NCBI GenBank assembly: GCA_027450005.1
Contig: DAIDKO010000018.1
Coordinates: 16,738 to 80,737 of the forward strand
Direction of reading: 5' to 3'
Length of the DNA: 64,000 nucleotides
Origin: Rhodanobacter sp.
GTDB lineage: Bacteria; Pseudomonadota; Gammaproteobacteria; Xanthomonadales; Rhodanobacteraceae
The notes under the pieces are model-generated. The model saw nothing but the letters and a program-made list of their open reading frames with translations. It ran no database searches and was not told where the DNA came from. Of this stretch, positions 1 to 64,000 are shown piece by piece (within the stretch, counting starts at the first letter, position 1; each line of letters opens with the position of its first letter). A program made the position numbers and the translations under genes.

Positions 1-47
1 CCCCCTGATTAACAGTCAAGTGCTCTAACCGGCTGAGCTATTCGGGC
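1..47 (-). tRNA. tRNA-Asn (GTT), 5' part; 3' end lies outside the window
   Basis: Reverse complement reads GCCCGAATAGCTCAGCCGGTTAGAGCACTTGACT-GTT-AATCAGGGGG, giving an acceptor stem start, D-arm and anticodon arm with GTT. Confidence 0.95.
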
Positions 48-58
48 GGGAGCTACGT

Positions 59-87
59 AGTTTGTCGGTGACGCGGCAGGCTGTCAA
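59..87 (-). promoter_or_regulatory. Putative sigma70 promoter of tRNA-Asn
   Basis: TTGACA (82-87) - 17 nt - CAAACT (59-64), about 12 nt upstream of the tRNA. Confidence 0.55.
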
Positions 88-107
88 GTCGGCGAACGAC
101 CCTACCG

Positions 108-1508
108 TCAACCCGTGATGACGCGGTAGCAGGGGACGTAGGCCGCGGCGCCCGGAAGCTTCATGCGGTGCTGCTCCACGAAGGCCTGCAGCAGCTTGTC
201 CAGTGCCTGCATGATGTCGCGATCACCGTCGATATCGAACGGACCGTGCTTCTCGATAGCCTCGACACCCTCCTCTTTCACGTTGCCGGCGACAATGCCG
301 GAGAAGGCGCGGCGAAGATCCGCCGCCAGCTCGTGCTGCGGGCGGCCATGGTGCAACTGCAGACTGCGCATCGCCTCGTGGGTGGGACGGAACGGGATCT
401 GAAATTCCAGAGGAATACGCAGCGCCCAGTTGAAGAAGAACGCGTCCTTGGTATCCAGCCGATAGTTGCGCACCTTGTCGACCCCTCGGGCCATCGCCTT
501 CGCCACCGCGGTAGGATCGTCGACGATGATCTGGTAGTGCTGTGCCACCGCTTCGCCCAGCGTGAGACGCAGGAACCGGTCGATCTGCTCGAAGTACGCT
601 GCCGACTGCCGCGGTCCGGTCAGGATCAGCGGGAACGGGGTGCCCATATTGTCCGGATGGAGCAGGATGCCGAGCAGGTAGAGGATCTCCTCGGCCGTCC
701 CCACGCCGCCAGGGAACACGATGATGCCGTGACCGATGCGCACGAAGGCTTCGAGGCGCTTCTCGATGTCCGGCATGATGACCAGATGGTTGACGATGGG
801 GTTCGGCGATTCGGCCGCGATGATGCCCGGCTCGGTAACGCCGATGTAACGGTTGTTGCGGCGTCGCTGCTTGGCGTGCGCAATGGTCGCGCCCTTCATA
901 GGCCCCTTCATCGCGCCCGGGCCGCAGCCGGTGCAGATGTCCAGCCCGCGCAGGCCGAGCTGGTAGCCAACCGCCTTGGTATAGTCGTACTCTTCGCGTG
1001 AGATCGAGTGGCCGCCCCAGCAAACCACCAGGCTGGGATCGATGTTCGGCTTTAGGATGCGCGCATTGCGCAGCACTTCGAACACCGCCTGGGTCAGCGC
1101 ATCGGAGGGATCCAGGTCGCCACCAATCTCCTCCAGTTGGGTGGAGACGTAGACGATGTCGCGTACGACCGCCACCAGCAGTTCGTTGATGCCGCGGATG
1201 ATCTGGCCGTCCACGAAGGCCTGCGCCGGCGCATTAATCAATTCGATCTTGATCCCACGGTCCTGCTGCAGGACCTGGATGTCGAAATCGGGATACTGCT
1301 CGAGGATCGCACGCGGATCGTCGCTGATCGCCCCAGAAGTCAGCACCGCCAGCGCACAGCGGCGCAGCAGGCCGTGCAGCCCGGAACCACTGGCGCCACG
1401 CAGGTGTGCAACCTCGTGACGGGAGAGAATGTCCAGGCCGCCGGCGGGCGAAATGCGCGCAGTCACGGTAGCGTTGCTGCCGGCGACCCCGGCTTCTGCC
1501 TCTTTCAT
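108..1508 (-). CDS. ppnN: Nucleotide 5'-monophosphate nucleosidase PpnN (LOG/YgdH family)
   Basis: VVCWGGHSI, TGCGPGAMKGPMKGA and PGGVGTAEE motifs; start placed at ATG 1508 behind a GGAG RBS. Confidence 0.92.
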   Translation of the reverse strand: MKEAEAGVAGSNATVTARISPAGGLDILSRHEVAHLRGASGSGLHGLLRRCALAVLTSGAISDDPRAILEQYPDFDIQVLQQDRGIKIELINAPAQAFVDGQIIRGINELLVAVVRDIVYVSTQLEEIGGDLDPSDALTQAVFEVLRNARILKPNIDPSLVVCWGGHSISREEYDYTKAVGYQLGLRGLDICTGCGPGAMKGPMKGATIAHAKQRRRNNRYIGVTEPGIIAAESPNPIVNHLVIMPDIEKRLEAFVRIGHGIIVFPGGVGTAEEILYLLGILLHPDNMGTPFPLILTGPRQSAAYFEQIDRFLRLTLGEAVAQHYQIIVDDPTAVAKAMARGVDKVRNYRLDTKDAFFFNWALRIPLEFQIPFRPTHEAMRSLQLHHGRPQHELAADLRRAFSGIVAGNVKEEGVEAIEKHGPFDIDGDRDIMQALDKLLQAFVEQHRMKLPGAAAYVPCYRVITG

Positions 1509-1752
1509 CGATATCTCCGCGCCACTGTCCCGCAGGCACACGCCCGCGCGGATACGGCAACCCGGGAGCTTCCCGCCTAGGCCTCGGCCCAGTCAAGATG
1601 AAACGCAAGAACCATTGCCCGAAACTCCCCAGGTTGATTCGCGACAAAGGGAAACAGGACGCAGCGACCAACCTCCTGACACCCGCGGCGGCTGTAAGCG
1701 ACAGAGATCGAAACGCGTAAATCACTGCGTCCGCGCCATGAATGGCGCCGGC

Positions 1753-1778
1753 AAAAAACCGGCGCCCTGGGGCGCCGG
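1753..1778 (-). terminator. Rho-independent terminator of the Oar-like gene
   Basis: CCGGCGCCC-ca-GGGCGCCGG stem followed by T6 on the minus strand. Confidence 0.8.
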
Positions 1779-1824
1779 TCGCGTTGCTGCATGTTTCGTG
1801 ACAACCCGAAGGAATACCACCCGC

Positions 1825-4800
1825 TCAGAAGGTATACCTCAGGGTCAGCATGGCTGACCAGCGCGAGATCAGGCGAGTCGGGTTGCTGCCTGCGTCCTGC
1901 GTGGAGTACTGCTCCGGCTGATAGTTGCCGTTCTGGTCGGTTAGCAGCTCGTAGATGTACTGCCCGTTGCTGTTGACGCCACCGTAACCGGCAAGGTTGC
2001 GGGTGTTGTAGGTCAGATACTTGTCCTGGCCCCAGTTGTTGTCCAGCAGGTTCAGGAAGTTGTAGACGTCCAGGCGCAGGATACCCTTGTTGCCCTTGAA
2101 CAGACCCGGCATCTCCTGCGAGACACTGACATTCAGCAGGTTCATCCAGGGCGCACGCGTGGCGTTGCGACCAGCGATCTGACCACGATGAGAGTTCAGG
2201 TAGCCATTGCTCGAGACGTAGTCCTGGAACTGCTGCACCAACTGCGCACTGGCCGCACTGCCCTTCGAGTTGGCGAAGAACACCTTCGGGTCGTTTATCG
2301 TCGGGATATAGGCGGGATCTTCATAGCTGATGCCGTCGCCATTCACATCACCGGTGAAGATCCAGGTATAAGGCAAGCCGTCCTGGCCGTTATAGAAAGC
2401 CGAAACAGTGGTGTAGTAGTTGCCGAAGAATTGGTGTCGCCAGTCGACCGAGAGCTTGAGCGAGCGAGGGATGTTGCGGTCGGCAATGCCCGCCGTGTTT
2501 GCATTCGGATTCAAGCGGGCAACGTACTCATAGCCTGAGGACGCCTGCGAGCTGTTGCCCGGGTTGACCTCGGTAGCGTGTGAGTAGGTGAACGCCGCAC
2601 TGAACGACCAGTCGGAAGTGTCCGAGAACGGCTTGCGCAGGGCCAGCGTCAGCGCGTCTGTCTTGCCGCGGTTGGTATTAGTCAGCAGCGTGGAGTACGT
2701 CGAGAAACTCGGGTTCGCTCCGGCATTGGGTTTTTGACCCTTCGCGTGAGGGCTCGCACCTGGAATGGTCCAGTATTCAAGCCGGCCATCGGGCAGCACG
2801 CCAGTCGGCGTGCCTATATTGACAGCCTGATACAGGATCGCGTCGCGTGCACGCACCTCCTGCGCTTCCACCGTGCCGATCATTCCCCACCATGGGAGCT
2901 CCCGGTCTAGACCGAGGCTCATTTTCCAGTAGGTCGGCAGCTTGAAGTTCGGTGAGATGGTATCCACATCGCCGACGATGTTAGCGGCACCTGGCGGGAC
3001 GTTCTGACCCTGGGCACTCGGACTGAACGGCGTGGTGCTTGGATCAAATGATCGATAAGTCGCCACGGTCAGACCATTGTTCTGGTAGGGATTGGTCATC
3101 CATACGGTGGGCGGCGAGGTCTGGAACAGACCGACACCACCGCGCAGCTGCATCATGCGCTTCGTGTTGAAGGAATAGTTGAACGACAAACGCGGCTCAA
3201 CCACTTTGTGGCTCGGCGTCAACGCAGTGTTATTCGGATACCCGAAGGCCTGCTGGAATGCAGCATTGTAAAAGGGTGCGCGGTTCGAGTCTGGAATGTC
3301 GACTCGCAAGCCGTACTGCAGGGACAGGTTGTTGTTTACCTGCCAAGTGTCTTGGATGAACGGGCTATACTGCGTGTAAGTCCATTTTGCAGCTACGTCG
3401 TTGATAGTGTAACCCGGTGCAGGCTGGAAGAGGTTGTAGCTGTAGTAGTTGCCGGTAGCAAAGTCGTTAATAGTATTGAAAGCGTAGGCGCCAAATTCGG
3501 TGCGTCCGAAGAGGTTATAAATTTTCGTGCTTTCGGCGTAGACACCCCCCTTGATGGTGTGGTCGCCCGCGTAGTAAGTGCCAGCAAAGAACACGTTAAG
3601 GTTCTTGGTGTCGATGCGGTTGTAGTCGCGATACTGCTCCTCGCCGAGGTACACCGTCGGCGAACCGTAGCCCGCTACCGACACTGCGATCTGAGGTGCC
3701 TGCGTAGGAACGTTGGTGAGCTGCGAGAAATGCTGGTAGCCAATTTTAGTCTCGGTCGAGAAATTGTCGTTCCAGTCATCATATAGTTCCAACGACAGAT
3801 TGCTGTTTTTGATCGCTTGCACGTAGCGATAGTCAGCGACGCCTACCGAAGTCGATGAGTTGCCGAGCAGCACCGGATGATTCTCGGTGGTTTGGCTGTA
3901 GGTCAGCGTGGCGCGATGATTATCGGAGATGTTCCAGTCCAACTTGGCCAAATAGCGCTTGTCTTCCAGCGTCACACCTGAGCTGCCACCGAAACCGCCC
4001 GTCTGAATGCCGTAGCCGTTGGCGATGTTCAGGACACGCTGCAAGTCTCCAGGAGAAAGCTTATTGGACGTGGATGGGCCATTACCAAGGCTGCTGTCGA
4101 GGCCATTCACCGAATCAGCGCCGATATCGGTGACATCCTGCTTTTCGGCAGCCACAAAGAAGAAAAGCTTGTCCTTGACGATCGGGCCGCCAAGTGTGAA
4201 ACCGCCGGTCCAGTTCTTCTTGAAGCCCTTGTAGGAATAGCCTGGATCGCTCGAGCTGAGCCATCCCGCCTTGCCGACCATCGATGAGGCGTTCTGGAAT
4301 ACGTAGTACACCGAACCATGAAACTGATTCGTACCTGACTTAGTGACCGCGTTGATGTCTGCGCCAACGGTATCGGAGGTGACATCGTAATTCGCCGTCG
4401 ACACGTTGTAGCCGGCGATCGTATCCATCGAAATCGGCGAATTCTGATACGGGAGGCCGTTAGCGTTCAGACCAAACGGATCGCCAACTGACAGGCCATC
4501 GACATTGATGCTGTTGTAGCGGTTGGGCAAACCCATCGCCGAGATCGAGCCGTCACCTTGATTGGTCACGTTGATGCGCGGATCCAGCCGGGCGATATCA
4601 TCGATCGAGCGGTTGGCTTGCGGCGTCGCCTCGATCTGCGCCTGCGAGATGTACGTCGACATGCCCTTATTGTCGGGCGTGAAGTACTGCGCCAGCGCGT
4701 TGGCGGAGACCGTCACCGCCGACAGGTTTTTCGCATTGGCCGCGGCGGCCTCCGGCGTCATCTGCAGGTTAATGTCGCCCTTCTGGCCTAGCTGCAAGTA

Positions 4801-5097
4801 GACATCGTCACGCTCGGCCTTCTGCATGCCCGACTTTGAAACGATCACCTCGAACGGGCCACCCACACGCAGACCCTGTGCGCTGTAGTGGCCCTGTACA
4901 TCAGTCGTCACGATCTTGGTTGTGCCGGACGGCACGTGGACGATCTGAACCGTGGCGCCTGCCACCGGCTGACCCTGTGCGTCCAACACCGTGCCGCCAA
5001 GCGAGGAGGAGGTCACGTTCTGCGCCAGCGCCGGCGCGGCGGCCAACAGCGAGGCAATCGCGATCGGCAGTACTTTGGCTCGGATTTGATTCGTCAT
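1825..5097 (-). CDS. Oar-like TonB-dependent outer membrane receptor with N-terminal carboxypeptidase-regulatory-like domain
   Basis: Signal peptide, GLRVGGPF, INAVTKSGTNQFHGS, 1090 aa, C-terminal LRYTF barrel signal. Confidence 0.9.
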   Translation of the reverse strand: MTNQIRAKVLPIAIASLLAAAPALAQNVTSSSLGGTVLDAQGQPVAGATVQIVHVPSGTTKIVTTDVQGHYSAQGLRVGGPFEVIVSKSGMQKAERDDVYLQLGQKGDINLQMTPEAAAANAKNLSAVTVSANALAQYFTPDNKGMSTYISQAQIEATPQANRSIDDIARLDPRINVTNQGDGSISAMGLPNRYNSINVDGLSVGDPFGLNANGLPYQNSPISMDTIAGYNVSTANYDVTSDTVGADINAVTKSGTNQFHGSVYYVFQNASSMVGKAGWLSSSDPGYSYKGFKKNWTGGFTLGGPIVKDKLFFFVAAEKQDVTDIGADSVNGLDSSLGNGPSTSNKLSPGDLQRVLNIANGYGIQTGGFGGSSGVTLEDKRYLAKLDWNISDNHRATLTYSQTTENHPVLLGNSSTSVGVADYRYVQAIKNSNLSLELYDDWNDNFSTETKIGYQHFSQLTNVPTQAPQIAVSVAGYGSPTVYLGEEQYRDYNRIDTKNLNVFFAGTYYAGDHTIKGGVYAESTKIYNLFGRTEFGAYAFNTINDFATGNYYSYNLFQPAPGYTINDVAAKWTYTQYSPFIQDTWQVNNNLSLQYGLRVDIPDSNRAPFYNAAFQQAFGYPNNTALTPSHKVVEPRLSFNYSFNTKRMMQLRGGVGLFQTSPPTVWMTNPYQNNGLTVATYRSFDPSTTPFSPSAQGQNVPPGAANIVGDVDTISPNFKLPTYWKMSLGLDRELPWWGMIGTVEAQEVRARDAILYQAVNIGTPTGVLPDGRLEYWTIPGASPHAKGQKPNAGANPSFSTYSTLLTNTNRGKTDALTLALRKPFSDTSDWSFSAAFTYSHATEVNPGNSSQASSGYEYVARLNPNANTAGIADRNIPRSLKLSVDWRHQFFGNYYTTVSAFYNGQDGLPYTWIFTGDVNGDGISYEDPAYIPTINDPKVFFANSKGSAASAQLVQQFQDYVSSNGYLNSHRGQIAGRNATRAPWMNLLNVSVSQEMPGLFKGNKGILRLDVYNFLNLLDNNWGQDKYLTYNTRNLAGYGGVNSNGQYIYELLTDQNGNYQPEQYSTQDAGSNPTRLISRWSAMLTLRYTF

Positions 5098-5441
5098 TTC
5101 GTTTGATCCTGGATTCGCAACGTTTGGAAAACCCCGACACCACCGCTCAGCCCCGCGCTCACGCGGTATCAGCTTGCTGACAGGTCATCCCCCTGATTTG
5201 ACCCGGCACCACAGCGGTCTCACCAAGATTTTACGACGATTCTGTGACAGATTTTTAACTTTGACACGAAAGATTTAGGCGTCGCGCCTCGTTGTGTTCA
5301 AGGGGAATAACGCCGAGCAGTACCACCAACCGGCCGCTGCCGCGCCCTTCGTTCACCAACTATCTGAGGACATGGCATGCTGTAGGGCCGCCTCATCCCA
5401 CGCCCCCTGCCGGGGCACTGTCGCTCGATCTTCGAACCGGC

Positions 5442-6059
5442 TCAGATCCCCATGCCGTGCAGGTAGGACGCCAGTCCGCCCAGGAACATCTGCACCGACA
5501 GGGCGATCAGCAGCATGCCCATCACGCGCTCCAGTGCCGTCAGTACGCTCTCGCCCAGCCAGCGGAACAGGTAGGTAGAGAACAGCAGGATCAGCGCCGT
5601 AGCCGACCAGGCGCCGGTCAGCGCGATGGCCCATTCGGCCGTGCGCCCAGGCTGGGTGTTGGCGAGTAGCAGCAGCGCCGCCATCGCGGAGGGGCCCGCC
5701 ACGCCTGGAATCGCCATCGGCACGATGAAGGGCTCTCCTTCCCCGGACTTGCCGAAGATACCGCCGCCGTCGGCTGGCGGGAACACCATGCGAATGCCGA
5801 TCAGGAACAGCACGATGCCGCCGGCAATGCTGATCGAGTCCGGCTTGAGCTGCAGCAAGCTCAACAGGTGCTGGCCGCCGACCAGGAAGCCCAGCAGCAC
5901 GCCCAGCGCGATCAGCAGCTCGCGCACCATCACGAGGCGGCGGCGCTTGGGTGGCACATACTTGAGCAGGCTGAGGAACAGCGGGATGTTGCCCAGCGGA
6001 TCCATGATCAGGAACAGCATGATCCCCGCCGACAAGGTGGTCATCTGCGATTCCATCAC
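5442..6059 (-). CDS. MarC/YhgN family membrane protein
   Basis: IMDPLGNIPLF, IAGGIVLF and VPMAIPGVAGP motifs. Confidence 0.9.
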   Translation of the reverse strand: MMESQMTTLSAGIMLFLIMDPLGNIPLFLSLLKYVPPKRRRLVMVRELLIALGVLLGFLVGGQHLLSLLQLKPDSISIAGGIVLFLIGIRMVFPPADGGGIFGKSGEGEPFIVPMAIPGVAGPSAMAALLLLANTQPGRTAEWAIALTGAWSATALILLFSTYLFRWLGESVLTALERVMGMLLIALSVQMFLGGLASYLHGMGI

Positions 6060-6826
6060 CCATCGCCCCGCAGATCGAGCACATGCCCGCGTGCCGGTGA
6101 AGCCTGCACGGACAGCAGCCAGATGAGCGCGTCCGCCGTGGCCTCCGGCGGGGGATGCCGCATGGTGTCCTCGCCGAAGTAGGCCTGCCGGCGCAGCTTG
6201 CTGCGCATTGGCGCGGGCAGCAGCGCGTGCACGCGCAGCGGGGTTTCGTCGGTCTCCTCGTGCAGGATCGTCGCCAAGCGCTCCAGCGCCGCCTTCGATG
6301 CGCCGTAGGCGCCCCAGTGCGCACGCGCGAGCCGCTGAGGATCATCCAGCACGAACACCACCGCGCTGTCGGCCGCTTCCTGCAGCAAGGGCATGCAGGC
6401 CTGGGTGAGCGCGAACGGGGCGTTGACGTTGACGTGCATCGTGCGCAGCCAGTCGTCCGGCTTGTGCATGGAAATCGGCGTAAGACCGGCAAAGCTGGCG
6501 GCGCAGTGCGCAATGCCGTCCAGCCGGCCGAAATCCTGGCGCAGTCCGTCGGCCAGCGCGGCGTAGTCCCGCGGGGTGGCTGTTTCCATGTCCAGCGGGT
6601 GGATGACCGGCTCCGCCAGGCCCTCCGCCAGCATTTCATCGTAAAGCTGCTCCAACTGGCGCTGGCGCTTGCCGCTGACCACTACGGTGGCGCCGGCACG
6701 CGCAGCCGCGCGCGACACCGCCCCCCCAAGGCCGCCATAGGCTCCGGTGACCAGTACCACGCGACCGGCCAAGGCATCGCTCTCGGGCACCCAACCCGCG
6801 GGAAGTCGTAACGTCAATGAGCTCAT
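6056..6826 (-). CDS. YciK-like short-chain dehydrogenase/reductase
   Basis: TGAYGGLG Rossmann motif and YGASK catalytic motif. Confidence 0.88.
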   Translation of the reverse strand: MSSLTLRLPAGWVPESDALAGRVVLVTGAYGGLGGAVSRAAARAGATVVVSGKRQRQLEQLYDEMLAEGLAEPVIHPLDMETATPRDYAALADGLRQDFGRLDGIAHCAASFAGLTPISMHKPDDWLRTMHVNVNAPFALTQACMPLLQEAADSAVVFVLDDPQRLARAHWGAYGASKAALERLATILHEETDETPLRVHALLPAPMRSKLRRQAYFGEDTMRHPPPEATADALIWLLSVQASPARGHVLDLRGDG

Positions 6827-7149
6827 CCGCGCACCGCCCCGCTAACGTCGCCGGCCATGCGTTCCATTTCGCCGGAGGCTTCGAGATCGACGACGATGTC
6901 GCAACCGCCGATCAGCTCGCCTTCGATGAACAATTGCGGAAAAGTCGGCCAGTTCGCGTAGTGCGGCAGCGCGGCGCGAATTTCCGGGTCGGCCAGCACG
7001 TTCACCGCGTGGAACGGCGCGCCGGCCCGCTGCAGCGCCTGCGCGGCACGGCTGGAAAATTCGCACATCGGGAACTCCGGCGTGCCCTTCATGAAGAGCA
7101 CGATGGGGTGCACAGCGAGCAGCGACTTGATTCGCTCGTTTACGTCCAT
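6823..7149 (-). CDS. grxD: Monothiol glutaredoxin Grx4
   Basis: LFMKGTP..PMCEFS, WPTFPQL and GGCDI motifs (active site CEFS rather than the usual CGFS). Confidence 0.93.
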   Translation of the reverse strand: MDVNERIKSLLAVHPIVLFMKGTPEFPMCEFSSRAAQALQRAGAPFHAVNVLADPEIRAALPHYANWPTFPQLFIEGELIGGCDIVVDLEASGEMERMAGDVSGAVRG

Positions 7150-7259
7150 AGGTTGATTGTTCGTCTTTACAATCCGGGCAGGCCTGTATTGTATCAGTCG
7201 TCCATCGACGGCCGCCGGCCGTCCCGATCCCTTCCCCAGCCAACGTCAAGGAGCCACTC

Positions 7260-7841
7260 ATGGCGATCGAACTTCCCACCCTGCCCTACGAAAAGAACGC
7301 GCTCGAGCCGCACATCTCCGCCGAGACGCTGGAGTTCCACCACGGCAAGCACCACCAAGCCTACGTCACCAACCTCAACAACCTGATCAAGGGCACCGAA
7401 TTCGAGGGCGCCGCGCTGGAAGACATCATCCGGAAGTCCTCCGGCGGGGTGTTCAACAACGCCGCACAGATCTGGAACCACACGTTCTACTGGCACTCGA
7501 TGCGTAAACCGCAGGAAAACAATGCCCCCACCGGGAAGCTGGCCGACGCGATCAACAAGGCGTTTGGCTCGTTCGACAAGTTCAAGGAGGAATTCGCCAA
7601 GTCCGCAGCCGGCAATTTCGGCTCGGGCTGGACTTGGTTGGTGCAACGCCCGGACGGCGCACTGGGCATCGTCAACACCCAAAACGCCGCCACACCGATC
7701 ACTGGCAGCGACAAGCCGCTGCTCACCGTGGATGTGTGGGAACACGCCTACTACATCGACTATCGCAACGCCCGCCCCAAGTACCTGGAGGCGTTCTGGA
7801 GCCTGGCGAACTGGGAATTCGCGGCAAAGAACCTCGCCTGA
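7260..7841 (+). CDS. sodB: Fe superoxide dismutase
   Basis: [20 protein letters not shown] (Fe-type signature) and DVWEHAYY. Confidence 0.95.
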
Positions 7842-7861
7842 TCCGACCCTCGCACCAATCG

Positions 7862-7893
7862 GAGGCGGAGCCATCGCGGCTCCGCCTTTTTTT
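7862..7893 (+). terminator. Rho-independent terminator after sodB
   Basis: AGGCGGAGCC-atcgc-GGCTCCGCCT followed by a T run. Confidence 0.88.
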
Positions 7894-7978
7894 GCACCCG
7901 TAGCGCCGGCCCGAACTCGCGGGGATCGGCCACCATCGCTACAATGCGGCGGTTTGCCCCACACAATCCGGAGATCCC

Positions 7979-8698
7979 ATGAGCGCCCAGCCCAAGTTCC
8001 GCCGCATCCTGCTCAAGCTCTCCGGCGAGGCGCTAATGGGCGAAGCCGACTACGGCATCGATCCAAAGGTGATCGGGCGTCTGGCCGACGAGATCATTGG
8101 GGTGGTCAAGGCCGGCGTGGAAATCGGCGTGGTAATCGGCGGCGGCAACATCTTCCGCGGCGAGGGCCTGGCGGCGGCGGGCATGGACCGGGTCACCGGC
8201 GACCACATGGGCATGCTGGCCACCGTGATGAACGCGCTGGCGATGGCCGACGCGATCGAGAAGCGCGGCGGCTACGCCCGCGTGATGAGCGCGATCCAGA
8301 TCCACGATGTGGCCGAGGATTTCATCCGCCGCCGGGCGATCCGCCACATCGAGAAGGGGCGCATCGCCCTGTTCGCCGCCGGCACCGGCAACCCGTTCTT
8401 CACCACCGACTCGGCCGCCGCTCTGCGCGCGGTGGAGATCGGCGCCAGCCTGCTGCTCAAGGCCACCAAGGTGGATGGCGTTTACACCGCCGACCCGGCC
8501 AAGCACGCCGACGCCACCCGCTACGACCAGCTCAGCTACGACGAGGTGATCCAGCGCAACCTGCAGGTGATGGACACCGCTGCCATTGCGCTGTGCCGTG
8601 ACCACCGCATGCCGCTGCGCATCTACGACATGACCGTGCCGGGCAACCTCATGCGCATCATGCACGGCGAAGCGGTGGGAACTCTGGTCCACAACTGA
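7979..8698 (+). CDS. pyrH: UMP kinase
   Basis: [19 protein letters not shown] and [10 protein letters not shown]; TACAAT -10-like box at 7940-7945. Confidence 0.97.
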
Positions 8699-8713
8699 GC
8701 TCTCGGCCCGCGC

Positions 8714-8722
8714 TGCTATACT
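8714..8722 (+). promoter_or_regulatory. Extended -10 promoter candidate for frr
   Basis: TGcTATACT 33 nt upstream of the frr ATG. Confidence 0.5.
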
Positions 8723-8755
8723 CGCCGATTCACCGGATTCAGTGGAAAACCGCTC

Positions 8756-9313
8756 ATGATCAATGACATCAAGACCGATGCCCAGACCCGCATGGGCAAG
8801 AGCATCGACGCGCTCAAGCACGAACTCACCCGCCTGCGCACCGGCCGCGCCAGCACCGCGCTGGTGGACGGCATCCGCGTGCCGGCCTACGGCTCCGAGA
8901 TGCCGCTGAACCAGGTGGCCACGGTCGCGCTCGGCGACGCTCGCTCCATCATCATTACACCGTTCGACAAGAGCCTGGTCGGCCCCGTCGAGAAGGCCAT
9001 CCTGAGTTCGGACATCGGCATCACGCCGACCACCGCCGGCACCGTGATCCGGCTGAACCTTCCGCCCCTCACTGAGGAGCGCCGCCGCGAGCTGGCCAAG
9101 CACGTGTCGCACGAGGGCGAGAACGCCAAGATCGCCATCCGCAATGTGCGCCGTGACGCCATGCAGAAGGTGAAGGATCTGCTCAAGGATAAGCAGATCA
9201 GCGAGGACGAGGAGCGCCGCGCCGACGATGAGATCCAGAAGCTCACCGACCGCTTCGTGAAGGACGTGGATGGCGTGGTGAAGGCCAAGGAAGACGAGTT
9301 GATGTCCATGTGA
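8756..9313 (+). CDS. frr: Ribosome recycling factor
   Basis: [18 protein letters not shown] and IRNVRRDA. Confidence 0.97.
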
Positions 9314-9390
9314 CCGGCGCCTCGGCGAAGCCCGGGCGCGCGAGCCACCTCGACGCCTGCGGCAACGGACCCGAACGGCACCGCGCGTTC

Positions 9391-9533
9391 CCCTCTCCCC
9401 GCCGGGGAGAGGGCAAAGGAAGGAGCCCATCTTGCGACAACCTTGCGACCATTCGCGCTCCGACCGGCGGCAAACCGGGCACCCGCCCCCCATCCGCCCC
9501 CTCGGGACGCCCTCTCCCCGACCGGTGCGGGGA
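9391..9533. repeat. Pair of REP-like palindromes
   Basis: CCCTCTCCCC-gcc-GGGGAGAGGG (9391-9413) and a degenerate partner CCCCCATCCGCCCCCTCGGGACGCCCTCTCCCCG...CGGGGA (~9486-9533). Confidence 0.7.
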
Positions 9534-9550
9534 TCACTCCCCTTGGCGCC

Positions 9551-10294
9551 ATGACATCCACACCCTCCATCCCCCGCCACATCGCCATCGTGATGGACGG
9601 CAACGGTCGCTGGGCACGGCTGCGCCATCGCCCGCGCAGCTTCGGCCACAATGCCGGCCGCAAGGCGGTGCGCGAGGTGGTGGAAGGCTGCCTGCGCGAG
9701 GGGGTCGAGGCACTCACCCTGTTCGCCTTCTCCAGCGAGAACTGGCAACGCCCCGAGGAGGAAGTCGGTGCCCTGATGGCGCTGTTCGTGCGCGCGCTGG
9801 ACAAGGAGACCGACGAACTGCACGACCAGGGCGTGCGGCTGCGCTTCGTCGGCGATCTCGCCGCGTTCGACGCGCCGCTACGCGAACGCATGCTGGCCGC
9901 AATGGCGCGCACGGCGGGCAACCGCAGGCTTAACCTCAACATCGCGGTGAACTACGGCGGACGCTGGGACATCGTGCAAGCCGCCCGCGCCGCCGCCGCC
10001 GCGGTGCTGCGTGACGAACTGCGCGCCGAAGCCATCGACGAGGCCGAACTGGGCAGGCGCATGTGCCTGGGTGAACTACCACCGCTGGACCTTTTTATCC
10101 GCACCGGAGGCGAATGCCGGCTCAGCAACTTCCTGCTGTGGCAGGCGGCCTATGCCGAACTGCATTTCACCGATACCCTGTGGCCGGACTTCGACCAAGC
10201 CTGCTTGCGCCGGGCCATCGAAGACTTCGGCCGGCGCGAGCGTCGCTACGGCCGTACCGGCGACCAGGTCGCCGCCACGGGGAGTCGGGGATAA
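9551..10294 (+). CDS. uppS: Undecaprenyl diphosphate synthase
   Basis: HIAIVMDGNGRWA, FSSENWQRP and RTGGECRLSNFLLWQ; start at ATG 9551. Confidence 0.96.
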   Translation: MTSTPSIPRHIAIVMDGNGRWARLRHRPRSFGHNAGRKAVREVVEGCLREGVEALTLFAFSSENWQRPEEEVGALMALFVRALDKETDELHDQGVRLRFVGDLAAFDAPLRERMLAAMARTAGNRRLNLNIAVNYGGRWDIVQAARAAAAAVLRDELRAEAIDEAELGRRMCLGELPPLDLFIRTGGECRLSNFLLWQAAYAELHFTDTLWPDFDQACLRRAIEDFGRRERRYGRTGDQVAATGSRG

Positions 10295-10296
10295 GC

Positions 10297-11112
10297 ATGC
10301 TGCGTCAACGCGTCATCACCGCCTTGCTACTCGCGCCGCTGACCATCGTGGCCATCCTGCTGCTACCCACGCCATGCTTCGCCCTGGTGGCCGCCGCCGT
10401 GTTCCTCGGCGCACAGGAGGAATGGGCGCGCCTCGCCGGCGTGGGGAATCCGTCCGTGCGGCTAGCCTTGCTGGTGGTCGGCGCCGCACTGTTCGCCGCC
10501 TTGTGGGGCGCCCATACCCTGGCCACGCGCCCGCTGCTGGTGCTGGGCGTGGCCTGGTGGCTGCTGGCCTGCCTGTGGCTGCGCCATTTCGCCTTCGGTG
10601 CCGCATCCACGCCAGAAAATCGCGCGATGAAGCTGGCCGCCGGCGCCCTCGTGACCTTCCCCGCGTGGATCGCGCTGCTGGCCCTCCACGGCCGCGAACC
10701 GCACGGCCCATGGTGGATGCTGCTGGCGCTGCTGATCGTATGGGCGGCCGACATCGGCGCGTATTTCAGTGGCCGCCGCTTCGGCAAGCGCAAGCTGGCG
10801 CCGCAGATCAGCCCCGGCAAGACATGGGCCGGCGCGTACGGCGCGATGGTCGCCGGCGTGCTGGTGGCGCTCTGCGGCGGTTGGCTGCTCGGCGTCCGCG
10901 CCACAGCCCTGCCCGGCCTCGGCGTGCTGGCCGCGCTCACAGTGGCTATCTCGATCGTGGGCGACCTGCTGGAAAGCCTGATGAAGCGTCATGCCGGCAT
11001 CAAGGATTCCGGCACCGTATTCCCCGGCCATGGCGGCCTGCTCGACCGTATGGACAGCGTGTTTGCTGCACTGCCGATGTTCGCGCTGGGCCTGCTGCTG
11101 CTAGGGCTGTGA
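10297..11112 (+). CDS. cdsA: Phosphatidate cytidylyltransferase
   Basis: SPGKTWAG and [17 protein letters not shown]; start MLRQRVIT. Confidence 0.95.
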
Positions 11113-11113
11113 C

Positions 11114-12292
11114 ATGAGGAACGTTGCCGTTCTCGGCGCTACCGGCTCGATCGGTACCAGTACGCTGGACGTGATCGCCCGGCATCCGCACCGCTTTCGC
11201 GCCAGCGTATTGAGCGCACACGGCAACGTGGAAGCGCTCGCCGGCCTCTGCGAGCGCTTCCACCCAGAACTGGCAGTGATCGCGGATCCCGCGCTGGAAG
11301 GCGAGCTGGCGCGCAAGCTCGCGTCTGCGGGCGTGCGCTGCGACGTGGCCAGCGGCCACAATGCACTTGCCGCCGCCGCATCCGGGGGGTTGTGCGATAC
11401 CGTGGTGGCGGCCATCGTCGGGGCCGCTGGGCTGGATTCGACGCTCGCCGCCGCACGCGCCGGCAAGCGCCTGCTACTGGCGAACAAGGAGTCCATCGTG
11501 CTGGCCGGCCCACTGTTGTTGGAGGCGCTGCACGCCGGCGGCGGCGAACTGATCCCTGTCGACTCGGAGCACAACGCGATCTTCCAGTGCCTGCCCGGCG
11601 GCCGTCCGAAACTGGCGAGGAGCGGCGTACGCCGGTTGATCCTCACCGCCTCCGGCGGCCCGTTCCGCGGCCGCGCGCGCGCCGAACTGGCGACGGTGAC
11701 GCCCGACCAAGCCTGCAAGCACCCGAAGTGGTCGATGGGCCGCAAAATCTCAGTGGATTCCGCAACCCTGATGAACAAGGGGCTGGAGGTGATCGAGGCG
11801 CACCACCTGTTCGGCGCGCCGGCCGACGCGATCGAGGTACTGGTGCACCCGCAGAGCCTGGTGCACTCGCTCGTGGAATACGTGGACGGCTCGGTACTGG
11901 CCCAGCTCGGCAACCCCGACATGCGCACCGCGATCGCCCATGCGCTGGCCTGGCCCGAACGGGTGGAAACCGGTGTACCGCCGCTGGACCTGGCCGCCAG
12001 CGGTGCGCTGCAATTCGAGGCCCCGGACCTGGACACCTTCCGTTGCCTCGCCCTCGCCTTCCAGGCGCTGCGTGCCGGCGGCGACGCGCCGGCGGTCCTG
12101 AACGCCGCCAACGAAGTGGCGGTAGAGGCCTTCCTGGCCGGCACCCTGCCCTTCCTCGCCATCGCCGAGGTGGTGGAAGCCGTGCTCGTGGAACTGCCGG
12201 CGCAGGCCGTGGTCGATGTGGAATCCCTAGTCGAGCGCGACGCCGAGGCGCGGGCCACGGCCCGACGTCTGCTGCTGGCGGCCTGTTCGTAA
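11114..12292 (+). CDS. dxr: 1-deoxy-D-xylulose 5-phosphate reductoisomerase
   Basis: [20 protein letters not shown] and [16 protein letters not shown]. Confidence 0.97.
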
Positions 12293-12378
12293 TTCCCAAG
12301 CAACCGGCCTGGGAGGCATGAGCAGGCTCTGGGGGCTTGCTGATATCCTTCTCCGATAGATTCCTGCCTCGGCGTTTA

Positions 12379-13725
12379 ATGACTTCCTTTTTCGGTCCGG
12401 TGTTCTGGTTGCTGGTCACGCTGGGCGTGCTGGTGACCTTCCATGAGTTCGGCCATTACTGGGTCGCGCGGCGCTGCGGGGTCAGGGTGCTGCGTTTCTC
12501 GGTGGGCTTCGGCAAGGCGCTGTGGAAACGTGTCGGCCGCGACGGCTGCGAATACCAGATCGCCGCGATCCCGCTGGGCGGCTACGTGAGGATGCTGGAC
12601 GCCCGCGAAGGCGTTGTCCCGCCGCAGTACCGCGACCAGGAGTTCACCGTCCAGCCGGTGTGGAAACGCATCTTGATCGTTCTGGCAGGACCGGGTTTCA
12701 ACCTGATCTTCACCGTGGCCGCGCTGTGGCTGATGTTCATGCTGGGCCGGCCAGACGCGGCGCCCGTCGTCACCGCCAAGCCGCAAAGCATGGCAGCCGT
12801 GGCGGGCATCCAGCCCGGCGACCGCATCGTCAGCATCGATGGCCGCGCCGTCGCCACCTGGAGCGACTCGCTGGATGCGGTGGCCAACGCCCTGCTGGAT
12901 CGCAACCCGCTGCCGCTGACCGTGCGCCACGCCGATGGCACGCAGAAGCAGTTGTTGCTGCCGCTGGACAAGCTGCCGCCGGGCCAGACCGTGGACCAGT
13001 ACATCACGACCCTGGGCCTGGAATTGGCGCCGACTCCCGCGATTGCTGCTACCGTGCTGCCCGGCCAGCCCGCCGCGCTGGGCGGCATGCGGGTAGGCGA
13101 TCGCATCGTCAGCATCGACGACAAGCCGGTGCCGGACTCCGAAGCGGTGGCCAAGCTGGTGCAGCAGAACGCGCCTATCTCGCCAAAGCTGAACATCGTG
13201 GTCGAACGCAACGGCAAGACGATACCGCTTCAGGTCGTGGCCAGGCACGAGTCGCTGCGGGGCCAGCCACCGAACTGGGTGATCGGCATCGGCGCACGGC
13301 CGCAGGAGACCGCGACGCTGCGTTACGGCCCGCTGCGCGCGCTGCGCGTCGCACTGACCGACACCTGGCGCAACGTCGTGCAGACCTTCGGCATGGTCGG
13401 CAAGATGGTGGGCGGCGAGGCCTCAACCAGGAACCTGTCCAGCGTGATCGGTATCGCGCAGATGGCCAATGCCAGCGCCCAGATGGGCCTGGCGTGGTTC
13501 CTGCAGTTCCTCGCCACGGTATCGCTGAGCCTGGCAGTACTGAACCTGCTGCCCATTCCCGTCTTGGATGGCGGGCACCTGCTGTATTACCTTATCGAGC
13601 TGCTCAAGGGCAGCCCGCTCAGCGAGCAGGCCATGGCCATCGGCCAGTACATCGGGTTGGCGCTGCTGGTCAGCCTGATGGGTCTGGTGTTCTACAACGA
13701 TATCCATCGCATGCTGTTGTCGTGA
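12379..13725 (+). CDS. rseP: RIP zinc metalloprotease RseP
   Basis: HEFGH, two PDZ domains and NLLPIPVLDGG; start placed at ATG 12379. Confidence 0.95.
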   Translation: MTSFFGPVFWLLVTLGVLVTFHEFGHYWVARRCGVRVLRFSVGFGKALWKRVGRDGCEYQIAAIPLGGYVRMLDAREGVVPPQYRDQEFTVQPVWKRILIVLAGPGFNLIFTVAALWLMFMLGRPDAAPVVTAKPQSMAAVAGIQPGDRIVSIDGRAVATWSDSLDAVANALLDRNPLPLTVRHADGTQKQLLLPLDKLPPGQTVDQYITTLGLELAPTPAIAATVLPGQPAALGGMRVGDRIVSIDDKPVPDSEAVAKLVQQNAPISPKLNIVVERNGKTIPLQVVARHESLRGQPPNWVIGIGARPQETATLRYGPLRALRVALTDTWRNVVQTFGMVGKMVGGEASTRNLSSVIGIAQMANASAQMGLAWFLQFLATVSLSLAVLNLLPIPVLDGGHLLYYLIELLKGSPLSEQAMAIGQYIGLALLVSLMGLVFYNDIHRMLLS

Positions 13726-13869
13726 CGCCAGCGCACCGCACCCACGGTTCGTCTACGCCGCGCCCGGTAACCCGTGCGGGCGCCAGTTATTTTCTCGCGG
13801 CAGGTCACCCCCTGCAGCGTGCCTTGATCGGGCCGGCGGCCTGATCGAAACCCTCCACCGGAACCGACG

Positions 13870-16296
13870 ATGAAGCGTATCGCCGCCCTGCTGTTGCTTG
13901 CCTCCCTCTCCGCGAAAGCGCTCGCCTTCGATCCGTTCGTGATCTCGGACATCCGCATCGACGGCCTCACCCGCATCTCCGCCGGCACGGTGTTCAACTA
14001 CCTGCCGATGGGTCGCGGCGACCAGATGACCGACGCCATGGCGCAGCGGGCGATCCGCGCGCTGTACCAGACCAAGTTCTTCAGCGACGTGGAACTGCAG
14101 CGCGACGGCAACATCCTGGTGATCAAGGTCGTGGAGCGGCCGTCCATCGCCAAGCTGACCATCCGCGGCAACAAGGCGATCAAGACCGCCGACCTGAAGA
14201 AAGGTCTGAAGTCCATTGGTCTGGCCGAAGGCGACACCTTCGACCGGCTGGCGCTGGACAACGTGCAGCAGGAGCTGATCCACCAGTACTACAACCGCGG
14301 TAAGTACAGCGTCTCGGTGATCCCCCACGTGGTGCGGCTGGATCGCAACCGTGTGGCGATCGACATCGAAATCCGCGAAGGCGAAGTAGCGAAGATCAAG
14401 GAGATCAACATCGTCGGCAACCACGCGTTCACCGACAAGGCGATCCGCAGCGATTTCGAACTCGGCACGCCGAATTGGATGTCGTGGTACTCCAAGAACG
14501 ACCAGTATTCGCAGGAGAAGCTCTCCGGCGACCTGGACAAGCTGCAGGCCTACTACATGAACCGCGGCTACGCCGACTTCGGCGTCGACTCCACCCAGGT
14601 GACCATCGCGCCGGACAAGCAGTCCATGTACATCGCGGCGGACATCAAGGAGGGCGAGGTCTACAAAATCGCCGACGTGAAGCTCCTCGGCACTCTGGTG
14701 CTGCCGGAGACCACGCTGCGCAAGCTGGTGTTCGTCAAGCGGGGCGAGTTGTTCAACCGCGCTGCGATCGAGGCCAGCACCAAGGCGATCAAGGGGCTGC
14801 TGGCCGATATCGGCTATGCCTATGCCAAGGTGACGCCGTACCCCAAGCTGGACAAGGAAAAGCACACCGTCGACCTCACGCTGTACATCGAGCCGGGCCA
14901 GCGCGTGTACGTGCGTCGCGTGATCTTCGAAGGCAACACGCTGACCGAGGACAACGTGCTGCGCCGCGAAATGCGCCAGCTCGAAGGCTCCTGGTACTCG
15001 CAAGTGGCCATCGACCGCTCCAAGATCCGCCTGCAGCAGCTGGGCTTTTTCAAGAAGGTCGAAATCAGCAAGAAGAGGGTGCCCGGCTCCAACGACCAGG
15101 TGGACGTCACTGTCAAGGTCAAGGAGCAGTCCGCCGGCAGCCTGCAGTTCGGTATCGGCTACTCGCAGTATTCGGGCATCATCCTGTCCTCCTCGGTGTC
15201 GGAGCGCAACCTGTTCGGCAGCGGTGATTCCGTCTCGATCGGCGGCGAGCGCAGCAGCTACTACAGCCGCTTCAACGTCGACTACTACAACCCCTACCTC
15301 ACCAACAACGGCGTGGGTATCGGTTATAACGCCAGCTACTCCAAGACCAACTACAGCAACGTTAACAGCGGTGCCTTCGCCAACTACTCGACCAGCCAGA
15401 CCGCTTTCTCCGCCTTCCTCGGCTTCCCGATCACCGACTTCTCGAGCATTCGTGCGGGCCTGGGCCTGAGCAGCAACAAGATCAACTCGCTGCCCGGCTA
15501 CACGCCGCAGTCGTTGATCGACTACCAAAACGAGATCGGCCACTACACGGTCCACTCCACCATCGCCACGCTGGGCTGGAACCGCGACACCCGAAACGGC
15601 TACTGGGCACCCACCGCGGGCGGCAGGTTGTCGCTGAACTCTGAGATCGCGCTGCCCACCTCCACCGTCAAGTACTGGAAGCTCACCGGCGAAGCGAACC
15701 ATTACTGGCCCATCGGCGGCGGCTTCGTGCTTTACCTCGACGGCCAGGTCGGTTACGGCAAGACCTACGGCCAGAACGGTATCAGCAACGCACAGTTCAA
15801 CCAGCTGAAGTCCGCCTACGCCGCCAATGGCCAGACTCTGGTGGACATGCGCAACCAGTTCCCGTTCTGGGAGAACTTCTACGCCGGCGGCGTGAACGAC
15901 GTGCGCGGCTTCCAAGACAACACGCTGGGTCCACGCCTTTGCGGCGGCACCGGCATAAAGAATGCAGCCGACTACTGCAACAACAGCTACTACAGCTACG
16001 CCCAGCCGGTCGGCGGCGCGTTCAAAGTGCTGGGCACGGCCGAGTTGTACCTGCCGCTGCCCTTCCTGAAGGACATCAACACTGCGCGTGTCTCCTGGTT
16101 CGTGGACACCGGAAATGCGTACTCCAACTGGAACACCTTCAGCGCCAGCACGCTGCGCGCGTCCACCGGCCTGTCGCTGCACTGGCAGTCGCCGATGGGC
16201 CCAATGATCATCAACTTCGCCATGCCATTCCGCACCCAGCCGGGCGACAACCATTACGAGGAACGTATCCAGTTCACCTTCGGCTCAACGTTCTGA
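13870..16296 (+). CDS. bamA: Outer membrane protein assembly factor BamA
   Basis: POTRA repeats, VRGF loop-6 motif, C-terminal QFTFGSTF, position in the cluster. Confidence 0.97.
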   Translation: MKRIAALLLLASLSAKALAFDPFVISDIRIDGLTRISAGTVFNYLPMGRGDQMTDAMAQRAIRALYQTKFFSDVELQRDGNILVIKVVERPSIAKLTIRGNKAIKTADLKKGLKSIGLAEGDTFDRLALDNVQQELIHQYYNRGKYSVSVIPHVVRLDRNRVAIDIEIREGEVAKIKEINIVGNHAFTDKAIRSDFELGTPNWMSWYSKNDQYSQEKLSGDLDKLQAYYMNRGYADFGVDSTQVTIAPDKQSMYIAADIKEGEVYKIADVKLLGTLVLPETTLRKLVFVKRGELFNRAAIEASTKAIKGLLADIGYAYAKVTPYPKLDKEKHTVDLTLYIEPGQRVYVRRVIFEGNTLTEDNVLRREMRQLEGSWYSQVAIDRSKIRLQQLGFFKKVEISKKRVPGSNDQVDVTVKVKEQSAGSLQFGIGYSQYSGIILSSSVSERNLFGSGDSVSIGGERSSYYSRFNVDYYNPYLTNNGVGIGYNASYSKTNYSNVNSGAFANYSTSQTAFSAFLGFPITDFSSIRAGLGLSSNKINSLPGYTPQSLIDYQNEIGHYTVHSTIATLGWNRDTRNGYWAPTAGGRLSLNSEIALPTSTVKYWKLTGEANHYWPIGGGFVLYLDGQVGYGKTYGQNGISNAQFNQLKSAYAANGQTLVDMRNQFPFWENFYAGGVNDVRGFQDNTLGPRLCGGTGIKNAADYCNNSYYSYAQPVGGAFKVLGTAELYLPLPFLKDINTARVSWFVDTGNAYSNWNTFSASTLRASTGLSLHWQSPMGPMIINFAMPFRTQPGDNHYEERIQFTFGSTF

Positions 16297-16318
16297 TCCG
16301 TCGGCGCAGCGTCGCATT

Positions 16319-16348
16319 GCGAAAAGCGCGGCTTGCCGCGCTTTTCGC
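16319..16348 (+). terminator. Hairpin/terminator after bamA
   Basis: GCGAAAAGCGCGG-cttg-CCGCGCTTTTCGC inverted repeat, followed by TACAAT (16367-16372) upstream of lpxD. Confidence 0.6.
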
Positions 16349-16396
16349 GTTTTCGCACTCGGCCGATACAATGGCGGCCCCGCCGAGGAGCCGCCA

Positions 16397-17428
16397 TTGA
16401 GCCAGCCATCCAGCCACACCCTCGCCGAACTGGCCGAACGCTTCGGCCTGCGCCTGCGCGGCGACGGCAACCGCCGCCTCGAGGGCATCGCCACGCTGGC
16501 CAACGCGAACGCCAGCCAGCTGAGCTTCCTTTCCAACAGCAAGTACACCGCGCAACTGGCCTCCACGACCGCCGGCGCGGTGATCCTGCGCGAGGAAAAC
16601 CTTGCCGACTGCCCCGTCGACGCCCTACTCGCCGCCGATCCCTACGTGGCCTACGCCAGGGTTGCCGCGCTGTTCGAGCGCCTGCCAGCGAGCGCACCCG
16701 GCATCCATCCCACCGCTGTGGTGGATGCAAACGCCAGGGTCAGCGCGAGCGCTAGCGTTGGCCCGTGCTGCGTGATCGGGCGCGGCGCGGTGGTCGAGGA
16801 CGGCGCAGTGCTCGGCCCGCACTGCATCGTGGGCGACGACTGCACGGTGGGCGCGCAAACGCGCCTGGTGGCACGCGTGACGCTGGTGACGCGCGTAGTG
16901 CTGGGTAGGCGCGTGCTGGTGCATCCCGGCGCGGTGATCGGGTCGGACGGCTTTGGTTTGGCCTTCGATTGCGACCGGTGGGTGAAGATCCCCCAACTCG
17001 GCGGCGTACGCATCGGCGACGACTGCGAGATCGGCTCGAACACCACCATCGACCGCGGCGCGCTGGACGACACCGTGCTGGAAGAGGACGTGCGACTAGA
17101 CAACCAGATCCAGATCGCCCACAACGTACACATCGGCGCGCACAGCGCGCTGGCCGGCTGCGCCGCCGTTGCCGGCAGCGCGAAGATCGGCCGCTATTGC
17201 ATGATCGGAGGCAACGCCGGCGTGCTTGGCCATCTGGAAGTCGCCGACCGGGTTACCATTACCGCCAAGAGCCTGGTTACGCACGCGATACGCGAGCCGG
17301 GCGAATACTCCTCCGGCACGCCACTGCAGGACAACCGTAGCTGGCGAAAGAACGCCGCCCGCTTTAAGCATCTGGACGATTTCGCGCGCCGACTCACGGC
17401 GCTGGAAAAGGACAAGAACGATGAGTGA
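16397..17428 (+). CDS. lpxD: UDP-3-O-acylglucosamine N-acyltransferase
   Basis: Hexapeptide repeats, GSDGFG and DNQIQIAHNV; TTG start. Confidence 0.95.
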   Translation: MSQPSSHTLAELAERFGLRLRGDGNRRLEGIATLANANASQLSFLSNSKYTAQLASTTAGAVILREENLADCPVDALLAADPYVAYARVAALFERLPASAPGIHPTAVVDANARVSASASVGPCCVIGRGAVVEDGAVLGPHCIVGDDCTVGAQTRLVARVTLVTRVVLGRRVLVHPGAVIGSDGFGLAFDCDRWVKIPQLGGVRIGDDCEIGSNTTIDRGALDDTVLEEDVRLDNQIQIAHNVHIGAHSALAGCAAVAGSAKIGRYCMIGGNAGVLGHLEVADRVTITAKSLVTHAIREPGEYSSGTPLQDNRSWRKNAARFKHLDDFARRLTALEKDKNDE

Positions 17429-17894
17429 CAACAGCGCGACCCTGACCCTGCCGGTGAACGTGGAAGAAATCCAGCAGCTGCTGCCACACCGCTATCCGTT
17501 CCTGCTGGTCGATCGCGTGATCGAGCTAGTGCCCGACCAGAGTGCCGCGGCAATCAAGAACGTCACCATCAACGAACCGTTCTTCAACGGCCACTTCCCC
17601 GGCCACCCGGTGATGCCGGGCGTGCTGATCGTGGAAGCGATGGCGCAGGCCGCCGGCCTGCTCACCCAGCTCAGTAACCGCATGAAGGGCAACCATGGCA
17701 GCCCGCTGTTCTACTTGGTCAAGGTGGACAATGCGCGCTTCAGTGCGCCGGTGGTCCCGGGCGACCAACTGCGGCTGGAGGTGTCGGTGAAGCGCGTGAT
17801 GCGCGGGATGGGCCTGTTCGCCGCACGCACGCTGGTGGACGGCAAGGAAGTGGCCAGCTGCGAACTGATGTGCGCGGCGAGGTCCGAGAAATGA
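17421..17894 (+). CDS. fabZ: 3-hydroxyacyl-ACP dehydratase
   Basis: [13 protein letters not shown] and [13 protein letters not shown]. Confidence 0.97.
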
Positions 17895-18664
17895 TCCACG
17901 CTACCGCGCAGATCGACCCTAACGCGAAGATCGGTGCCAACGTCAGCATCGGCGCCTTCAGCGTGATCAGCGCCGAGGTGGAGATAGGCGAAGGCACGGT
18001 TATCGGTCCGCACGTGGTGATCGAGGGGCCGACGAAGATCGGCCGCGACAACCGCATCGCGCAGTTCGCCTCGCTTGGCGGTGACCCGCAGGACAAGAAG
18101 TTCGCCGGCGAGCGCACCGAACTGGTGATAGGCGACCGTAACCTGATCCGCGAATTCGTCACCGTCAACCGCGGTACCGGCGACGGTGGCGGCGTCACCC
18201 GCATCGGCAACGACAACTGGCTGCTGGCCTACGTGCACGTGGCGCACGATTGCCAGGTCGGCAACCACGTGGTGTTTTCCAACTACTCGGCACTGGCCGG
18301 GCACGTGGAGATCGGCGACTGGGTGATCATCTCGGGCTATGCTGGCGTGCACCAGTTCTGCAAGGTGGGCGCGCACGCCTTCATCGCGATGGGCTGCCTG
18401 GTCGGCTCCGACGTGCCGCCTTTCCTGATGATGGCGAACGAACAGCACGGCCGCCCGCGCGGCATCAACAGCGAGGGACTGAAGCGCCGGGGCTTCGATG
18501 GCATGCGCGTCAGCGCTATCAAGCGCGCGTACCGCACCCTGTACATGGCCGGCCTGTCGCAGACCGAGGCACTCGAGCAACTCGCATTGCAGGCGCAGGA
18601 CAGCGCCGACGTGCGCGCGATGCTGGACTTCATCGAACGCAGCGAGCGGGCGCTCGCCCGCTGA
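17891..18664 (+). CDS. lpxA: UDP-N-acetylglucosamine acyltransferase
   Basis: [21 protein letters not shown] and HQF. Confidence 0.97.
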
Positions 18665-18726
18665 TATGCGCTCAGCGCATATCAGCAAATCAGGCCCGTG
18701 CCTGCCTTTGCCCTGACAACTGAACC

Positions 18727-19938
18727 ATGCCGACTGTCGAAACAACCGGCGCCCCTCTCATCGCCATCCTTGCCGGCGAAGACTCCGGCGACCAGCTCGG
18801 TGCCGACCTCATCGCCGCGCTGCGCATCCGCTATCCGCAGGCTCGCTTCGTCGGCATCGGCGGCAAGCGCATGCAGGCGCAGGGGTTCGATCCCTGGTAC
18901 GACATCTGCGAACTGTCGCTATTTGGCTTCGTCGAGGTCGTGTCGCACCTGCCGCGCCTGCTTCGGCTGCGCAGGGAACTGGTCGCACGCCTGCGCGCCG
19001 TCAAGCCGGCCGTGGTGGTCGGCATCGACGCGCCGGACTTCAACCTTGGCGTAGAGCAACGTCTGCGCAAGGCCGGTCTGCGCACAGTGCATTACGTCAG
19101 CCCTTCGGTGTGGGCATGGCGCGAAAAGCGTGCCGGGAAAATCGGCCGTTCGGCCGACCGTGTGCTGTGCCTTTTCCCGATGGAACCCGCGATCTACGCG
19201 AAGCACGGCGTCGATGCGCGCTTCACCGGCCATCCGCTGGCCGACCGCTTCCCGCTGGTATCCGACCGCGCCGCCGCGCGCGAAGCGCTGCATCTGCCGC
19301 ACGATGCACCGGTGCTGGCTGTGCTGCCCGGCAGCCGCGGCAGCGAACTGGCGCGATTGGGGGAACCCTTCCTGGATGCCGCGCAGCGGGTCGCCGCTGC
19401 GTTACCCGGCCTGCGGGTGGTGATACCCGCCGCCAACCCGCGCGTGCTGGAGTCATTGCGTTCCCTGCTCGCCAGGCCTCCGCAGAACGCCACCAAACCG
19501 CAGTTGCTGGACGGGCACGCGCACGAGGCGATGCAGGCCGCCGACGTGGTGCTGCTGGCGTCCGGCACCGCCACGCTGGAAGCCATGCTGGCCAAGCGCC
19601 CGATGGTGGTGGGCTACCGCGTCTCGCCGGCGAGCTATCGCGTCGCGAGGCTGCTGCGCATGCTCAAGACCGACGTCTACTCCCTGCCCAACATCCTCGC
19701 CCGCGCCTGCGGCCTCGGCGAACGCGTCGTGCTCGCGCCGGAGCTGATGCAGGACGATTGCACCGCCGTCGAGCTCTCCGACGCCGTGCTCGCGCTGTTC
19801 AACGACAGCGAACGCCGCGGCGCCATTGTGGCCGCGTTCGAACAACTGCACCGGGCCCTGCGCTCGAATCTGGATGGTAATGCGGCCGATGCGGCTGCCG
19901 CAGCGATTGCCGATTTGATTGGACGGGATCACGCATAG
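18727..19938 (+). CDS. lpxB: Lipid-A-disaccharide synthase
   Basis: [25 protein letters not shown] and LPGSR. Confidence 0.96.
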
Positions 19939-19950
19939 CTTCTCTCTGGC

Positions 19951-19970
19951 CACTCCCCGAAAGGGGAGGG
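19951..19970. repeat. REP-like palindrome, same family as 9391-9413
   Basis: CACTCCCC-gaaa-GGGGAGGG between lpxB and rnhB. Confidence 0.55.
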
Positions 19971-20015
19971 AATGCGGAATCGCACGGCCCTGACTTCATA
20001 TATACCGCTGCATCC

Positions 20016-20624
20016 ATGAGTGTCGCGACCTTGCCAAACAATGTCCTTCTGAGCGCAGGGGTAGACGAGGCCGGTCGCGGCCCGCTCGCCGGCCCGGTGG
20101 TGGTGGCCGCGGTGATCCTCGACCCTGCACGCCCTATCCCCGGTCTGGATGACTCCAAGAAGCTCAGCGAGAAAAGGCGCGAGGCGCTGTACCCGCAGAT
20201 CATCGAATGCGCACTGGCGCATTGCGTCGTCATGGTGGAGGCGGAGGAAATCGACCGCCTCAACATCTTTCAGGCCACCATGGCCGGCATGAGCCGCGCG
20301 GTCGCCGGTCTCACGCCTGCCGCGCACGAAGCCCTGGTGGACGGCAACAAACTGCCACGGGATTTGCCATGCCCCGGTCGCGCCATCGTGGGCGGGGACG
20401 CACTGGAACCGGCGATCGGCGCCGCCTCCATCCTAGCCAAGGTCACCCGTGACCGGTTGATGGTGGCGTTGGAGAGCATCCATCCCGGCTACGGCTTCGC
20501 CGTACATAAGGGTTACCCCACGCCCGCGCACTTGGCCGCGCTGCAGCAACTCGGGCCATGCCCGCAGCACCGACGCAGCTTCGCTCCGGTACGCCAGTGG
20601 CTGGACCAGGGCGTCTTGTTCTGA
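20016..20624 (+). CDS. rnhB: Ribonuclease HII
   Basis: [26 protein letters not shown] and HKGYPT. Confidence 0.97.
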
Positions 20625-20896
20625 CGATCTCGCAGGCTTCCCGCGGCGAGTTGCCACGCCGGGCAAGTCCGCGTCATCGAGGCCAGCAGCGCCAGTCGAA
20701 ACTGCCGTACTCCGACAGCAACCACCGGATCCTGCCGGCACGCGCCCTAAGGCATGGCTTGAAAGCTGGCGAAGGCGAGCGCTTCTTGGTGAGGCGATCT
20801 TGCCTTGTCGTCCTGTACGAACATAGACCGTGGCGATGGCCTGCGGTGACGTCCTCCGACGCCTGCCGCCCGTTGAGCCGTCCGGGAGGAGAGGGA

Positions 20897-21316
20897 ATGC
20901 GCATCGCGATGGACTTGCTCTGCGGACTGCTGGCCAGTACCAGCCTCATGGCCGGGGCGAAGCCGGGCGACCGGCCTGCAGACCCGGGCCACCAACGTGA
21001 CTTGCTGCTGCAGGTTGCCTATGTCGACAGCAAGGAGGACCGACAGGTTTTCGTGCGCGCCTCGTGCACCCTTAGGCGGCGCATGCCGGGGCTGTCGATC
21101 ACCAGGGATCCGCACGGAAGTATCGGAGAGCCGTACGGCACCAACAACATGCTTCCGATCATGGCGCTTCCGCACCGGAACGGCGCCATTGCGTACATCC
21201 GTGCTGGCTGCGACGAAAAGGATCTGGACGATCTCCTCGCCGAGCTCAATACCCTGATGGCGGAACCCGCGCTGACTCCGGCGACGGCTTCCTCCGCCCG
21301 ACCAGCTCCGCTGTGA
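20897..21316 (+). CDS. Hypothetical, possibly exported protein (139 aa)
   Basis: Strong purine-rich RBS (GGGAGGAGAGGGA) before ATG 20897 and a signal-peptide-like N-terminus; no family recognised. Confidence 0.5.
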   Translation: MRIAMDLLCGLLASTSLMAGAKPGDRPADPGHQRDLLLQVAYVDSKEDRQVFVRASCTLRRRMPGLSITRDPHGSIGEPYGTNNMLPIMALPHRNGAIAYIRAGCDEKDLDDLLAELNTLMAEPALTPATASSARPAPL

Positions 21317-21421
21317 TGCGCTTGTGGCGCCAGCGGCCGCCGCGTCGCAAGCACGCCGCTGTCAAGCTTGTGAGCCGACGTCCCCACGGTTAGCCTTCCG
21401 GGACTCACCAGATGAGTCAGC

Positions 21422-24400
21422 ATGTCCGCACGCTTCGTCCATACCCACCTGCACAGCGAATACTCGCTCGTCGATTCGACCATCCGCATCAAGTCGATGG
21501 TGGCCGCGTGCGTGCAGGCCGGCATGCCAGCGGTAGCGCTCACCGACGAATGCAACATGTTCGCGCTGGTGAAGTTCTACAAGGCCTGCAGCGCGACGGG
21601 CATCAAGCCGATCTGCGGCAGTGACCTGTGGATTTCCGCACCGGAGGACCCGCGGCCATGGCGACTCACCCTGCTGTGCCAGCACCGCGAGGGCTACCTA
21701 AACCTGTCGCGCCTGGTCTCGCGCGCCTGGCAGGAGGGCCAGCACGGCGGTCGTGCGCTGGTCGAGGCCGGCTGGCTCACCCCTGCGGCGACGGATGGCC
21801 TGATCGCCCTGCTCGGCCGCGAGAGCGAGACGGCGCGTATCGCCTTGTCGCAAGGCCACGATGCCGCGCTCGCAAGGCTGCGGCCGCTGGCCAGCCTGTT
21901 CCCGGATCGCCTGTACCTCGAACTCGTCCGCTGCGGCCGCGAAGGCGAGGAGGCGTGGAACGCCACGGCTCTCGCGCTTGCGACCGAGCTCGGCTTGCCG
22001 GTACTCGCGAGCAACGACGTGCGCTTCCTCAAGCGCGATGATTTCGAGGCACACGAGGCCCGCGTATGCATCCACCAAGGCCGCATGCTGGCCGACCCCA
22101 AGCGCCCGCGCGACTACAGCGACCAGCAATACCTGAAATCACCTGAGGAAATGGCCGAACTGTTCGCCGACCTCCCCGAGGCACTGGAAAACACGGTCGA
22201 GCTGGCCAAACGCTGCAACCTCGAACTGAAGTTCGGTACCTACTACCTGCCCGACTTCCCGGTACCCGCGGGCCACGACCTCAACAGCCACATCCGCGAA
22301 CTGGCACGGCGGGGGCTGAAGGAGCGCCTCGCCACCACGCCGCTTGCCCAGGGTTACAGCCTGGCCGACTATGAGGCGCGGCTGGAACGCGAGCTGGAGG
22401 TCATCATCCAGATGGGCTTCCCCGGCTACTTCCTGATCGTGTCGGACTTCATCAACTGGGGTAAGCGCAACGGCATCCCGGTCGGCCCAGGCCGCGGCTC
22501 AGGCGCGGGCTCGCTGGTGGCCTGGGTGCTGAAGATCACCGACCTCGACCCGTTGCAGTTCAACCTGCTGTTCGAGCGCTTTCTCAACCCCGAACGCGTG
22601 TCGATGCCGGACTTCGACATCGACTTCTGCATGGACCGCCGCGACGAGGTGATCGACTACGTGGCAGGCAAATACGGCCGCGACCACGTCAGCCAGATCA
22701 TCACCTACGGCTCAATGGCGGCCAAGGCTGTGCTGCGCGACTCCGGCCGCGTGCTCGGCATGGGCTACGGCGCAGTGGACAAGATCGCCAAGCTGATCCC
22801 CGCACGCCCGCTCGACCTTACGCTGTCTGACGCGCTGGGCCGCACCGAGAAATCGCAGAAGGAGCCCGAGCGCGTCGTCAAGGAGTTCTGCGAGCTGTAC
22901 GCGCAGGACGAGGACGAGGCGCGCCCGCTGATCGACCTCGCGCTGAAGCTGGAAAGCCTCACACGCAACGTCGGCAAGCACGCCGGCGGAGTGGTGATCA
23001 GCCCCAAGCCGCTCACTGAGTTCGCCCCGATCTACTGCGAAGCGGGCGGCGGCGGCGTGGTCACCCAGTACGACAAGGACGACGTCGAAGCCGTCGGCCT
23101 GGTGAAGTTCGACTTCCTCGGCTTGCGTACCCTCACCATTATTGACTGGGCGGTCAAGGCGATCAACGCGCGCCGCGCGCAAAACGGCGAGGAGCCGCTG
23201 GACATCGCCAAGCTTCCGCTGGACGACGCCGCCACCTACGCCGAAATCTTCGCCAAGGCGAAGACGGTGGCGATCTTCCAGTTCGAATCCTCGGGCATGC
23301 AGCGCATGCTGAAGGACGCCAAGCCCGACCGCTTCGACGACCTCATTGCACTGGGCGCGCTGTACCGCCCCGGCCCAATGGACCTGATTCCCACCTTCGT
23401 GGCGCGCAAGCATGGCCGCGAGGAGGTGGTGTACCCCGACCCGCGCACAGAGCCTGTCCTGAAAGAGACCTACGGCATCATGGTCTACCAGGAGCAGGTG
23501 ATGCAGATGGCCCAGATCGTCGGTGGCTATACGCTAGGCGGCGCCGATCTGCTGCGCCGCGCGATGGGCAAGAAGAAAGTCGAGGAGATGGCAAAGGAAC
23601 GCGCCAAATTCCGCGATGGCGCGGCGAAGGACGGCCTGAGCAGCAGTAAGGCCGACGAAATCTTCGACCTGATGGAGAAGTTCGCAGGCTATGGCTTCAA
23701 CAAGTCCCACGCCGCGGCGTACGCGCTGGTCTCCTACCAGACCGCCTGGCTGAAGGCGCACTATCCCGCCGAGTTCATGGCCGCGACGATCTCGTCTGAC
23801 ATGGACAACACCGACAAGGCGGTGACCTTCATCGACGAGTCCAAGGCGATTGGCCTCACCGTGCTGCCGCCGGACGTGAACGCTTCGGACTTCATGTTCG
23901 TGGCCGTGGAACCGAAGGTCATCCGCTACGGCTTGGGCGCGATCAAGGGCGTGGGCCAGGGCGCCTGCGAGTCCATCGTCGCCGAACGCCAGCGTGGCGG
24001 CACCTACAAGGACCTTGGCGACTTCTGCCGCCGCGTCGATCCCACCAAACTCAACCGGCGCGTGCTAGAAGCGTTGATCCTCTCCGGCGCGCTCGACGCG
24101 CTAGCGCCCAACCGCGCCAGCCTCATGCTGCAGCTACCCGACGCGATCAAGGCAGCCGAGCAGCACCTGCGCGATCGCCAGTCCGGCCAGAACGACATGT
24201 TCGGCGCCGCGATGGGCGCGTCCGCACCGGTCGTGCAGATCGAGCTGCCCACCGCGCCCGAATGGCCGCTGGAGCAGAAGCTGCAGGGCGAGCGCGACAC
24301 GCTGGGCCACTACCTCTCTGGCCATCCCGTCGATCCCTGGCGCGAGGAACTGGCCCAGCTTGCCACCTGCCCGCTGGGCGAAATCGTCGACCGCTACCAG

Positions 24401-24973
24401 CCGCCTCGCCCGCGCAAGAACGATGGCGATGACGGAAACCGCTTCCGCCGCGGTCCAGATACCCCGTGGACCGCCGCCGGCATGGTGGTGGCCGTGCGCA
24501 AGCGCGGCGACAGCGATGCTTTCGTGCGGCTGGAGGACGGCACCGGTGCCATCGAGGTGAGCTTCTTCGGCGAGCTGTACCAGCAGGTGGCGCCGCTGCT
24601 GGTACGCGACGAACTGCTGATCGTCGAGGGCGGGCTGCGCATCGACGAGTTCTCCGGCGGCGGCTTCCAGATCCGCGCCCGCAGTGCGATGACCCTAGCC
24701 GACGCCTGCCGTCGGCACGCGCGCCTGCTGCAGCTGAAATTGAACCGCATCGATGCCGGTTTCGCCGCACAGTTGCGCCAGGCGCTGGCCGGCTTCCTCG
24801 GCGGCGGCGGCGGCGCCACCGTCACCCTGCACGGCTACCAAAACGGCAGCGCCCAGGCCGATCTAGAGCTGGGCGAAGAATGGCGCGTGGAGCCGGTACC
24901 CGACCTGTTGCGGGCCATACGCGCCTTGCCGGGCGTACAGGCGGCACGGCTGCGGATGGTCAAGGGCGAATAG
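21422..24973 (+). CDS. dnaE: DNA polymerase III alpha subunit
   Basis: PHP HTHLHSEYSL, GRGSGAGS, MPDFDIDF and FNKSHAAAY. Confidence 0.98.
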   Translation: MSARFVHTHLHSEYSLVDSTIRIKSMVAACVQAGMPAVALTDECNMFALVKFYKACSATGIKPICGSDLWISAPEDPRPWRLTLLCQHREGYLNLSRLVSRAWQEGQHGGRALVEAGWLTPAATDGLIALLGRESETARIALSQGHDAALARLRPLASLFPDRLYLELVRCGREGEEAWNATALALATELGLPVLASNDVRFLKRDDFEAHEARVCIHQGRMLADPKRPRDYSDQQYLKSPEEMAELFADLPEALENTVELAKRCNLELKFGTYYLPDFPVPAGHDLNSHIRELARRGLKERLATTPLAQGYSLADYEARLERELEVIIQMGFPGYFLIVSDFINWGKRNGIPVGPGRGSGAGSLVAWVLKITDLDPLQFNLLFERFLNPERVSMPDFDIDFCMDRRDEVIDYVAGKYGRDHVSQIITYGSMAAKAVLRDSGRVLGMGYGAVDKIAKLIPARPLDLTLSDALGRTEKSQKEPERVVKEFCELYAQDEDEARPLIDLALKLESLTRNVGKHAGGVVISPKPLTEFAPIYCEAGGGGVVTQYDKDDVEAVGLVKFDFLGLRTLTIIDWAVKAINARRAQNGEEPLDIAKLPLDDAATYAEIFAKAKTVAIFQFESSGMQRMLKDAKPDRFDDLIALGALYRPGPMDLIPTFVARKHGREEVVYPDPRTEPVLKETYGIMVYQEQVMQMAQIVGGYTLGGADLLRRAMGKKKVEEMAKERAKFRDGAAKDGLSSSKADEIFDLMEKFAGYGFNKSHAAAYALVSYQTAWLKAHYPAEFMAATISSDMDNTDKAVTFIDESKAIGLTVLPPDVNASDFMFVAVEPKVIRYGLGAIKGVGQGACESIVAERQRGGTYKDLGDFCRRVDPTKLNRRVLEALILSGALDALAPNRASLMLQLPDAIKAAEQHLRDRQSGQNDMFGAAMGASAPVVQIELPTAPEWPLEQKLQGERDTLGHYLSGHPVDPWREELAQLATCPLGEIVDRYQPPRPRKNDGDDGNRFRRGPDTPWTAAGMVVAVRKRGDSDAFVRLEDGTGAIEVSFFGELYQQVAPLLVRDELLIVEGGLRIDEFSGGGFQIRARSAMTLADACRRHARLLQLKLNRIDAGFAAQLRQALAGFLGGGGGATVTLHGYQNGSAQADLELGEEWRVEPVPDLLRAIRALPGVQAARLRMVKGE

Positions 24974-25077
24974 CCTGAGCGGTTGCCTACCAGGGCGGTA
25001 GAAGCGGCATCCTTTCCGCGGCGCAACAAGGCCGAAAAAGGCATAATTCGCAGCGCATCCACCAATCGGGGAACACC

Positions 25078-26883
25078 ATGCAATCGAGGACGCGCTTTAT
25101 CGCGCTGTGCCTGGCTGGCGCCATGCTGACGGCGTGCGCGCACAAGGACAAGAATGCGCCGTTGGCCTTCGTGCCCGCTGACACGCCGTACGTGGTCGCC
25201 AACCTTGCAGTGCTGGACAAGGATACGCGCCAGGCGTTGCTGGCCCAAGCCGATCGTCAGTTGCCGTCGCAGCTGGCCCAGATGGAAGCCTTCGCCACGC
25301 GCGAGCAGCCGCAAGATCCCGATGCCGCACGGCTAATGCGCGCCCTCGCCGCGGAGTTCAAGGGCAAGACCATCGAGGGCTTCGCGCAGGCCAACGGGCT
25401 CGACCTGAAGGGACACTTCGCGCTCTATGGCGAAGGCATGTCACCGGTGCTGCGCGTCGAGCTCAACGATCCAAAGGCTTTCGAAGGTTTCGTGAGCCGC
25501 CTGGAAACCGCTTACGGCAAGAAGCTCGACACCGCCACCATCGGCACGCAGAGTTACCGCTGGGAAGCGTTGCCCGCCTCCGGCGCCGAGGTGATCCTGG
25601 CCGTGGTGGGTAAGCAGATGGTGGCAGCGATCCTGCCCGCCGATTCGGGTGCGCCGCTGTTGCGTCAGACCTTGGGCTTGGACCGCCCGGTGAGGAGCCT
25701 GCAGGACGATGGCCGGCTCGCCAAACTGGCCAGCAAGAAGGGGTATGCGAAATGGCTGGTGGGCCAGCTCGACCTCACCCGTGTGCTGCCACTGGTGATC
25801 TCCGGCAGCGATCCGCTGATCGCCTCAATCGAGAAGGCGCATGCCAGCGCCGAATCCGTCAAGACCGGCGAACCGTTGGCGAACCTGCTGAAGTCCTCGC
25901 CCAGTTGCGCACCGGAGGCCAGCCGCATCGCCGCGCGCGCGCCTTCCATGAGCTTCGGTTACACCCGGCTGGACGCCACGCACCAGGATGCCCGTTTCGA
26001 CCTCGCGCTCGCCGACGACATCACCAAGGCTTTCAGTGGCCTTGCGGTGGAGCTGCCGGGGTTGGGCAGCAGAGGCAACGCCGCGCCGCTTGACCTCAGC
26101 TTCGCCGTGCCGGTGGCTGCACTGCGCACGTTCTGGTCGGCACAGGCTGACGCGGTGGCGGCCAAGCCATTCACCTGCCCAATGCTGGTCGACCTCAACG
26201 ACAGCTTCGCCAAGCTCGGCGCAGCGCTGCCGAAGACCGCGATTCCGCCGTTCGGCAACCTGCTGGGAGTGCGCATCGCGCTGGACTCCCTGGGCAACGA
26301 CAAGACCAGCAGCTTGCCGAATTTCACCGGCCGTATCGTGTTGGGCACCAGCGACCCCGCTGGCCTGTTCGCCACCGGCCAGATGATGGTGCCGGCGCTG
26401 GCCACGCTGAAACCCGCCGCCAACGCTGAGCCGGTGGCGCTGCCGCAAGAGGTGACCGGCCTGTTCGGACAACCGGCCTGGGTGGCCACCGGCGACAAGG
26501 CGCTCGCGCTGGGCATAGGCAACGGCGAGAACGCCAAGCTCACCACCGCACTGCACGATGCCACGGGCGAGCCTGGCCAGGTGGCACGCATACACCTCTC
26601 GGGCGCCATGTACCTCGAGTGGCTGAAGTACCTGGAAGCCAAGGCCGACAGCTTCGCCGCTGCTGCCGCCGAAATGAACGCGGGCAAGGCCACCGAACCC
26701 ACGCTCAACGGCGATAGCACTTCAGCCGATGAGGCCGCCCAGGCTGCCGCCGATGCTGCGCATAGCAAGGCCCAGTTCGTCGCACTTGAGGCGCAGGCGC
26801 AGCGTGTCGACAGCATCGACGCTGAAATTCACGTGGAAGCCGACGGCCTGGTCGTCACCAGCCACACCACACTGAAGCAGTGA
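25078..26883 (+). CDS. Large lipoprotein of unknown function
   Basis: Lipobox LTAC, 601 aa, host-like codon usage. Confidence 0.8.
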   Translation: MQSRTRFIALCLAGAMLTACAHKDKNAPLAFVPADTPYVVANLAVLDKDTRQALLAQADRQLPSQLAQMEAFATREQPQDPDAARLMRALAAEFKGKTIEGFAQANGLDLKGHFALYGEGMSPVLRVELNDPKAFEGFVSRLETAYGKKLDTATIGTQSYRWEALPASGAEVILAVVGKQMVAAILPADSGAPLLRQTLGLDRPVRSLQDDGRLAKLASKKGYAKWLVGQLDLTRVLPLVISGSDPLIASIEKAHASAESVKTGEPLANLLKSSPSCAPEASRIAARAPSMSFGYTRLDATHQDARFDLALADDITKAFSGLAVELPGLGSRGNAAPLDLSFAVPVAALRTFWSAQADAVAAKPFTCPMLVDLNDSFAKLGAALPKTAIPPFGNLLGVRIALDSLGNDKTSSLPNFTGRIVLGTSDPAGLFATGQMMVPALATLKPAANAEPVALPQEVTGLFGQPAWVATGDKALALGIGNGENAKLTTALHDATGEPGQVARIHLSGAMYLEWLKYLEAKADSFAAAAAEMNAGKATEPTLNGDSTSADEAAQAAADAAHSKAQFVALEAQAQRVDSIDAEIHVEADGLVVTSHTTLKQ

Positions 26884-26900
26884 CCGAAACGAACGACTGA

Positions 26901-26933
26901 AACGAAGAAGGCACCCTCGGGCGCCTTCTTCGT
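26901..26933. terminator. Bidirectional terminator between the lipoprotein gene and pilU
   Basis: ACGAAGAAGGCACCC-tc-GGGCGCCTTCTTCGT. Confidence 0.75.
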
Positions 26934-26952
26934 CTCAGCATGGCTTCAATCG

Positions 26953-28119
26953 TCAGCGTTTCAACAAGACGCCGCCGAAGTTGTCGCCGCCGCGCGGTTG
27001 CTCCACCTCCACGCCATCCAGCCCCTGCGACAGGGTGTGCGCGTCGCCGCCCTGCGACAGCTTGATGCGCAGGCGGACTTCGTTCGCGCTGTCGGCGTGG
27101 CGCAGCGCGTCCTCGTAGCTGATCTCGCCGGCTTGGTAGAGCTCGACCAAGGCTTGATCGAAGGTCTTCATGCCGAGCAGGTTGGATTCCTTCATCACGT
27201 CCTTGAGCTTGTGGATCTCGCCCTGACGGATGTAGTCCTGCACCAGCGGCGTACCCAGCAGAACCTCCACCGCGACGCGGCGCGCCTTACCGTCCGGGGT
27301 GGGGATCAGCTGCTGCGCCACCACACCCTTGAGGTTAAGCGAGAGATCCATGAACAGCTGTTGGCGCCGGTCCTCCGGGAAGAAGTGCAGGATGCGGTCC
27401 ATCGCCTGGTTGGCGTTGTTGGCGTGCAGGGTACACAGACACAAGTGGCCGGTTTCGGAGAAGTTGATCGCGTGCTCCATCGTCTCGCGGGTGCGCACCT
27501 CACCGATCATGATAACGTCGGGCGCCTGACGCAGCGTGTTCTTCAGCGCGTTCTCCCAACTATCGGTGTCAATACCGATCTCGCGCTGAGTGATGATGCA
27601 GCCCTCGTGCTTGTGCACGTACTCGATCGGGTCCTCGATGGTAATGATGTGCCCGGTGGAGTTGGCGTTGCGGTAGCCGATCATCGAGGCCAGCGAGGTG
27701 GACTTGCCGGTGCCGGTACCGCCGACGAAGATAATGATGCCGCGCTTGGTCATCGCCAGCTGCTTGATGATCGGTGGCAGGCTCAGCTCCTCGATAGTCG
27801 GGATCTTCGACTCGATCCGACGCAGCACCATGCCCACGCAGTTGCGCTGGTAGAAGCAGGACACGCGGAAGCGGCCCACGCCCTGCGCGGAAATCGCGAA
27901 CTGGCATTCATGGGTCTTTTCGAACTCCTCGCGCTGCGAGGGCGTCATCACGTTGAGCACCATGTCGCGCGACTGCTGCATGGACAGCGGGCTCTGGGTG
28001 ATCGGCAGGATGCGGCCCTGCACCTTCATGGATGGCGCCACACCGGCTGTGATGAAAAGGTCCGACGCCTGCTTGTGCACCATCAGCTTGAGGAAAGAGG
28101 TGAAATCGAAGTCGCTCAT
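26953..28119 (-). CDS. pilU: Type IV pilus retraction ATPase PilU
   Basis: ASDLFITAG, GGTGTGKST and LRQAPDVIMIGE; downstream of pilT. Confidence 0.95.
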   Translation of the reverse strand: MSDFDFTSFLKLMVHKQASDLFITAGVAPSMKVQGRILPITQSPLSMQQSRDMVLNVMTPSQREEFEKTHECQFAISAQGVGRFRVSCFYQRNCVGMVLRRIESKIPTIEELSLPPIIKQLAMTKRGIIIFVGGTGTGKSTSLASMIGYRNANSTGHIITIEDPIEYVHKHEGCIITQREIGIDTDSWENALKNTLRQAPDVIMIGEVRTRETMEHAINFSETGHLCLCTLHANNANQAMDRILHFFPEDRRQQLFMDLSLNLKGVVAQQLIPTPDGKARRVAVEVLLGTPLVQDYIRQGEIHKLKDVMKESNLLGMKTFDQALVELYQAGEISYEDALRHADSANEVRLRIKLSQGGDAHTLSQGLDGVEVEQPRGGDNFGGVLLKR

Positions 28120-28246
28120 GGCTTTTGTCCGCGGATCAAAATGAGGGGCTTGGAACTCGGCAGATCGGAAACCCGTCGTCCCCCGTGGCTGTGGCGAGGC
28201 AGCGCCGGGAAGCGATATTCAGTTCCCTGCCCCCGCGCCCGCCGTT

Positions 28247-29284
28247 TCACCTGAACAGCTCCTTGTTCTTGGCGTAGCTGCCCGCCTCCTGGCGCGACAC
28301 CAGGCCGCGCTTCACCAAGTCCTGCAGGCACTGGTCCAGCGTCTGCATGCCGAACTGCTGGCCGGTCTGGATCGCTGAGTACATCTGCGCGACCTTGTCC
28401 TCGCGGATCAGGTTGCGGATGGCCGGTACGGCCACCATGATTTCGTGCGCCGCTATGCGGCCACCGCCAGTCTTCTTCAGCAGCGACTGCGAGATCACCG
28501 CGCGCAGCGACTCGGAGAGCATCGAGCGCACCATCGGCTTTTCGCCTGCCGGGAACACGTCGATGATACGGTCGATGGTCTTGGCCGCAGAGCTGGTGTG
28601 CACGGTGGCGAACACCAGGTGGCCGGTTTCCGCGGCGGTTAGCGCCAAGCGGATGGTTTCCAGGTCGCGCAGCTCGCCGACCAGGATGAAGTCTGGATCT
28701 TCGCGTAGCGCCGAGCGCAGCGCCTCGTTGAAACCGTGCGTGTCGCGGTGGACTTCGCGTTGGTTTACCAAGCACTTCTGCGAAGTGTGCACGAACTCGA
28801 TCGGGTCCTCGATCGTGAGCATGTGCCCGTATTCGTTCTTATTGATGTGGTCGACCATCGCCGCCAGCGTGGTGGACTTCCCCGAGCCGGTGGGACCAGT
28901 CACTAGGATCAGTCCCTGCGGCTGCTCGATCAGCTCCTTGAACACGCGCGGGCAGGCCAGATCTTCCAGCGTGAGCACTTCGGAGGGAATAGTACGGAAC
29001 ACGGCACCGGAGCCACGGTTCTGGGTGAACGCGTTGACGCGAAAGCGCGCCAGGCCGGGGATCTCGAACGAAAAGTCGGTCTCGAGGAATTCCTCGTAGT
29101 CGCGCCGCTGCTTGTCCGACATGATGTCGTAGACCAGCGAGTGCACCTGCTTGTGCTCCAGCGCGGGAATGTTGATCCGGCGCACATCGCCGTCGACGCG
29201 GATCATCGGAGGCAAGCCGGCGGACAAATGCAAGTCCGAGGCTTTGTTCTTCACCGAGAAAGCTAGCAGTTCGGCGATGTCCAT
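28247..29284 (-). CDS. pilT: Type IV pilus retraction ATPase PilT
   Basis: MDIAELLAF, GPTGSGKSTT and AIRNLIRE. Confidence 0.97.
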   Translation of the reverse strand: MDIAELLAFSVKNKASDLHLSAGLPPMIRVDGDVRRINIPALEHKQVHSLVYDIMSDKQRRDYEEFLETDFSFEIPGLARFRVNAFTQNRGSGAVFRTIPSEVLTLEDLACPRVFKELIEQPQGLILVTGPTGSGKSTTLAAMVDHINKNEYGHMLTIEDPIEFVHTSQKCLVNQREVHRDTHGFNEALRSALREDPDFILVGELRDLETIRLALTAAETGHLVFATVHTSSAAKTIDRIIDVFPAGEKPMVRSMLSESLRAVISQSLLKKTGGGRIAAHEIMVAVPAIRNLIREDKVAQMYSAIQTGQQFGMQTLDQCLQDLVKRGLVSRQEAGSYAKNKELFR

Positions 29285-29545
29285 GCGTGGTTCCCCTCAA
29301 CCGGTCGTCAGGATGTATGGCGATGGCCGCAACGGTAGGGCATGGCGCGGACGCCGCGCACGGCGCGATACGCGGCCCGCTCAGCCATCCTGTTTCCCCT
29401 GCAGCAACACGATACTACTCGCGACGCGGGGCGAACGGCCAGCCTCCGCAATGGTTTGCGCACCACGTCACCGAAACCGCTGCTGCGCAGGACGGCGCCC
29501 GCTCGGGTAAGGTATGTGACCTGCCCAAGCAACCGAGAGAATCCC

Positions 29546-30373
29546 ATGACATGCATCGCCTTCATCGGCGGCGGCAACATGGCACGCAGCCTAATCGGCG
29601 GCCTGCTGGCCAACGGCATGGCGCACGCCGACATCCGCGTGGCCGATCCACTGGCGGAAACCCGCGACCGGCTCGGCCACGACTTCGGTATCGTCACCTT
29701 CGCCGAGAACCGGCTGGCGGTGACTGACGCCGACGTGGTCGTGCTGGCGGTGAAGCCGCAAGCCATGCCTAAGGTGCATGCCGAGCTGCGGCTGGCCATG
29801 CAGGGCAGGCGCCCGCTGCTCATCTCGATTGCCGCCGGCGTGCGGTTGGAGCAGTTGGAGCGCTGGCTGGGCAACCTGCCCATCGTGCGCTGCATGCCGA
29901 ACACGCCGGCGCTGATCGGTGCCGGCGCCACCGGACTTTGCGCCAACAGCCGCGTCAGCCCGGTGCAGAAGGCTCTGGCGCAGCACATCATGGATGCCGC
30001 CGGGCTTACCCGCTGGATCGCCGACGAGTCGCTGATGGACACCGTGACCGCGCTTTCCGGCTCCGGCCCGGCCTATTTCTTCGCCTTGGTCGAGGCGCTG
30101 GAGGATGCGGCCGTGGCGCAGGGACTGCCGCGTGAGACCGCCCGCGCGCTGGCCGCGCAGACCTGCCTCGGCGCCGGTCGCATGCTGGTGGAAAGCGGCG
30201 AGGATCCAGCCGAACTGCGTCGTCGCGTCACCTCACCCAACGGTACCACCCAGGCTGCGCTGGAAAGCTTCGCTGCGGACGGCTTGCCGCGCATGGCGGC
30301 CCGTGCCGTCGCCGCTGCCACCCGCCGCGGCGCGGAACTGGCCGACGCCCTGGACAAGGAGACACGCCCGTGA
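29546..30373 (+). CDS. proC: Pyrroline-5-carboxylate reductase
   Basis: FIGGGNMA, RCMPNTPA, SGSGPAY and VTSPNGTT; start at ATG 29546. Confidence 0.96.
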   Translation: MTCIAFIGGGNMARSLIGGLLANGMAHADIRVADPLAETRDRLGHDFGIVTFAENRLAVTDADVVVLAVKPQAMPKVHAELRLAMQGRRPLLISIAAGVRLEQLERWLGNLPIVRCMPNTPALIGAGATGLCANSRVSPVQKALAQHIMDAAGLTRWIADESLMDTVTALSGSGPAYFFALVEALEDAAVAQGLPRETARALAAQTCLGAGRMLVESGEDPAELRRRVTSPNGTTQAALESFAADGLPRMAARAVAAATRRGAELADALDKETRP

Positions 30374-30945
30374 GCTACCTGCTCAATGCCATCGCGCTGC
30401 TGGTCGAGCTGGCGTTCGACGCCGTCGCCACGCTGTTCCTGCTGCGCCTCGCCGCCGAGGCCTGCCGCGCGGACTTCCACAACCCGCTTAGCCAGTTTGT
30501 CTACCGCACCACCAACCCGGTGCTGGCGCCGCTGCGGCGCGTACTGCCGAACTGGCGGCGCATCAACCTCTCCGCGTTGCTGGTGGCGTGGCTGGCGATG
30601 CTGCTGAAGCGCCTGCTGCTGTTCGCGCTGGGCGGGCTACTGCCGCACATCGTCGGCCTTGTGGTGCTGTCGCTGGCTGAACTGCTGGATTACGTCCTGC
30701 TGTTCTACCTGGTACTGGTGTTCGCCTGGTCGCTGATGAGCATGTTCGCCCCCGATCCCTACCACCCGCTGCAGCGCCTGCTCGGCGCGCTGGTCGATCC
30801 GCTGCTGCGGCCACTGCGCGGCAAGCTAACGGTGGGCATGATCGATTTTTCGCCCACGCTAGTGATCGTCGCCCTGCTGCTGGCGCGCATCCTGATGGCG
30901 CAGCCGCTGCTTGACATGGGCTTTCAGCTGGCGGTGGCAGGCTGA
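30370..30945 (+). CDS. yggT: YggT family membrane protein
   Basis: Two YGGT repeats (NPLSQFV..TNPVL; DPLLRPLR..IDFSP); follows proC. Confidence 0.9.
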   Translation: MSYLLNAIALLVELAFDAVATLFLLRLAAEACRADFHNPLSQFVYRTTNPVLAPLRRVLPNWRRINLSALLVAWLAMLLKRLLLFALGGLLPHIVGLVVLSLAELLDYVLLFYLVLVFAWSLMSMFAPDPYHPLQRLLGALVDPLLRPLRGKLTVGMIDFSPTLVIVALLLARILMAQPLLDMGFQLAVAG

Positions 30946-30954
30946 CCCGGTCGG

Positions 30955-31749
30955 CTACTCGGTACGCAACACCTGCAGCAGTTGCGCGGGCGCCAGATAG
31001 CCGCCGATCATCCGGCCACTGGCGGTGACGATGGCCGGGGTGCCGCTGACGCCGAGCCTCTCGCCCAGCTCGTACTCCTGCCGCACCGGATTGGCGCAGT
31101 TGGCCTGCTTGGGCATACGGCCCGCGAATGCCCCATCCAGCGCAGCCTTGGGATCGGTGGCGCACCACGCCGAAACCATCGCCTTGTACGTTTCGGTCGG
31201 CCGGCCAGCGGCGTCGGTGACGCCAGCGCGCGGCCACGCTAGGTAGTCCACCGCCACGCCGGCCTTGTTCAGTTCGGCCATGTGCTCGTGCAGCACGCGG
31301 CAGTAGGGGCAGGTCACGTCGGTGAACACGGTGATCCGGTACTTCGGGTGGGCCGGCGCGTATTCGATGTGTGCGGCCGCCGGCAGCTTGGCCAGTTCGG
31401 CCTTGCGAAACGCCGCCCAAGCGGCATCGTTGACGTTCCTCCGGGTGCCCAGGTCAATCAGGTCGCCGTTCATCAGGTACTTGCCGTCGGTGCTTACGTA
31501 GACCAGGTGGCCCGCGGCGATCACCTGGTAGAAGCCCGGCAGCGGGGCGCGGTTCACCACGTCCACCTGCACGTCCGGCACCAGCTTGGCGATCGCCTGC
31601 CGTACCACTTGCAGCGCAGCCGAATCCACGCCGGCCCCCAGCGTCGGGGCCGCCGCGACTGGCGCCTTGGCCGTGGGTGGGTTGTCAGCCGCACAGGCCA
31701 CCAGGGCGAAGCCGCCAATACACGCGGCCAGTAACCACTTCTTCAGCAT
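30955..31749 (-). CDS. dsbC: Thiol:disulfide isomerase DsbC
   Basis: FTDVTCPYC and GVSGTP; downstream of xerD; start MLKKWLL with signal peptide. Confidence 0.9.
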   Translation of the reverse strand: MLKKWLLAACIGGFALVACAADNPPTAKAPVAAAPTLGAGVDSAALQVVRQAIAKLVPDVQVDVVNRAPLPGFYQVIAAGHLVYVSTDGKYLMNGDLIDLGTRRNVNDAAWAAFRKAELAKLPAAAHIEYAPAHPKYRITVFTDVTCPYCRVLHEHMAELNKAGVAVDYLAWPRAGVTDAAGRPTETYKAMVSAWCATDPKAALDGAFAGRMPKQANCANPVRQEYELGERLGVSGTPAIVTASGRMIGGYLAPAQLLQVLRTE

Positions 31750-31814
31750 CTTGCACCTCGATGGCCGCGGGGAAGGCGGCGCGAAAGCCGCAATTCTCGC
31801 ACAGCGGCGCGGCC

Positions 31815-32732
31815 TCACCCGCGCGGATGGTGCTGCGCGTGCAGACGCTTCAGGCCTTCCTTGGCCACCAAGGTATAGATCTGCGTGGTGCTGAGCGCAC
31901 TGTGGCCGAGCAGCATCTGCAGAGCGCGCAGGTCGGCACCATGGTTGAGCAAGTGGGTGGCGAAGGAATGCCTGAGAACGTGCGGCGATATGCGCTTCGC
32001 CTGGATGCCGACCTTGAGCGCGTAGCGCTTGACCAGGGTCCAGAACATCTGCCTGGACATGGCCTCGCCTCGCCTGCTGAGGAACAGCGCCGCGGGCTGG
32101 CGGCCTTTCGCCAGCACGGGGCGGGCCGCGGCGAGGTAGCCCTCGATCCAGACCAGCGCCACTTCGCCCACCGGCACCAGGCGATCCTTGCCGCCCTTGC
32201 CGGTGACGCGCAGCACGCCCTGCCGGGGATTCAGCGCGGCCAACGGCAGCTCCACCAGCTCGGATACGCGTAGGCCCGACGCATACATCAGCTCCAGCAT
32301 CGCGCGGTCGCGCAAACCCAGGGTGGCTTCCGTGTCCGGTGCATTGAGCAGTGCCTCGATTTCGCGCTCGGCCAGTGCCTTGGGCAAGCTGCGCGGCATG
32401 CGCGGACGCTCGATCAGCAGGGTGGGATCCTCGAAGCCCGGTACCTCGCGGGCCCGGAACGCGTAGTAGCGGCGAAACGCCGACTGCCGCCGTGCCATCG
32501 AACGCACCGCAGCCGACTGCACGCCCTGGTAGGCGGAGATCTCCTCGCGTCGCGCGTCACGCAGCGAGCGACCGCGGCCGGCCAGCCAGCGCGCCAACGT
32601 CTCGAGGTCGCGGCGGTAGGCCTCCAGCGTGCGGTCGGCCAGGCCGTCCTCTGACCAGATGCGCTCGATGAATGCCTCGATGCTCGCGGCGTCGGCTTCG
32701 GCGATACTGGCTGGAGATTCTTCCTTCTTCAT
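31815..32732 (-). CDS. xerD: Tyrosine recombinase XerD
   Basis: YASGLRVSEL, HVLRHSFATHLL and LGH..LSTTQIYT; xerD-dsbC synteny. Confidence 0.95.
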   Translation of the reverse strand: MKKEESPASIAEADAASIEAFIERIWSEDGLADRTLEAYRRDLETLARWLAGRGRSLRDARREEISAYQGVQSAAVRSMARRQSAFRRYYAFRAREVPGFEDPTLLIERPRMPRSLPKALAEREIEALLNAPDTEATLGLRDRAMLELMYASGLRVSELVELPLAALNPRQGVLRVTGKGGKDRLVPVGEVALVWIEGYLAAARPVLAKGRQPAALFLSRRGEAMSRQMFWTLVKRYALKVGIQAKRISPHVLRHSFATHLLNHGADLRALQMLLGHSALSTTQIYTLVAKEGLKRLHAQHHPRG

Positions 32733-32771
32733 GCGCACGATGCTGGGCATCGCGCGCCGCGAGCGCAAGCC

Positions 32772-33272
32772 ATGAATACCAACGCTAACCTGCCCTGCCC
32801 GCTATGGCGCCGCCTGGCCGCACTGGTCTATGACCTGCTGATCGTGCTGGCGATCGTGATGGTGGTCGGCCTGCTATGCCAGCTCGCCACTGGCGGCCGC
32901 CTGATCGAGACCGGCGCTCGCGCGGTGGTCCCGCTCTGGTACCAGCTGTTGCAGGGCACCGTGGTCGCCGCCTACTTCATCAGCTCGTGGCGCCGTGGTG
33001 GACAGACCGTGGGCATGCGGCCATGGCGCATCCGGGTGAGCCGCGACGACGGCGGCACGATCAGCCTGCCACAGGCCGTGGTCCGCGTCGTGGTGGCTGC
33101 CGCGCCGATGTTGCTGCTGGCGCTGGAGCCGATGCTCGGCCTGCGCGCCACGCTCTGGGCCGTGCTTGCCGGATGGGCGCTGTGGTTTGCCACCGCACTG
33201 TTCGATCCGCGTCGCCGCGCCCTGCACGACATCGCCGCGGACAGCGAAGTGTGCTGCCAGCGCGCATCCTGA
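32772..33272 (+). CDS. RDD family membrane protein
   Basis: WRRLAALVYD, GQTVGM and LHDIAA. Confidence 0.9.
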   Translation: MNTNANLPCPLWRRLAALVYDLLIVLAIVMVVGLLCQLATGGRLIETGARAVVPLWYQLLQGTVVAAYFISSWRRGGQTVGMRPWRIRVSRDDGGTISLPQAVVRVVVAAAPMLLLALEPMLGLRATLWAVLAGWALWFATALFDPRRRALHDIAADSEVCCQRAS

Positions 33273-33360
33273 TCGGTCGTCGGCACCCACCATGCCGCAG
33301 CGCAGCAGCGCGCGGCGGTACGCGCTAAAATGACGCACTTTTAGCCAGACGGGTCGCCGC

Positions 33361-34608
33361 ATGCTCTACCAGATCCACGAGTGGCAACGCGCCTTCCTCG
33401 GCCCGCTCAGCCATTTTGCCGACGCCAGCGCGAAGATGCTCAACGATGCGAACAACCCGTTCGCGTCGTGGCCTGGCACGCAACGGCTGGCCGCCGGCTA
33501 CGAACTAATCCATCGCCTCGGCAAGGACTACGAGAAGCCCGCCTTCGGCATCCACCAGGTCGAGGCGCATGGCCACGAGATCGCGGTGATCGAACGCGTG
33601 GCGCTGGACACGCCGTTCTGCCAGCTGAAGCGATTCAAACGCTTCAGCGACGACCCGGCCACGGTCGAGACGATGAAGAACGACCCGGTGGTGCTGGTGG
33701 TGGCGCCGCTCTCTGGCCACCATGCCACGCTGCTGCGCGATACCGTGCGCACCCTGCTACGCGAGCACAAGGTGTACATCACCGACTGGGTGGACGCGCG
33801 CATGGTGCCGGGGGAAGCGGGCACATTCGGGCTGGACGACTACGTGGCGCTGATCGAGCGCTTCATCCGCCACATCGGCGCCGAGTCGCTGCACGTGGTG
33901 TCGGTGTGCCAGCCCACCGTGCCTGTGCTGGCCGCGGTGTCGCTTATGGCTGCTCGTGGCGAGGCCACCCCACGCAGCCTGACCATGATGGGCGGCCCGA
34001 TCGACCCGCGGCGCAGCCCGACCAGCGTCAACAACCTCGCCACCACCCAGCCGCTGTCCTGGTTCAAGGGCAACGTGATCCACACCGTGCCGCCGAACTA
34101 CCCCGGCCGAGGCCGCGAGGTGTACCCAGGCTTCCTGCAGCACGCAGGCTTCATCGCGATGAACCCCAGCCGCCACCTGCAATCGCACTGGGACTTCTAC
34201 GAGAACCTGTTGCGCGGCGACCTGGACGATGCCGAGGCACACCGACGGTTCTATGACGAGTACAACGCGGTGCTCGACCTGCCGGCAAGGTTCTACCTCG
34301 ACACCATCGCCACCGTGTTCCAGCAATTCCTGCTGCCGCGCGGCCTGTGGGACGTGGGCGGTGAGCGCGTGACTCCCTCGGCCATACGGAGCAGCGCCCT
34401 GCTCACCGTGGAGGGCGAGCTGGACGACATCTCCGGCCTCGGCCAGACCGAGGCGGCGCACGACCTGTGCAGCAGCATCCCGGCCAAGCGCCGCGCACAC
34501 CGGGTGATCGAGGGCGCTGGCCACTACGGCATCTTTAGCGGCCGTCGCTGGCGCGAGGTCGTCTATCCGCAGGTGCGGGAGTTCATCCGGCGGTTTGATC
34601 ACGCGTAG
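33361..34608 (+). CDS. phaZ: Intracellular polyhydroxyalkanoate depolymerase
   Basis: APLSGHHATLLR, SVCQP (catalytic Cys), EGELDDISG and GHYGIFSG. Confidence 0.93.
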   Translation: MLYQIHEWQRAFLGPLSHFADASAKMLNDANNPFASWPGTQRLAAGYELIHRLGKDYEKPAFGIHQVEAHGHEIAVIERVALDTPFCQLKRFKRFSDDPATVETMKNDPVVLVVAPLSGHHATLLRDTVRTLLREHKVYITDWVDARMVPGEAGTFGLDDYVALIERFIRHIGAESLHVVSVCQPTVPVLAAVSLMAARGEATPRSLTMMGGPIDPRRSPTSVNNLATTQPLSWFKGNVIHTVPPNYPGRGREVYPGFLQHAGFIAMNPSRHLQSHWDFYENLLRGDLDDAEAHRRFYDEYNAVLDLPARFYLDTIATVFQQFLLPRGLWDVGGERVTPSAIRSSALLTVEGELDDISGLGQTEAAHDLCSSIPAKRRAHRVIEGAGHYGIFSGRRWREVVYPQVREFIRRFDHA

Positions 34609-34659
34609 GGATGATCGACGCTTGCGCGTCATGGGCATCGCTTGGGACTGCGCAAGCGA

Positions 34660-35235
34660 CAGAGCGGTTTCGGGCGCCTGCCGGCGCCAGAGTGACTTCT
34701 CTTTTGCTTGTCCAAAAGACCGATGGCGCGCCATCCAGGTATCCTGCCTTCCGGGTGCGCGAATGGGCTACGGGGTTATTCGACGGCACTTCCATTACCA
34801 GCGAAAAGCTGACCGGCATCCGCGCGGGCCATACTGCAGACTTTCCTTCACCCACCCGCCGCGCCATACCGGCCCCGTGCAGAGCAGCGCGCTCCCGGAG
34901 CGCACTTCCCGAAAAGCCAAAGCAAGAGCGCCGCGCTTAGCGTGGCGCTCTGCTGTTGCTTCTGGTGCACAGGATGTGCGCCTGTTTCTGCGAGGCCACT
35001 GGACTGCGGTGAGGCGCGTACGAAAAGGCCGCGCCGCGGGCGAGTCCATGGATGGACTCGTCTTTTCGCGCGGGCAGGATGCCCGCTCAAAAAGCCCGGC
35101 ACCGCCTCACAAACTTGCCACCCATGGATGGGCGGAAAGCGCGAACCGGGATCTCGTTTCTCTTTGGCTACGTTCTCCTTGAACAAGCAAAAAGACCGTA
35201 GCTCGGGCGCCCAAACGGCGCACGGAACCGCTCTG
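34660..35235. mobile_element. MITE/REPIN-like non-coding element of two inverted arms bearing GGA-loop hairpins
   Basis: ~60-bp imperfect terminal inverted repeats (CAGAGCGGTTTCGGGCGCC...CTTTTGCTTGTCCAA vs the reverse complement of 35174-35235), central hairpin 34921-34954, four GGA hairpins per arm; no transposase. Confidence 0.75.
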
Positions 35236-35261
35236 GATGCCTGCGATCGCGGCAATTCCCC

Positions 35262-35594
35262 CTACATTCCCCACAACGCCCGATCCAGGTCCGCATCCAG
35301 TCCGAACGCGGACAGCGCCACGCGCCCGTTCTTCACCTCCACTCCCTCAGCGCGCAGCCGCCGCACCTGTTCGTAGAAGCCGCGGCTGCTCCTGGGCAGG
35401 GCGATCTCGCCGGAGGAACGCAACACGCGGAACCAGGGCAGCTCCATGCCATCCGGCACCTCGCCCAGCAGCCTGCCGACCAGCCGCGCCCGACCGGACA
35501 GGCCGGCGCGGGCGGCGATAGCGCCGTAGCTGGCCACCCGGCCTGGCGGGATTGCGGCAATGGCAGCGTAGACGCGGGCGTGGCTGTCTTGCAT
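35262..35594 (-). CDS. Alkyltransferase-like (Atl/YbaZ, MGMT family) protein
   Basis: IPPGRVASYG..A, ARLVG and LPWFRV (Trp in place of the catalytic Cys); start at ATG 35594. Confidence 0.88.
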   Translation of the reverse strand: MQDSHARVYAAIAAIPPGRVASYGAIAARAGLSGRARLVGRLLGEVPDGMELPWFRVLRSSGEIALPRSSRGFYEQVRRLRAEGVEVKNGRVALSAFGLDADLDRALWGM

Positions 35595-35690
35595 GGCGAT
35601 GACCCGATGGGGCGATAACGAGGCCTTGACCAAGGCTTGCGGCTGACATGTCAGAGTAGCAGGGCCATCGACCAGAGCCGGACAGCGACC

Positions 35691-36095
35691 ATGCACCACT
35701 TCGAAGCCGTGCGTTCCCACCTCGGCAGCCTGCACGGGCTGCGCCAGAACGACCCCTATCTGATCAGCTTCGACTTGGACCTGCCGCATGGACGCCACCA
35801 GGGTATCTATCTGGCCGAACTGGAAACGGAATCGGGCCACCGCTACCTGCGGATCTCCACGCCGATCGGCCCGTTGGCGGGCACTGACGCGCAACGCTGC
35901 CTGCGCTTCAACTGGGCCCAGCGCTGCGGCTTCCTGGCCGTGACCGACCTAGACGGCGCACCCTACCTGCACCTGTGCGAGAACAGGCCCTACGAATTGC
36001 TCGACGAGAACGAACTGCAACGCGTGATCGTGGAGCTCGGCAGCCTGGGCGACCAGCTCGAACAACTCGTCGCCAGCGGCCACGACGCGTTCTAG
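35691..36095 (+). CDS. Hypothetical protein, probably YbjN/CesT-like chaperone fold
   Basis: 134 aa from ATG 35691; GRHQ.IYL..., ISTPIG and C-terminal GDQLE helix pattern. Confidence 0.6.
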   Translation: MHHFEAVRSHLGSLHGLRQNDPYLISFDLDLPHGRHQGIYLAELETESGHRYLRISTPIGPLAGTDAQRCLRFNWAQRCGFLAVTDLDGAPYLHLCENRPYELLDENELQRVIVELGSLGDQLEQLVASGHDAF

Positions 36096-36133
36096 CGGCG
36101 CGTGCGGCGCGTGCCTACCGGGTTCAATCGTTC

Positions 36134-36746
36134 CTAGAACTTCGGCGCGGCGATGATTTCGCCGGTGCTCAGCGCCGCGGCAGCGGGCGGCAGCCCATCG
36201 GCCGTGAAACACGCGAGCCACCATCCCGCGCTGTCGCGGCTTCCGGTCACCGCCCGCAACCGGCCCGGCATCGGCTCGGTCATCCGGAAGCGGACCCGGC
36301 CGATGCCGTCGAGTTGCACGCTGCCACGCTTACCCTGGAGGGTCACGAGCCCTAGGCGGCGCTGATCCAGCGTGAACCGCGCCGACTGCACCTTGCCGAA
36401 CTTCCGCCGGCGCGGCCGCTTCGCCCGACCGCCGAAGAAGTTGCGCCAGGCCGTGTCGACGTCCCGCAGCGTCTGGTTGAAAGGTTCGCGCGGCAGCGTG
36501 GCCTGCCACACCGTTTCCGGCCGTTTCCGGCGCCTGCCGCAGCGCGATGAACCGGCGCGGCAGGTCGATGCCCGACAGCTTCGTGCCGTCCGCGCGCCGG
36601 GCCGTATCCTTCTCCCGCAGCGCCCAGTTTCACACCCACCGCCGCACACCGAACAGCCGCGACAGCACCCGCGCCTGCGCCGGCTTCGGCGACAGCCGCA
36701 CGCGGTACGCACGCTCGCGGGTGGGTGCGTCGGTCATGGGTGCCAT
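36134..36746 (-). pseudogene. tnpB: TnpB (IS200/IS605 OrfB, RNA-guided endonuclease) remnant
   Basis: RAYRVRLSPKPAQARVLSRLFGVRRWV*NWAL N-terminus, QTLRDVDTAWRNFF..RAKRPR and AALSTGEIIAAPK; stop at 36630-36632, 10-bp duplication at 36511-36530, RuvC region missing. Confidence 0.88.
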
Positions 36747-36775
36747 GTATCAGCCGAGCCGCTCATCGGTTGAGA

Positions 36776-36896
36776 CAACTGGCCAATCGCCGCCGGACGT
36801 ACGCCTCGCTCCGCGTGGTCGCCGAAGTGGCTGCACGCGGCAAGCTCCGATTCGACTCCGGCGGCCGGCGGGGTCTTCGTCGTCCGTGCCCAGTCC
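36776..36896 (-). ncRNA. Candidate structured RNA or DNA end upstream of the tnpB remnant
   Basis: Nested stems CCGCCGGA/TCCGGCGG (36790-36797/36857-36864), CCGCGTG/CACGCGG (36811-36817/36834-36840) and ACTGG/CCAGT; no ORF with coding style. Confidence 0.35.
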
Positions 36897-36997
36897 AATG
36901 TTGCAGTACGGTTACATCGCAGCACGGCTACCGAATGGAGCCGGGGCTGCGGCAGCCGTTACACTCCTGCCATGCGCCACGCCCCATGCACCACGCG

Positions 36998-38323
36998 ATG
37001 TTGACCGAAATCGCGCTCGTCTTCGTACTCGCTCTCTGCAACGGCTTCTTTGCGCTGTCCGAGATGGCGCTGGTCGCCTCGCGCAAGAGCCGCCTCAAGC
37101 AGATGGCGCGCGACAGCCGCCGCGCCAGCGTGGCGCTGCGGCACGCCGAGAAGCCGGAATACTTCCTTTCCACCATCCAGGTCGGCATCACCCTGACGAT
37201 GCTGGTCACCGGCGCGGTGGCCGGCGATGCGCTTGGTTCGCATATCGCCGACCTGCTGCACCGCGACGGAGTGGCATGGCTAGAGCCCTACGCCCACATC
37301 GTCGGTGTAGTGTTCGGTTTCGCGCTGATCTCCTTCATCCAGATCGTGGTGGGCGAGCTGGTACCCAAGCGCCTCGCGCTATCGGCGCCGGAGAAGGTGT
37401 CGGCCCTAGCGGCTATCCCGATGCTGCTGCTGTCGCGCGCCACCGCGCCTTTCGTCTGGCTGCTTAACGCTTCCAGCAGCCTACTGCTGCGCCTACTGGG
37501 CGTGCGTGGCCACAACCACGCCGCCGCCACGGAAGAGGAAATCCGCCTGCTGGTGGCCGAAAGCGCGGAACAGGGCGTGCTGGACGCCGACGAGCACAAC
37601 ATGGTCAACCGAGTGCTGCGCCTCGGCGACCGCAGCGTGGACAGCGTGATGACGCCGCGCGTGCGCATCGCCTGGCTCGACATGGCCGCACCGCGCGAGG
37701 AAAACGTCGGAGTTATGCGGCAGACGCCGTACTCGCGCTATCCGGTCTACCGTGGCGACGAGAGTGAAGTGGTGGGCGTGGTCGAGGTGAAGCTCCTGCT
37801 GCAGTCTTTCGCCGACGGCCGGCCGCAACTGTTCGACCACCTCGCCAAGCCGCTCTACGTGCCCGGTACCGCGCGCGCGCTCGACCTGCTGGAAGAGTTC
37901 CGCGATGCGGAGACCCCACTGGCGCTGGTGGTGGACGAATACGGCGACATCGAGGGACTGGTCACCGTCAACGATCTGCTCGCGGCCGTGGTCGGTGCCA
38001 GCCAGCTCGGCCACGGCGACGCTGCAGAGAACGCCCCCATCGTCGAGCGCGCCGACGGCAGCTGGCTGATCGACGGCAGCCTTGCCACCGACGACCTCCG
38101 CGAGCTGCTGCACCTCGACCGCCTGCCCGGCGAGTCCGAGCATGAGTTTCGCACCGCCGCCGGCATGGTGATGGCGGCACTGGGCCACATCCCGCAGGTC
38201 GGCGAGGTGTTCGCTTGGCAGGGCATCCGCTTCGAGGTCATGGACCTCGACGGCGCGCGGATCGACAAGCTGCTGGTCAGCCGCGCGCCGAAGCAGGAGG
38301 ACGAAGACGATGCGGAAGGGTGA
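36998..38323 (+). CDS. Hemolysin/CNNM family transporter (DUF21-CBS-CorC_HlyC)
   Basis: NGFFALSEMALV, GELVPK, MTPR, YSRYPV and VVDEYG; start at ATG 36998. Confidence 0.93.
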   Translation: MLTEIALVFVLALCNGFFALSEMALVASRKSRLKQMARDSRRASVALRHAEKPEYFLSTIQVGITLTMLVTGAVAGDALGSHIADLLHRDGVAWLEPYAHIVGVVFGFALISFIQIVVGELVPKRLALSAPEKVSALAAIPMLLLSRATAPFVWLLNASSSLLLRLLGVRGHNHAAATEEEIRLLVAESAEQGVLDADEHNMVNRVLRLGDRSVDSVMTPRVRIAWLDMAAPREENVGVMRQTPYSRYPVYRGDESEVVGVVEVKLLLQSFADGRPQLFDHLAKPLYVPGTARALDLLEEFRDAETPLALVVDEYGDIEGLVTVNDLLAAVVGASQLGHGDAAENAPIVERADGSWLIDGSLATDDLRELLHLDRLPGESEHEFRTAAGMVMAALGHIPQVGEVFAWQGIRFEVMDLDGARIDKLLVSRAPKQEDEDDAEG

Positions 38324-38360
38324 CGGCAGCGCGTGAAGCCATCGCAAAAGCGCGACTCCG

Positions 38361-39170
38361 TCAATCAGGCTCAGCCTGATTGACCTGGACTCCCTGCGTC
38401 GGTCGCGGCGATGCGGATGCAGCCCGCGCCAGCATCGCCATGCGCTGCGCGTCGGCTAGGATCCCGTGCAGCACGCGCAACTCGCGCTGGTCGGGTTGGA
38501 CCCGCTGGAACAGCTTGCGCAGTCTGAGCATGATCGTCGTCGGCTCGCGACCCTTGTGGAAGTCGATGTCGTCCAGGGTCTCGCCCAGGTGCGTGTAGAA
38601 GCGCTCCATCTGCGCGGCATCGGCGGGCGGCTCGTCGCGCTCCGGCGGCGGTTCGGGCAAGGCGTCGCCCAGCATGGCCAGACGCAGCTCGTAGGCCATC
38701 ACCTGCACCGCCTGGGCGAGGTTCAGTGAGCTAAAATCCTCCACGCTCGGAATGCGCACCATCGCATGGCAGGTCGCCAGTTCCTCGTTCTCCAGCCCGG
38801 TGCGCTCGTTGCCGAACAGCAGGGCCACATGCTCGCCGCGTGCAGCTGCCGCCAGTGCCTGCGTGGCCCCCTCGCGCGGCGACAACTCCGGCAGGTTAAC
38901 TCCGCGCCGCCGTGCCGACAGACCCAGGGCGAAACTCGTTCCGGCCAGGCCATCGACCAGCGTCCCGTGCACGCCGGCCTCGGCCAACACTTGCACCGCA
39001 TTCGCCGCCAGCGCATCCGCCTCGCGGTCGGGAAAGCGTTGCGGCGCTACCAGCTCCAGCCGCGTGAAGCCCATCGTGCGGATCGCCCGCGCCGCGCTGC
39101 CAATGTTGCCGGGATGCGAGGTGCGCACCAGCACGAAGCGGAACAGCGAGGCGAGGTCAGAAGCGTTCAT
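38361..39170 (-). CDS. trmJ: tRNA (cytidine/uridine-2'-O)-methyltransferase TrmJ
   Basis: TSHPGNIGSAARA, FGNERTGL and SSLNLAQAV; divergent from suhB. Confidence 0.9.
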   Translation of the reverse strand: MNASDLASLFRFVLVRTSHPGNIGSAARAIRTMGFTRLELVAPQRFPDREADALAANAVQVLAEAGVHGTLVDGLAGTSFALGLSARRRGVNLPELSPREGATQALAAAARGEHVALLFGNERTGLENEELATCHAMVRIPSVEDFSSLNLAQAVQVMAYELRLAMLGDALPEPPPERDEPPADAAQMERFYTHLGETLDDIDFHKGREPTTIMLRLRKLFQRVQPDQRELRVLHGILADAQRMAMLARAASASPRPTQGVQVNQAEPD

Positions 39171-39274
39171 GGGCGAGATCGGCAAAACGGAAGACCCCCT
39201 AGGATACGCCAGCCAACGGTCCGGCTCTGCTAGAATCGCCGGCCGCGACCCTGCTCTTTTGCCAAGCCGAAGCC

Positions 39275-40078
39275 ATGACCCGACCCGCCATCACCATCGC
39301 GGTGCGCGCCGCGCGCGCCGCCGGCAACGTGATATTGCGCTACATGAACCGCATCGACGGCCTCGCCGTCGTCGAAAAGCAGCGCATGGACTTCGCCTCC
39401 GAGGTCGACAAACTGGCCGAGGCCGAGATCGTCAAGGAACTGCGCCGCGCCTACCCCGACCACGCCATCGTGGGCGAAGAGGGCAGCGCCATCGGCAGGG
39501 GCCCGCTGACCTGGGTGATCGACCCGCTGGACGGCACCCACAACTACCTGCGCGGAATCCCGCACTTTTCCGTCTCCATCGCCATGCTCGACAAGGGCGT
39601 GCCGGTCTACGGCGTGGTGTTCGATCCGTTGCGCAATGAGCTGTTCACCGCCAGCAAGGGCGATGGCGCATACCTCAACGATCGCCGCATCCGCGTCAGC
39701 AAGCGCGAGAACCTGGGCGGCGCGATGATCGCCACCGGCTTCCCCTACCGCCAGCGCGCCCATCTCGACGCGCAGCTCGCGATGACCCGCGCCCTGCTCG
39801 GTCAGGCCGAGGACATCCGCCGCTCCGGCTCGGCCGCGCTCGACCTCGCCTACACCGCCGCCGGCCGCTACGACGGTTACTTCGAAATCGGCCTCAAGCC
39901 ATGGGACTTGGCCGCCGGCGTGCTGCTTGTGCACGAGGCGGGTGGCCGCTACGGCGACTTCGCCGGCCGCGACGGCATCCCCGAGAGCGGCAACCTCATC
40001 GCCGGCAACCTCAACGTGGCGAAGGCGATGACCGATGCAATCGGCGCGCATGCGACGCCGGAGTTGCTGAAGCCCTGA
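39275..40078 (+). CDS. suhB: Inositol monophosphatase/antitermination factor SuhB
   Basis: WVIDPLDGT.N, GSAALDL and WDLAAG; TGcTAGAAT extended -10 at 39228-39236. Confidence 0.95.
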   Translation: MTRPAITIAVRAARAAGNVILRYMNRIDGLAVVEKQRMDFASEVDKLAEAEIVKELRRAYPDHAIVGEEGSAIGRGPLTWVIDPLDGTHNYLRGIPHFSVSIAMLDKGVPVYGVVFDPLRNELFTASKGDGAYLNDRRIRVSKRENLGGAMIATGFPYRQRAHLDAQLAMTRALLGQAEDIRRSGSAALDLAYTAAGRYDGYFEIGLKPWDLAAGVLLVHEAGGRYGDFAGRDGIPESGNLIAGNLNVAKAMTDAIGAHATPELLKP

Positions 40079-40091
40079 GTGGCACTTGGCG

Positions 40092-40345
40092 TTACCGGCG
40101 GAACTCGGTCGGCCGCTCAAACTGATCGATCGCTTCGCCCAGCCCATCGAGCTTTCCCGAAAGGATGGCCTCGGTGTCGTACATGCCTCGGTTGTAGAAA
40201 TAGCCCCCACCTTGCCGGCGAAAAAATCCAGCAGGAATTCGGCATCGAAGCCGCCAATCTCCTGCCTCAATTCTTAGGCGAAGTGGCGTTTGATCGAGCG
40301 CGCGAGAAAATCCTTCTCGTCACTGCTGAACTGGATATCGGGCAT
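40092..40345 (-). pseudogene. DUF2164 family pseudogene
   Basis: MPDIQFSSDEKDFLARSIKRHFA*ELRQEIGGFDAEFLLDFF, then a frameshift into YFYNRGMYD...FERPTEFRR; stop at 40274-40276, frameshift near 40203. Confidence 0.8.
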
Positions 40346-40376
40346 GCTGGATCCTGCTCGACGGCCAGGTTTTGCG

Positions 40377-41063
40377 CTATTTCAGTAGCCCACGCAGGAA
40401 AGGAATCGTCACCCGCCGCTGCGCTGCCAGCGAGGCCTGGTCGAGCTTGTCGAGCAGGTCCAGCAGCGCACCGAGGTCACGCGTGTGGCGGGCGAACAGC
40501 CAGTCCAACACGCCTTCGTCCAGTTCGATGCCGCGCAGGCCGGCCTGCGCCCTGAGCACCTCGCGACGCTTGGCGTCGTCCAGCGGCTTCAGCGCAAACT
40601 GGGTGCAGGCGCCCAGGCGGGAACGCAGGTCGGGTAGCCCAAGCTCGAGCTGAGCCGGCGCGGATTCAGCGGCGAACAGAAGGGTAGCGCCCTCGGCCCG
40701 CGCACGGTTGTATAGGTCGAACAGCGCATGTTCCGCCTCGCGCTCACCGGCGATAACGCCGAGATCGTCCAGCGCCAGCAGCGCGCTGCCGGCCACACCG
40801 CGGATTGCGGTGCCGCGGTCGGCGATCCGCGCCAGCGGAAGGTATTGCACGTTGCGCCCGGCTTCACCGGCAGCCTGGCAGGCGGCCATCAACAGGTGGC
40901 TCTTGCCGCTGCCGGCCGGACCGTGCAGGTACAGCCATGGCGCGCCGGGTTCGCGCGCCAGCGCCTCGACCGCGGCCAGTGCAGCAGCGTTGGTGCCGGC
41001 ATGGAAATGTTCTAAGCGCTGGCGGCGTGGCCAGCGCAGGGCCAGCGGCAGTTGCGGAATCAT
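40377..41063 (-). CDS. hda: DnaA regulatory inactivator Hda
   Basis: QLPLAL clamp-binding motif, GPAGSGKSHL and LPDLRSRL. Confidence 0.95.
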   Translation of the reverse strand: MIPQLPLALRWPRRQRLEHFHAGTNAAALAAVEALAREPGAPWLYLHGPAGSGKSHLLMAACQAAGEAGRNVQYLPLARIADRGTAIRGVAGSALLALDDLGVIAGEREAEHALFDLYNRARAEGATLLFAAESAPAQLELGLPDLRSRLGACTQFALKPLDDAKRREVLRAQAGLRGIELDEGVLDWLFARHTRDLGALLDLLDKLDQASLAAQRRVTIPFLRGLLK

Positions 41064-42247
41064 GGCGCTGCGGGCGGCTCGCGCGGCATTTCGATCACGG
41101 TCTCGACGTCGACCGCGCTGGCGGCGTTGCTCACCGTGATCCCCACCTCGGCGACCGCATCGTGGAGCACGGGATCGGCCTCGCCTTCTTCCGTGTACAA
41201 CTCGCTATGTCGATAGCGCTCCATCAGGTAGCGCAGCAGCACCATCGCCACCGAGGCCGCCGGCAGCGCCAGCAGCACCCCAAGGAAGCCGAACAGTTCG
41301 CCGCCAGCCAGCACCGCAAAGATCACCGCCACCGGATGCAGACCGATCTTCTCGCCGACCAGCTTGGGTACCAGCACGTAGCCTTCCAGCAACTGGCCGA
41401 CGATGAACACGGCGCAGACGATCAGCGGGTGCTTCCAGTCGCCGTACTGCACCAGCGCGGCGATGATCGCGGCGGCAAAGCCGGTGATGAACCCCAGGTA
41501 GGGCACGAAGCTCAGCAGCCCCGCGACCATACCGATCAGCGCCCCCACCGACAGCCCGGCGACCAGCGACAGCGTGCCGCCGTAGTACACGCCCAGCGCC
41601 AGCATCACCAGCAGCTGGCCGCGCACGAAGGCGCCGAGCACCACGTCGGATTCGCGTGCGAGATAGGCGATGGTCGGCTGGATCGAGCGCGGCAGCAAGC
41701 AATCGATCGCCGCCACCAGCCGGTCCCAGTCGCGTAGCAAGTAGAACGCCACCACCGGGATCAGCACCAGGTTGGTGAGCCACAGCACCACGCCCAGGCC
41801 CGAGCGCGAAACCTTGCCCAGCACCTGGCCGGCGATGCCGCCCACCGAGCCGATGTGTTCCTTGATCGTGGCGATCAGTTGGTCGCTCTCGAAGGTGCGC
41901 GGATCGAGGTGAAGCTTCACCTGCAGCCATGGCCATGCGGTGTGCTCGGCCCAGTCCACGTAGCGCGGCACGTTCTGAATTAGGTTCTCGATCTGGCGCG
42001 AGATCAGCGGGATCAGCAGCAGCAGGGCACCGCCCAGCGCTAGCATCAGCACCAGGAACACGATGCTCACTGCCAAGGTGCGGTTCATGTGCAGGCGTTC
42101 CAGCCGGTCGGCCAGCGGGTCGCCGAGGTAGGCCAACATCGCCGCCACCACGAAGGGCATCAACATCGGCGACAGGCGCCACAATAGGAAGCCGATGACC
42201 GCGAGGATCGCCAGCAGTTGCCAACGGCGATGGTTCTCCTGGATCAC
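41060..42247 (-). CDS. AI-2E/PerM family transporter
   Basis: AYLGDPL, FVRGQLLV, FVPYLG and GLHPVAVI. Confidence 0.92.
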   Translation of the reverse strand: MIQENHRRWQLLAILAVIGFLLWRLSPMLMPFVVAAMLAYLGDPLADRLERLHMNRTLAVSIVFLVLMLALGGALLLLIPLISRQIENLIQNVPRYVDWAEHTAWPWLQVKLHLDPRTFESDQLIATIKEHIGSVGGIAGQVLGKVSRSGLGVVLWLTNLVLIPVVAFYLLRDWDRLVAAIDCLLPRSIQPTIAYLARESDVVLGAFVRGQLLVMLALGVYYGGTLSLVAGLSVGALIGMVAGLLSFVPYLGFITGFAAAIIAALVQYGDWKHPLIVCAVFIVGQLLEGYVLVPKLVGEKIGLHPVAVIFAVLAGGELFGFLGVLLALPAASVAMVLLRYLMERYRHSELYTEEGEADPVLHDAVAEVGITVSNAASAVDVETVIEMPREPPAAP

Positions 42248-42335
42248 GCGCCCACTCCCTCGATCAGAAACCTTCCTCTGGAAAGCACGGCACTGGTATG
42301 TGCGGCTCCCGCGAGGGCTTCAACCACCCATCGAT

Positions 42336-43331
42336 TCAATGCAGCCAGCGCAGGCTGGCATCGGTGTCCGGATGCGCCTGGCCGCGGATCAGGCGCCCGC
42401 TGGCCGCAAGGTTCGCGGCTAGCGCATCGGCCGGCATCGCCGACTTCACCTCGAACAGCATGCCGTCGTTGTCCGCGCCCAGCGTGGCGACACCGTGCAC
42501 CGAGGGATCACTGCGCAAAAGGTTGAGCAGGTTGGCGTAATCCATCGCGCTGTCCAGGCCGCCCACCCAAAGCTTCTCCTCGTTGATGGTGGAACCGATC
42601 ACGTTAAGCTGCTGCCCGATGCGGGCAACCATGGCGTTACCGGCGTTGGCCATCAGCACGTCCTCGGTGGCGGCCTGGTCACTCCAGCGCTGCGCCTTGC
42701 CGCCGGAAACCAGCGTCCATTCGGCACCCCCGCCGCGCAGGGTGCCCAGCAGCACCAGGCCCGTGTGGTACTGCTGGTTGATCGCTGCCAGCGTATCCGG
42801 GTTGGCTGCATCCACCTTGGCGGGGTCCGGCGCATTGGCGGGATTGACGTAGGCCACGTTGTAGCCGTGCGCGGCGGCGGCACCGGCAAGGCTGGCCAGC
42901 GCATCCTTGTCGAGCAACTGTCCGTCGCTACCGCGGACCATTAGCAGCACCGGCGGCTTGCCGGCCACGCTGCCCGCGACGCCGAGCTGGTTGACCAAGT
43001 GGCGCACCGCGCCGGGCTCGAAATCCACCGCCAGGCTCATGCCGCCGGCGGTGCGTGCGTACTGGAAATGCCGCACCAGCGCGGCGGCGTTCTTCAGCGC
43101 GTCGTCATAACCCGGCATGCCACGCAGGTCCTGCCCGCCGGCCACCCGCACCAGCACCTGGCCGAGCGCGGTGGCGAAAGCGTCGCTGCGCTGGGCATCG
43201 CTGGTGTCGGTCACCGGCACCGTCACCGAATACGGCGATACGCTTTGCGCATGCACTGACGGCAAGGCGGCCAGCCCGAACAACAGGACGAGAGAAAACA
43301 GGCGCAGCAAACGCGAGGATGACTGGCGCAT
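42336..43331 (-). CDS. DUF2066 family exported protein
   Basis: Signal peptide and ALGQVLVRVAG; conserved position between purM and the AI-2E gene; start uncertain. Confidence 0.8.
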   Translation of the reverse strand: MRQSSSRLLRLFSLVLLFGLAALPSVHAQSVSPYSVTVPVTDTSDAQRSDAFATALGQVLVRVAGGQDLRGMPGYDDALKNAAALVRHFQYARTAGGMSLAVDFEPGAVRHLVNQLGVAGSVAGKPPVLLMVRGSDGQLLDKDALASLAGAAAAHGYNVAYVNPANAPDPAKVDAANPDTLAAINQQYHTGLVLLGTLRGGGAEWTLVSGGKAQRWSDQAATEDVLMANAGNAMVARIGQQLNVIGSTINEEKLWVGGLDSAMDYANLLNLLRSDPSVHGVATLGADNDGMLFEVKSAMPADALAANLAASGRLIRGQAHPDTDASLRWLH

Positions 43332-43464
43332 CGGCGGGATACTTGTCAGGAACACCTCTGAAGTCTGCCCAATCGCCATGGCCGCGTCCATGCCGCTGGC
43401 CACGCCAACGCATCGCCCCCCCCGCATGCGGTAGAATCGCGGGTTTCCCACGCCGGTTGCCGCC

Positions 43465-44493
43465 ATGTCCGACGCCCTCACCTACCGTGCCGCCGGAGTC
43501 GACATCGACGCTGGCAATGCCTTGGTCGAACGCATCAAGCCGCTGGTCAAGCGCACCAGCCGCCCCGAGGTAATGGGCGGTCTGGGCGGCTTCGGCGGCC
43601 TGTTCAACCTGGGCGGCAAATACCGCGAACCGGTGCTGGTCTCCGGCACCGACGGCGTGGGCACCAAGCTGAAGTTGGCGCAGGAGCTGGGCCGCCACGA
43701 CACCATCGGCATCGACCTGGTGGGCATGTGTGTGAACGACGTACTGGTGCAAGGCGCCGAGCCGCTGTTCTTCCTCGACTATTTCGCCACCGGCAAGCTG
43801 GACGTTGACACCGCCACGGCGGTGGTCGGCGGTATCGCGAGGGGCTGCGAACTGGCCGGCTGCGCCCTGATCGGCGGCGAGACGGCGGAAATGCCGGACA
43901 TGTACCCGCCGGGTGAATACGACCTAGCCGGCTTCACCGTAGGTGCGGTGGAAAGGGCCGACCTGCTCTCCGGCGACGCCATCATGGCGGGCGACGTGGT
44001 CCTGGGCGTGGCCTCCAGCGGCCCGCACTCCAACGGCTATTCGCTGGTCCGCAAAATCGTGGAACGCGCAGGCCGACCGCTGGACCTGGATCTCGGCGGC
44101 GTGAAGCTGGCCGACGCACTGATGGCGCCCACGGTGATCTACGTGAAGCCCATGCTGGAACTGCTGAAGGCCCAGCCGGTGCACGGTATGGCCCACATCA
44201 CCGGCGGCGGCCTAAAGGAAAACATCATCCGCGTAGTACCCGATGGCCTCGGCCTCGCACTGGACGCCGCCAGCATCGAGCTGCCACAGGTGTTCGACTG
44301 GCTGCAGCGCGAGGGTAAGGTGGCACGCGAGGAAATGTGGCGCACCTTCAACTGCGGCGTCGGCTTCACGGTGATCCTGCCGCGCGAGGCGGCATCCGCA
44401 GCCTCTGGCCTGCTGGCTAAGCACAGCCTCGCCAGCCGCGTGATCGGCGAAGTGGTGAAGGCCGCGGGCGACGAGCGCGTCCACATCGGCTGA
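43465..44493 (+). CDS. purM: Phosphoribosylformylglycinamidine cyclo-ligase
   Basis: [16 protein letters not shown] and HITGGG. Confidence 0.98.
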
Positions 44494-44500
44494 GCCTGCG

Positions 44501-45154
44501 GTGCGCCCATCCCCACTCAAAGTCGCCGTGCTCGCCTCCGGCCGCGGCAGCAACCTTGCCGCGCTGATCGCCGCCCGCGACGCTGGCGCCTTGCCGGTGG
44601 AGTTCGTGCTGGTGGCCAGCGACAAGGCCTCCGCCGGCGCACTGCGGCTGGCCGAGGCCGCGGGAATCCGCGCGCTGGCGCTCAACCCAAAGGATTACCC
44701 GGATCGCGCCAGCTTCGATCGCGCGCTGTTCGCGCGCGTCGCTGCCAGCGGCGCCGAATTGCTGGTCCTGGCAGGCTTCATGCGCGTGATCGACGCCGAG
44801 GTGGTGGCTGGCTGGGAAGGCCGCGCCATCAACATCCATCCCTCGCTGCTGCCGAAATATCCTGGCCTGCACACGCACCGCCGCTGCCTCGAAGCCGGGG
44901 ACACCGAGCATGGCGCCAGCGTCCACTACGTCACCGCCGAACTGGACGGTGGGCCGGTGGTGGCGCAGGCGCGCATTTCGGTGAGCAGCAGCGACACCGA
45001 AACTTCGCTGGCGGAACGCTTGCTGGCGGAGGAGCACAAGTTGCTGACCGCCGTGGTCGGTGCCATCGCACACGACCGCCTGCATTGGAACGGCGCAGCG
45101 CTGTTGGATGGCCAGCCATTGGCCAGCCCGCTCACGCTGGCGCAACTGTCATAA
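44501..45154 (+). CDS. purN: Phosphoribosylglycinamide formyltransferase
   Basis: ASGRGSNL, NIHPSLLP and LDGGP. Confidence 0.97.
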   Translation: MRPSPLKVAVLASGRGSNLAALIAARDAGALPVEFVLVASDKASAGALRLAEAAGIRALALNPKDYPDRASFDRALFARVAASGAELLVLAGFMRVIDAEVVAGWEGRAINIHPSLLPKYPGLHTHRRCLEAGDTEHGASVHYVTAELDGGPVVAQARISVSSSDTETSLAERLLAEEHKLLTAVVGAIAHDRLHWNGAALLDGQPLASPLTLAQLS

Positions 45155-45201
45155 GGCGGCAGGTCGCGCGGCATTCAGGCATGCGGCCTATAGTCGGCAG
45201 C

Positions 45202-45903
45202 ATGAAAAGCACCCTGCGCCGTGCCGCCCTCGCCCTGGTTCTCGCCCTACCTGCCGCCCCGGCGGTTGCTGCGGCGGTGCCGCAGTCGTTCATCGCCACC
45301 TATCGCGTGCTGCAGTACGGCCAGCCGATCGGCGATGCCACGCTTACGCTGAGACCGGCCGGTGGCGGACTGTTCGAGTACACCGACAAGATCGTCGGCA
45401 CGGCAGGGCTGGCCGCCGCCCTGGGTGCCAGGACCTCGGAAGACTCGCGTTTCATCTGGGTAGGCCAAACACCGCAGGCGGTCTCGTATACCTATGCCTT
45501 CATATCCGCGCTGAAGCCTAGGAACCGCACGCTCGCGGTACACGGCACCACCGTGCAGGTAAACGACAACGGCAAGCACCACAGCTACTCAATGCAGCCG
45601 GGCATGGTGGAGCGCAACACCCTGCCGCTGGCGCTGGGCGTTGCGCTGCGCGATGGCGCGAAGAGCGCGACGTTCCGTGTCGGCGGCAATCAGTCCGTCG
45701 AAATGCAGACCTTCAAGGTGGCCGCCAGCGAGAAGATCAGCGTCCCAGCCGGTTCGTTCACCGCCGTGCGCGTGGACCGTACCGACCAGAATCGCGCATT
45801 CAACGCCTGGTACGCGCCGGCGAAATACCCCGTACCGGTCAAGCTCGCCCAGAAGGGCGGCGGCAACTTCATGCTGGAACTGGTGCACTACTCGCAACCG
45901 TAG
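45202..45903 (+). CDS. DUF3108 family exported protein
   Basis: Signal peptide and EKISVPAGSF.A; follows purN. Confidence 0.8.
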   Translation: MKSTLRRAALALVLALPAAPAVAAAVPQSFIATYRVLQYGQPIGDATLTLRPAGGGLFEYTDKIVGTAGLAAALGARTSEDSRFIWVGQTPQAVSYTYAFISALKPRNRTLAVHGTTVQVNDNGKHHSYSMQPGMVERNTLPLALGVALRDGAKSATFRVGGNQSVEMQTFKVAASEKISVPAGSFTAVRVDRTDQNRAFNAWYAPAKYPVPVKLAQKGGGNFMLELVHYSQP

Positions 45904-45955
45904 GTAGCCGGCGAACAGTGGTCAGACCGCAGTCGGCCTCTGTTCCCGAACCAAT

Positions 45956-46261
45956 TACCTGGCAAGGTTCACCGTTAGCCAGGGACAAGGTCGCGGCTAC
46001 TCGAGCAGGACGTCAAGCATCCAGGGGATCAATCCAGCGGCACAATTCATGGAAGCCCAGTGGACCGGGCCACTGCCGTCGCCGCACCAGCATGCCAACG
46101 TGTCCGCGGCGAAAACGGCACCTAAAGACGGCACCCAGCGTGATCGCCATGGCGCGAACACTGCGGCTCTCCACCCTTGCTTCCCGCCACCACCTTTGCC
46201 TGTCTCCAGGTGACAGGTCAGACAGCTCGGGAATCTTTTCAGCCCGCCAGTAGTCCGCCAT
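45956..46261 (-). pseudogene. Decayed small hypothetical membrane protein gene
   Basis: MADYWRAEKIPELSDLSPGDRQRWWREAR...TLGAVF, then a frame change at an imperfect 13-bp tandem duplication (46112-46136) into AADTLACW...LDVLLE*. Confidence 0.4.
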
Positions 46262-46307
46262 TCCCCGCCCACCGTTGCGCAAGGGAGGCGATCCTGCAGC
46301 CAGGCGC

Positions 46308-47645
<1,338 letters not shown>

Positions 47646-47888
47646 TCAGCCTCGGCGTGCCGCGGCTTCCTCGGGGCTCAGCGTCTTCAATGCCAGCGCA
47701 TGGATTGCTCCGCCCATCAGCTCACCCAGCGTGGCGTAGACCAGCCGGTGCCGCGCCAGCGGCAGCTTGCCGGCGAACTGGCTGGCGACCACGGTGGCCT
47801 CGAAGTGCACGCCATCTTCGCCGCTGACCTCGGCCCGTGCACCGGGCAGGCCGGCTTCGATCAGGGTCTGGATGCGGGCTGGATCCAT
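47646..47888 (-). CDS. BolA/IbaG family protein
   Basis: GEDGVHF, RHRLVY and IHALAL; upstream of murA. Confidence 0.93.
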   Translation of the reverse strand: MDPARIQTLIEAGLPGARAEVSGEDGVHFEATVVASQFAGKLPLARHRLVYATLGELMGGAIHALALKTLSPEEAAARRG

Positions 47889-48037
47889 CGGCTTTCCACG
47901 GAAAGAGGGGGGCGCAACGCGGCATCGCGCTGGCTTGTGACGTTAAAATACGAATATGCCATGGTAATGGAAATCCCCTGTCGCAGAAACGACAGCGGCC
48001 CCTGCCCCGGCAGCCCAAGCCCCCGCATCGAGCCCTC

Positions 48038-49048
48038 ATGAACCCACGCCCCGCTCCGCACGCCGCCATCGAACTGCAGCCCGACGCCATCGTGCGAAGC
48101 GCCCGCGCGGTCATCGCCACCGAGGCGGCCGCCATCGCCGAACTGGGGTCACGCATGGATGCCGCGTTCGTCGAGGCCTGTCGGCTGATCCTGGACTGCC
48201 GCGGCCGCGTAGTGGTCACCGGCATGGGCAAGTCCGGCCACGTGGCGCGCAAGATCGCCGCCACCCTCGCGTCCACCGGTACCCCGGCCTTCTTCGTGCA
48301 TCCGGGCGAGGCCAGCCACGGCGACCTCGGCATGATCCAGCCCGACGACGTGGTTCTGGCGCTTTCGTACTCCGGCGAGACCGACGAACTGCTGTTCATT
48401 CTGCCGATGATCAAGCGCCAGGGCATCCCGCTGATCGCTATCACCGGGAAGCCCGGATCTTCGCTGGCCAGCCAGGCCAGCGTGCATATCGACGGCAGCA
48501 TCAGCACCGAGGCCTGCCCGCTGGGGCTGGCGCCCACTACCAGTACCACGGCGGCGCTGGTGCTGGGCGACGCGCTGGCGATCGCGCTGCTTGAGGCGCG
48601 CGGCTTCACCTCGGACGACTTTGCCCGATCACACCCGGCGGGTAGCCTCGGTCGGCGCCTGTTGCTGCGGATCAGCGACGTCATGCACTCGGGCGACGAC
48701 GTGCCGCGCGTGCCGCCCGAGGCCAGCCTCACCGCCGCACTGGTGGAGATGACCCGCAAGCACCTCGGCATGACCGCCGTCGTCGACGAGCAGCAACGCC
48801 TGCTCGGTGTGTTCACCGACGGCGACCTGCGCCGAGCGCTGGACGACGAGGAGGTGAACCTACGCGGCGCCACCGTGGCCTCGTTGATGACCCGCGGCCC
48901 CAAGACCATCGGCCCCGACAAGCTGGCGGCCGAAGCGGCGCAATTGATGGAAAAGCACCAGATCCACGCCCTGCTGGTCGTCGACGACGCGCAACACGTG
49001 GTCGGCGCGCTGAACATTCACGATCTGCTCCGGGCACGTGTTGTCTGA
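48038..49048 (+). CDS. kdsD: Arabinose-5-phosphate isomerase
   Basis: GMGKSGH, EASHGDLG and APTTSTT, plus a CBS pair; start at ATG 48038. Confidence 0.95.
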   Translation: MNPRPAPHAAIELQPDAIVRSARAVIATEAAAIAELGSRMDAAFVEACRLILDCRGRVVVTGMGKSGHVARKIAATLASTGTPAFFVHPGEASHGDLGMIQPDDVVLALSYSGETDELLFILPMIKRQGIPLIAITGKPGSSLASQASVHIDGSISTEACPLGLAPTTSTTAALVLGDALAIALLEARGFTSDDFARSHPAGSLGRRLLLRISDVMHSGDDVPRVPPEASLTAALVEMTRKHLGMTAVVDEQQRLLGVFTDGDLRRALDDEEVNLRGATVASLMTRGPKTIGPDKLAAEAAQLMEKHQIHALLVVDDAQHVVGALNIHDLLRARVV

Positions 49049-49137
49049 TTTGCCGATTCGCGGCGCTGATTCACCTTGGTGAATCAGCAAATCAAACAAG
49101 CTCGCTCGTGAACCTTTCCCCGCCCGAACACCGAACC

Positions 49138-49686
49138 GTGCCCACCGACTACTTCTCCCAGATCCCGCCCGATGTCCTCGCTCGTGCCGCCAAGATCCGC
49201 GTCGCCGCGTTCGACGTGGACGGGACGCTCACCGACGGCCGCCTCTGGTACGGCGAGGACGGCCGCGAGACCAAGGTGTTCCACGTGCACGACGGCCTGG
49301 GGCTGAAACGCCTGCTGGCGAACGGCGTGCAGGTGGCGATCATCACCGCGCGCATCAGCCATCCTGTGGCACTGCGCGCCGAGGAACTGGGCATCGTCCA
49401 TGTCTATCAGGGCCAGGGCGACAAACGTGCCTGCCTCGAAGACCTGCTCGAAGCACTGGGCCTCACCCCCGAGCAGGCAGCCTTCGTCGGTGACGACCTG
49501 CCCGACCTGCCGCCCATGGACATAGCCGGGCTTGCCGTCGCAGTGGCCAACGCCCATCCATGGGTGGCGGAAGCCGCGCATTGGCAGACCCGCCTGCGCG
49601 GAGGCATGGGTGCGGTGCGTGAGGCCTGCGACCTGATCCTGCACGCCCTGGGCAGGAGCGGCGCCGAGCGGGAGCGCTGGCGGTGA
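49138..49686 (+). CDS. kdsC: KDO 8-phosphate phosphatase
   Basis: FDVDGTLTDG, VGDDLPD and GAVRE. Confidence 0.94.
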   Translation: MPTDYFSQIPPDVLARAAKIRVAAFDVDGTLTDGRLWYGEDGRETKVFHVHDGLGLKRLLANGVQVAIITARISHPVALRAEELGIVHVYQGQGDKRACLEDLLEALGLTPEQAAFVGDDLPDLPPMDIAGLAVAVANAHPWVAEAAHWQTRLRGGMGAVREACDLILHALGRSGAERERWR

Positions 49687-50291
49687 TCGCCGCGCTGCGG
49701 CTCTGGTTCCGTGACCGCAAGCTGGCCAGCGCCATCGTGCTCGTCACGCTGGCGGCCAGCTTCGCCCAGGCACTGCTGTGGTGGATGGGGCCGGCGCCGA
49801 AACAGAACGACTTCGTCGGTCCGCCGCGCTCGGGCTACACGCTGTCCAATTTCAAGATGTGGTCCTACGACCCGCAAGGCCAGCTTGCCTTCCGCATGCA
49901 CGCGCCGCAGTTGGAACGCCGCGAGGGCGACGAATCGCTGTACATCGACTCGCCGGTGTTCGAACTCGCCTCCAAGAAACCCGGCGTGCCGGACTGGCAC
50001 GGCCAGTCGCTGTTCGGCTGGGTGGACAAGAGCGGCAGCCTGATCAAGCTGCAGGGCCCGGTGACGATGCACCGTCCCCCCTATGCCGATATCGCGGCGA
50101 CGGACCTGGTCACGTCGGATGTCACCGTATGGCCCAAGGAGAACCGCATGGTGACCGCGGCCCCGGCGCAGATGACGCAGGGCGCCAGTAGAATGAGCGG
50201 AGTCGGCATGCGTGCCAACCTCAACGACAACCACCTGGAGTTGCTCGACAATGTCCATGCCACGTTCCCGCCGCGCAAGCGCAAGCCGTAA
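49683..50291 (+). CDS. lptC: LPS export protein LptC
   Basis: Single N-terminal TM followed by a beta-jellyroll; kdsC-lptCAB synteny. Confidence 0.88.
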   Translation: MIAALRLWFRDRKLASAIVLVTLAASFAQALLWWMGPAPKQNDFVGPPRSGYTLSNFKMWSYDPQGQLAFRMHAPQLERREGDESLYIDSPVFELASKKPGVPDWHGQSLFGWVDKSGSLIKLQGPVTMHRPPYADIAATDLVTSDVTVWPKENRMVTAAPAQMTQGASRMSGVGMRANLNDNHLELLDNVHATFPPRKRKP

Positions 50292-50841
50292 CGCCGCCGC
50301 CGGCTTGCTAGCCATGGCCGCGCTGGCCCTGCTGCCTGCAGTGGCACTGGCGAAAAAGTCTGACCGCCAGCAGCCGATGAACGTCGAGCATGCCGATTCG
50401 TTCGACGGCACCTACGCGCCCAACAGCACGGTCAAGCTGCGCGGCCATGTCGTGATCACCCAAGGCACGATGAAGATCGTCGGCGACCTGGCTACGGTGC
50501 ATTTCGACGCCGACCAGAACGTCGACCACGTGCAGGTCACCGGCGCGCCCGCCCACATTCAGGAGCTGGACGACGCCGGCAACCTGATGACCGGCGACGC
50601 CAGCCAGCTAGACTACGACAACGTCAACGGCGTCGCGGTGCTCACCGGCAACGCGGTGGTCAAACAGCAGGGCCGTGGCGAGGCGCACGGCGACAAGCTG
50701 ACCTACAACACGCAGACCAGCGAGATGACCGGCAGCAGCGGCGGCAACGGCTTCGTACACATGACCTTCCTGCCTAAGCCCAGGTCGGGCCAGCCGGCAT
50801 CCCCCGCCCCCGCGCAAAGCGCGCCCGCCGGTGGTAAGTAA
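50257..50841 (+). CDS. lptA: LPS export protein LptA
   Basis: Signal peptide, [14 protein letters not shown] and LTGNAVVKQ; start uncertain. Confidence 0.9.
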
Positions 50842-50843
50842 GC

Positions 50844-51563
50844 ATGCTCTCGGCCGAAGGTCTGCAGAAGAGTTTCAAGGCGCGCCACGTGGTGCGCGAT
50901 TTCGGCTTCTCCATACGCGAGGGTGAAGTGGTCGGCCTGCTCGGCCCCAACGGGGCCGGTAAGACCACCTGCTTCTACATGGTGGTCGGCTTGATTGAGG
51001 CCGACGCCGGCAAGATCAAGCTGGACCAGCAGGACATCACCGGCCTGCCGATGCACCTGCGCGCGCGGCTCGGCATCGGCTACCTGCCGCAGGAGGCGTC
51101 GGTGTTCCGCCGGCTCTCTGTGGCGGACAACATCATGGCGGTGTTGGAACTACGCGAAGGTCTCGGCGCGAGACAGCGCGAGGCCGAACTGGAAAGCCTG
51201 CTGGACGAGCTGAAGATCGCCCACATCGCGACGCAGAAGGGCATCAGCCTGTCCGGCGGCGAGCGTCGCCGCGTGGAGATCGCCCGCGCGCTGGCAGCGA
51301 ACCCGCGCTACATGCTGCTGGACGAACCGTTCGCCGGCGTCGACCCGATCTCCGTGGGCGAGATCCAGCGCATCGTGCGCCACCTCAAGGAGCGAGGCAT
51401 CGGCGTCCTGATCACCGACCACAACGTGCGCGAAACGCTGGGTATCTGCGACCGCGCCTACATCCTCAGCGACGGTGCGGTGCTGTCGCGCGGCACGCCG
51501 GCGCACATCCTCGCCGACGAGAAGGTGCGCGAGGTCTATCTGGGGCGCGAATTCAAGCTTTGA
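50844..51563 (+). CDS. lptB: LPS export ABC ATPase LptB
   Basis: [26 protein letters not shown] and TDHNVRE. Confidence 0.97.
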
Positions 51564-51648
51564 CGCGACGTTCACAACGCCGCGCACGGCTATGGCCGAG
51601 CCCGCCACACACGGGTAGGATGGCTGACAGTTCACCGTTCTGGCCAGC

Positions 51649-53112
51649 ATGAAACCGGCACTGCAATTCCGTCTGCACCAGCAGCTCACCCTGACGCCGC
51701 AACTGCAGCTGGCGATCCGCCTGCTGCAACTGTCGCAACTGGAGCTGGAGACGGAATTGCGGCAGATCGCCGAAGGCAACCCGCTGCTGGAATTCACCGA
51801 CGAAAGCGACGACGCCCCCGCTGACGACGAAGCCACTCCCGAAACCGAATACGTGCAGGCGCCCAGCGCACCCGAAACCGCCGCCGATGCCCACATGGAC
51901 AACGACGACAGCGCCGAATGGAGCGACGACGGCGGCGGCAGCGTCGAGACACCCATCGATTTCTCCGCCGGCAGCGGCGGCGGCAACGCTCGCGGCGACG
52001 AGGACTTCGAGCCGCAAAACGCTGCGCCCGAAACTCTGCAGCAACACCTGCTGTGGCAGCTGAACCTAGCCGGCTTCAATCCACGCCAGACCGCCATCGC
52101 CACGGTGATCATCGACGCTCTGAATGCCGACGGCTACCTCGCCGACGGCATCGAGGCGGTGCTCGCCGCGCTGCCGGCCGGCCTCGACGCCAGCCTTGGC
52201 GAAATCGAGGCGGTACGCCGCCGTCTGCAGGGCTTCGACCCGCTAGGCGTCGCCAGCCTCGACCTGCGCGACTGCCTGCGTAGTCAGTTGCAGCAGTTCG
52301 ACGACGCCACGCCGCAACGCGAACTCGCGCTGGCCATCGTGGAGAGCGAGCTGGAGCTGCTGGCGCGCAACGACATCGCGAAACTGGCGCGCAAGCTGCG
52401 CGCCGACGAAGAAGAGGTGGCCGCCGCGGCTGCACGGATCCGCAGCCTGGATCCACGACCAGGTGCCGCGCTGGACGCCACCCCGGTGGAATACGTGGCG
52501 CCCGACGTCTACGCCGTGCGCGAGGGCAACCGCTGGCAAGTGCGCTTGAATGCCGATGCGCAGCCGCGGCTGGGCCTCAACCAGCACTACTGCAACCTGA
52601 TCGCCCGTGCTCGCGGCGATGACGCCAGCTGGATGAAAGGGCAATTGCAGGAGGCGCGCTGGCTGCTGAAGAGCCTGGAATCACGTGCCGAGACCCTGCT
52701 CAAAGTGGCCGGTGCCATCGTGCGGCGGCAGAGCGCCTTCCTCGACTACGGCCCCGAGGCGATGCATCCACTGGTTCTGCGCGAGGTGGCCGAGGAAGTC
52801 GGCATGCACGAATCCACCATCTCGCGCGTCACCACGCGCAAGTACCTGCACACGCCGCGCGGCACCTTTGAGCTGAAGTATTTCTTCTCCAGCGGCGTTT
52901 CCACCGAGGACGGCGGCAGCGCCTCGGCCACCGCGATCCAGGCCATGCTGCGCAAGCTGATCGACGCAGAGGACCCGCGCAAACCGCTGTCCGACCAGGC
53001 GCTGGCCGCCGAGCTGAAAAGCAAAGGCATCCAGGTAGCGCGCCGCACCGTGGCCAAGTACCGCGAAGGCCTGCGCATTCCCAGTTCCAGCGAACGCCAG
53101 CGCAAGAACTGA
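51649..53112 (+). CDS. rpoN: RNA polymerase sigma-54
   Basis: LTPQLQ, HESTISR and RpoN box ARRTVAKYR. Confidence 0.98.
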   Translation: MKPALQFRLHQQLTLTPQLQLAIRLLQLSQLELETELRQIAEGNPLLEFTDESDDAPADDEATPETEYVQAPSAPETAADAHMDNDDSAEWSDDGGGSVETPIDFSAGSGGGNARGDEDFEPQNAAPETLQQHLLWQLNLAGFNPRQTAIATVIIDALNADGYLADGIEAVLAALPAGLDASLGEIEAVRRRLQGFDPLGVASLDLRDCLRSQLQQFDDATPQRELALAIVESELELLARNDIAKLARKLRADEEEVAAAAARIRSLDPRPGAALDATPVEYVAPDVYAVREGNRWQVRLNADAQPRLGLNQHYCNLIARARGDDASWMKGQLQEARWLLKSLESRAETLLKVAGAIVRRQSAFLDYGPEAMHPLVLREVAEEVGMHESTISRVTTRKYLHTPRGTFELKYFFSSGVSTEDGGSASATAIQAMLRKLIDAEDPRKPLSDQALAAELKSKGIQVARRTVAKYREGLRIPSSSERQRKN

Positions 53113-53243
53113 ATGGGGAACTTGCCTGCCGGAAAATCGCTCCCATGTCTGTAACGAAGGATGTTAGAAGGCGCGTCAGGGTCGACCGAGGCGCGTCCAT
53201 CCCGCCGCGAAACGCGGCACGGCACCACCAGAGGAGGCGTACC

Positions 53244-53567
53244 ATGCAATTCCAACTCAGCGGCCAGCAGATCGAAGTCACTCCTGCGCTGCGGCAACAC
53301 GTCGAGTCCCGGCTCGACCGCCTCCACCGCCTCGACGACAAACTGATCAGCCTTGCCGTGGTCCTTTCGGTGGACAAGCTTCGACATCGCGCGGACGCCA
53401 CGTTGGGTGTCAAGGGTGCCACGCTGCATGCCGAGGCCGCCGAGACCGACATGTACGCGTCCATCGACTGCCTGTTCGAAAAGCTCGTCTCGCAGTTGCG
53501 CCGCCACCACGAGAAGGTTTCCGACAAGCACCACCGCACCACGCGCGCCGAACCCCAGTACGGCTGA
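53244..53567 (+). CDS. hpf: Ribosome hibernation promoting factor
   Basis: GQQIEVTPALR and DMYASID; RBS GAGGAGG; follows rpoN. Confidence 0.93.
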   Translation: MQFQLSGQQIEVTPALRQHVESRLDRLHRLDDKLISLAVVLSVDKLRHRADATLGVKGATLHAEAAETDMYASIDCLFEKLVSQLRRHHEKVSDKHHRTTRAEPQYG

Positions 53568-53576
53568 TGCGCGCCC

Positions 53577-53603
53577 GCAGGCCGCCCGCGGCGGGCGGCC
53601 TGC
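53577..53603 (+). terminator. Perfect GC hairpin after hpf
   Basis: GCAGGCCGCCCGC-g-GCGGGCGGCCTGC with a weak pyrimidine tail. Confidence 0.5.
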
Positions 53604-53697
53604 CTCTCCTCCCAGCACAGCCCTGGCCCAAGCTGGCACAATGGCCGCTGCCCCGCCGTGAGGCTCACTCGCGGCGCGCGACGCAGAGGACCGTAGC

Positions 53698-54648
53698 TTG
53701 GATCGCCTCACCGCACGACAACTCTTCGACAGCGTCAACGAGCGCATGGCGCTGCGCTGGATCGCCGGCATGCGCGGCGAATCGCGCATGCTGGAGCCCG
53801 GCGCGGCGCATGCGCGCCGGCCTTCGCTGATTGGCTACCTCAACGTCATCTATCCGAACAAGGTGCAAATCATCGGTTCGGAGGAGCTGAACTTTCTCGA
53901 TGCCATGGATTCACGCCAGCGCTGGGAAGCGATCCACAAGATCGCCGCCACCCGGCCGGTGGCGCTGATCGTCACCAAGGACCAGGCGGTACCTCCGGAC
54001 CTGCGCGAGGTGGCCGAGGAAACCGACACGCCGCTGTGGGTCAGCTCCAAACGCGGCCACGAGCTGCTGACCTTCCTCCAATACCACCTCGCGCGCCAGC
54101 TGGCGGCTAAGCTCACCCTGCACGGCGTGTTCCTGGAAGTGTTCTCGATCGGCGTACTGATCACCGGCGAAGCGGGCTCCGGCAAGAGCGAGCTGGCACT
54201 GGAACTGATCAGCCGCGGCCACCGCTTGGTCGCCGACGACGCTACCGAGTTCACCCTGATCGCACCGGACGTGATCGACGGCACCTGCCCGGAACTGTTG
54301 CAGGACCTGCTGGAAGTGCGCGGCCTCGGCGTGCTCAACGTGCGCGAGATGTTCGGCCACATGTCGGTGAAGCCGTCCAAGTACCTGCGCCTAGTGATCC
54401 ATCTCAAGCCGCTGCGTGACGGCGAGGACATCGACGCGCTCACCCGCCTCACCGGCGACACCGGCCACCGCGAGGTATTCGACGTGCAGGTGCCGATGAT
54501 TACCATCCCGGTGGCGCCGGGCCGCAACATCGCCGTGCTGGTCGAGGCCGCCGTGCGCAGCCATGCGCTGAAGAGCAAGGGCATCGACCCCGCACAAACG
54601 TTCATCGACCGCCAGGCGCACCAGTTGCGCCGGCTGCCGCCATGGTGA
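53698..54648 (+). CDS. hprK: HPr(Ser) kinase/phosphorylase
   Basis: [18 protein letters not shown] and LEVRGLG; TTG start. Confidence 0.95.
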
Positions 54649-54652
54649 CCCC

Positions 54653-55555
54653 ATGAACGACGTTTCCATCGCAGCGTCCAGCCCGTTTTCCAATCCGCAC
54701 GAGACGCATCTGGTCGTGCTGACCGGCATGTCCGGCGGCGGCAAAACCGTGGCGCTGCGCGCGTTGGAAGACCTGGACTTCTACTGCGTGGACAACCTGC
54801 CGCCCTCGCTGCTGCCACAGCTGGTGGAGGCGGCGGGACGCGGTGCGGGGCGCCATCGGCGCATCGCGGTGGGCGTGGACGTACGCAACCGCGGTGCCGA
54901 TCTCGAACGCCTGCCCGAGGCGCTGTCTGCACTGGCCGCGAGTGGCGTGCAGCTGCACCTGATCTTCCTGGACTGCAGCGATGCCGTGCTGCTGAAGCGC
55001 TACTCGGAAACCCGCCGCCGGCACCCGCTCGCCTCGCGCGGCAAGTCGCTGGCCAGCGCCATCGCCGAAGAACGCCATCTGCTACGCCCGCTGATGGCGA
55101 TCGCCGAGAAGGTGATCAACTCCAGCGAGCTCAACGTGCACCAGTTGCGCCGGCTGGTCGCCACCGGCTATGCGCAGGCCACCGAGGGCATGACCCTGAT
55201 GTTCCAGTCCTTCGCATTCAAGCGCGGATTGCCGCTGGATTCGGATTTCGTGTTCGACGCGCGCTGCTTGCCCAATCCGCACTGGCAGCCGAAGCTGCGG
55301 CCGTTGTCCGGCAAGGACGCTCCGGTGCGCGATTACCTCGACGCCGAGCCATTGGTAACCGACTACCTGGCCGACATCATGCGCTGGCTGGACACCTGGC
55401 TGCCGCGCTTCGAACAAGACGACCGCAGCTACGTCACCATCGCGATCGGCTGCACCGGCGGCCGCCACCGCTCGGTGTACCTGGTCGAGCAGCTCGCCGC
55501 GCACTACCGCGAAACACGCGAAAGCGTGCTCACCTTCCACCGTGAACTGGACTGA
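54653..55555 (+). CDS. rapZ: RNase adapter RapZ
   Basis: TGMSGGGK, CVDNLP, DARCLPNP and GCTGGRHRS. Confidence 0.96.
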   Translation: MNDVSIAASSPFSNPHETHLVVLTGMSGGGKTVALRALEDLDFYCVDNLPPSLLPQLVEAAGRGAGRHRRIAVGVDVRNRGADLERLPEALSALAASGVQLHLIFLDCSDAVLLKRYSETRRRHPLASRGKSLASAIAEERHLLRPLMAIAEKVINSSELNVHQLRRLVATGYAQATEGMTLMFQSFAFKRGLPLDSDFVFDARCLPNPHWQPKLRPLSGKDAPVRDYLDAEPLVTDYLADIMRWLDTWLPRFEQDDRSYVTIAIGCTGGRHRSVYLVEQLAAHYRETRESVLTFHRELD

Positions 55556-55594
55556 GACGATGGCGCTGCGACGCAAGCGGACCGGAGCTCAGCC

Positions 55595-55993
55595 ATGAGC
55601 GTAGGCGTGCTGCTGATGACGCACGAGGCGATCGGTCAGGCTCTGATCTCCGCCGCCCACCACGTCATGCCCAAATTGCCGCTCAAGCTCGAAGCGGTGG
55701 AAGTACCGCCGGAGGCCGACCCCGACGTGATGCGCACGCTCACCGCACGCCACGCACGCTCGCTCGACCAGGGCGAAGGCGTGCTGGTGCTGGCCGACCT
55801 ATATGGCGCGACTCCATGCAACATCGGGCTGTCGCTGAGCTCGCTGGGCGTGCGCCTGCGCTGCGTCTCCGGGCTCAACCTGCCGATGCTGCTGCGCGTG
55901 CTCAACTATCCCGAAAAGCGGCTGGACGAACTGGCCGAGATCGCGGCCAGCGGCGGCCGCGGCGGAATCTTCATCGACCGGGCTTGTCAATGA
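55595..55993 (+). CDS. PTS EIIA-mannose family component
   Basis: LLMTH, DLYGATP and GLNLPML. Confidence 0.92.
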   Translation: MSVGVLLMTHEAIGQALISAAHHVMPKLPLKLEAVEVPPEADPDVMRTLTARHARSLDQGEGVLVLADLYGATPCNIGLSLSSLGVRLRCVSGLNLPMLLRVLNYPEKRLDELAEIAASGGRGGIFIDRACQ

Positions 55994-56088
55994 ACCTGCG
56001 CATGCCACCCCACCACCGTACTCCCTTGACCCGCGCGCGAATCGCACCTGACACATAGCAGCCGAGGATCACGGACAGGCTCCCATCC

Positions 56089-56358
56089 ATGCTCGAAAAA
56101 GAAATCGTCGTCTCCAACAAGCTCGGCCTGCACGCGCGCGCCTCGGCCAAGCTGGTGCAGCTGGTGCAGGGCTACCAGTCCACCGTGCTGCTGCTCAGCC
56201 GCGGCCGCGAAGTCAACGCACAGAGCATCATGGGCGTAATGATGCTGGCGGCTGGCATCGGCACGCCGCTGACAATCCGCACCGAAGGCCCGGACGAACA
56301 GGCCGCGCTGGATGCGGTGGCCGACCTGTTCGACCGCAAGTTCGACGAGGGAGCGTAA
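56089..56358 (+). CDS. ptsH: Phosphocarrier HPr
   Basis: GLHARAS (His15) and NAQSIMGV (Ser46). Confidence 0.95.
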   Translation: MLEKEIVVSNKLGLHARASAKLVQLVQGYQSTVLLLSRGREVNAQSIMGVMMLAAGIGTPLTIRTEGPDEQAALDAVADLFDRKFDEGA

Positions 56359-56363
56359 TTGCG

Positions 56364-58094
56364 ATGAGGTACGTCCTGCCCGGCACCCTCGCCTCCCGCG
56401 GCATGGCGCTGGGCCGCGCGCGCCTGGTACAGCCCAGCCGCTACGCGGTGGACAACCGCCCACTGGCCGAGGACGAGGTCGAGGCCGAGCTGGAGCGGCT
56501 GCACCGTGCGCTGGATACCGCCCGGCAGGAACTGCGCGAACTGCGCGGTAAACTGCACGGCGCGCTGGCACGCGAGGTCAACGAATTCATCGACGCGCAC
56601 AGCCTGCTGCTGGACGACGCCGAATTGCTGCGTGGCCTCGACGACCTGGTACGGATCGGCCACTATCGCGCCGGCGCCGCGCTAAAGAAGCAGCGCGACC
56701 GGCTGGCCGCGGTGTTCGAGGCGATGGACGATCCCTACCTGCGCAGCCGCAAGGAGGACGTCGACCAGGTCATCGCCCGCGTGGTCTCGGTACTGCAACG
56801 CCACACCACGCCGGAGGAACGCAAACTCGCCGCACGGGTGGGCGAGGTCCTGATCGCCGACACGATCGCTCCGGCCGACATGGCACATCTCGCCGGCAAC
56901 GGGCTGCTCGGCGTGATTACCAGCTCGGGCAGCGCGTATTCGCACAGCGCCATCCTCGCGCGCAGCCTCGGACTGCCGATGCTGGTGGGCGCGCGGGACG
57001 CGTTGTCGCTGCTGCACGACGAAGACCTGGTGCTGATCGACGCCGACCGCGGCGAGGCGATCGTGCATCCCACTGCGCAGGATCTCGCCCGCTACCGCGC
57101 GTGGCAGCGCGAAGCCGCCGCGGAAGGCCGCCGCCTCGCCACCCTGGCCAATGCGGCCACGCGCACCCGCGACGGCGCGCCAATCCTCCTGTTGGCGAAT
57201 GCCGAGACCCCTGCCGACGTGGCGCTGGCGCGCAGCCGCGGCGCCGATGGCGTGGGCCTATACCGCACCGAATTCCTGTTCCTGCGCCACAAGGGCCTGC
57301 CCACCGAGGACGAGCAGTTCAACGCCTACCGCGACCTCGTGCTGGGCATGGGCGGACTGCCCGTAACGATCCGGACGCTCGACCTTGGCGCCGATAAGGC
57401 CGACGCCGCGGGCCTGGTGCTGCGCGGCGAGGATAACCCAGCGCTGGGCGTGCGCGGCGTGCGCCTGTCGCTGCGCTACCCCGCGGTGTTCACCACGCAG
57501 ATCCGCGCCATCCTGCGCGCCGCCTGCTACGGCCCTGTGCGCGTGCTGGTGCCGATGGTCACCCAGCCCGACGAACTGATCGCGGTACGCACGCTGTTCA
57601 AGCTGGCGCGGCAGGACCTGAAGCGCGAGAACATCGATCTGCCGGAGAAGCTGCCGCTGGGCGCAATGATCGAGGTGCCCGCCGCCGCGATCAACGTGCG
57701 CGCACTGCTGGAACACGCCGACTTCCTCGCCATCGGCACCAACGACCTTGCCCAGTACGTGCTCGCCGCCGACCGCGGCAACGACGCGCTGGACAACATC
57801 TACACACCGCTGCAGCCTGCCCTGCTGCGCCTGCTTTCGCACGTCATCGGCGCCGGCCGCCGTGCCAGGAAGCCGGTCAGCCTGTGCGGCGAGATCGGCG
57901 GCGACACGAACTTCACCGCGATGCTGCTCGCGCTCGGCCTGACCGAATTCAGCATGCACCCCAGTCAGTTGCTGCAAGTACGCGACCGCCTCGCCGTGCT
58001 GGACCACGGCATTTTGCGCAACCATGCCGCACGCCTGTTGCGCGCCACCACCCACGAGCACGTCGCCGAGCTGCTAGCGCAGCTGGAGGACTGA
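56364..58094 (+). CDS. ptsI: PTS enzyme I (no GAF domain)
   Basis: SHSAILAR, GLYRTEFL, IGTNDL and CGE; 576 aa. Confidence 0.93.
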   Translation: MRYVLPGTLASRGMALGRARLVQPSRYAVDNRPLAEDEVEAELERLHRALDTARQELRELRGKLHGALAREVNEFIDAHSLLLDDAELLRGLDDLVRIGHYRAGAALKKQRDRLAAVFEAMDDPYLRSRKEDVDQVIARVVSVLQRHTTPEERKLAARVGEVLIADTIAPADMAHLAGNGLLGVITSSGSAYSHSAILARSLGLPMLVGARDALSLLHDEDLVLIDADRGEAIVHPTAQDLARYRAWQREAAAEGRRLATLANAATRTRDGAPILLLANAETPADVALARSRGADGVGLYRTEFLFLRHKGLPTEDEQFNAYRDLVLGMGGLPVTIRTLDLGADKADAAGLVLRGEDNPALGVRGVRLSLRYPAVFTTQIRAILRAACYGPVRVLVPMVTQPDELIAVRTLFKLARQDLKRENIDLPEKLPLGAMIEVPAAAINVRALLEHADFLAIGTNDLAQYVLAADRGNDALDNIYTPLQPALLRLLSHVIGAGRRARKPVSLCGEIGGDTNFTAMLLALGLTEFSMHPSQLLQVRDRLAVLDHGILRNHAARLLRATTHEHVAELLAQLED

Positions 58095-58121
58095 GCGCCC
58101 GGCCACTGGTCCCGACAGCGC

Positions 58122-59012
58122 TCACGCCGCCGACCCCGCCTGCGCGATGAATGCTTCCAGCAACGCGCCGCGGTACTTCTGCCGGTGCATCAGCATCGAC
58201 AGCTTGCGCCGCAGGTCGAGGAACGGCGTCCTCAAAGCCTTAAGCCGCCCAGTGGCGAGCGCGTCGACCACCGCCACCTGCGGCAGGCAGGCAATGCCCA
58301 GACCAGCGATCACCGCCTGCTTGATCGCTTCGATCTGATCCAGTTCCAGCACCGTCTCGCCGGGCGGCAATTGGGCGAGCACGCGCTCGCTGGTGGCGCG
58401 GGTGGCCGAACCAGGCTCGCGCATCACCCAGCGAGCGCCGGCGAAGTCGGCCGGCTTCAGGCCAAGCTTGCGCGCAAGCGGGTGATCAGGCGGCGCGCAC
58501 ACCACCAGCAGGTCGTCGCGCCACGGCCGCACCTCCAGTTGCGGATGCGTCACCGGCCCCTCCACACAGCCCAGGTCGAGGCTGTGCTCCAGCATCGCCG
58601 CAGCGATGGCATCGGTGTTCGCTACCCGCAGGCGGATCCCTACCTGAGGGTGCGCGCGCACGAATTCGCCCAGCAACTCACCCACACGGTAATTGCCCAC
58701 CGTATTGCTGGCGCCGATGCGCAGCTCGCCGGAGAACGCGTCGCCATCCTCGCGGCCGCGTCGCGCGAATTCGGCGTGGCGCTCCAGCAGCTCCTGCGCC
58801 AGCGGTAGTAATTCGCGGCCGCGCGGGTTGAGCCGCAGCCGGCCGCGCTCGCGGGCGAACAGCGGCGCATCGAGTTGCCGCTCCAGTTCGGCCAGCGCCA
58901 TGCTGGCCGCCGGCTGGGTCATGTGCAGGCGTTCGGCGGCGGCACGCACGCTCCCTAGCAGCGCGATCTGCACGAACAACCTGATTTGGCGCGGGCTGAT
59001 GTTATTCATCAT
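58122..59012 (-). CDS. LysR family regulator (YeiE/CysL-like)
   Basis: HTH with TQPAAS, GASNTVGNY and REPGSATR; divergent from yeiH. Confidence 0.92.
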   Translation of the reverse strand: MMNNISPRQIRLFVQIALLGSVRAAAERLHMTQPAASMALAELERQLDAPLFARERGRLRLNPRGRELLPLAQELLERHAEFARRGREDGDAFSGELRIGASNTVGNYRVGELLGEFVRAHPQVGIRLRVANTDAIAAAMLEHSLDLGCVEGPVTHPQLEVRPWRDDLLVVCAPPDHPLARKLGLKPADFAGARWVMREPGSATRATSERVLAQLPPGETVLELDQIEAIKQAVIAGLGIACLPQVAVVDALATGRLKALRTPFLDLRRKLSMLMHRQKYRGALLEAFIAQAGSAA

Positions 59013-59056
59013 TAAATCTTATACCAACAATAATATATTCAAAGTTTTCCTTATTG
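59013..59056. promoter_or_regulatory. AT-rich divergent promoter/LysR operator region
   Basis: Sharply AT-rich island between the LysR gene and yeiH in a GC-rich background. Confidence 0.6.
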
Positions 59057-59071
59057 AAGGTGAAGAGGACA

Positions 59072-60118
59072 ATGAACCCATCCATCCGGAGCCACCCCAT
59101 GAACGCCTTGTCCGCCAGCGCCAAACCCACCCTGCTTGATCGCACGCCCGGGCTGCTGCTCGCCGTCGCCATCGCACTACTCGCCTGGTGGCTGGGGCGG
59201 CTACTGCCGCTGATCGGCGGACCGGTGATCGGCATCCTGCTTGGCATCGCCATACGCAACACCATCCCACCGGATGCGCGCTTCAGCCACGGCATAGCGT
59301 TCGCCGGCAAACAGGTGCTGCAATGGTCGATCATTGCGCTGGGCTTCGGCCTCAGCCTCACCCAGGTGGCGAAGACCGGACTCGAATCGCTGTCGGTGAC
59401 CCTCGTGACGCTGACCACCGCCTTCCTCAGCGCCTGGGCACTGGGCCACTGGCTGGGTGTACACGACAAGCTGAAGATCCTGATCGGCGTCGGCACCGCG
59501 ATTTGCGGCGGCTCGGCGATCGCCGCGGTGACGCCGATCATCAAGCCTGACGAGCACGACACCGCCTTCGCAATCTCCACCATCTTCCTGTTCAACGTGG
59601 TGGCGGTGCTGTTGTTCCCGCTGCTCGGCCACCTGTTGCACCTCAGCGACCTGGGCTTCGGCCTGTGGGCCGGAACCGCCATCAACGACACCTCGTCGGT
59701 GGTCGCCGCAGGCTACAGCTACAGCCATGCGGCGGGCGACTACGCCACCATCGTCAAGCTAACCCGCGCCACGCTGATCATCCCGATCTGCCTGATCCTG
59801 GCCTTCGCAGTGGCCGCGCGCGAAAAGAAGAAGGGCACCACCTACTTCAGCCTGCGTCGCATCTTCCCCTGGTTCATCCTGTGGTTCCTGGTCGCCTCGG
59901 CGCTACGCACCGCCGGTCTGGTTCCCGCGGTCATCCTGCCCGTGCTGCACGTCGCCGCCGAGTTCCTGATCATCGTGGCGCTTACCGCGATCGGCCTGTC
60001 AGCCAACCTGCGCAAGATGATCGCCAGCGGCCCGCGACCGATCCTGCTGGGGCTAGGCGTGTGGGCAGCGGTGTCGGTGAGCAGCCTGCTGGTGCAACTG
60101 GTGATCGGGCAACTCTGA
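59072..60118 (+). CDS. YeiH family putative sulfate/sulfite exporter
   Basis: GTAICGGSAI, AGTAINDTSSV and VKLTR; RBS GAGGA. Confidence 0.92.
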   Translation: MNPSIRSHPMNALSASAKPTLLDRTPGLLLAVAIALLAWWLGRLLPLIGGPVIGILLGIAIRNTIPPDARFSHGIAFAGKQVLQWSIIALGFGLSLTQVAKTGLESLSVTLVTLTTAFLSAWALGHWLGVHDKLKILIGVGTAICGGSAIAAVTPIIKPDEHDTAFAISTIFLFNVVAVLLFPLLGHLLHLSDLGFGLWAGTAINDTSSVVAAGYSYSHAAGDYATIVKLTRATLIIPICLILAFAVAAREKKKGTTYFSLRRIFPWFILWFLVASALRTAGLVPAVILPVLHVAAEFLIIVALTAIGLSANLRKMIASGPRPILLGLGVWAAVSVSSLLVQLVIGQL

Positions 60119-60138
60119 GGCAGCGAGGCCACCATTGC

Positions 60139-60682
60139 ATGGATTCCGGGACGCTTCAGGCCTACGACGCAGACGCAGCGGGATTCGAAAGGGAATGGCA
60201 TGCCCAGAAGCCGCCGGATGACATGTATGATGTCCTATTGCGCCATTTCCGGCCGGGCCCGACCGCGGATGTAGGGTGCGGATCCGGGCGCGAAGTCGCA
60301 TGGCTTGCCGCCAACGGCTTCCCCACCTTGGGTTTCGACGCGCCCTCCGCACTGCTGCGCGAAGCGCGGACCCGATACCCAGACCTCGATTCGCCCAGGC
60401 AGCCCTACCCGACCTTGTCGGCGTCGAGAAGGGTCGATTCGCGAACGTGCTGTGCGAAGCCGTCCTGACGCACCTGCCGCCGGAGCGCTCTAAATGAGTT
60501 AGCGCGTTGGTGAATCCACATCGCAGCGCGACGGACATGGACACCTGTATTCCGCATTCGACAGACCCGCCGTGACCGACGCCTGAACCGATGACGCCTC
60601 GCTCCTTTTCGATGAGGGAAACCTCAGCGTGCCCTCGGGCTAGAAGGTGCACCGGCTGATCGCAAGAAATTACCCCGTCTGA
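60139..60682 (+). pseudogene. Class I SAM-dependent methyltransferase pseudogene
   Basis: DVGCGSGR motif; frameshift near 60390 into FAQAALP..NVLCEAVL.HL; apparent internal deletion; C-terminal remnant QRDGHGHLYSAFD...KVHRLIAR with two stops. Confidence 0.8.
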
Positions 60683-60703
60683 GTACGCGTTTGCGCAACA
60701 CCA

Positions 60704-61408
60704 TCACGGAACCGGCTTGCCCTGTTCCGCCAGCGTCAACGCCACCTTGTCGCGCAGGTACACCGGCAAGGCCTGTTCCGGTGCATGCGCATGGCCGGCC
60801 CTGAACTCGCGGGCGGCGAGCTCGGCCACGTGCTTGGCCTGCGGGTAGCAGGCCCCGTCGGCGTGGCGCAGCTCGCCGCCGAGCCGTTCGCGCAGCACCG
60901 TTCCATAGGTGGCCCAGCCGCTCCCCACTACCTGCCATGCCGCCGCTTCCGGCAGCCGCAGCGCATCGGCGCTACAGACGCGCTCGTCGTCCAACGCGAC
61001 CAGTTCGCCCGTGCCGTCGCGTCGGTAACTGGCGGCATAGATCTCGCCCATGCGCGCATCGATCACGGCGAGGATGACGGTGTCGTCATCGCCGTCGTCC
61101 GGCGCTTCCAGCGCCAGCGCGGCCAGCGAGGAAACGGTGACCACCGGCAGGTCCAATGCCAGCGCCATGCCCTGCGCCAGCGACACGGCCAGGCGCACGC
61201 CAGTGAATGCACCGGGGCCGCGGCCGACCGCGATAGCATCCAGTGCCCGGCGGGCCAGGCCTGCCTCGGCCAGCAGCTCATCCGCCATTGGCAGTACGCG
61301 CTCGGCATGTCGACGCGGCGCGAGTTCGCTGCGGGCGATCACTTCGTCGCCGTGGATCAGGGCGACGGAGCAGGCTTCGGTGGCGGTTTCGATGGCAAGC
61401 AGGTTCAT
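60704..61408 (-). CDS. tsaB: tRNA threonylcarbamoyladenosine biosynthesis protein TsaB
   Basis: LAIETAT, GPGAFTGVR, DARMGE and PVYLR. Confidence 0.96.
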   Translation of the reverse strand: MNLLAIETATEACSVALIHGDEVIARSELAPRRHAERVLPMADELLAEAGLARRALDAIAVGRGPGAFTGVRLAVSLAQGMALALDLPVVTVSSLAALALEAPDDGDDDTVILAVIDARMGEIYAASYRRDGTGELVALDDERVCSADALRLPEAAAWQVVGSGWATYGTVLRERLGGELRHADGACYPQAKHVAELAAREFRAGHAHAPEQALPVYLRDKVALTLAEQGKPVP

Positions 61409-61638
61409 GGTTTCTCCATGATAGCCGCAGGCAGCCCGCCCAAGGCCGGCGTGCAGGCGTACCAGTCGATGCGGCGGGTGAGGTAAATCAGCGGCGCCAC
61501 AGTTGTCAGCAGCACCAGCGCGCCGACCGGCAGGGCGTATGGGTCGGCGGCGACGAGGCCATAGAGCTTCGCGTCGGTGAGCGCCAACACACCGATGCCC
61601 AGCACTTTGGCTGTCGCCGTGTGCATCCATGGGCCCAT
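61405..61638 (-). pseudogene. creD: Internally deleted creD (77-aa open ORF)
   Basis: N-terminal TAKVLGIGVLAL joined in frame to the CreD C-terminal signature LYGLV...YAL.VGALVL...YLTRRIDWY. Confidence 0.7.
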
Positions 61639-61742
61639 CGCAGGCTACCCGTGGTTCGGAGCGTGCATCACAGCAGCATGCGATGCCTTGGCGCGGGCGA
61701 CAGCGGCCCCTGCGCGAGCAGCCCCATGGTCTTGCGGGGCAA

Positions 61743-62141
61743 TCAGGTGCCCGCCGCCAGCGGGCCCGGATGGAACACGATCCTCCAGCCATCCGTATCG
61801 CGCCGCCAGCCCGTGGCGCGCCGGGTCACGCGCTCGCCCTGGCGCAGGGTGGCGGTGAGCGGATAGCACGCCTTGGCGAGCTGGCGGCAATGGGATTCGT
61901 CCGTTTCCCACGGATCCGGTTGCGGGTCGCGCTGGCGTTCGTCGAGCACGTCAAGCTCGTGTCCACGGCTGTAGCGCTTGCCATAAGCGCCCACTTCCCA
62001 GAAATCCTCCGCCGTCATCGTGCGATGGTCGGCCCGCGTGGTACCGAATTGCGGGCGATGGAAGATCGGTTCGCGCCGGCGCAGCTCCTGCAGCACGGGC
62101 AGCAGCGCTGGATCGGTGCGCAGCTAGGGTTCGCGCCTCAT
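61743..62141 (-). pseudogene. DUF4440/NTF2-like protein, probably a pseudogene
   Basis: LRRREPIFHRP, DFWEVGA.GKRYSR and GWRIVFH; the ATG overlapping the yoaA stop is followed by an in-frame TAG at 62124-62126. Confidence 0.65.
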
Positions 62142-64000
62142 GCGGCGGTCTCCTGCGGCGCGGCGGCAGGCGCGAAAAACGCCTGCACGGTCCCCAGCTC
62201 GCGCGTGCGCGGCATCAGCGGCAGACTCGCGAGGAACAGCCTGCCGTAGCCCTTGCTGACCAGGCGCGGATCGCACAGCATCAGCACGCCGCGGTCGGTG
62301 ACGCTGCGGATCAGACGCCCGGCGCCCTGCTTCAACGCGATCGCCGCGACAGGCACCTGCCAGCCCATGAACGGGTTGATGCCCTGCTGCTCCAGCGCCT
62401 CCAGTCGCGCCACCAGCACCGGATCGTCCGGCGCGGCGAACGGCAGTTTGTCGATCACCACCACGCTGAGCGCGTCGCCGGCGACGTCCACACCTTCCCA
62501 GAAACTGGCCGCGCCCAGCAGCACGCCGTGGCCGGAATGGCGGAACTCCTCCAGCAACTGGTGGCGCGGCGCCGTGCCCTGCACGAATAGCGGCCACGGC
62601 ACGCGCTCAGCCAGCAGCTCGGCGGCGCGACGCAGTGCACGGTGTGAAGTGAACAGAAGGAAGGCGCGTCCATTTGACGCCTGCAGCACCGGTAGCACCG
62701 CGTCGAGCACGCGTTCGGTGTAGTCGCGGGCGGCGGGATCTGGCAGGCCATCCGGCAGGTAGCACAACGCCTGTTCCGCATAGTCGAACGGGCTTTCAAG
62801 CAGCACCGCCCGCGGCTCGTCCAGCCCCAGCTGGCGCGCGAAGTGCTCGAATTTTCCGGCCACCGACAGCGTGGCCGAAGTGAATATCCATGCCGCCTGG
62901 CTGCGTTCGCGCATCGTGCGCAGCGGCGCGGCCAGATCCAGCGGCGTGGCGTGCAGGGCAAAGCCGCGCGGGAAGAGTTCGTACCAGCGCACGTCGCGCC
63001 CAGATGCCTGTTCGAGGATGCGTTCCAGCCGGTCGGCCAGCATCGCGGCACGCTCATGGGCATTGGCGAAACCACGCGAGCGCTCGGCCTGCGAGGCGAG
63101 CAGGTCGGTCAGCGTGGCCAGCAGTCCGGCCGTTTCGTGCAGCCCCTCACGCACCGCGACCGACGTTTCCAATGCCGCAAATGCGCCGCGCGGCGGCAGC
63201 GGCTCCATTGCCAGGCGTAGCTTGCGCAACGCATCCTGCAGGGCTTCGATGGGCTCCAGCAAAAGGCCGATGGCGCCGGTGACGCCGCTGCATTCGCGCA
63301 GGCTGTCCTGCGCGAGGTCGCCGAGCTGGCGCGCGCTCACGCTCTGCGAGAAGAACTGCCCGGCCAGCTCAGGTACCTGGTGCGCCTCGTCAAGGATAAA
63401 GGCCGCCGCGCCCGGTAGGATCTCGCCAAAGCCCTCCTGCTTGAGCGCCAGGTCGGCGAACAGCAGGTGGTGGTTGACCACCACGAGGTCGGCTTCCTGC
63501 GCCTCGCGGCGCGCCTTGACGACGTAACAGTCGTCGTGAAACGGACACTCCACGCCTAGGCAGTTCTCCGGCGTCGAGGTGACGCGCGGCCACAGCGGCG
63601 ACTCCTCCGGCACCTCGGCCAGCTCCATGCGGTCGCCGCGGCGCGTGCGTGCCGACCACGCGCGTATCGTCGCCAACTGCGCGGCCTGTATCTTGTCGAA
63701 ACTCACGCCCTCCCGCACCGTCTGGTCGAGCCGGTACAGGCAGAGGTAGTTCGCGCGCCCCTTCAGCAACGCGGTCTTGATGCGCGCGTCCAGTATGGAG
63801 CGCACCTTCGGCAGGTCGCGGAAGTAGAGCTGGTCCTGCAGTGCCTTGGTGCCCGTGGAGACGATCACGCGCTCGCCCGAGCGCAACGCGGGCACCAAGT
63901 AGGCGTAGGTCTTGCCCGTGCCGGTGCCGGCTTCGGCGACCAGTGTCTCGCGCCCGACGATGGCTTCGGCCACCGCCGCCGCCATCGCCTGTTGCGCCGC
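62138..64000 (-). CDS. yoaA: DinG/YoaA family ATP-dependent DNA helicase (5' end outside the window)
   Basis: EAGTGTGKT, Fe-S Cys residues, DEAH, SFWEGVD and KQGAGRLIR; yoaA-tsaB synteny. Confidence 0.93.
   Translation of the reverse strand, partial: AAQQAMAAAVAEAIVGRETLVAEAGTGTGKTYAYLVPALRSGERVIVSTGTKALQDQLYFRDLPKVRSILDARIKTALLKGRANYLCLYRLDQTVREGVSFDKIQAAQLATIRAWSARTRRGDRMELAEVPEESPLWPRVTSTPENCLGVECPFHDDCYVVKARREAQEADLVVVNHHLLFADLALKQEGFGEILPGAAAFILDEAHQVPELAGQFFSQSVSARQLGDLAQDSLRECSGVTGAIGLLLEPIEALQDALRKLRLAMEPLPPRGAFAALETSVAVREGLHETAGLLATLTDLLASQAERSRGFANAHERAAMLADRLERILEQASGRDVRWYELFPRGFALHATPLDLAAPLRTMRERSQAAWIFTSATLSVAGKFEHFARQLGLDEPRAVLLESPFDYAEQALCYLPDGLPDPAARDYTERVLDAVLPVLQASNGRAFLLFTSHRALRRAAELLAERVPWPLFVQGTAPRHQLLEEFRHSGHGVLLGAASFWEGVDVAGDALSVVVIDKLPFAAPDDPVLVARLEALEQQGINPFMGWQVPVAAIALKQGAGRLIRSVTDRGVLMLCDPRLVSKGYGRLFLASLPLMPRTRELGTVQAFFAPAAAPQETAA

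Follow-up and report, generated by a model that had tools for sequence, protein, structure and literature searches.

A divergent doublet of structured repeats in Rhodanobacter: a probable branch of the extended TwoAYGGAY RNA motif with CsrA/RsmA-type loops

Background

TwoAYGGAY is an RNA motif of the CsrB/Rsm clan (Rfam RF01731, clan CL00106; Weinberg et al. 2010, PMC2864571). Binding of CsrA to this motif was proposed in 2015 (PMC4333381), and a 2026 preprint describes mobile-like divergent doublets (bioRxiv 10.64898/2026.09.22.753630), so that the CsrA-binding idea raised in an earlier note on the DNA discussed here has a published history. The latter preprint deals with "extended TwoAYGGAY" RNAs of Pseudomonas, which are characterised by short repeats on the 5' side, divergent doublets, extra hairpins and big swings in copy number, and for which a Csr/Rsm sponge role is proposed; its main text makes no mention of the Xanthomonadales (bioRxiv 10.64898/2026.09.22.753630). 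In many Pseudomonadota, few unannotated loci are as strongly structured as the TwoAYGGAY-type repeats.

Small, gene-less, structured and multi-copy intergenic repeats also include the MITEs and REP-type repeats, such as Correia/NEMIS of Neisseria, ERIC/IRU of enterobacteria and the REPINs of Pseudomonas. These often lie at gene ends and have inverted ends themselves.

The doublet between phaZ and atl

The window, that is the whole 64,000-nucleotide stretch of Rhodanobacter sp. DNA that was analysed, carries at positions 34651-35245 what is very probably a divergent doublet of two structured-repeat units of about 282 nt, placed back to back around a terminator-like hairpin and belonging to a Rhodanobacteraceae/Xanthomonadales branch of the extended TwoAYGGAY RNA motif. 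It occupies the interval from the phaZ stop codon to that of atl. A chance origin of the unit is excluded, as related genomes contain hundreds of copies of it. Doublets measure 576-600 nt, and from 5' to 3' each unit is composed of GCTNT-type short repeats, hairpin 1 (H1), a basal stem enclosing the AYGGAY-type hairpins H2 and H3, the GGA hairpin H4 and a 3' module in which a long perfect hairpin (H5) is followed by a small GC one (H6). In aligned copies conservation ends after CTTGCG. The parts of the doublet in the window are as follows.

34651..34925, minus strand: left unit (L type), homologous to the right unit, from which it has diverged, and decayed in this copy; its outer end CGCAAG..CAGAGCGGTTTCG is conserved
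34660..34718, minus strand: left terminal module, small hairpin GGCGCC-TGCC-GGCGCC plus the truncated half of the long terminal hairpin; recognised from inverted repeats I1/I2, nhmmer matches and the H5/H6 consensus
34729..34865, minus strand: left core, basal stem and GGA hairpins (loops 34737-34749, 34785-34799 and 34813-34830), stems partly broken
34887..34905, minus strand: left hairpin 1, GCGCT-CCGGG-AGCGC; L-type H1 has GGA in 30/32 copies
34925..34951, no strand assigned: central 12-bp GC-rich hairpin with A-rich left and T-rich right flank, terminator-like in a terminator scan
34952..34963, plus strand: short 5' repeat-type segment GCTGTTGCTTCT, elsewhere expanded into arrays, e.g. (GCTCTA)n or (CTGTTGCTTCTG)n
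34952..35245, plus strand: right unit (R type), well preserved; covariance model R1 130.3 bits
34964..34982, plus strand: hairpin 1 (H1), GGTGCAC-AGGA-TGTGCGCC; GGA in 34/65 R-type copies
35009..35110, plus strand: multibranch domain closed by basal stem GTGAGGCG/CGCCTCAC and holding a small hairpin, H2 and H3; the TwoAYGGAY-like part
35041..35060, plus strand: hairpin 2 (H2), stem CGAGTCCA/TGGACTCG, AYGGAY-type loop CAUGGAUG
35062..35095, plus strand: hairpin 3 (H3), outer stem CTTTTCG/C(A)AAAAG, inner stem GCGGGC/GCCCGC, loop AGGAU
35114..35139, plus strand: hairpin 4 (H4), CTTGCCACCC-ATGGA-TGGGCGGAAAG, an additional GGA hairpin beyond the basal stem
35167..35202, plus strand: hairpin 5 (H5), long terminal hairpin; 15 perfect pairs in the consensus, 12/15 in this copy
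35204..35245, plus strand: hairpin 6 (H6), GGGCGCC-CAAAC-GGCGC plus the conserved outer end CGGAACCGCTCTG..CCTGCG

All four GGA hairpins that the earlier note had read on the plus strand of the right arm were recovered, namely GTGCAC-AGGA-TGTGCGC (34965-34981), CGAGTCCA-TGGA-TGGACTCG (35041-35060), GCGGGC-AGGA-TGCCCGC (35070-35086) and CCACCCA-TGGA-TGGGCGG (35118-35135). Only one of the two longer stems thought to organise them was retained: GTGAGGCG/CGCCTCAC (35009-35016 with 35103-35110) covaries family-wide, whereas the pairing of CGAAAAG (35021-35027) with CTTTTCG (35062-35068) was rejected, the upstream segment being free to vary across copies. CTTTTCG pairs with a downstream CGAAAAG (here CAAAAAG, 35089-35095) to form the outer stem of H3, with compensatory changes across copies.

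The left arm, which had been taken for a partly decayed minus-strand counterpart, is a true inverted homologue of the right. An nhmmer profile of right units matches left units along their full length, and R1 scores 95.8 bits on the left arm (G000:C18:51466-51602, minus strand, window positions 34729-34865). Compared with other copies this arm has suffered a 26-nt deletion through its terminal hairpin, and its core folds no better than shuffled sequences (z +1.76, against -2.46 for the right core). The sequence of the central hairpin varies among the five copies of the same genome and lies outside the conserved unit. The doublet in the window is one ordinary, partly decayed copy of its family.

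Stem covariation and loop conservation

The stems of the unit have changed repeatedly while keeping their pairing. R and L types differ by compensatory changes in 18/32 pairs, and among 26 distant cores such changes affect 30/32 pairs, with 95.7% of cells paired compared with 68% in shuffles and a covariation score of 0.718 compared with 0.19 for shuffled alignments and 0.06-0.10 for slid partners. The basal stem covaries (e.g. UA:48 versus CG:27), the H2 stem contains three Watson-Crick types at three positions, H3 shows compensatory changes in 12/13 pairs and the H4 stem covaries too; covariation in H5 is strictly Watson-Crick.

The loops behave differently from the stems, as the earlier note had surmised when it observed that the hairpins differ in their stems and keep GGA. 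GGA is retained in H2 in 64/65 R-type and 32/32 L-type copies, in H3 in 63/65 R-type, 32/32 L-type and 26/26 distant copies, and in H4 in 61/65 R-type, 29/32 L-type and 19/26 distant copies. H1, with GGA in only about half of the R-type copies, is weakly constrained. The H2 loop has the form CCA[N]GGA[N]GG, in which N is free, H3 reads CAGGAG in Rhodanobacter (no Y) and CA[N]GGAUG in sister genera, and overall the loops match CA(N)GGA(N)G. Because the stems have been replaced over and over in five families, selection on these loops stands out clearly.

There are hints that the unit is read as RNA on the GGA strand, since G:U pairs outnumber A:C there. The ratio is about 31:20 in close copies and 19:4 in distant cores, the latter counted after alignment to a model that had itself been built in this orientation.

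Purifying selection on the whole unit is not supported. The four orthologous right units are 0.88, 0.86, 0.80 and 0.80 identical, close to the 0.77-0.90 measured at third codon positions of phaZ and atl. The unit and third codon positions diverge at about the same rate, and constraint is therefore local, not global.

Relationship to TwoAYGGAY

The Rfam search suggested for the window gave chance-level matches only (miRNA models and CC1840). RF01731, whose Rfam gathering cut-off is 43 bits, has no match on the window at E<=10 and none on the genome itself at E<=1, and the control genomes of that search were likewise without a match; it stays below the cut-off on every copy from the genus. On copies from other families of the order it scores 33.8-37.3 bits, located on H2-H3 and on the same strand. 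In two genomes (G192 and G261) RF01731 matches above the cut-off overlap, on the same strand, with R1 matches at E 0.007-0.015, with partner arms of 38.9-46.5 bits by R1. R1 and RF01731 meet at identical loci in another gammaproteobacterium. One of these, in G192, reaches 49.4 bits with RF01731, and its divergent partner arm reaches 46.5 bits with R1. The Rhodanobacter unit is very probably a diverged branch of the known TwoAYGGAY motif with a previously described architecture, and the lineage adds a branch that the Rfam model misses.

Arrays of GCTNT type, e.g. seven copies of GCTCTA or three of CTGTTGCTTCTG, lie 5' of single units. The six 5-mers listed in the Pseudomonas preprint occur 2.9 times per 200 nt upstream of units, compared with 1.5 in random sequence and 1.1 downstream, with a maximum of 22. 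The window has just one 12-nt stretch of this repeat type (34952-34963).

Copies and insertion history

The family has multiplied like a mobile element, in agreement with the earlier note, which had suspected a dispersed repeat and had asked for copy numbers and empty sites. BLAST returns hundreds of matches in 18/19 Rhodanobacter genomes. The source metagenome-assembled genome contains 5 doublets and 9 cores by R1, including four further R units of 77-81% identity, and complete Rhodanobacter genomes contain 37 (G014), 6 (G002) and 3 (G016) cores. Across the order, full-length R1 cores are present in 19/121 genomes from 5 families. Exact-pattern matches are confined to Rhodanobacter and Dyella records. 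Viral contigs scanned with the H3 pattern gave no match. All 59 pairs of units within 2 kb of each other (59/59) are oriented divergently, their midpoints lying a median of 342 nt apart, and the same layout is found in distant genera. Single units, with one terminal module only, also occur, and terminal modules are found at other places in the genome, solitary or back to back.

The copy in the phaZ-atl gap is old: four other species share it, and its left arm is in decay. Right-unit orthologues fill the same site in G009, G010, G012 and G019, and the site is empty in G008, G014 and G017; in element-free relatives the phaZ-atl spacer measures 10-46 nt. With orthologous sites both filled and empty, and with decaying copies at hand, gain and loss of the element can be traced.

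Gene context and transcription

Single units lie between convergent genes in 31/52 cases and composites in 17 cases compared with 3 between divergent genes, as counted with a crude GC3-based gene caller that mis-set some starts. Copies avoid intergenic regions bearing promoters. In 10 cases between tandem genes the GGA strand runs in the sense direction and in 5 in the antisense direction, a bias that is not significant.

No sigma-70-like promoter was found at the element, and a terminator scan found none at the 3' end of the GGA strand; terminator-like hairpins occur solely on the 5' side of the GGA strand in the right arm. Unit sequence is present in contigs from four RNA-labelled runs of four studies, contigs that carry no strand and may include DNA carry-over, and the depth profile of these runs is inflated, mostly reflecting copy number. 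The earlier note had expected read-through from either phaZ or atl to yield an RNA with four GGA sites. This expectation does not fit the arrangement of the arms. The two GGA strands face outward from the centre of the doublet. A transcript running on from phaZ or atl will hence begin with the nearer arm's antisense (UCC) strand and must then cross the terminator-like central hairpin (34925-34951) ahead of any GGA site.

Possible functions

The identity of the doublet combined with an RNA mechanism acting through CsrA/RsmA-type loops is the best explanation overall, and is considered somewhat more probable than its opposite. The mechanism taken by itself is plausible and tentative, falling a little short of an even chance. 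The GGA strand of the unit would be read as RNA, CsrA/RsmA dimers would bind to its three to four CA(N)GGA(N)G loops, and the many copies might jointly titrate CsrA or put neighbouring transcripts under CsrA control. The host has csrA, located at G000:C19:18116-18271. As the earlier note supposed of a lineage where classical Rsm sRNAs are not well established, neither CsrB, RsmY nor RsmZ is detectable in the genus, the respective models giving nothing above cut-off in 5 of its genomes, and the host group thus combines csrA with the lack of a known Csr/Rsm sponge RNA. In Xanthomonas, of the sister family, the RsmA-binding RNA RsmU derives from a 3' UTR and not from a dedicated gene (PMC7694677). 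A bolder and unlikely version holds that in Rhodanobacteraceae without detectable CsrB/RsmY/RsmZ the repeats are the missing CsrA/RsmA antagonists, a distributed sponge of dozens of mobile transcribed units whose copy number (3-37) would set the level of free CsrA, or else that CsrA binding is needed for the element to persist or spread. If CsrA binding is true, a mobile repeat would serve as a genome-wide post-transcriptional buffer; if it is false, the loops point to some other protein that recognises them.

It is somewhat unlikely that the family is a purely selfish, MITE- or REPIN-like DNA element, in which hairpins and loops would be single- or double-stranded DNA recognition sites for a trans-acting transposase or recombinase and the likeness to CsrA sites would be incidental. 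Such an element would account for the inverted doublet ends, the range of copy numbers within one genus, the filled and empty orthologous sites, the orientation of units independent of gene direction, the solitary or back-to-back terminal modules and an overall divergence close to the synonymous rate; H5, a perfect palindrome with Watson-Crick covariation only, suits a DNA-level palindrome too. The machinery of such an element was not encountered, however. No transposase lies between any examined unit pair, including two pairs that enclose 1.1-1.4 kb (L052 and L065), whose ORFs contain no transposase domain, one being weakly HEPN/DUF3644-like and one without family. PF01797, the RAYT family of Y1 transposases, was not found in G014, G002 or G016, in the first case despite 37 cores. 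Target-site duplications were not seen, and no direct repeats flank 22 aligned doublets, whose flanks are often inverted themselves; the empty sites are too diverged to place the junction. A pair of "terminal inverted repeats" of about 60 bp (I1/I2), at most candidate transposase ends, consists of the 3' hairpin modules of two inverted homologous units; no target duplication and no partner transposase were found. The excess of G:U over A:C on one strand, the identity of the loop consensus with that of CsrA down to the free N positions, and the maintenance of the core in five families through many independent compensatory changes also speak against a purely selfish DNA element.

The enrichment of copies between convergent genes, the terminator-like central hairpin and the placement of the window's element in the gap between the phaZ and atl stop codons would all be expected of a 3'-end element resembling REP, BIME or ERIC, whose hairpin stack and bidirectional central hairpin end transcripts and shield them from 3' exonucleases, with no role of their own for the GGA loops. 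This explanation is improbable, as it leaves near-invariant GGA next to free loop positions unexplained; moreover, related species manage with a short phaZ-atl spacer lacking the element, and the central hairpin varies from copy to copy and stands outside the conserved unit. A dedicated sponge sRNA gene of the CsrB/RsmY/RsmZ kind, driven by a GacA-type regulator and duplicated by happenstance, is very improbable. While several GGA hairpin loops per unit, weak matches of the RsmW and RsmY clan models on distant copies and the undetectability of a classical Rsm sRNA in the genus would agree with such a gene, dozens of copies at unrelated loci with insertion polymorphism would not, nor would the lack of a promoter-like site and of a 3' terminator on the GGA strand, and no Rfam Rsm/Csr model reaches its cut-off.

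Comparison with known systems

The unit has in common with Correia/NEMIS, ERIC/IRU and the REPINs its gene-less, structured, intergenic and multi-copy nature and its inverted ends. Unlike MITEs and REP-type repeats, than which it is also much longer (282 nt, with doublets of 576-600 nt), it has a core structure that is kept across families of the order with extensive covariation, and neither a target duplication nor a matching transposase or RAYT was found for it. With the sponge sRNAs CsrB and CsrC as well as RsmX, RsmY and RsmZ it shares several hairpin loops that conform to the consensus for CsrA/RsmA, CA(N)GGA(N)G. CsrB, RsmY and RsmZ are single regulated genes, whereas the units are dispersed repeats with insertion polymorphism and no detected promoter or terminator of their own.

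The closest likeness in architecture is to TwoAYGGAY, which also has two neighbouring AYGGAY-type hairpins on a shared basal stem along with further hairpins; in the Rhodanobacter unit these are H2 and H3, and all three helices covary. The extended form resembles the unit in its 5-6-nt GMTBT(T)-type repeats on the 5' side, its divergent doublets a few hundred bases apart, its tens of copies in numbers very different between relatives, the REP-like repeats beyond its 3' ends and the absence of an attached protein gene. The Rhodanobacter unit differs from TwoAYGGAY in the four-base AGGA loop of H3, which has no Y, in the additional GGA hairpin H4 and in a distinctive 3' module consisting of a 15-bp perfect hairpin and a GC hairpin.

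Anatomy of the repeat

The repeat doublet is located between the 3' ends of the convergent genes phaZ and atl, and its limits are placed at about 34651-35245 because conservation ends after CGCAAG/CTTGCG across 22 aligned doublets.

Features at the locus
33361-34608, plus strand: phaZ, intracellular PHB depolymerase, left neighbour (Pfam PHB_depo_C, E 3.7e-94)
34651-35245: repeat doublet, left unit on the minus strand and right unit on the plus strand
stop at 35262, minus strand: atl, small protein with a methylguanine-methyltransferase DNA-binding domain (Pfam), right neighbour

A plus-strand ORF with coding-like GC3 (0.84) at 35637-36095 overlaps the atl ORF in its long form. The true atl start probably lies near 35630, since the Pfam domain spans only the last ~105 residues of the long ORF.

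When left arms are compared with a profile of right arms, they match it along their entire length and in reverse orientation; the doublet thus consists of two homologous, diverged units of ~282 nt that are inverted with respect to each other. By this comparison the basic unit is the single arm rather than the pair.

Consensus unit, 5' to 3'
1. short GCTNT-type stretch
2. hairpin 1 (H1)
3. GGGGCCCC palindrome
4. basal stem around a small hairpin, hairpin 2 (H2) and hairpin 3 (H3)
5. hairpin 4 (H4)
6. H5, a perfect hairpin of 15 bp
7. H6, a small GC hairpin
8. end, CGAAACCGCTYTG..CTTGCG

The inverted repeats of 19 nt and 33 nt at the two ends of the doublet were confirmed; as a separate feature these 'terminal inverted repeats' were rejected, since they are made up of H5, H6 and the terminal sequence of each unit. 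The four GGA hairpins of the right arm lie exactly where the earlier note had placed them. Its account of the left arm, with equivalent but partly decayed loops on the minus strand, holds as far as inverted homology with the right arm is concerned; the window copy itself is decayed, with 26 nt of H5 gone and a core no more stably folded than shuffled sequence (z +1.76; right core z -2.46).

Single units can be preceded directly at their 5' side by tandem arrays, such as (GCTCTA)x7 at L051:7381-7440 and (CTGTTGCTTCTG)x3 at L138:746-810, whose length differs from copy to copy. A terminal module of ~58 nt (the H5/H6 end without the GGA core) is further seen elsewhere in the window's own genome, singly or back to back (G000:C123:23283-23378, C16:4646-4700, C132:3411-3461 and about 15 other places), which suggests a smaller repeat family with the same ends.

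Conservation of stems and loops

Within the genus, each position in the stems of H2, H3, H4, H5 and H6 is occupied by two or three kinds of Watson-Crick pair, and right and left types differ by compensatory changes in 18 of 32 consensus pairs. The stem covariation that the earlier note proposed to look for is also found among 26 distant cores, where standard pairs fill 95.7% of pair cells (shuffles 68.2%), changes on both sides are seen in 30 of 32 pairs and the covariation score is 0.718 (shuffles 0.19, slid partners 0.06-0.10), figures that lean towards structure because the alignment was fitted to R1, a covariance model of the 139-nt unit core.

GGA kept in the loop
65 right-type units (50 gathered with a pattern fixing H3): H1 34, H2 64, H3 63, H4 61
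32 left-type units: H1 30, H2 32, H3 32, H4 29
26 distant cores: H1 not counted, H2 23, H3 26, H4 19

As had been predicted, the GGA loops are kept across copies while the stems change, the H3 stem having been rewritten many times in the distant cores. The 15 right-type units found without the H3 pattern retain GGA in H2 (15/15), H3 (13/15) and H4 (14/15). In H2 the loop consensus is CCA[N]GGA[N]GG, with all four bases occurring at both N positions. The earlier observation is thereby confirmed, and the feature is real and under selection.

Distribution and age

BLAST of the window's own assembly (2.9 Mb, 164 contigs) found the complete ~580-630-nt element in four further places, at 71-80% identity and with the same left and right halves, giving five doublets. 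Of 19 other genomes of the genus, 18 have matches (up to 36 per genome), many of which cover the right half only or the left half only. The element is thus a dispersed repeat, as had been supposed. The exact H3 pattern matches only Rhodanobacter and Dyella records in a public genome collection. R1 counts nine cores in the window's own MAG and 37, 6 and 3 in three complete Rhodanobacter genomes, and in 121 sampled genomes of the order it finds full-length matches in 19, from five families and 11 genera.

The empty sites sought by the earlier note exist: the orthologous phaZ-atl spacer measures only 10-46 nt in three species (G008, G014, G017), holds the element or its right unit in four (G009, G010, G012, G019) and is occupied by something else in other genomes. 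In the closest relative, G009, ~200 nt of the left arm are lost at this site. In G005 the ~160-nt spacer (L160) holds a different short repeat with a TTGGACAAGCGAAA segment resembling the H5 loop region. Two further copies of the own genome have the same loci occupied in five relatives; since copies occupy the same loci in relatives, many insertions are older than speciation within the genus. Orthologous right units are 0.88, 0.86, 0.80 and 0.80 identical, and third codon positions of phaZ and atl 0.77-0.90; the unit as a whole drifts at about the synonymous rate, with constraint that is local and strong.

The unit pairs examined enclose no transposase, a search for the RAYT family in G014, a genome rich in copies, was negative, the H3 pattern has no match in viral contigs, and no target duplication is visible in 22 aligned doublets, whose flanks are often themselves inverted. 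The only Y1-transposase match (PF01797) in the own genome, at G000:C44:5103-5381, contains an in-frame TGA. A pair of right units facing outward surrounds 1.1-1.4 kb at both L052:4689-6662 and L065:4354-5980, with a single ORF in each interval. One ORF, of 364 aa, weakly resembles HEPN/DUF3644 and the other, of 218 aa, matches no family; these may be cargo, or else each locus may be two neighbouring insertions.

Strand and gene context

On the GGA strand, non-Watson-Crick pairs are G:U rather than A:C by about 31 to 20 in local hairpins of close copies and by 19 to 4 in the model-fitted alignment of distant cores, a pattern, not a strong one, that would be expected of RNA read on this strand. 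Words of a typical unit are present in at least 10 RNA-labelled public runs, and contigs from four such runs (four studies), strandless and possibly DNA carry-over, cover the unit at ≥80% likeness.

Gene context of 204 non-redundant units (crude GC3-based gene caller)
Between convergent genes: single units 31; doublets 17
Tandem genes: single units 10 sense, 5 antisense; doublets 29
Divergent genes: single units 6; doublets 3

By this crude caller the repeats avoid promoter regions and follow no clear orientation rule. All 59 unit pairs within 2 kb are divergent, with GGA strands pointing outward; read-through from phaZ or atl would therefore copy the antisense strand of the near arm first and then meet a central 12-bp terminator-like hairpin between the arms (34925-34951), which speaks against the RNA with four GGA sites that read-through had been expected to yield. 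No sigma-70-like promoter was found in the window element.

Relation to CsrA and to TwoAYGGAY RNAs

The established CsrA/RsmA site is CA(N)GGA(N)G in a hairpin loop, and CsrA binding of TwoAYGGAY was put forward in 2015 (PMC4333381). The own genome contains csrA, and neither CsrB, RsmZ nor RsmY scores above cut-off in five genomes of the genus, in agreement with the earlier remark that classical Rsm sRNAs are not well established here. For Xanthomonas a single RsmA-binding RNA has been described, RsmU, which is a fragment of a 3' UTR and is restricted to this genus (PMC7694677). The CsrA-sponge reading is a repeat of an already published hypothesis and not new.

The proposed Rfam search gave no match in the window or its own genome. 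The TwoAYGGAY model RF01731, a member of the CsrB/Rsm clan, scores 33.8-37.3 bits on copies from other families of the order, below its cut-off of 43, and these matches fall on H2-H3 on the same strand. In G192, another gammaproteobacterial genome, R1 overlaps an RF01731 match that exceeds the cut-off, and R1 also gives 46.5 bits on the divergent partner arm of that match; such an overlap with a partner arm recurs in G261 and at another locus of G192. By these model matches, the element is very probably a Xanthomonadales variant of the already described TwoAYGGAY kind.

A September 2026 preprint (bioRxiv 10.64898/2026.09.22.753630) reports 'extended' TwoAYGGAY RNAs from Pseudomonas and says nothing of Xanthomonadales in its main text. 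The Pseudomonas RNAs have further hairpins, GMTBT(T) 5-6-mer arrays on the 5' side, an arrangement as divergent doublets (68%, median 249 bp), median copy numbers of 11-23 (maximum 202) and downstream REP arrays; a mobile-element-like expansion and a possible role as multivalent Csr/Rsm sponges are also described. Similarly, Rhodanobacter single units have upstream arrays such as (GCTCTA)n and are enriched upstream in the preprint's listed 5-mers (2.9 per 200 nt against 1.5 at random), doublets are divergent, copy number swings between genomes (37, 6, 3), and REP-like GGGAGAGGGG..CCCCTCTCCC palindromes stand directly outside many copies. Many doublets, though not the window copy, are bracketed by an outer inverted pair of REP-like palindromes (GGGAGAGGGGTTGGGGGAGAGGG ... 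CCCTCTCCCCCAACCCCTCTCCC; flanks of L013, L033, L039, L012 and L021, e.g. L039:6330-6398 and 7043-7110), so that the whole locus forms one long palindrome. These outer pairs resemble the REP arrays downstream of the Pseudomonas TwoAYGGAY copies.
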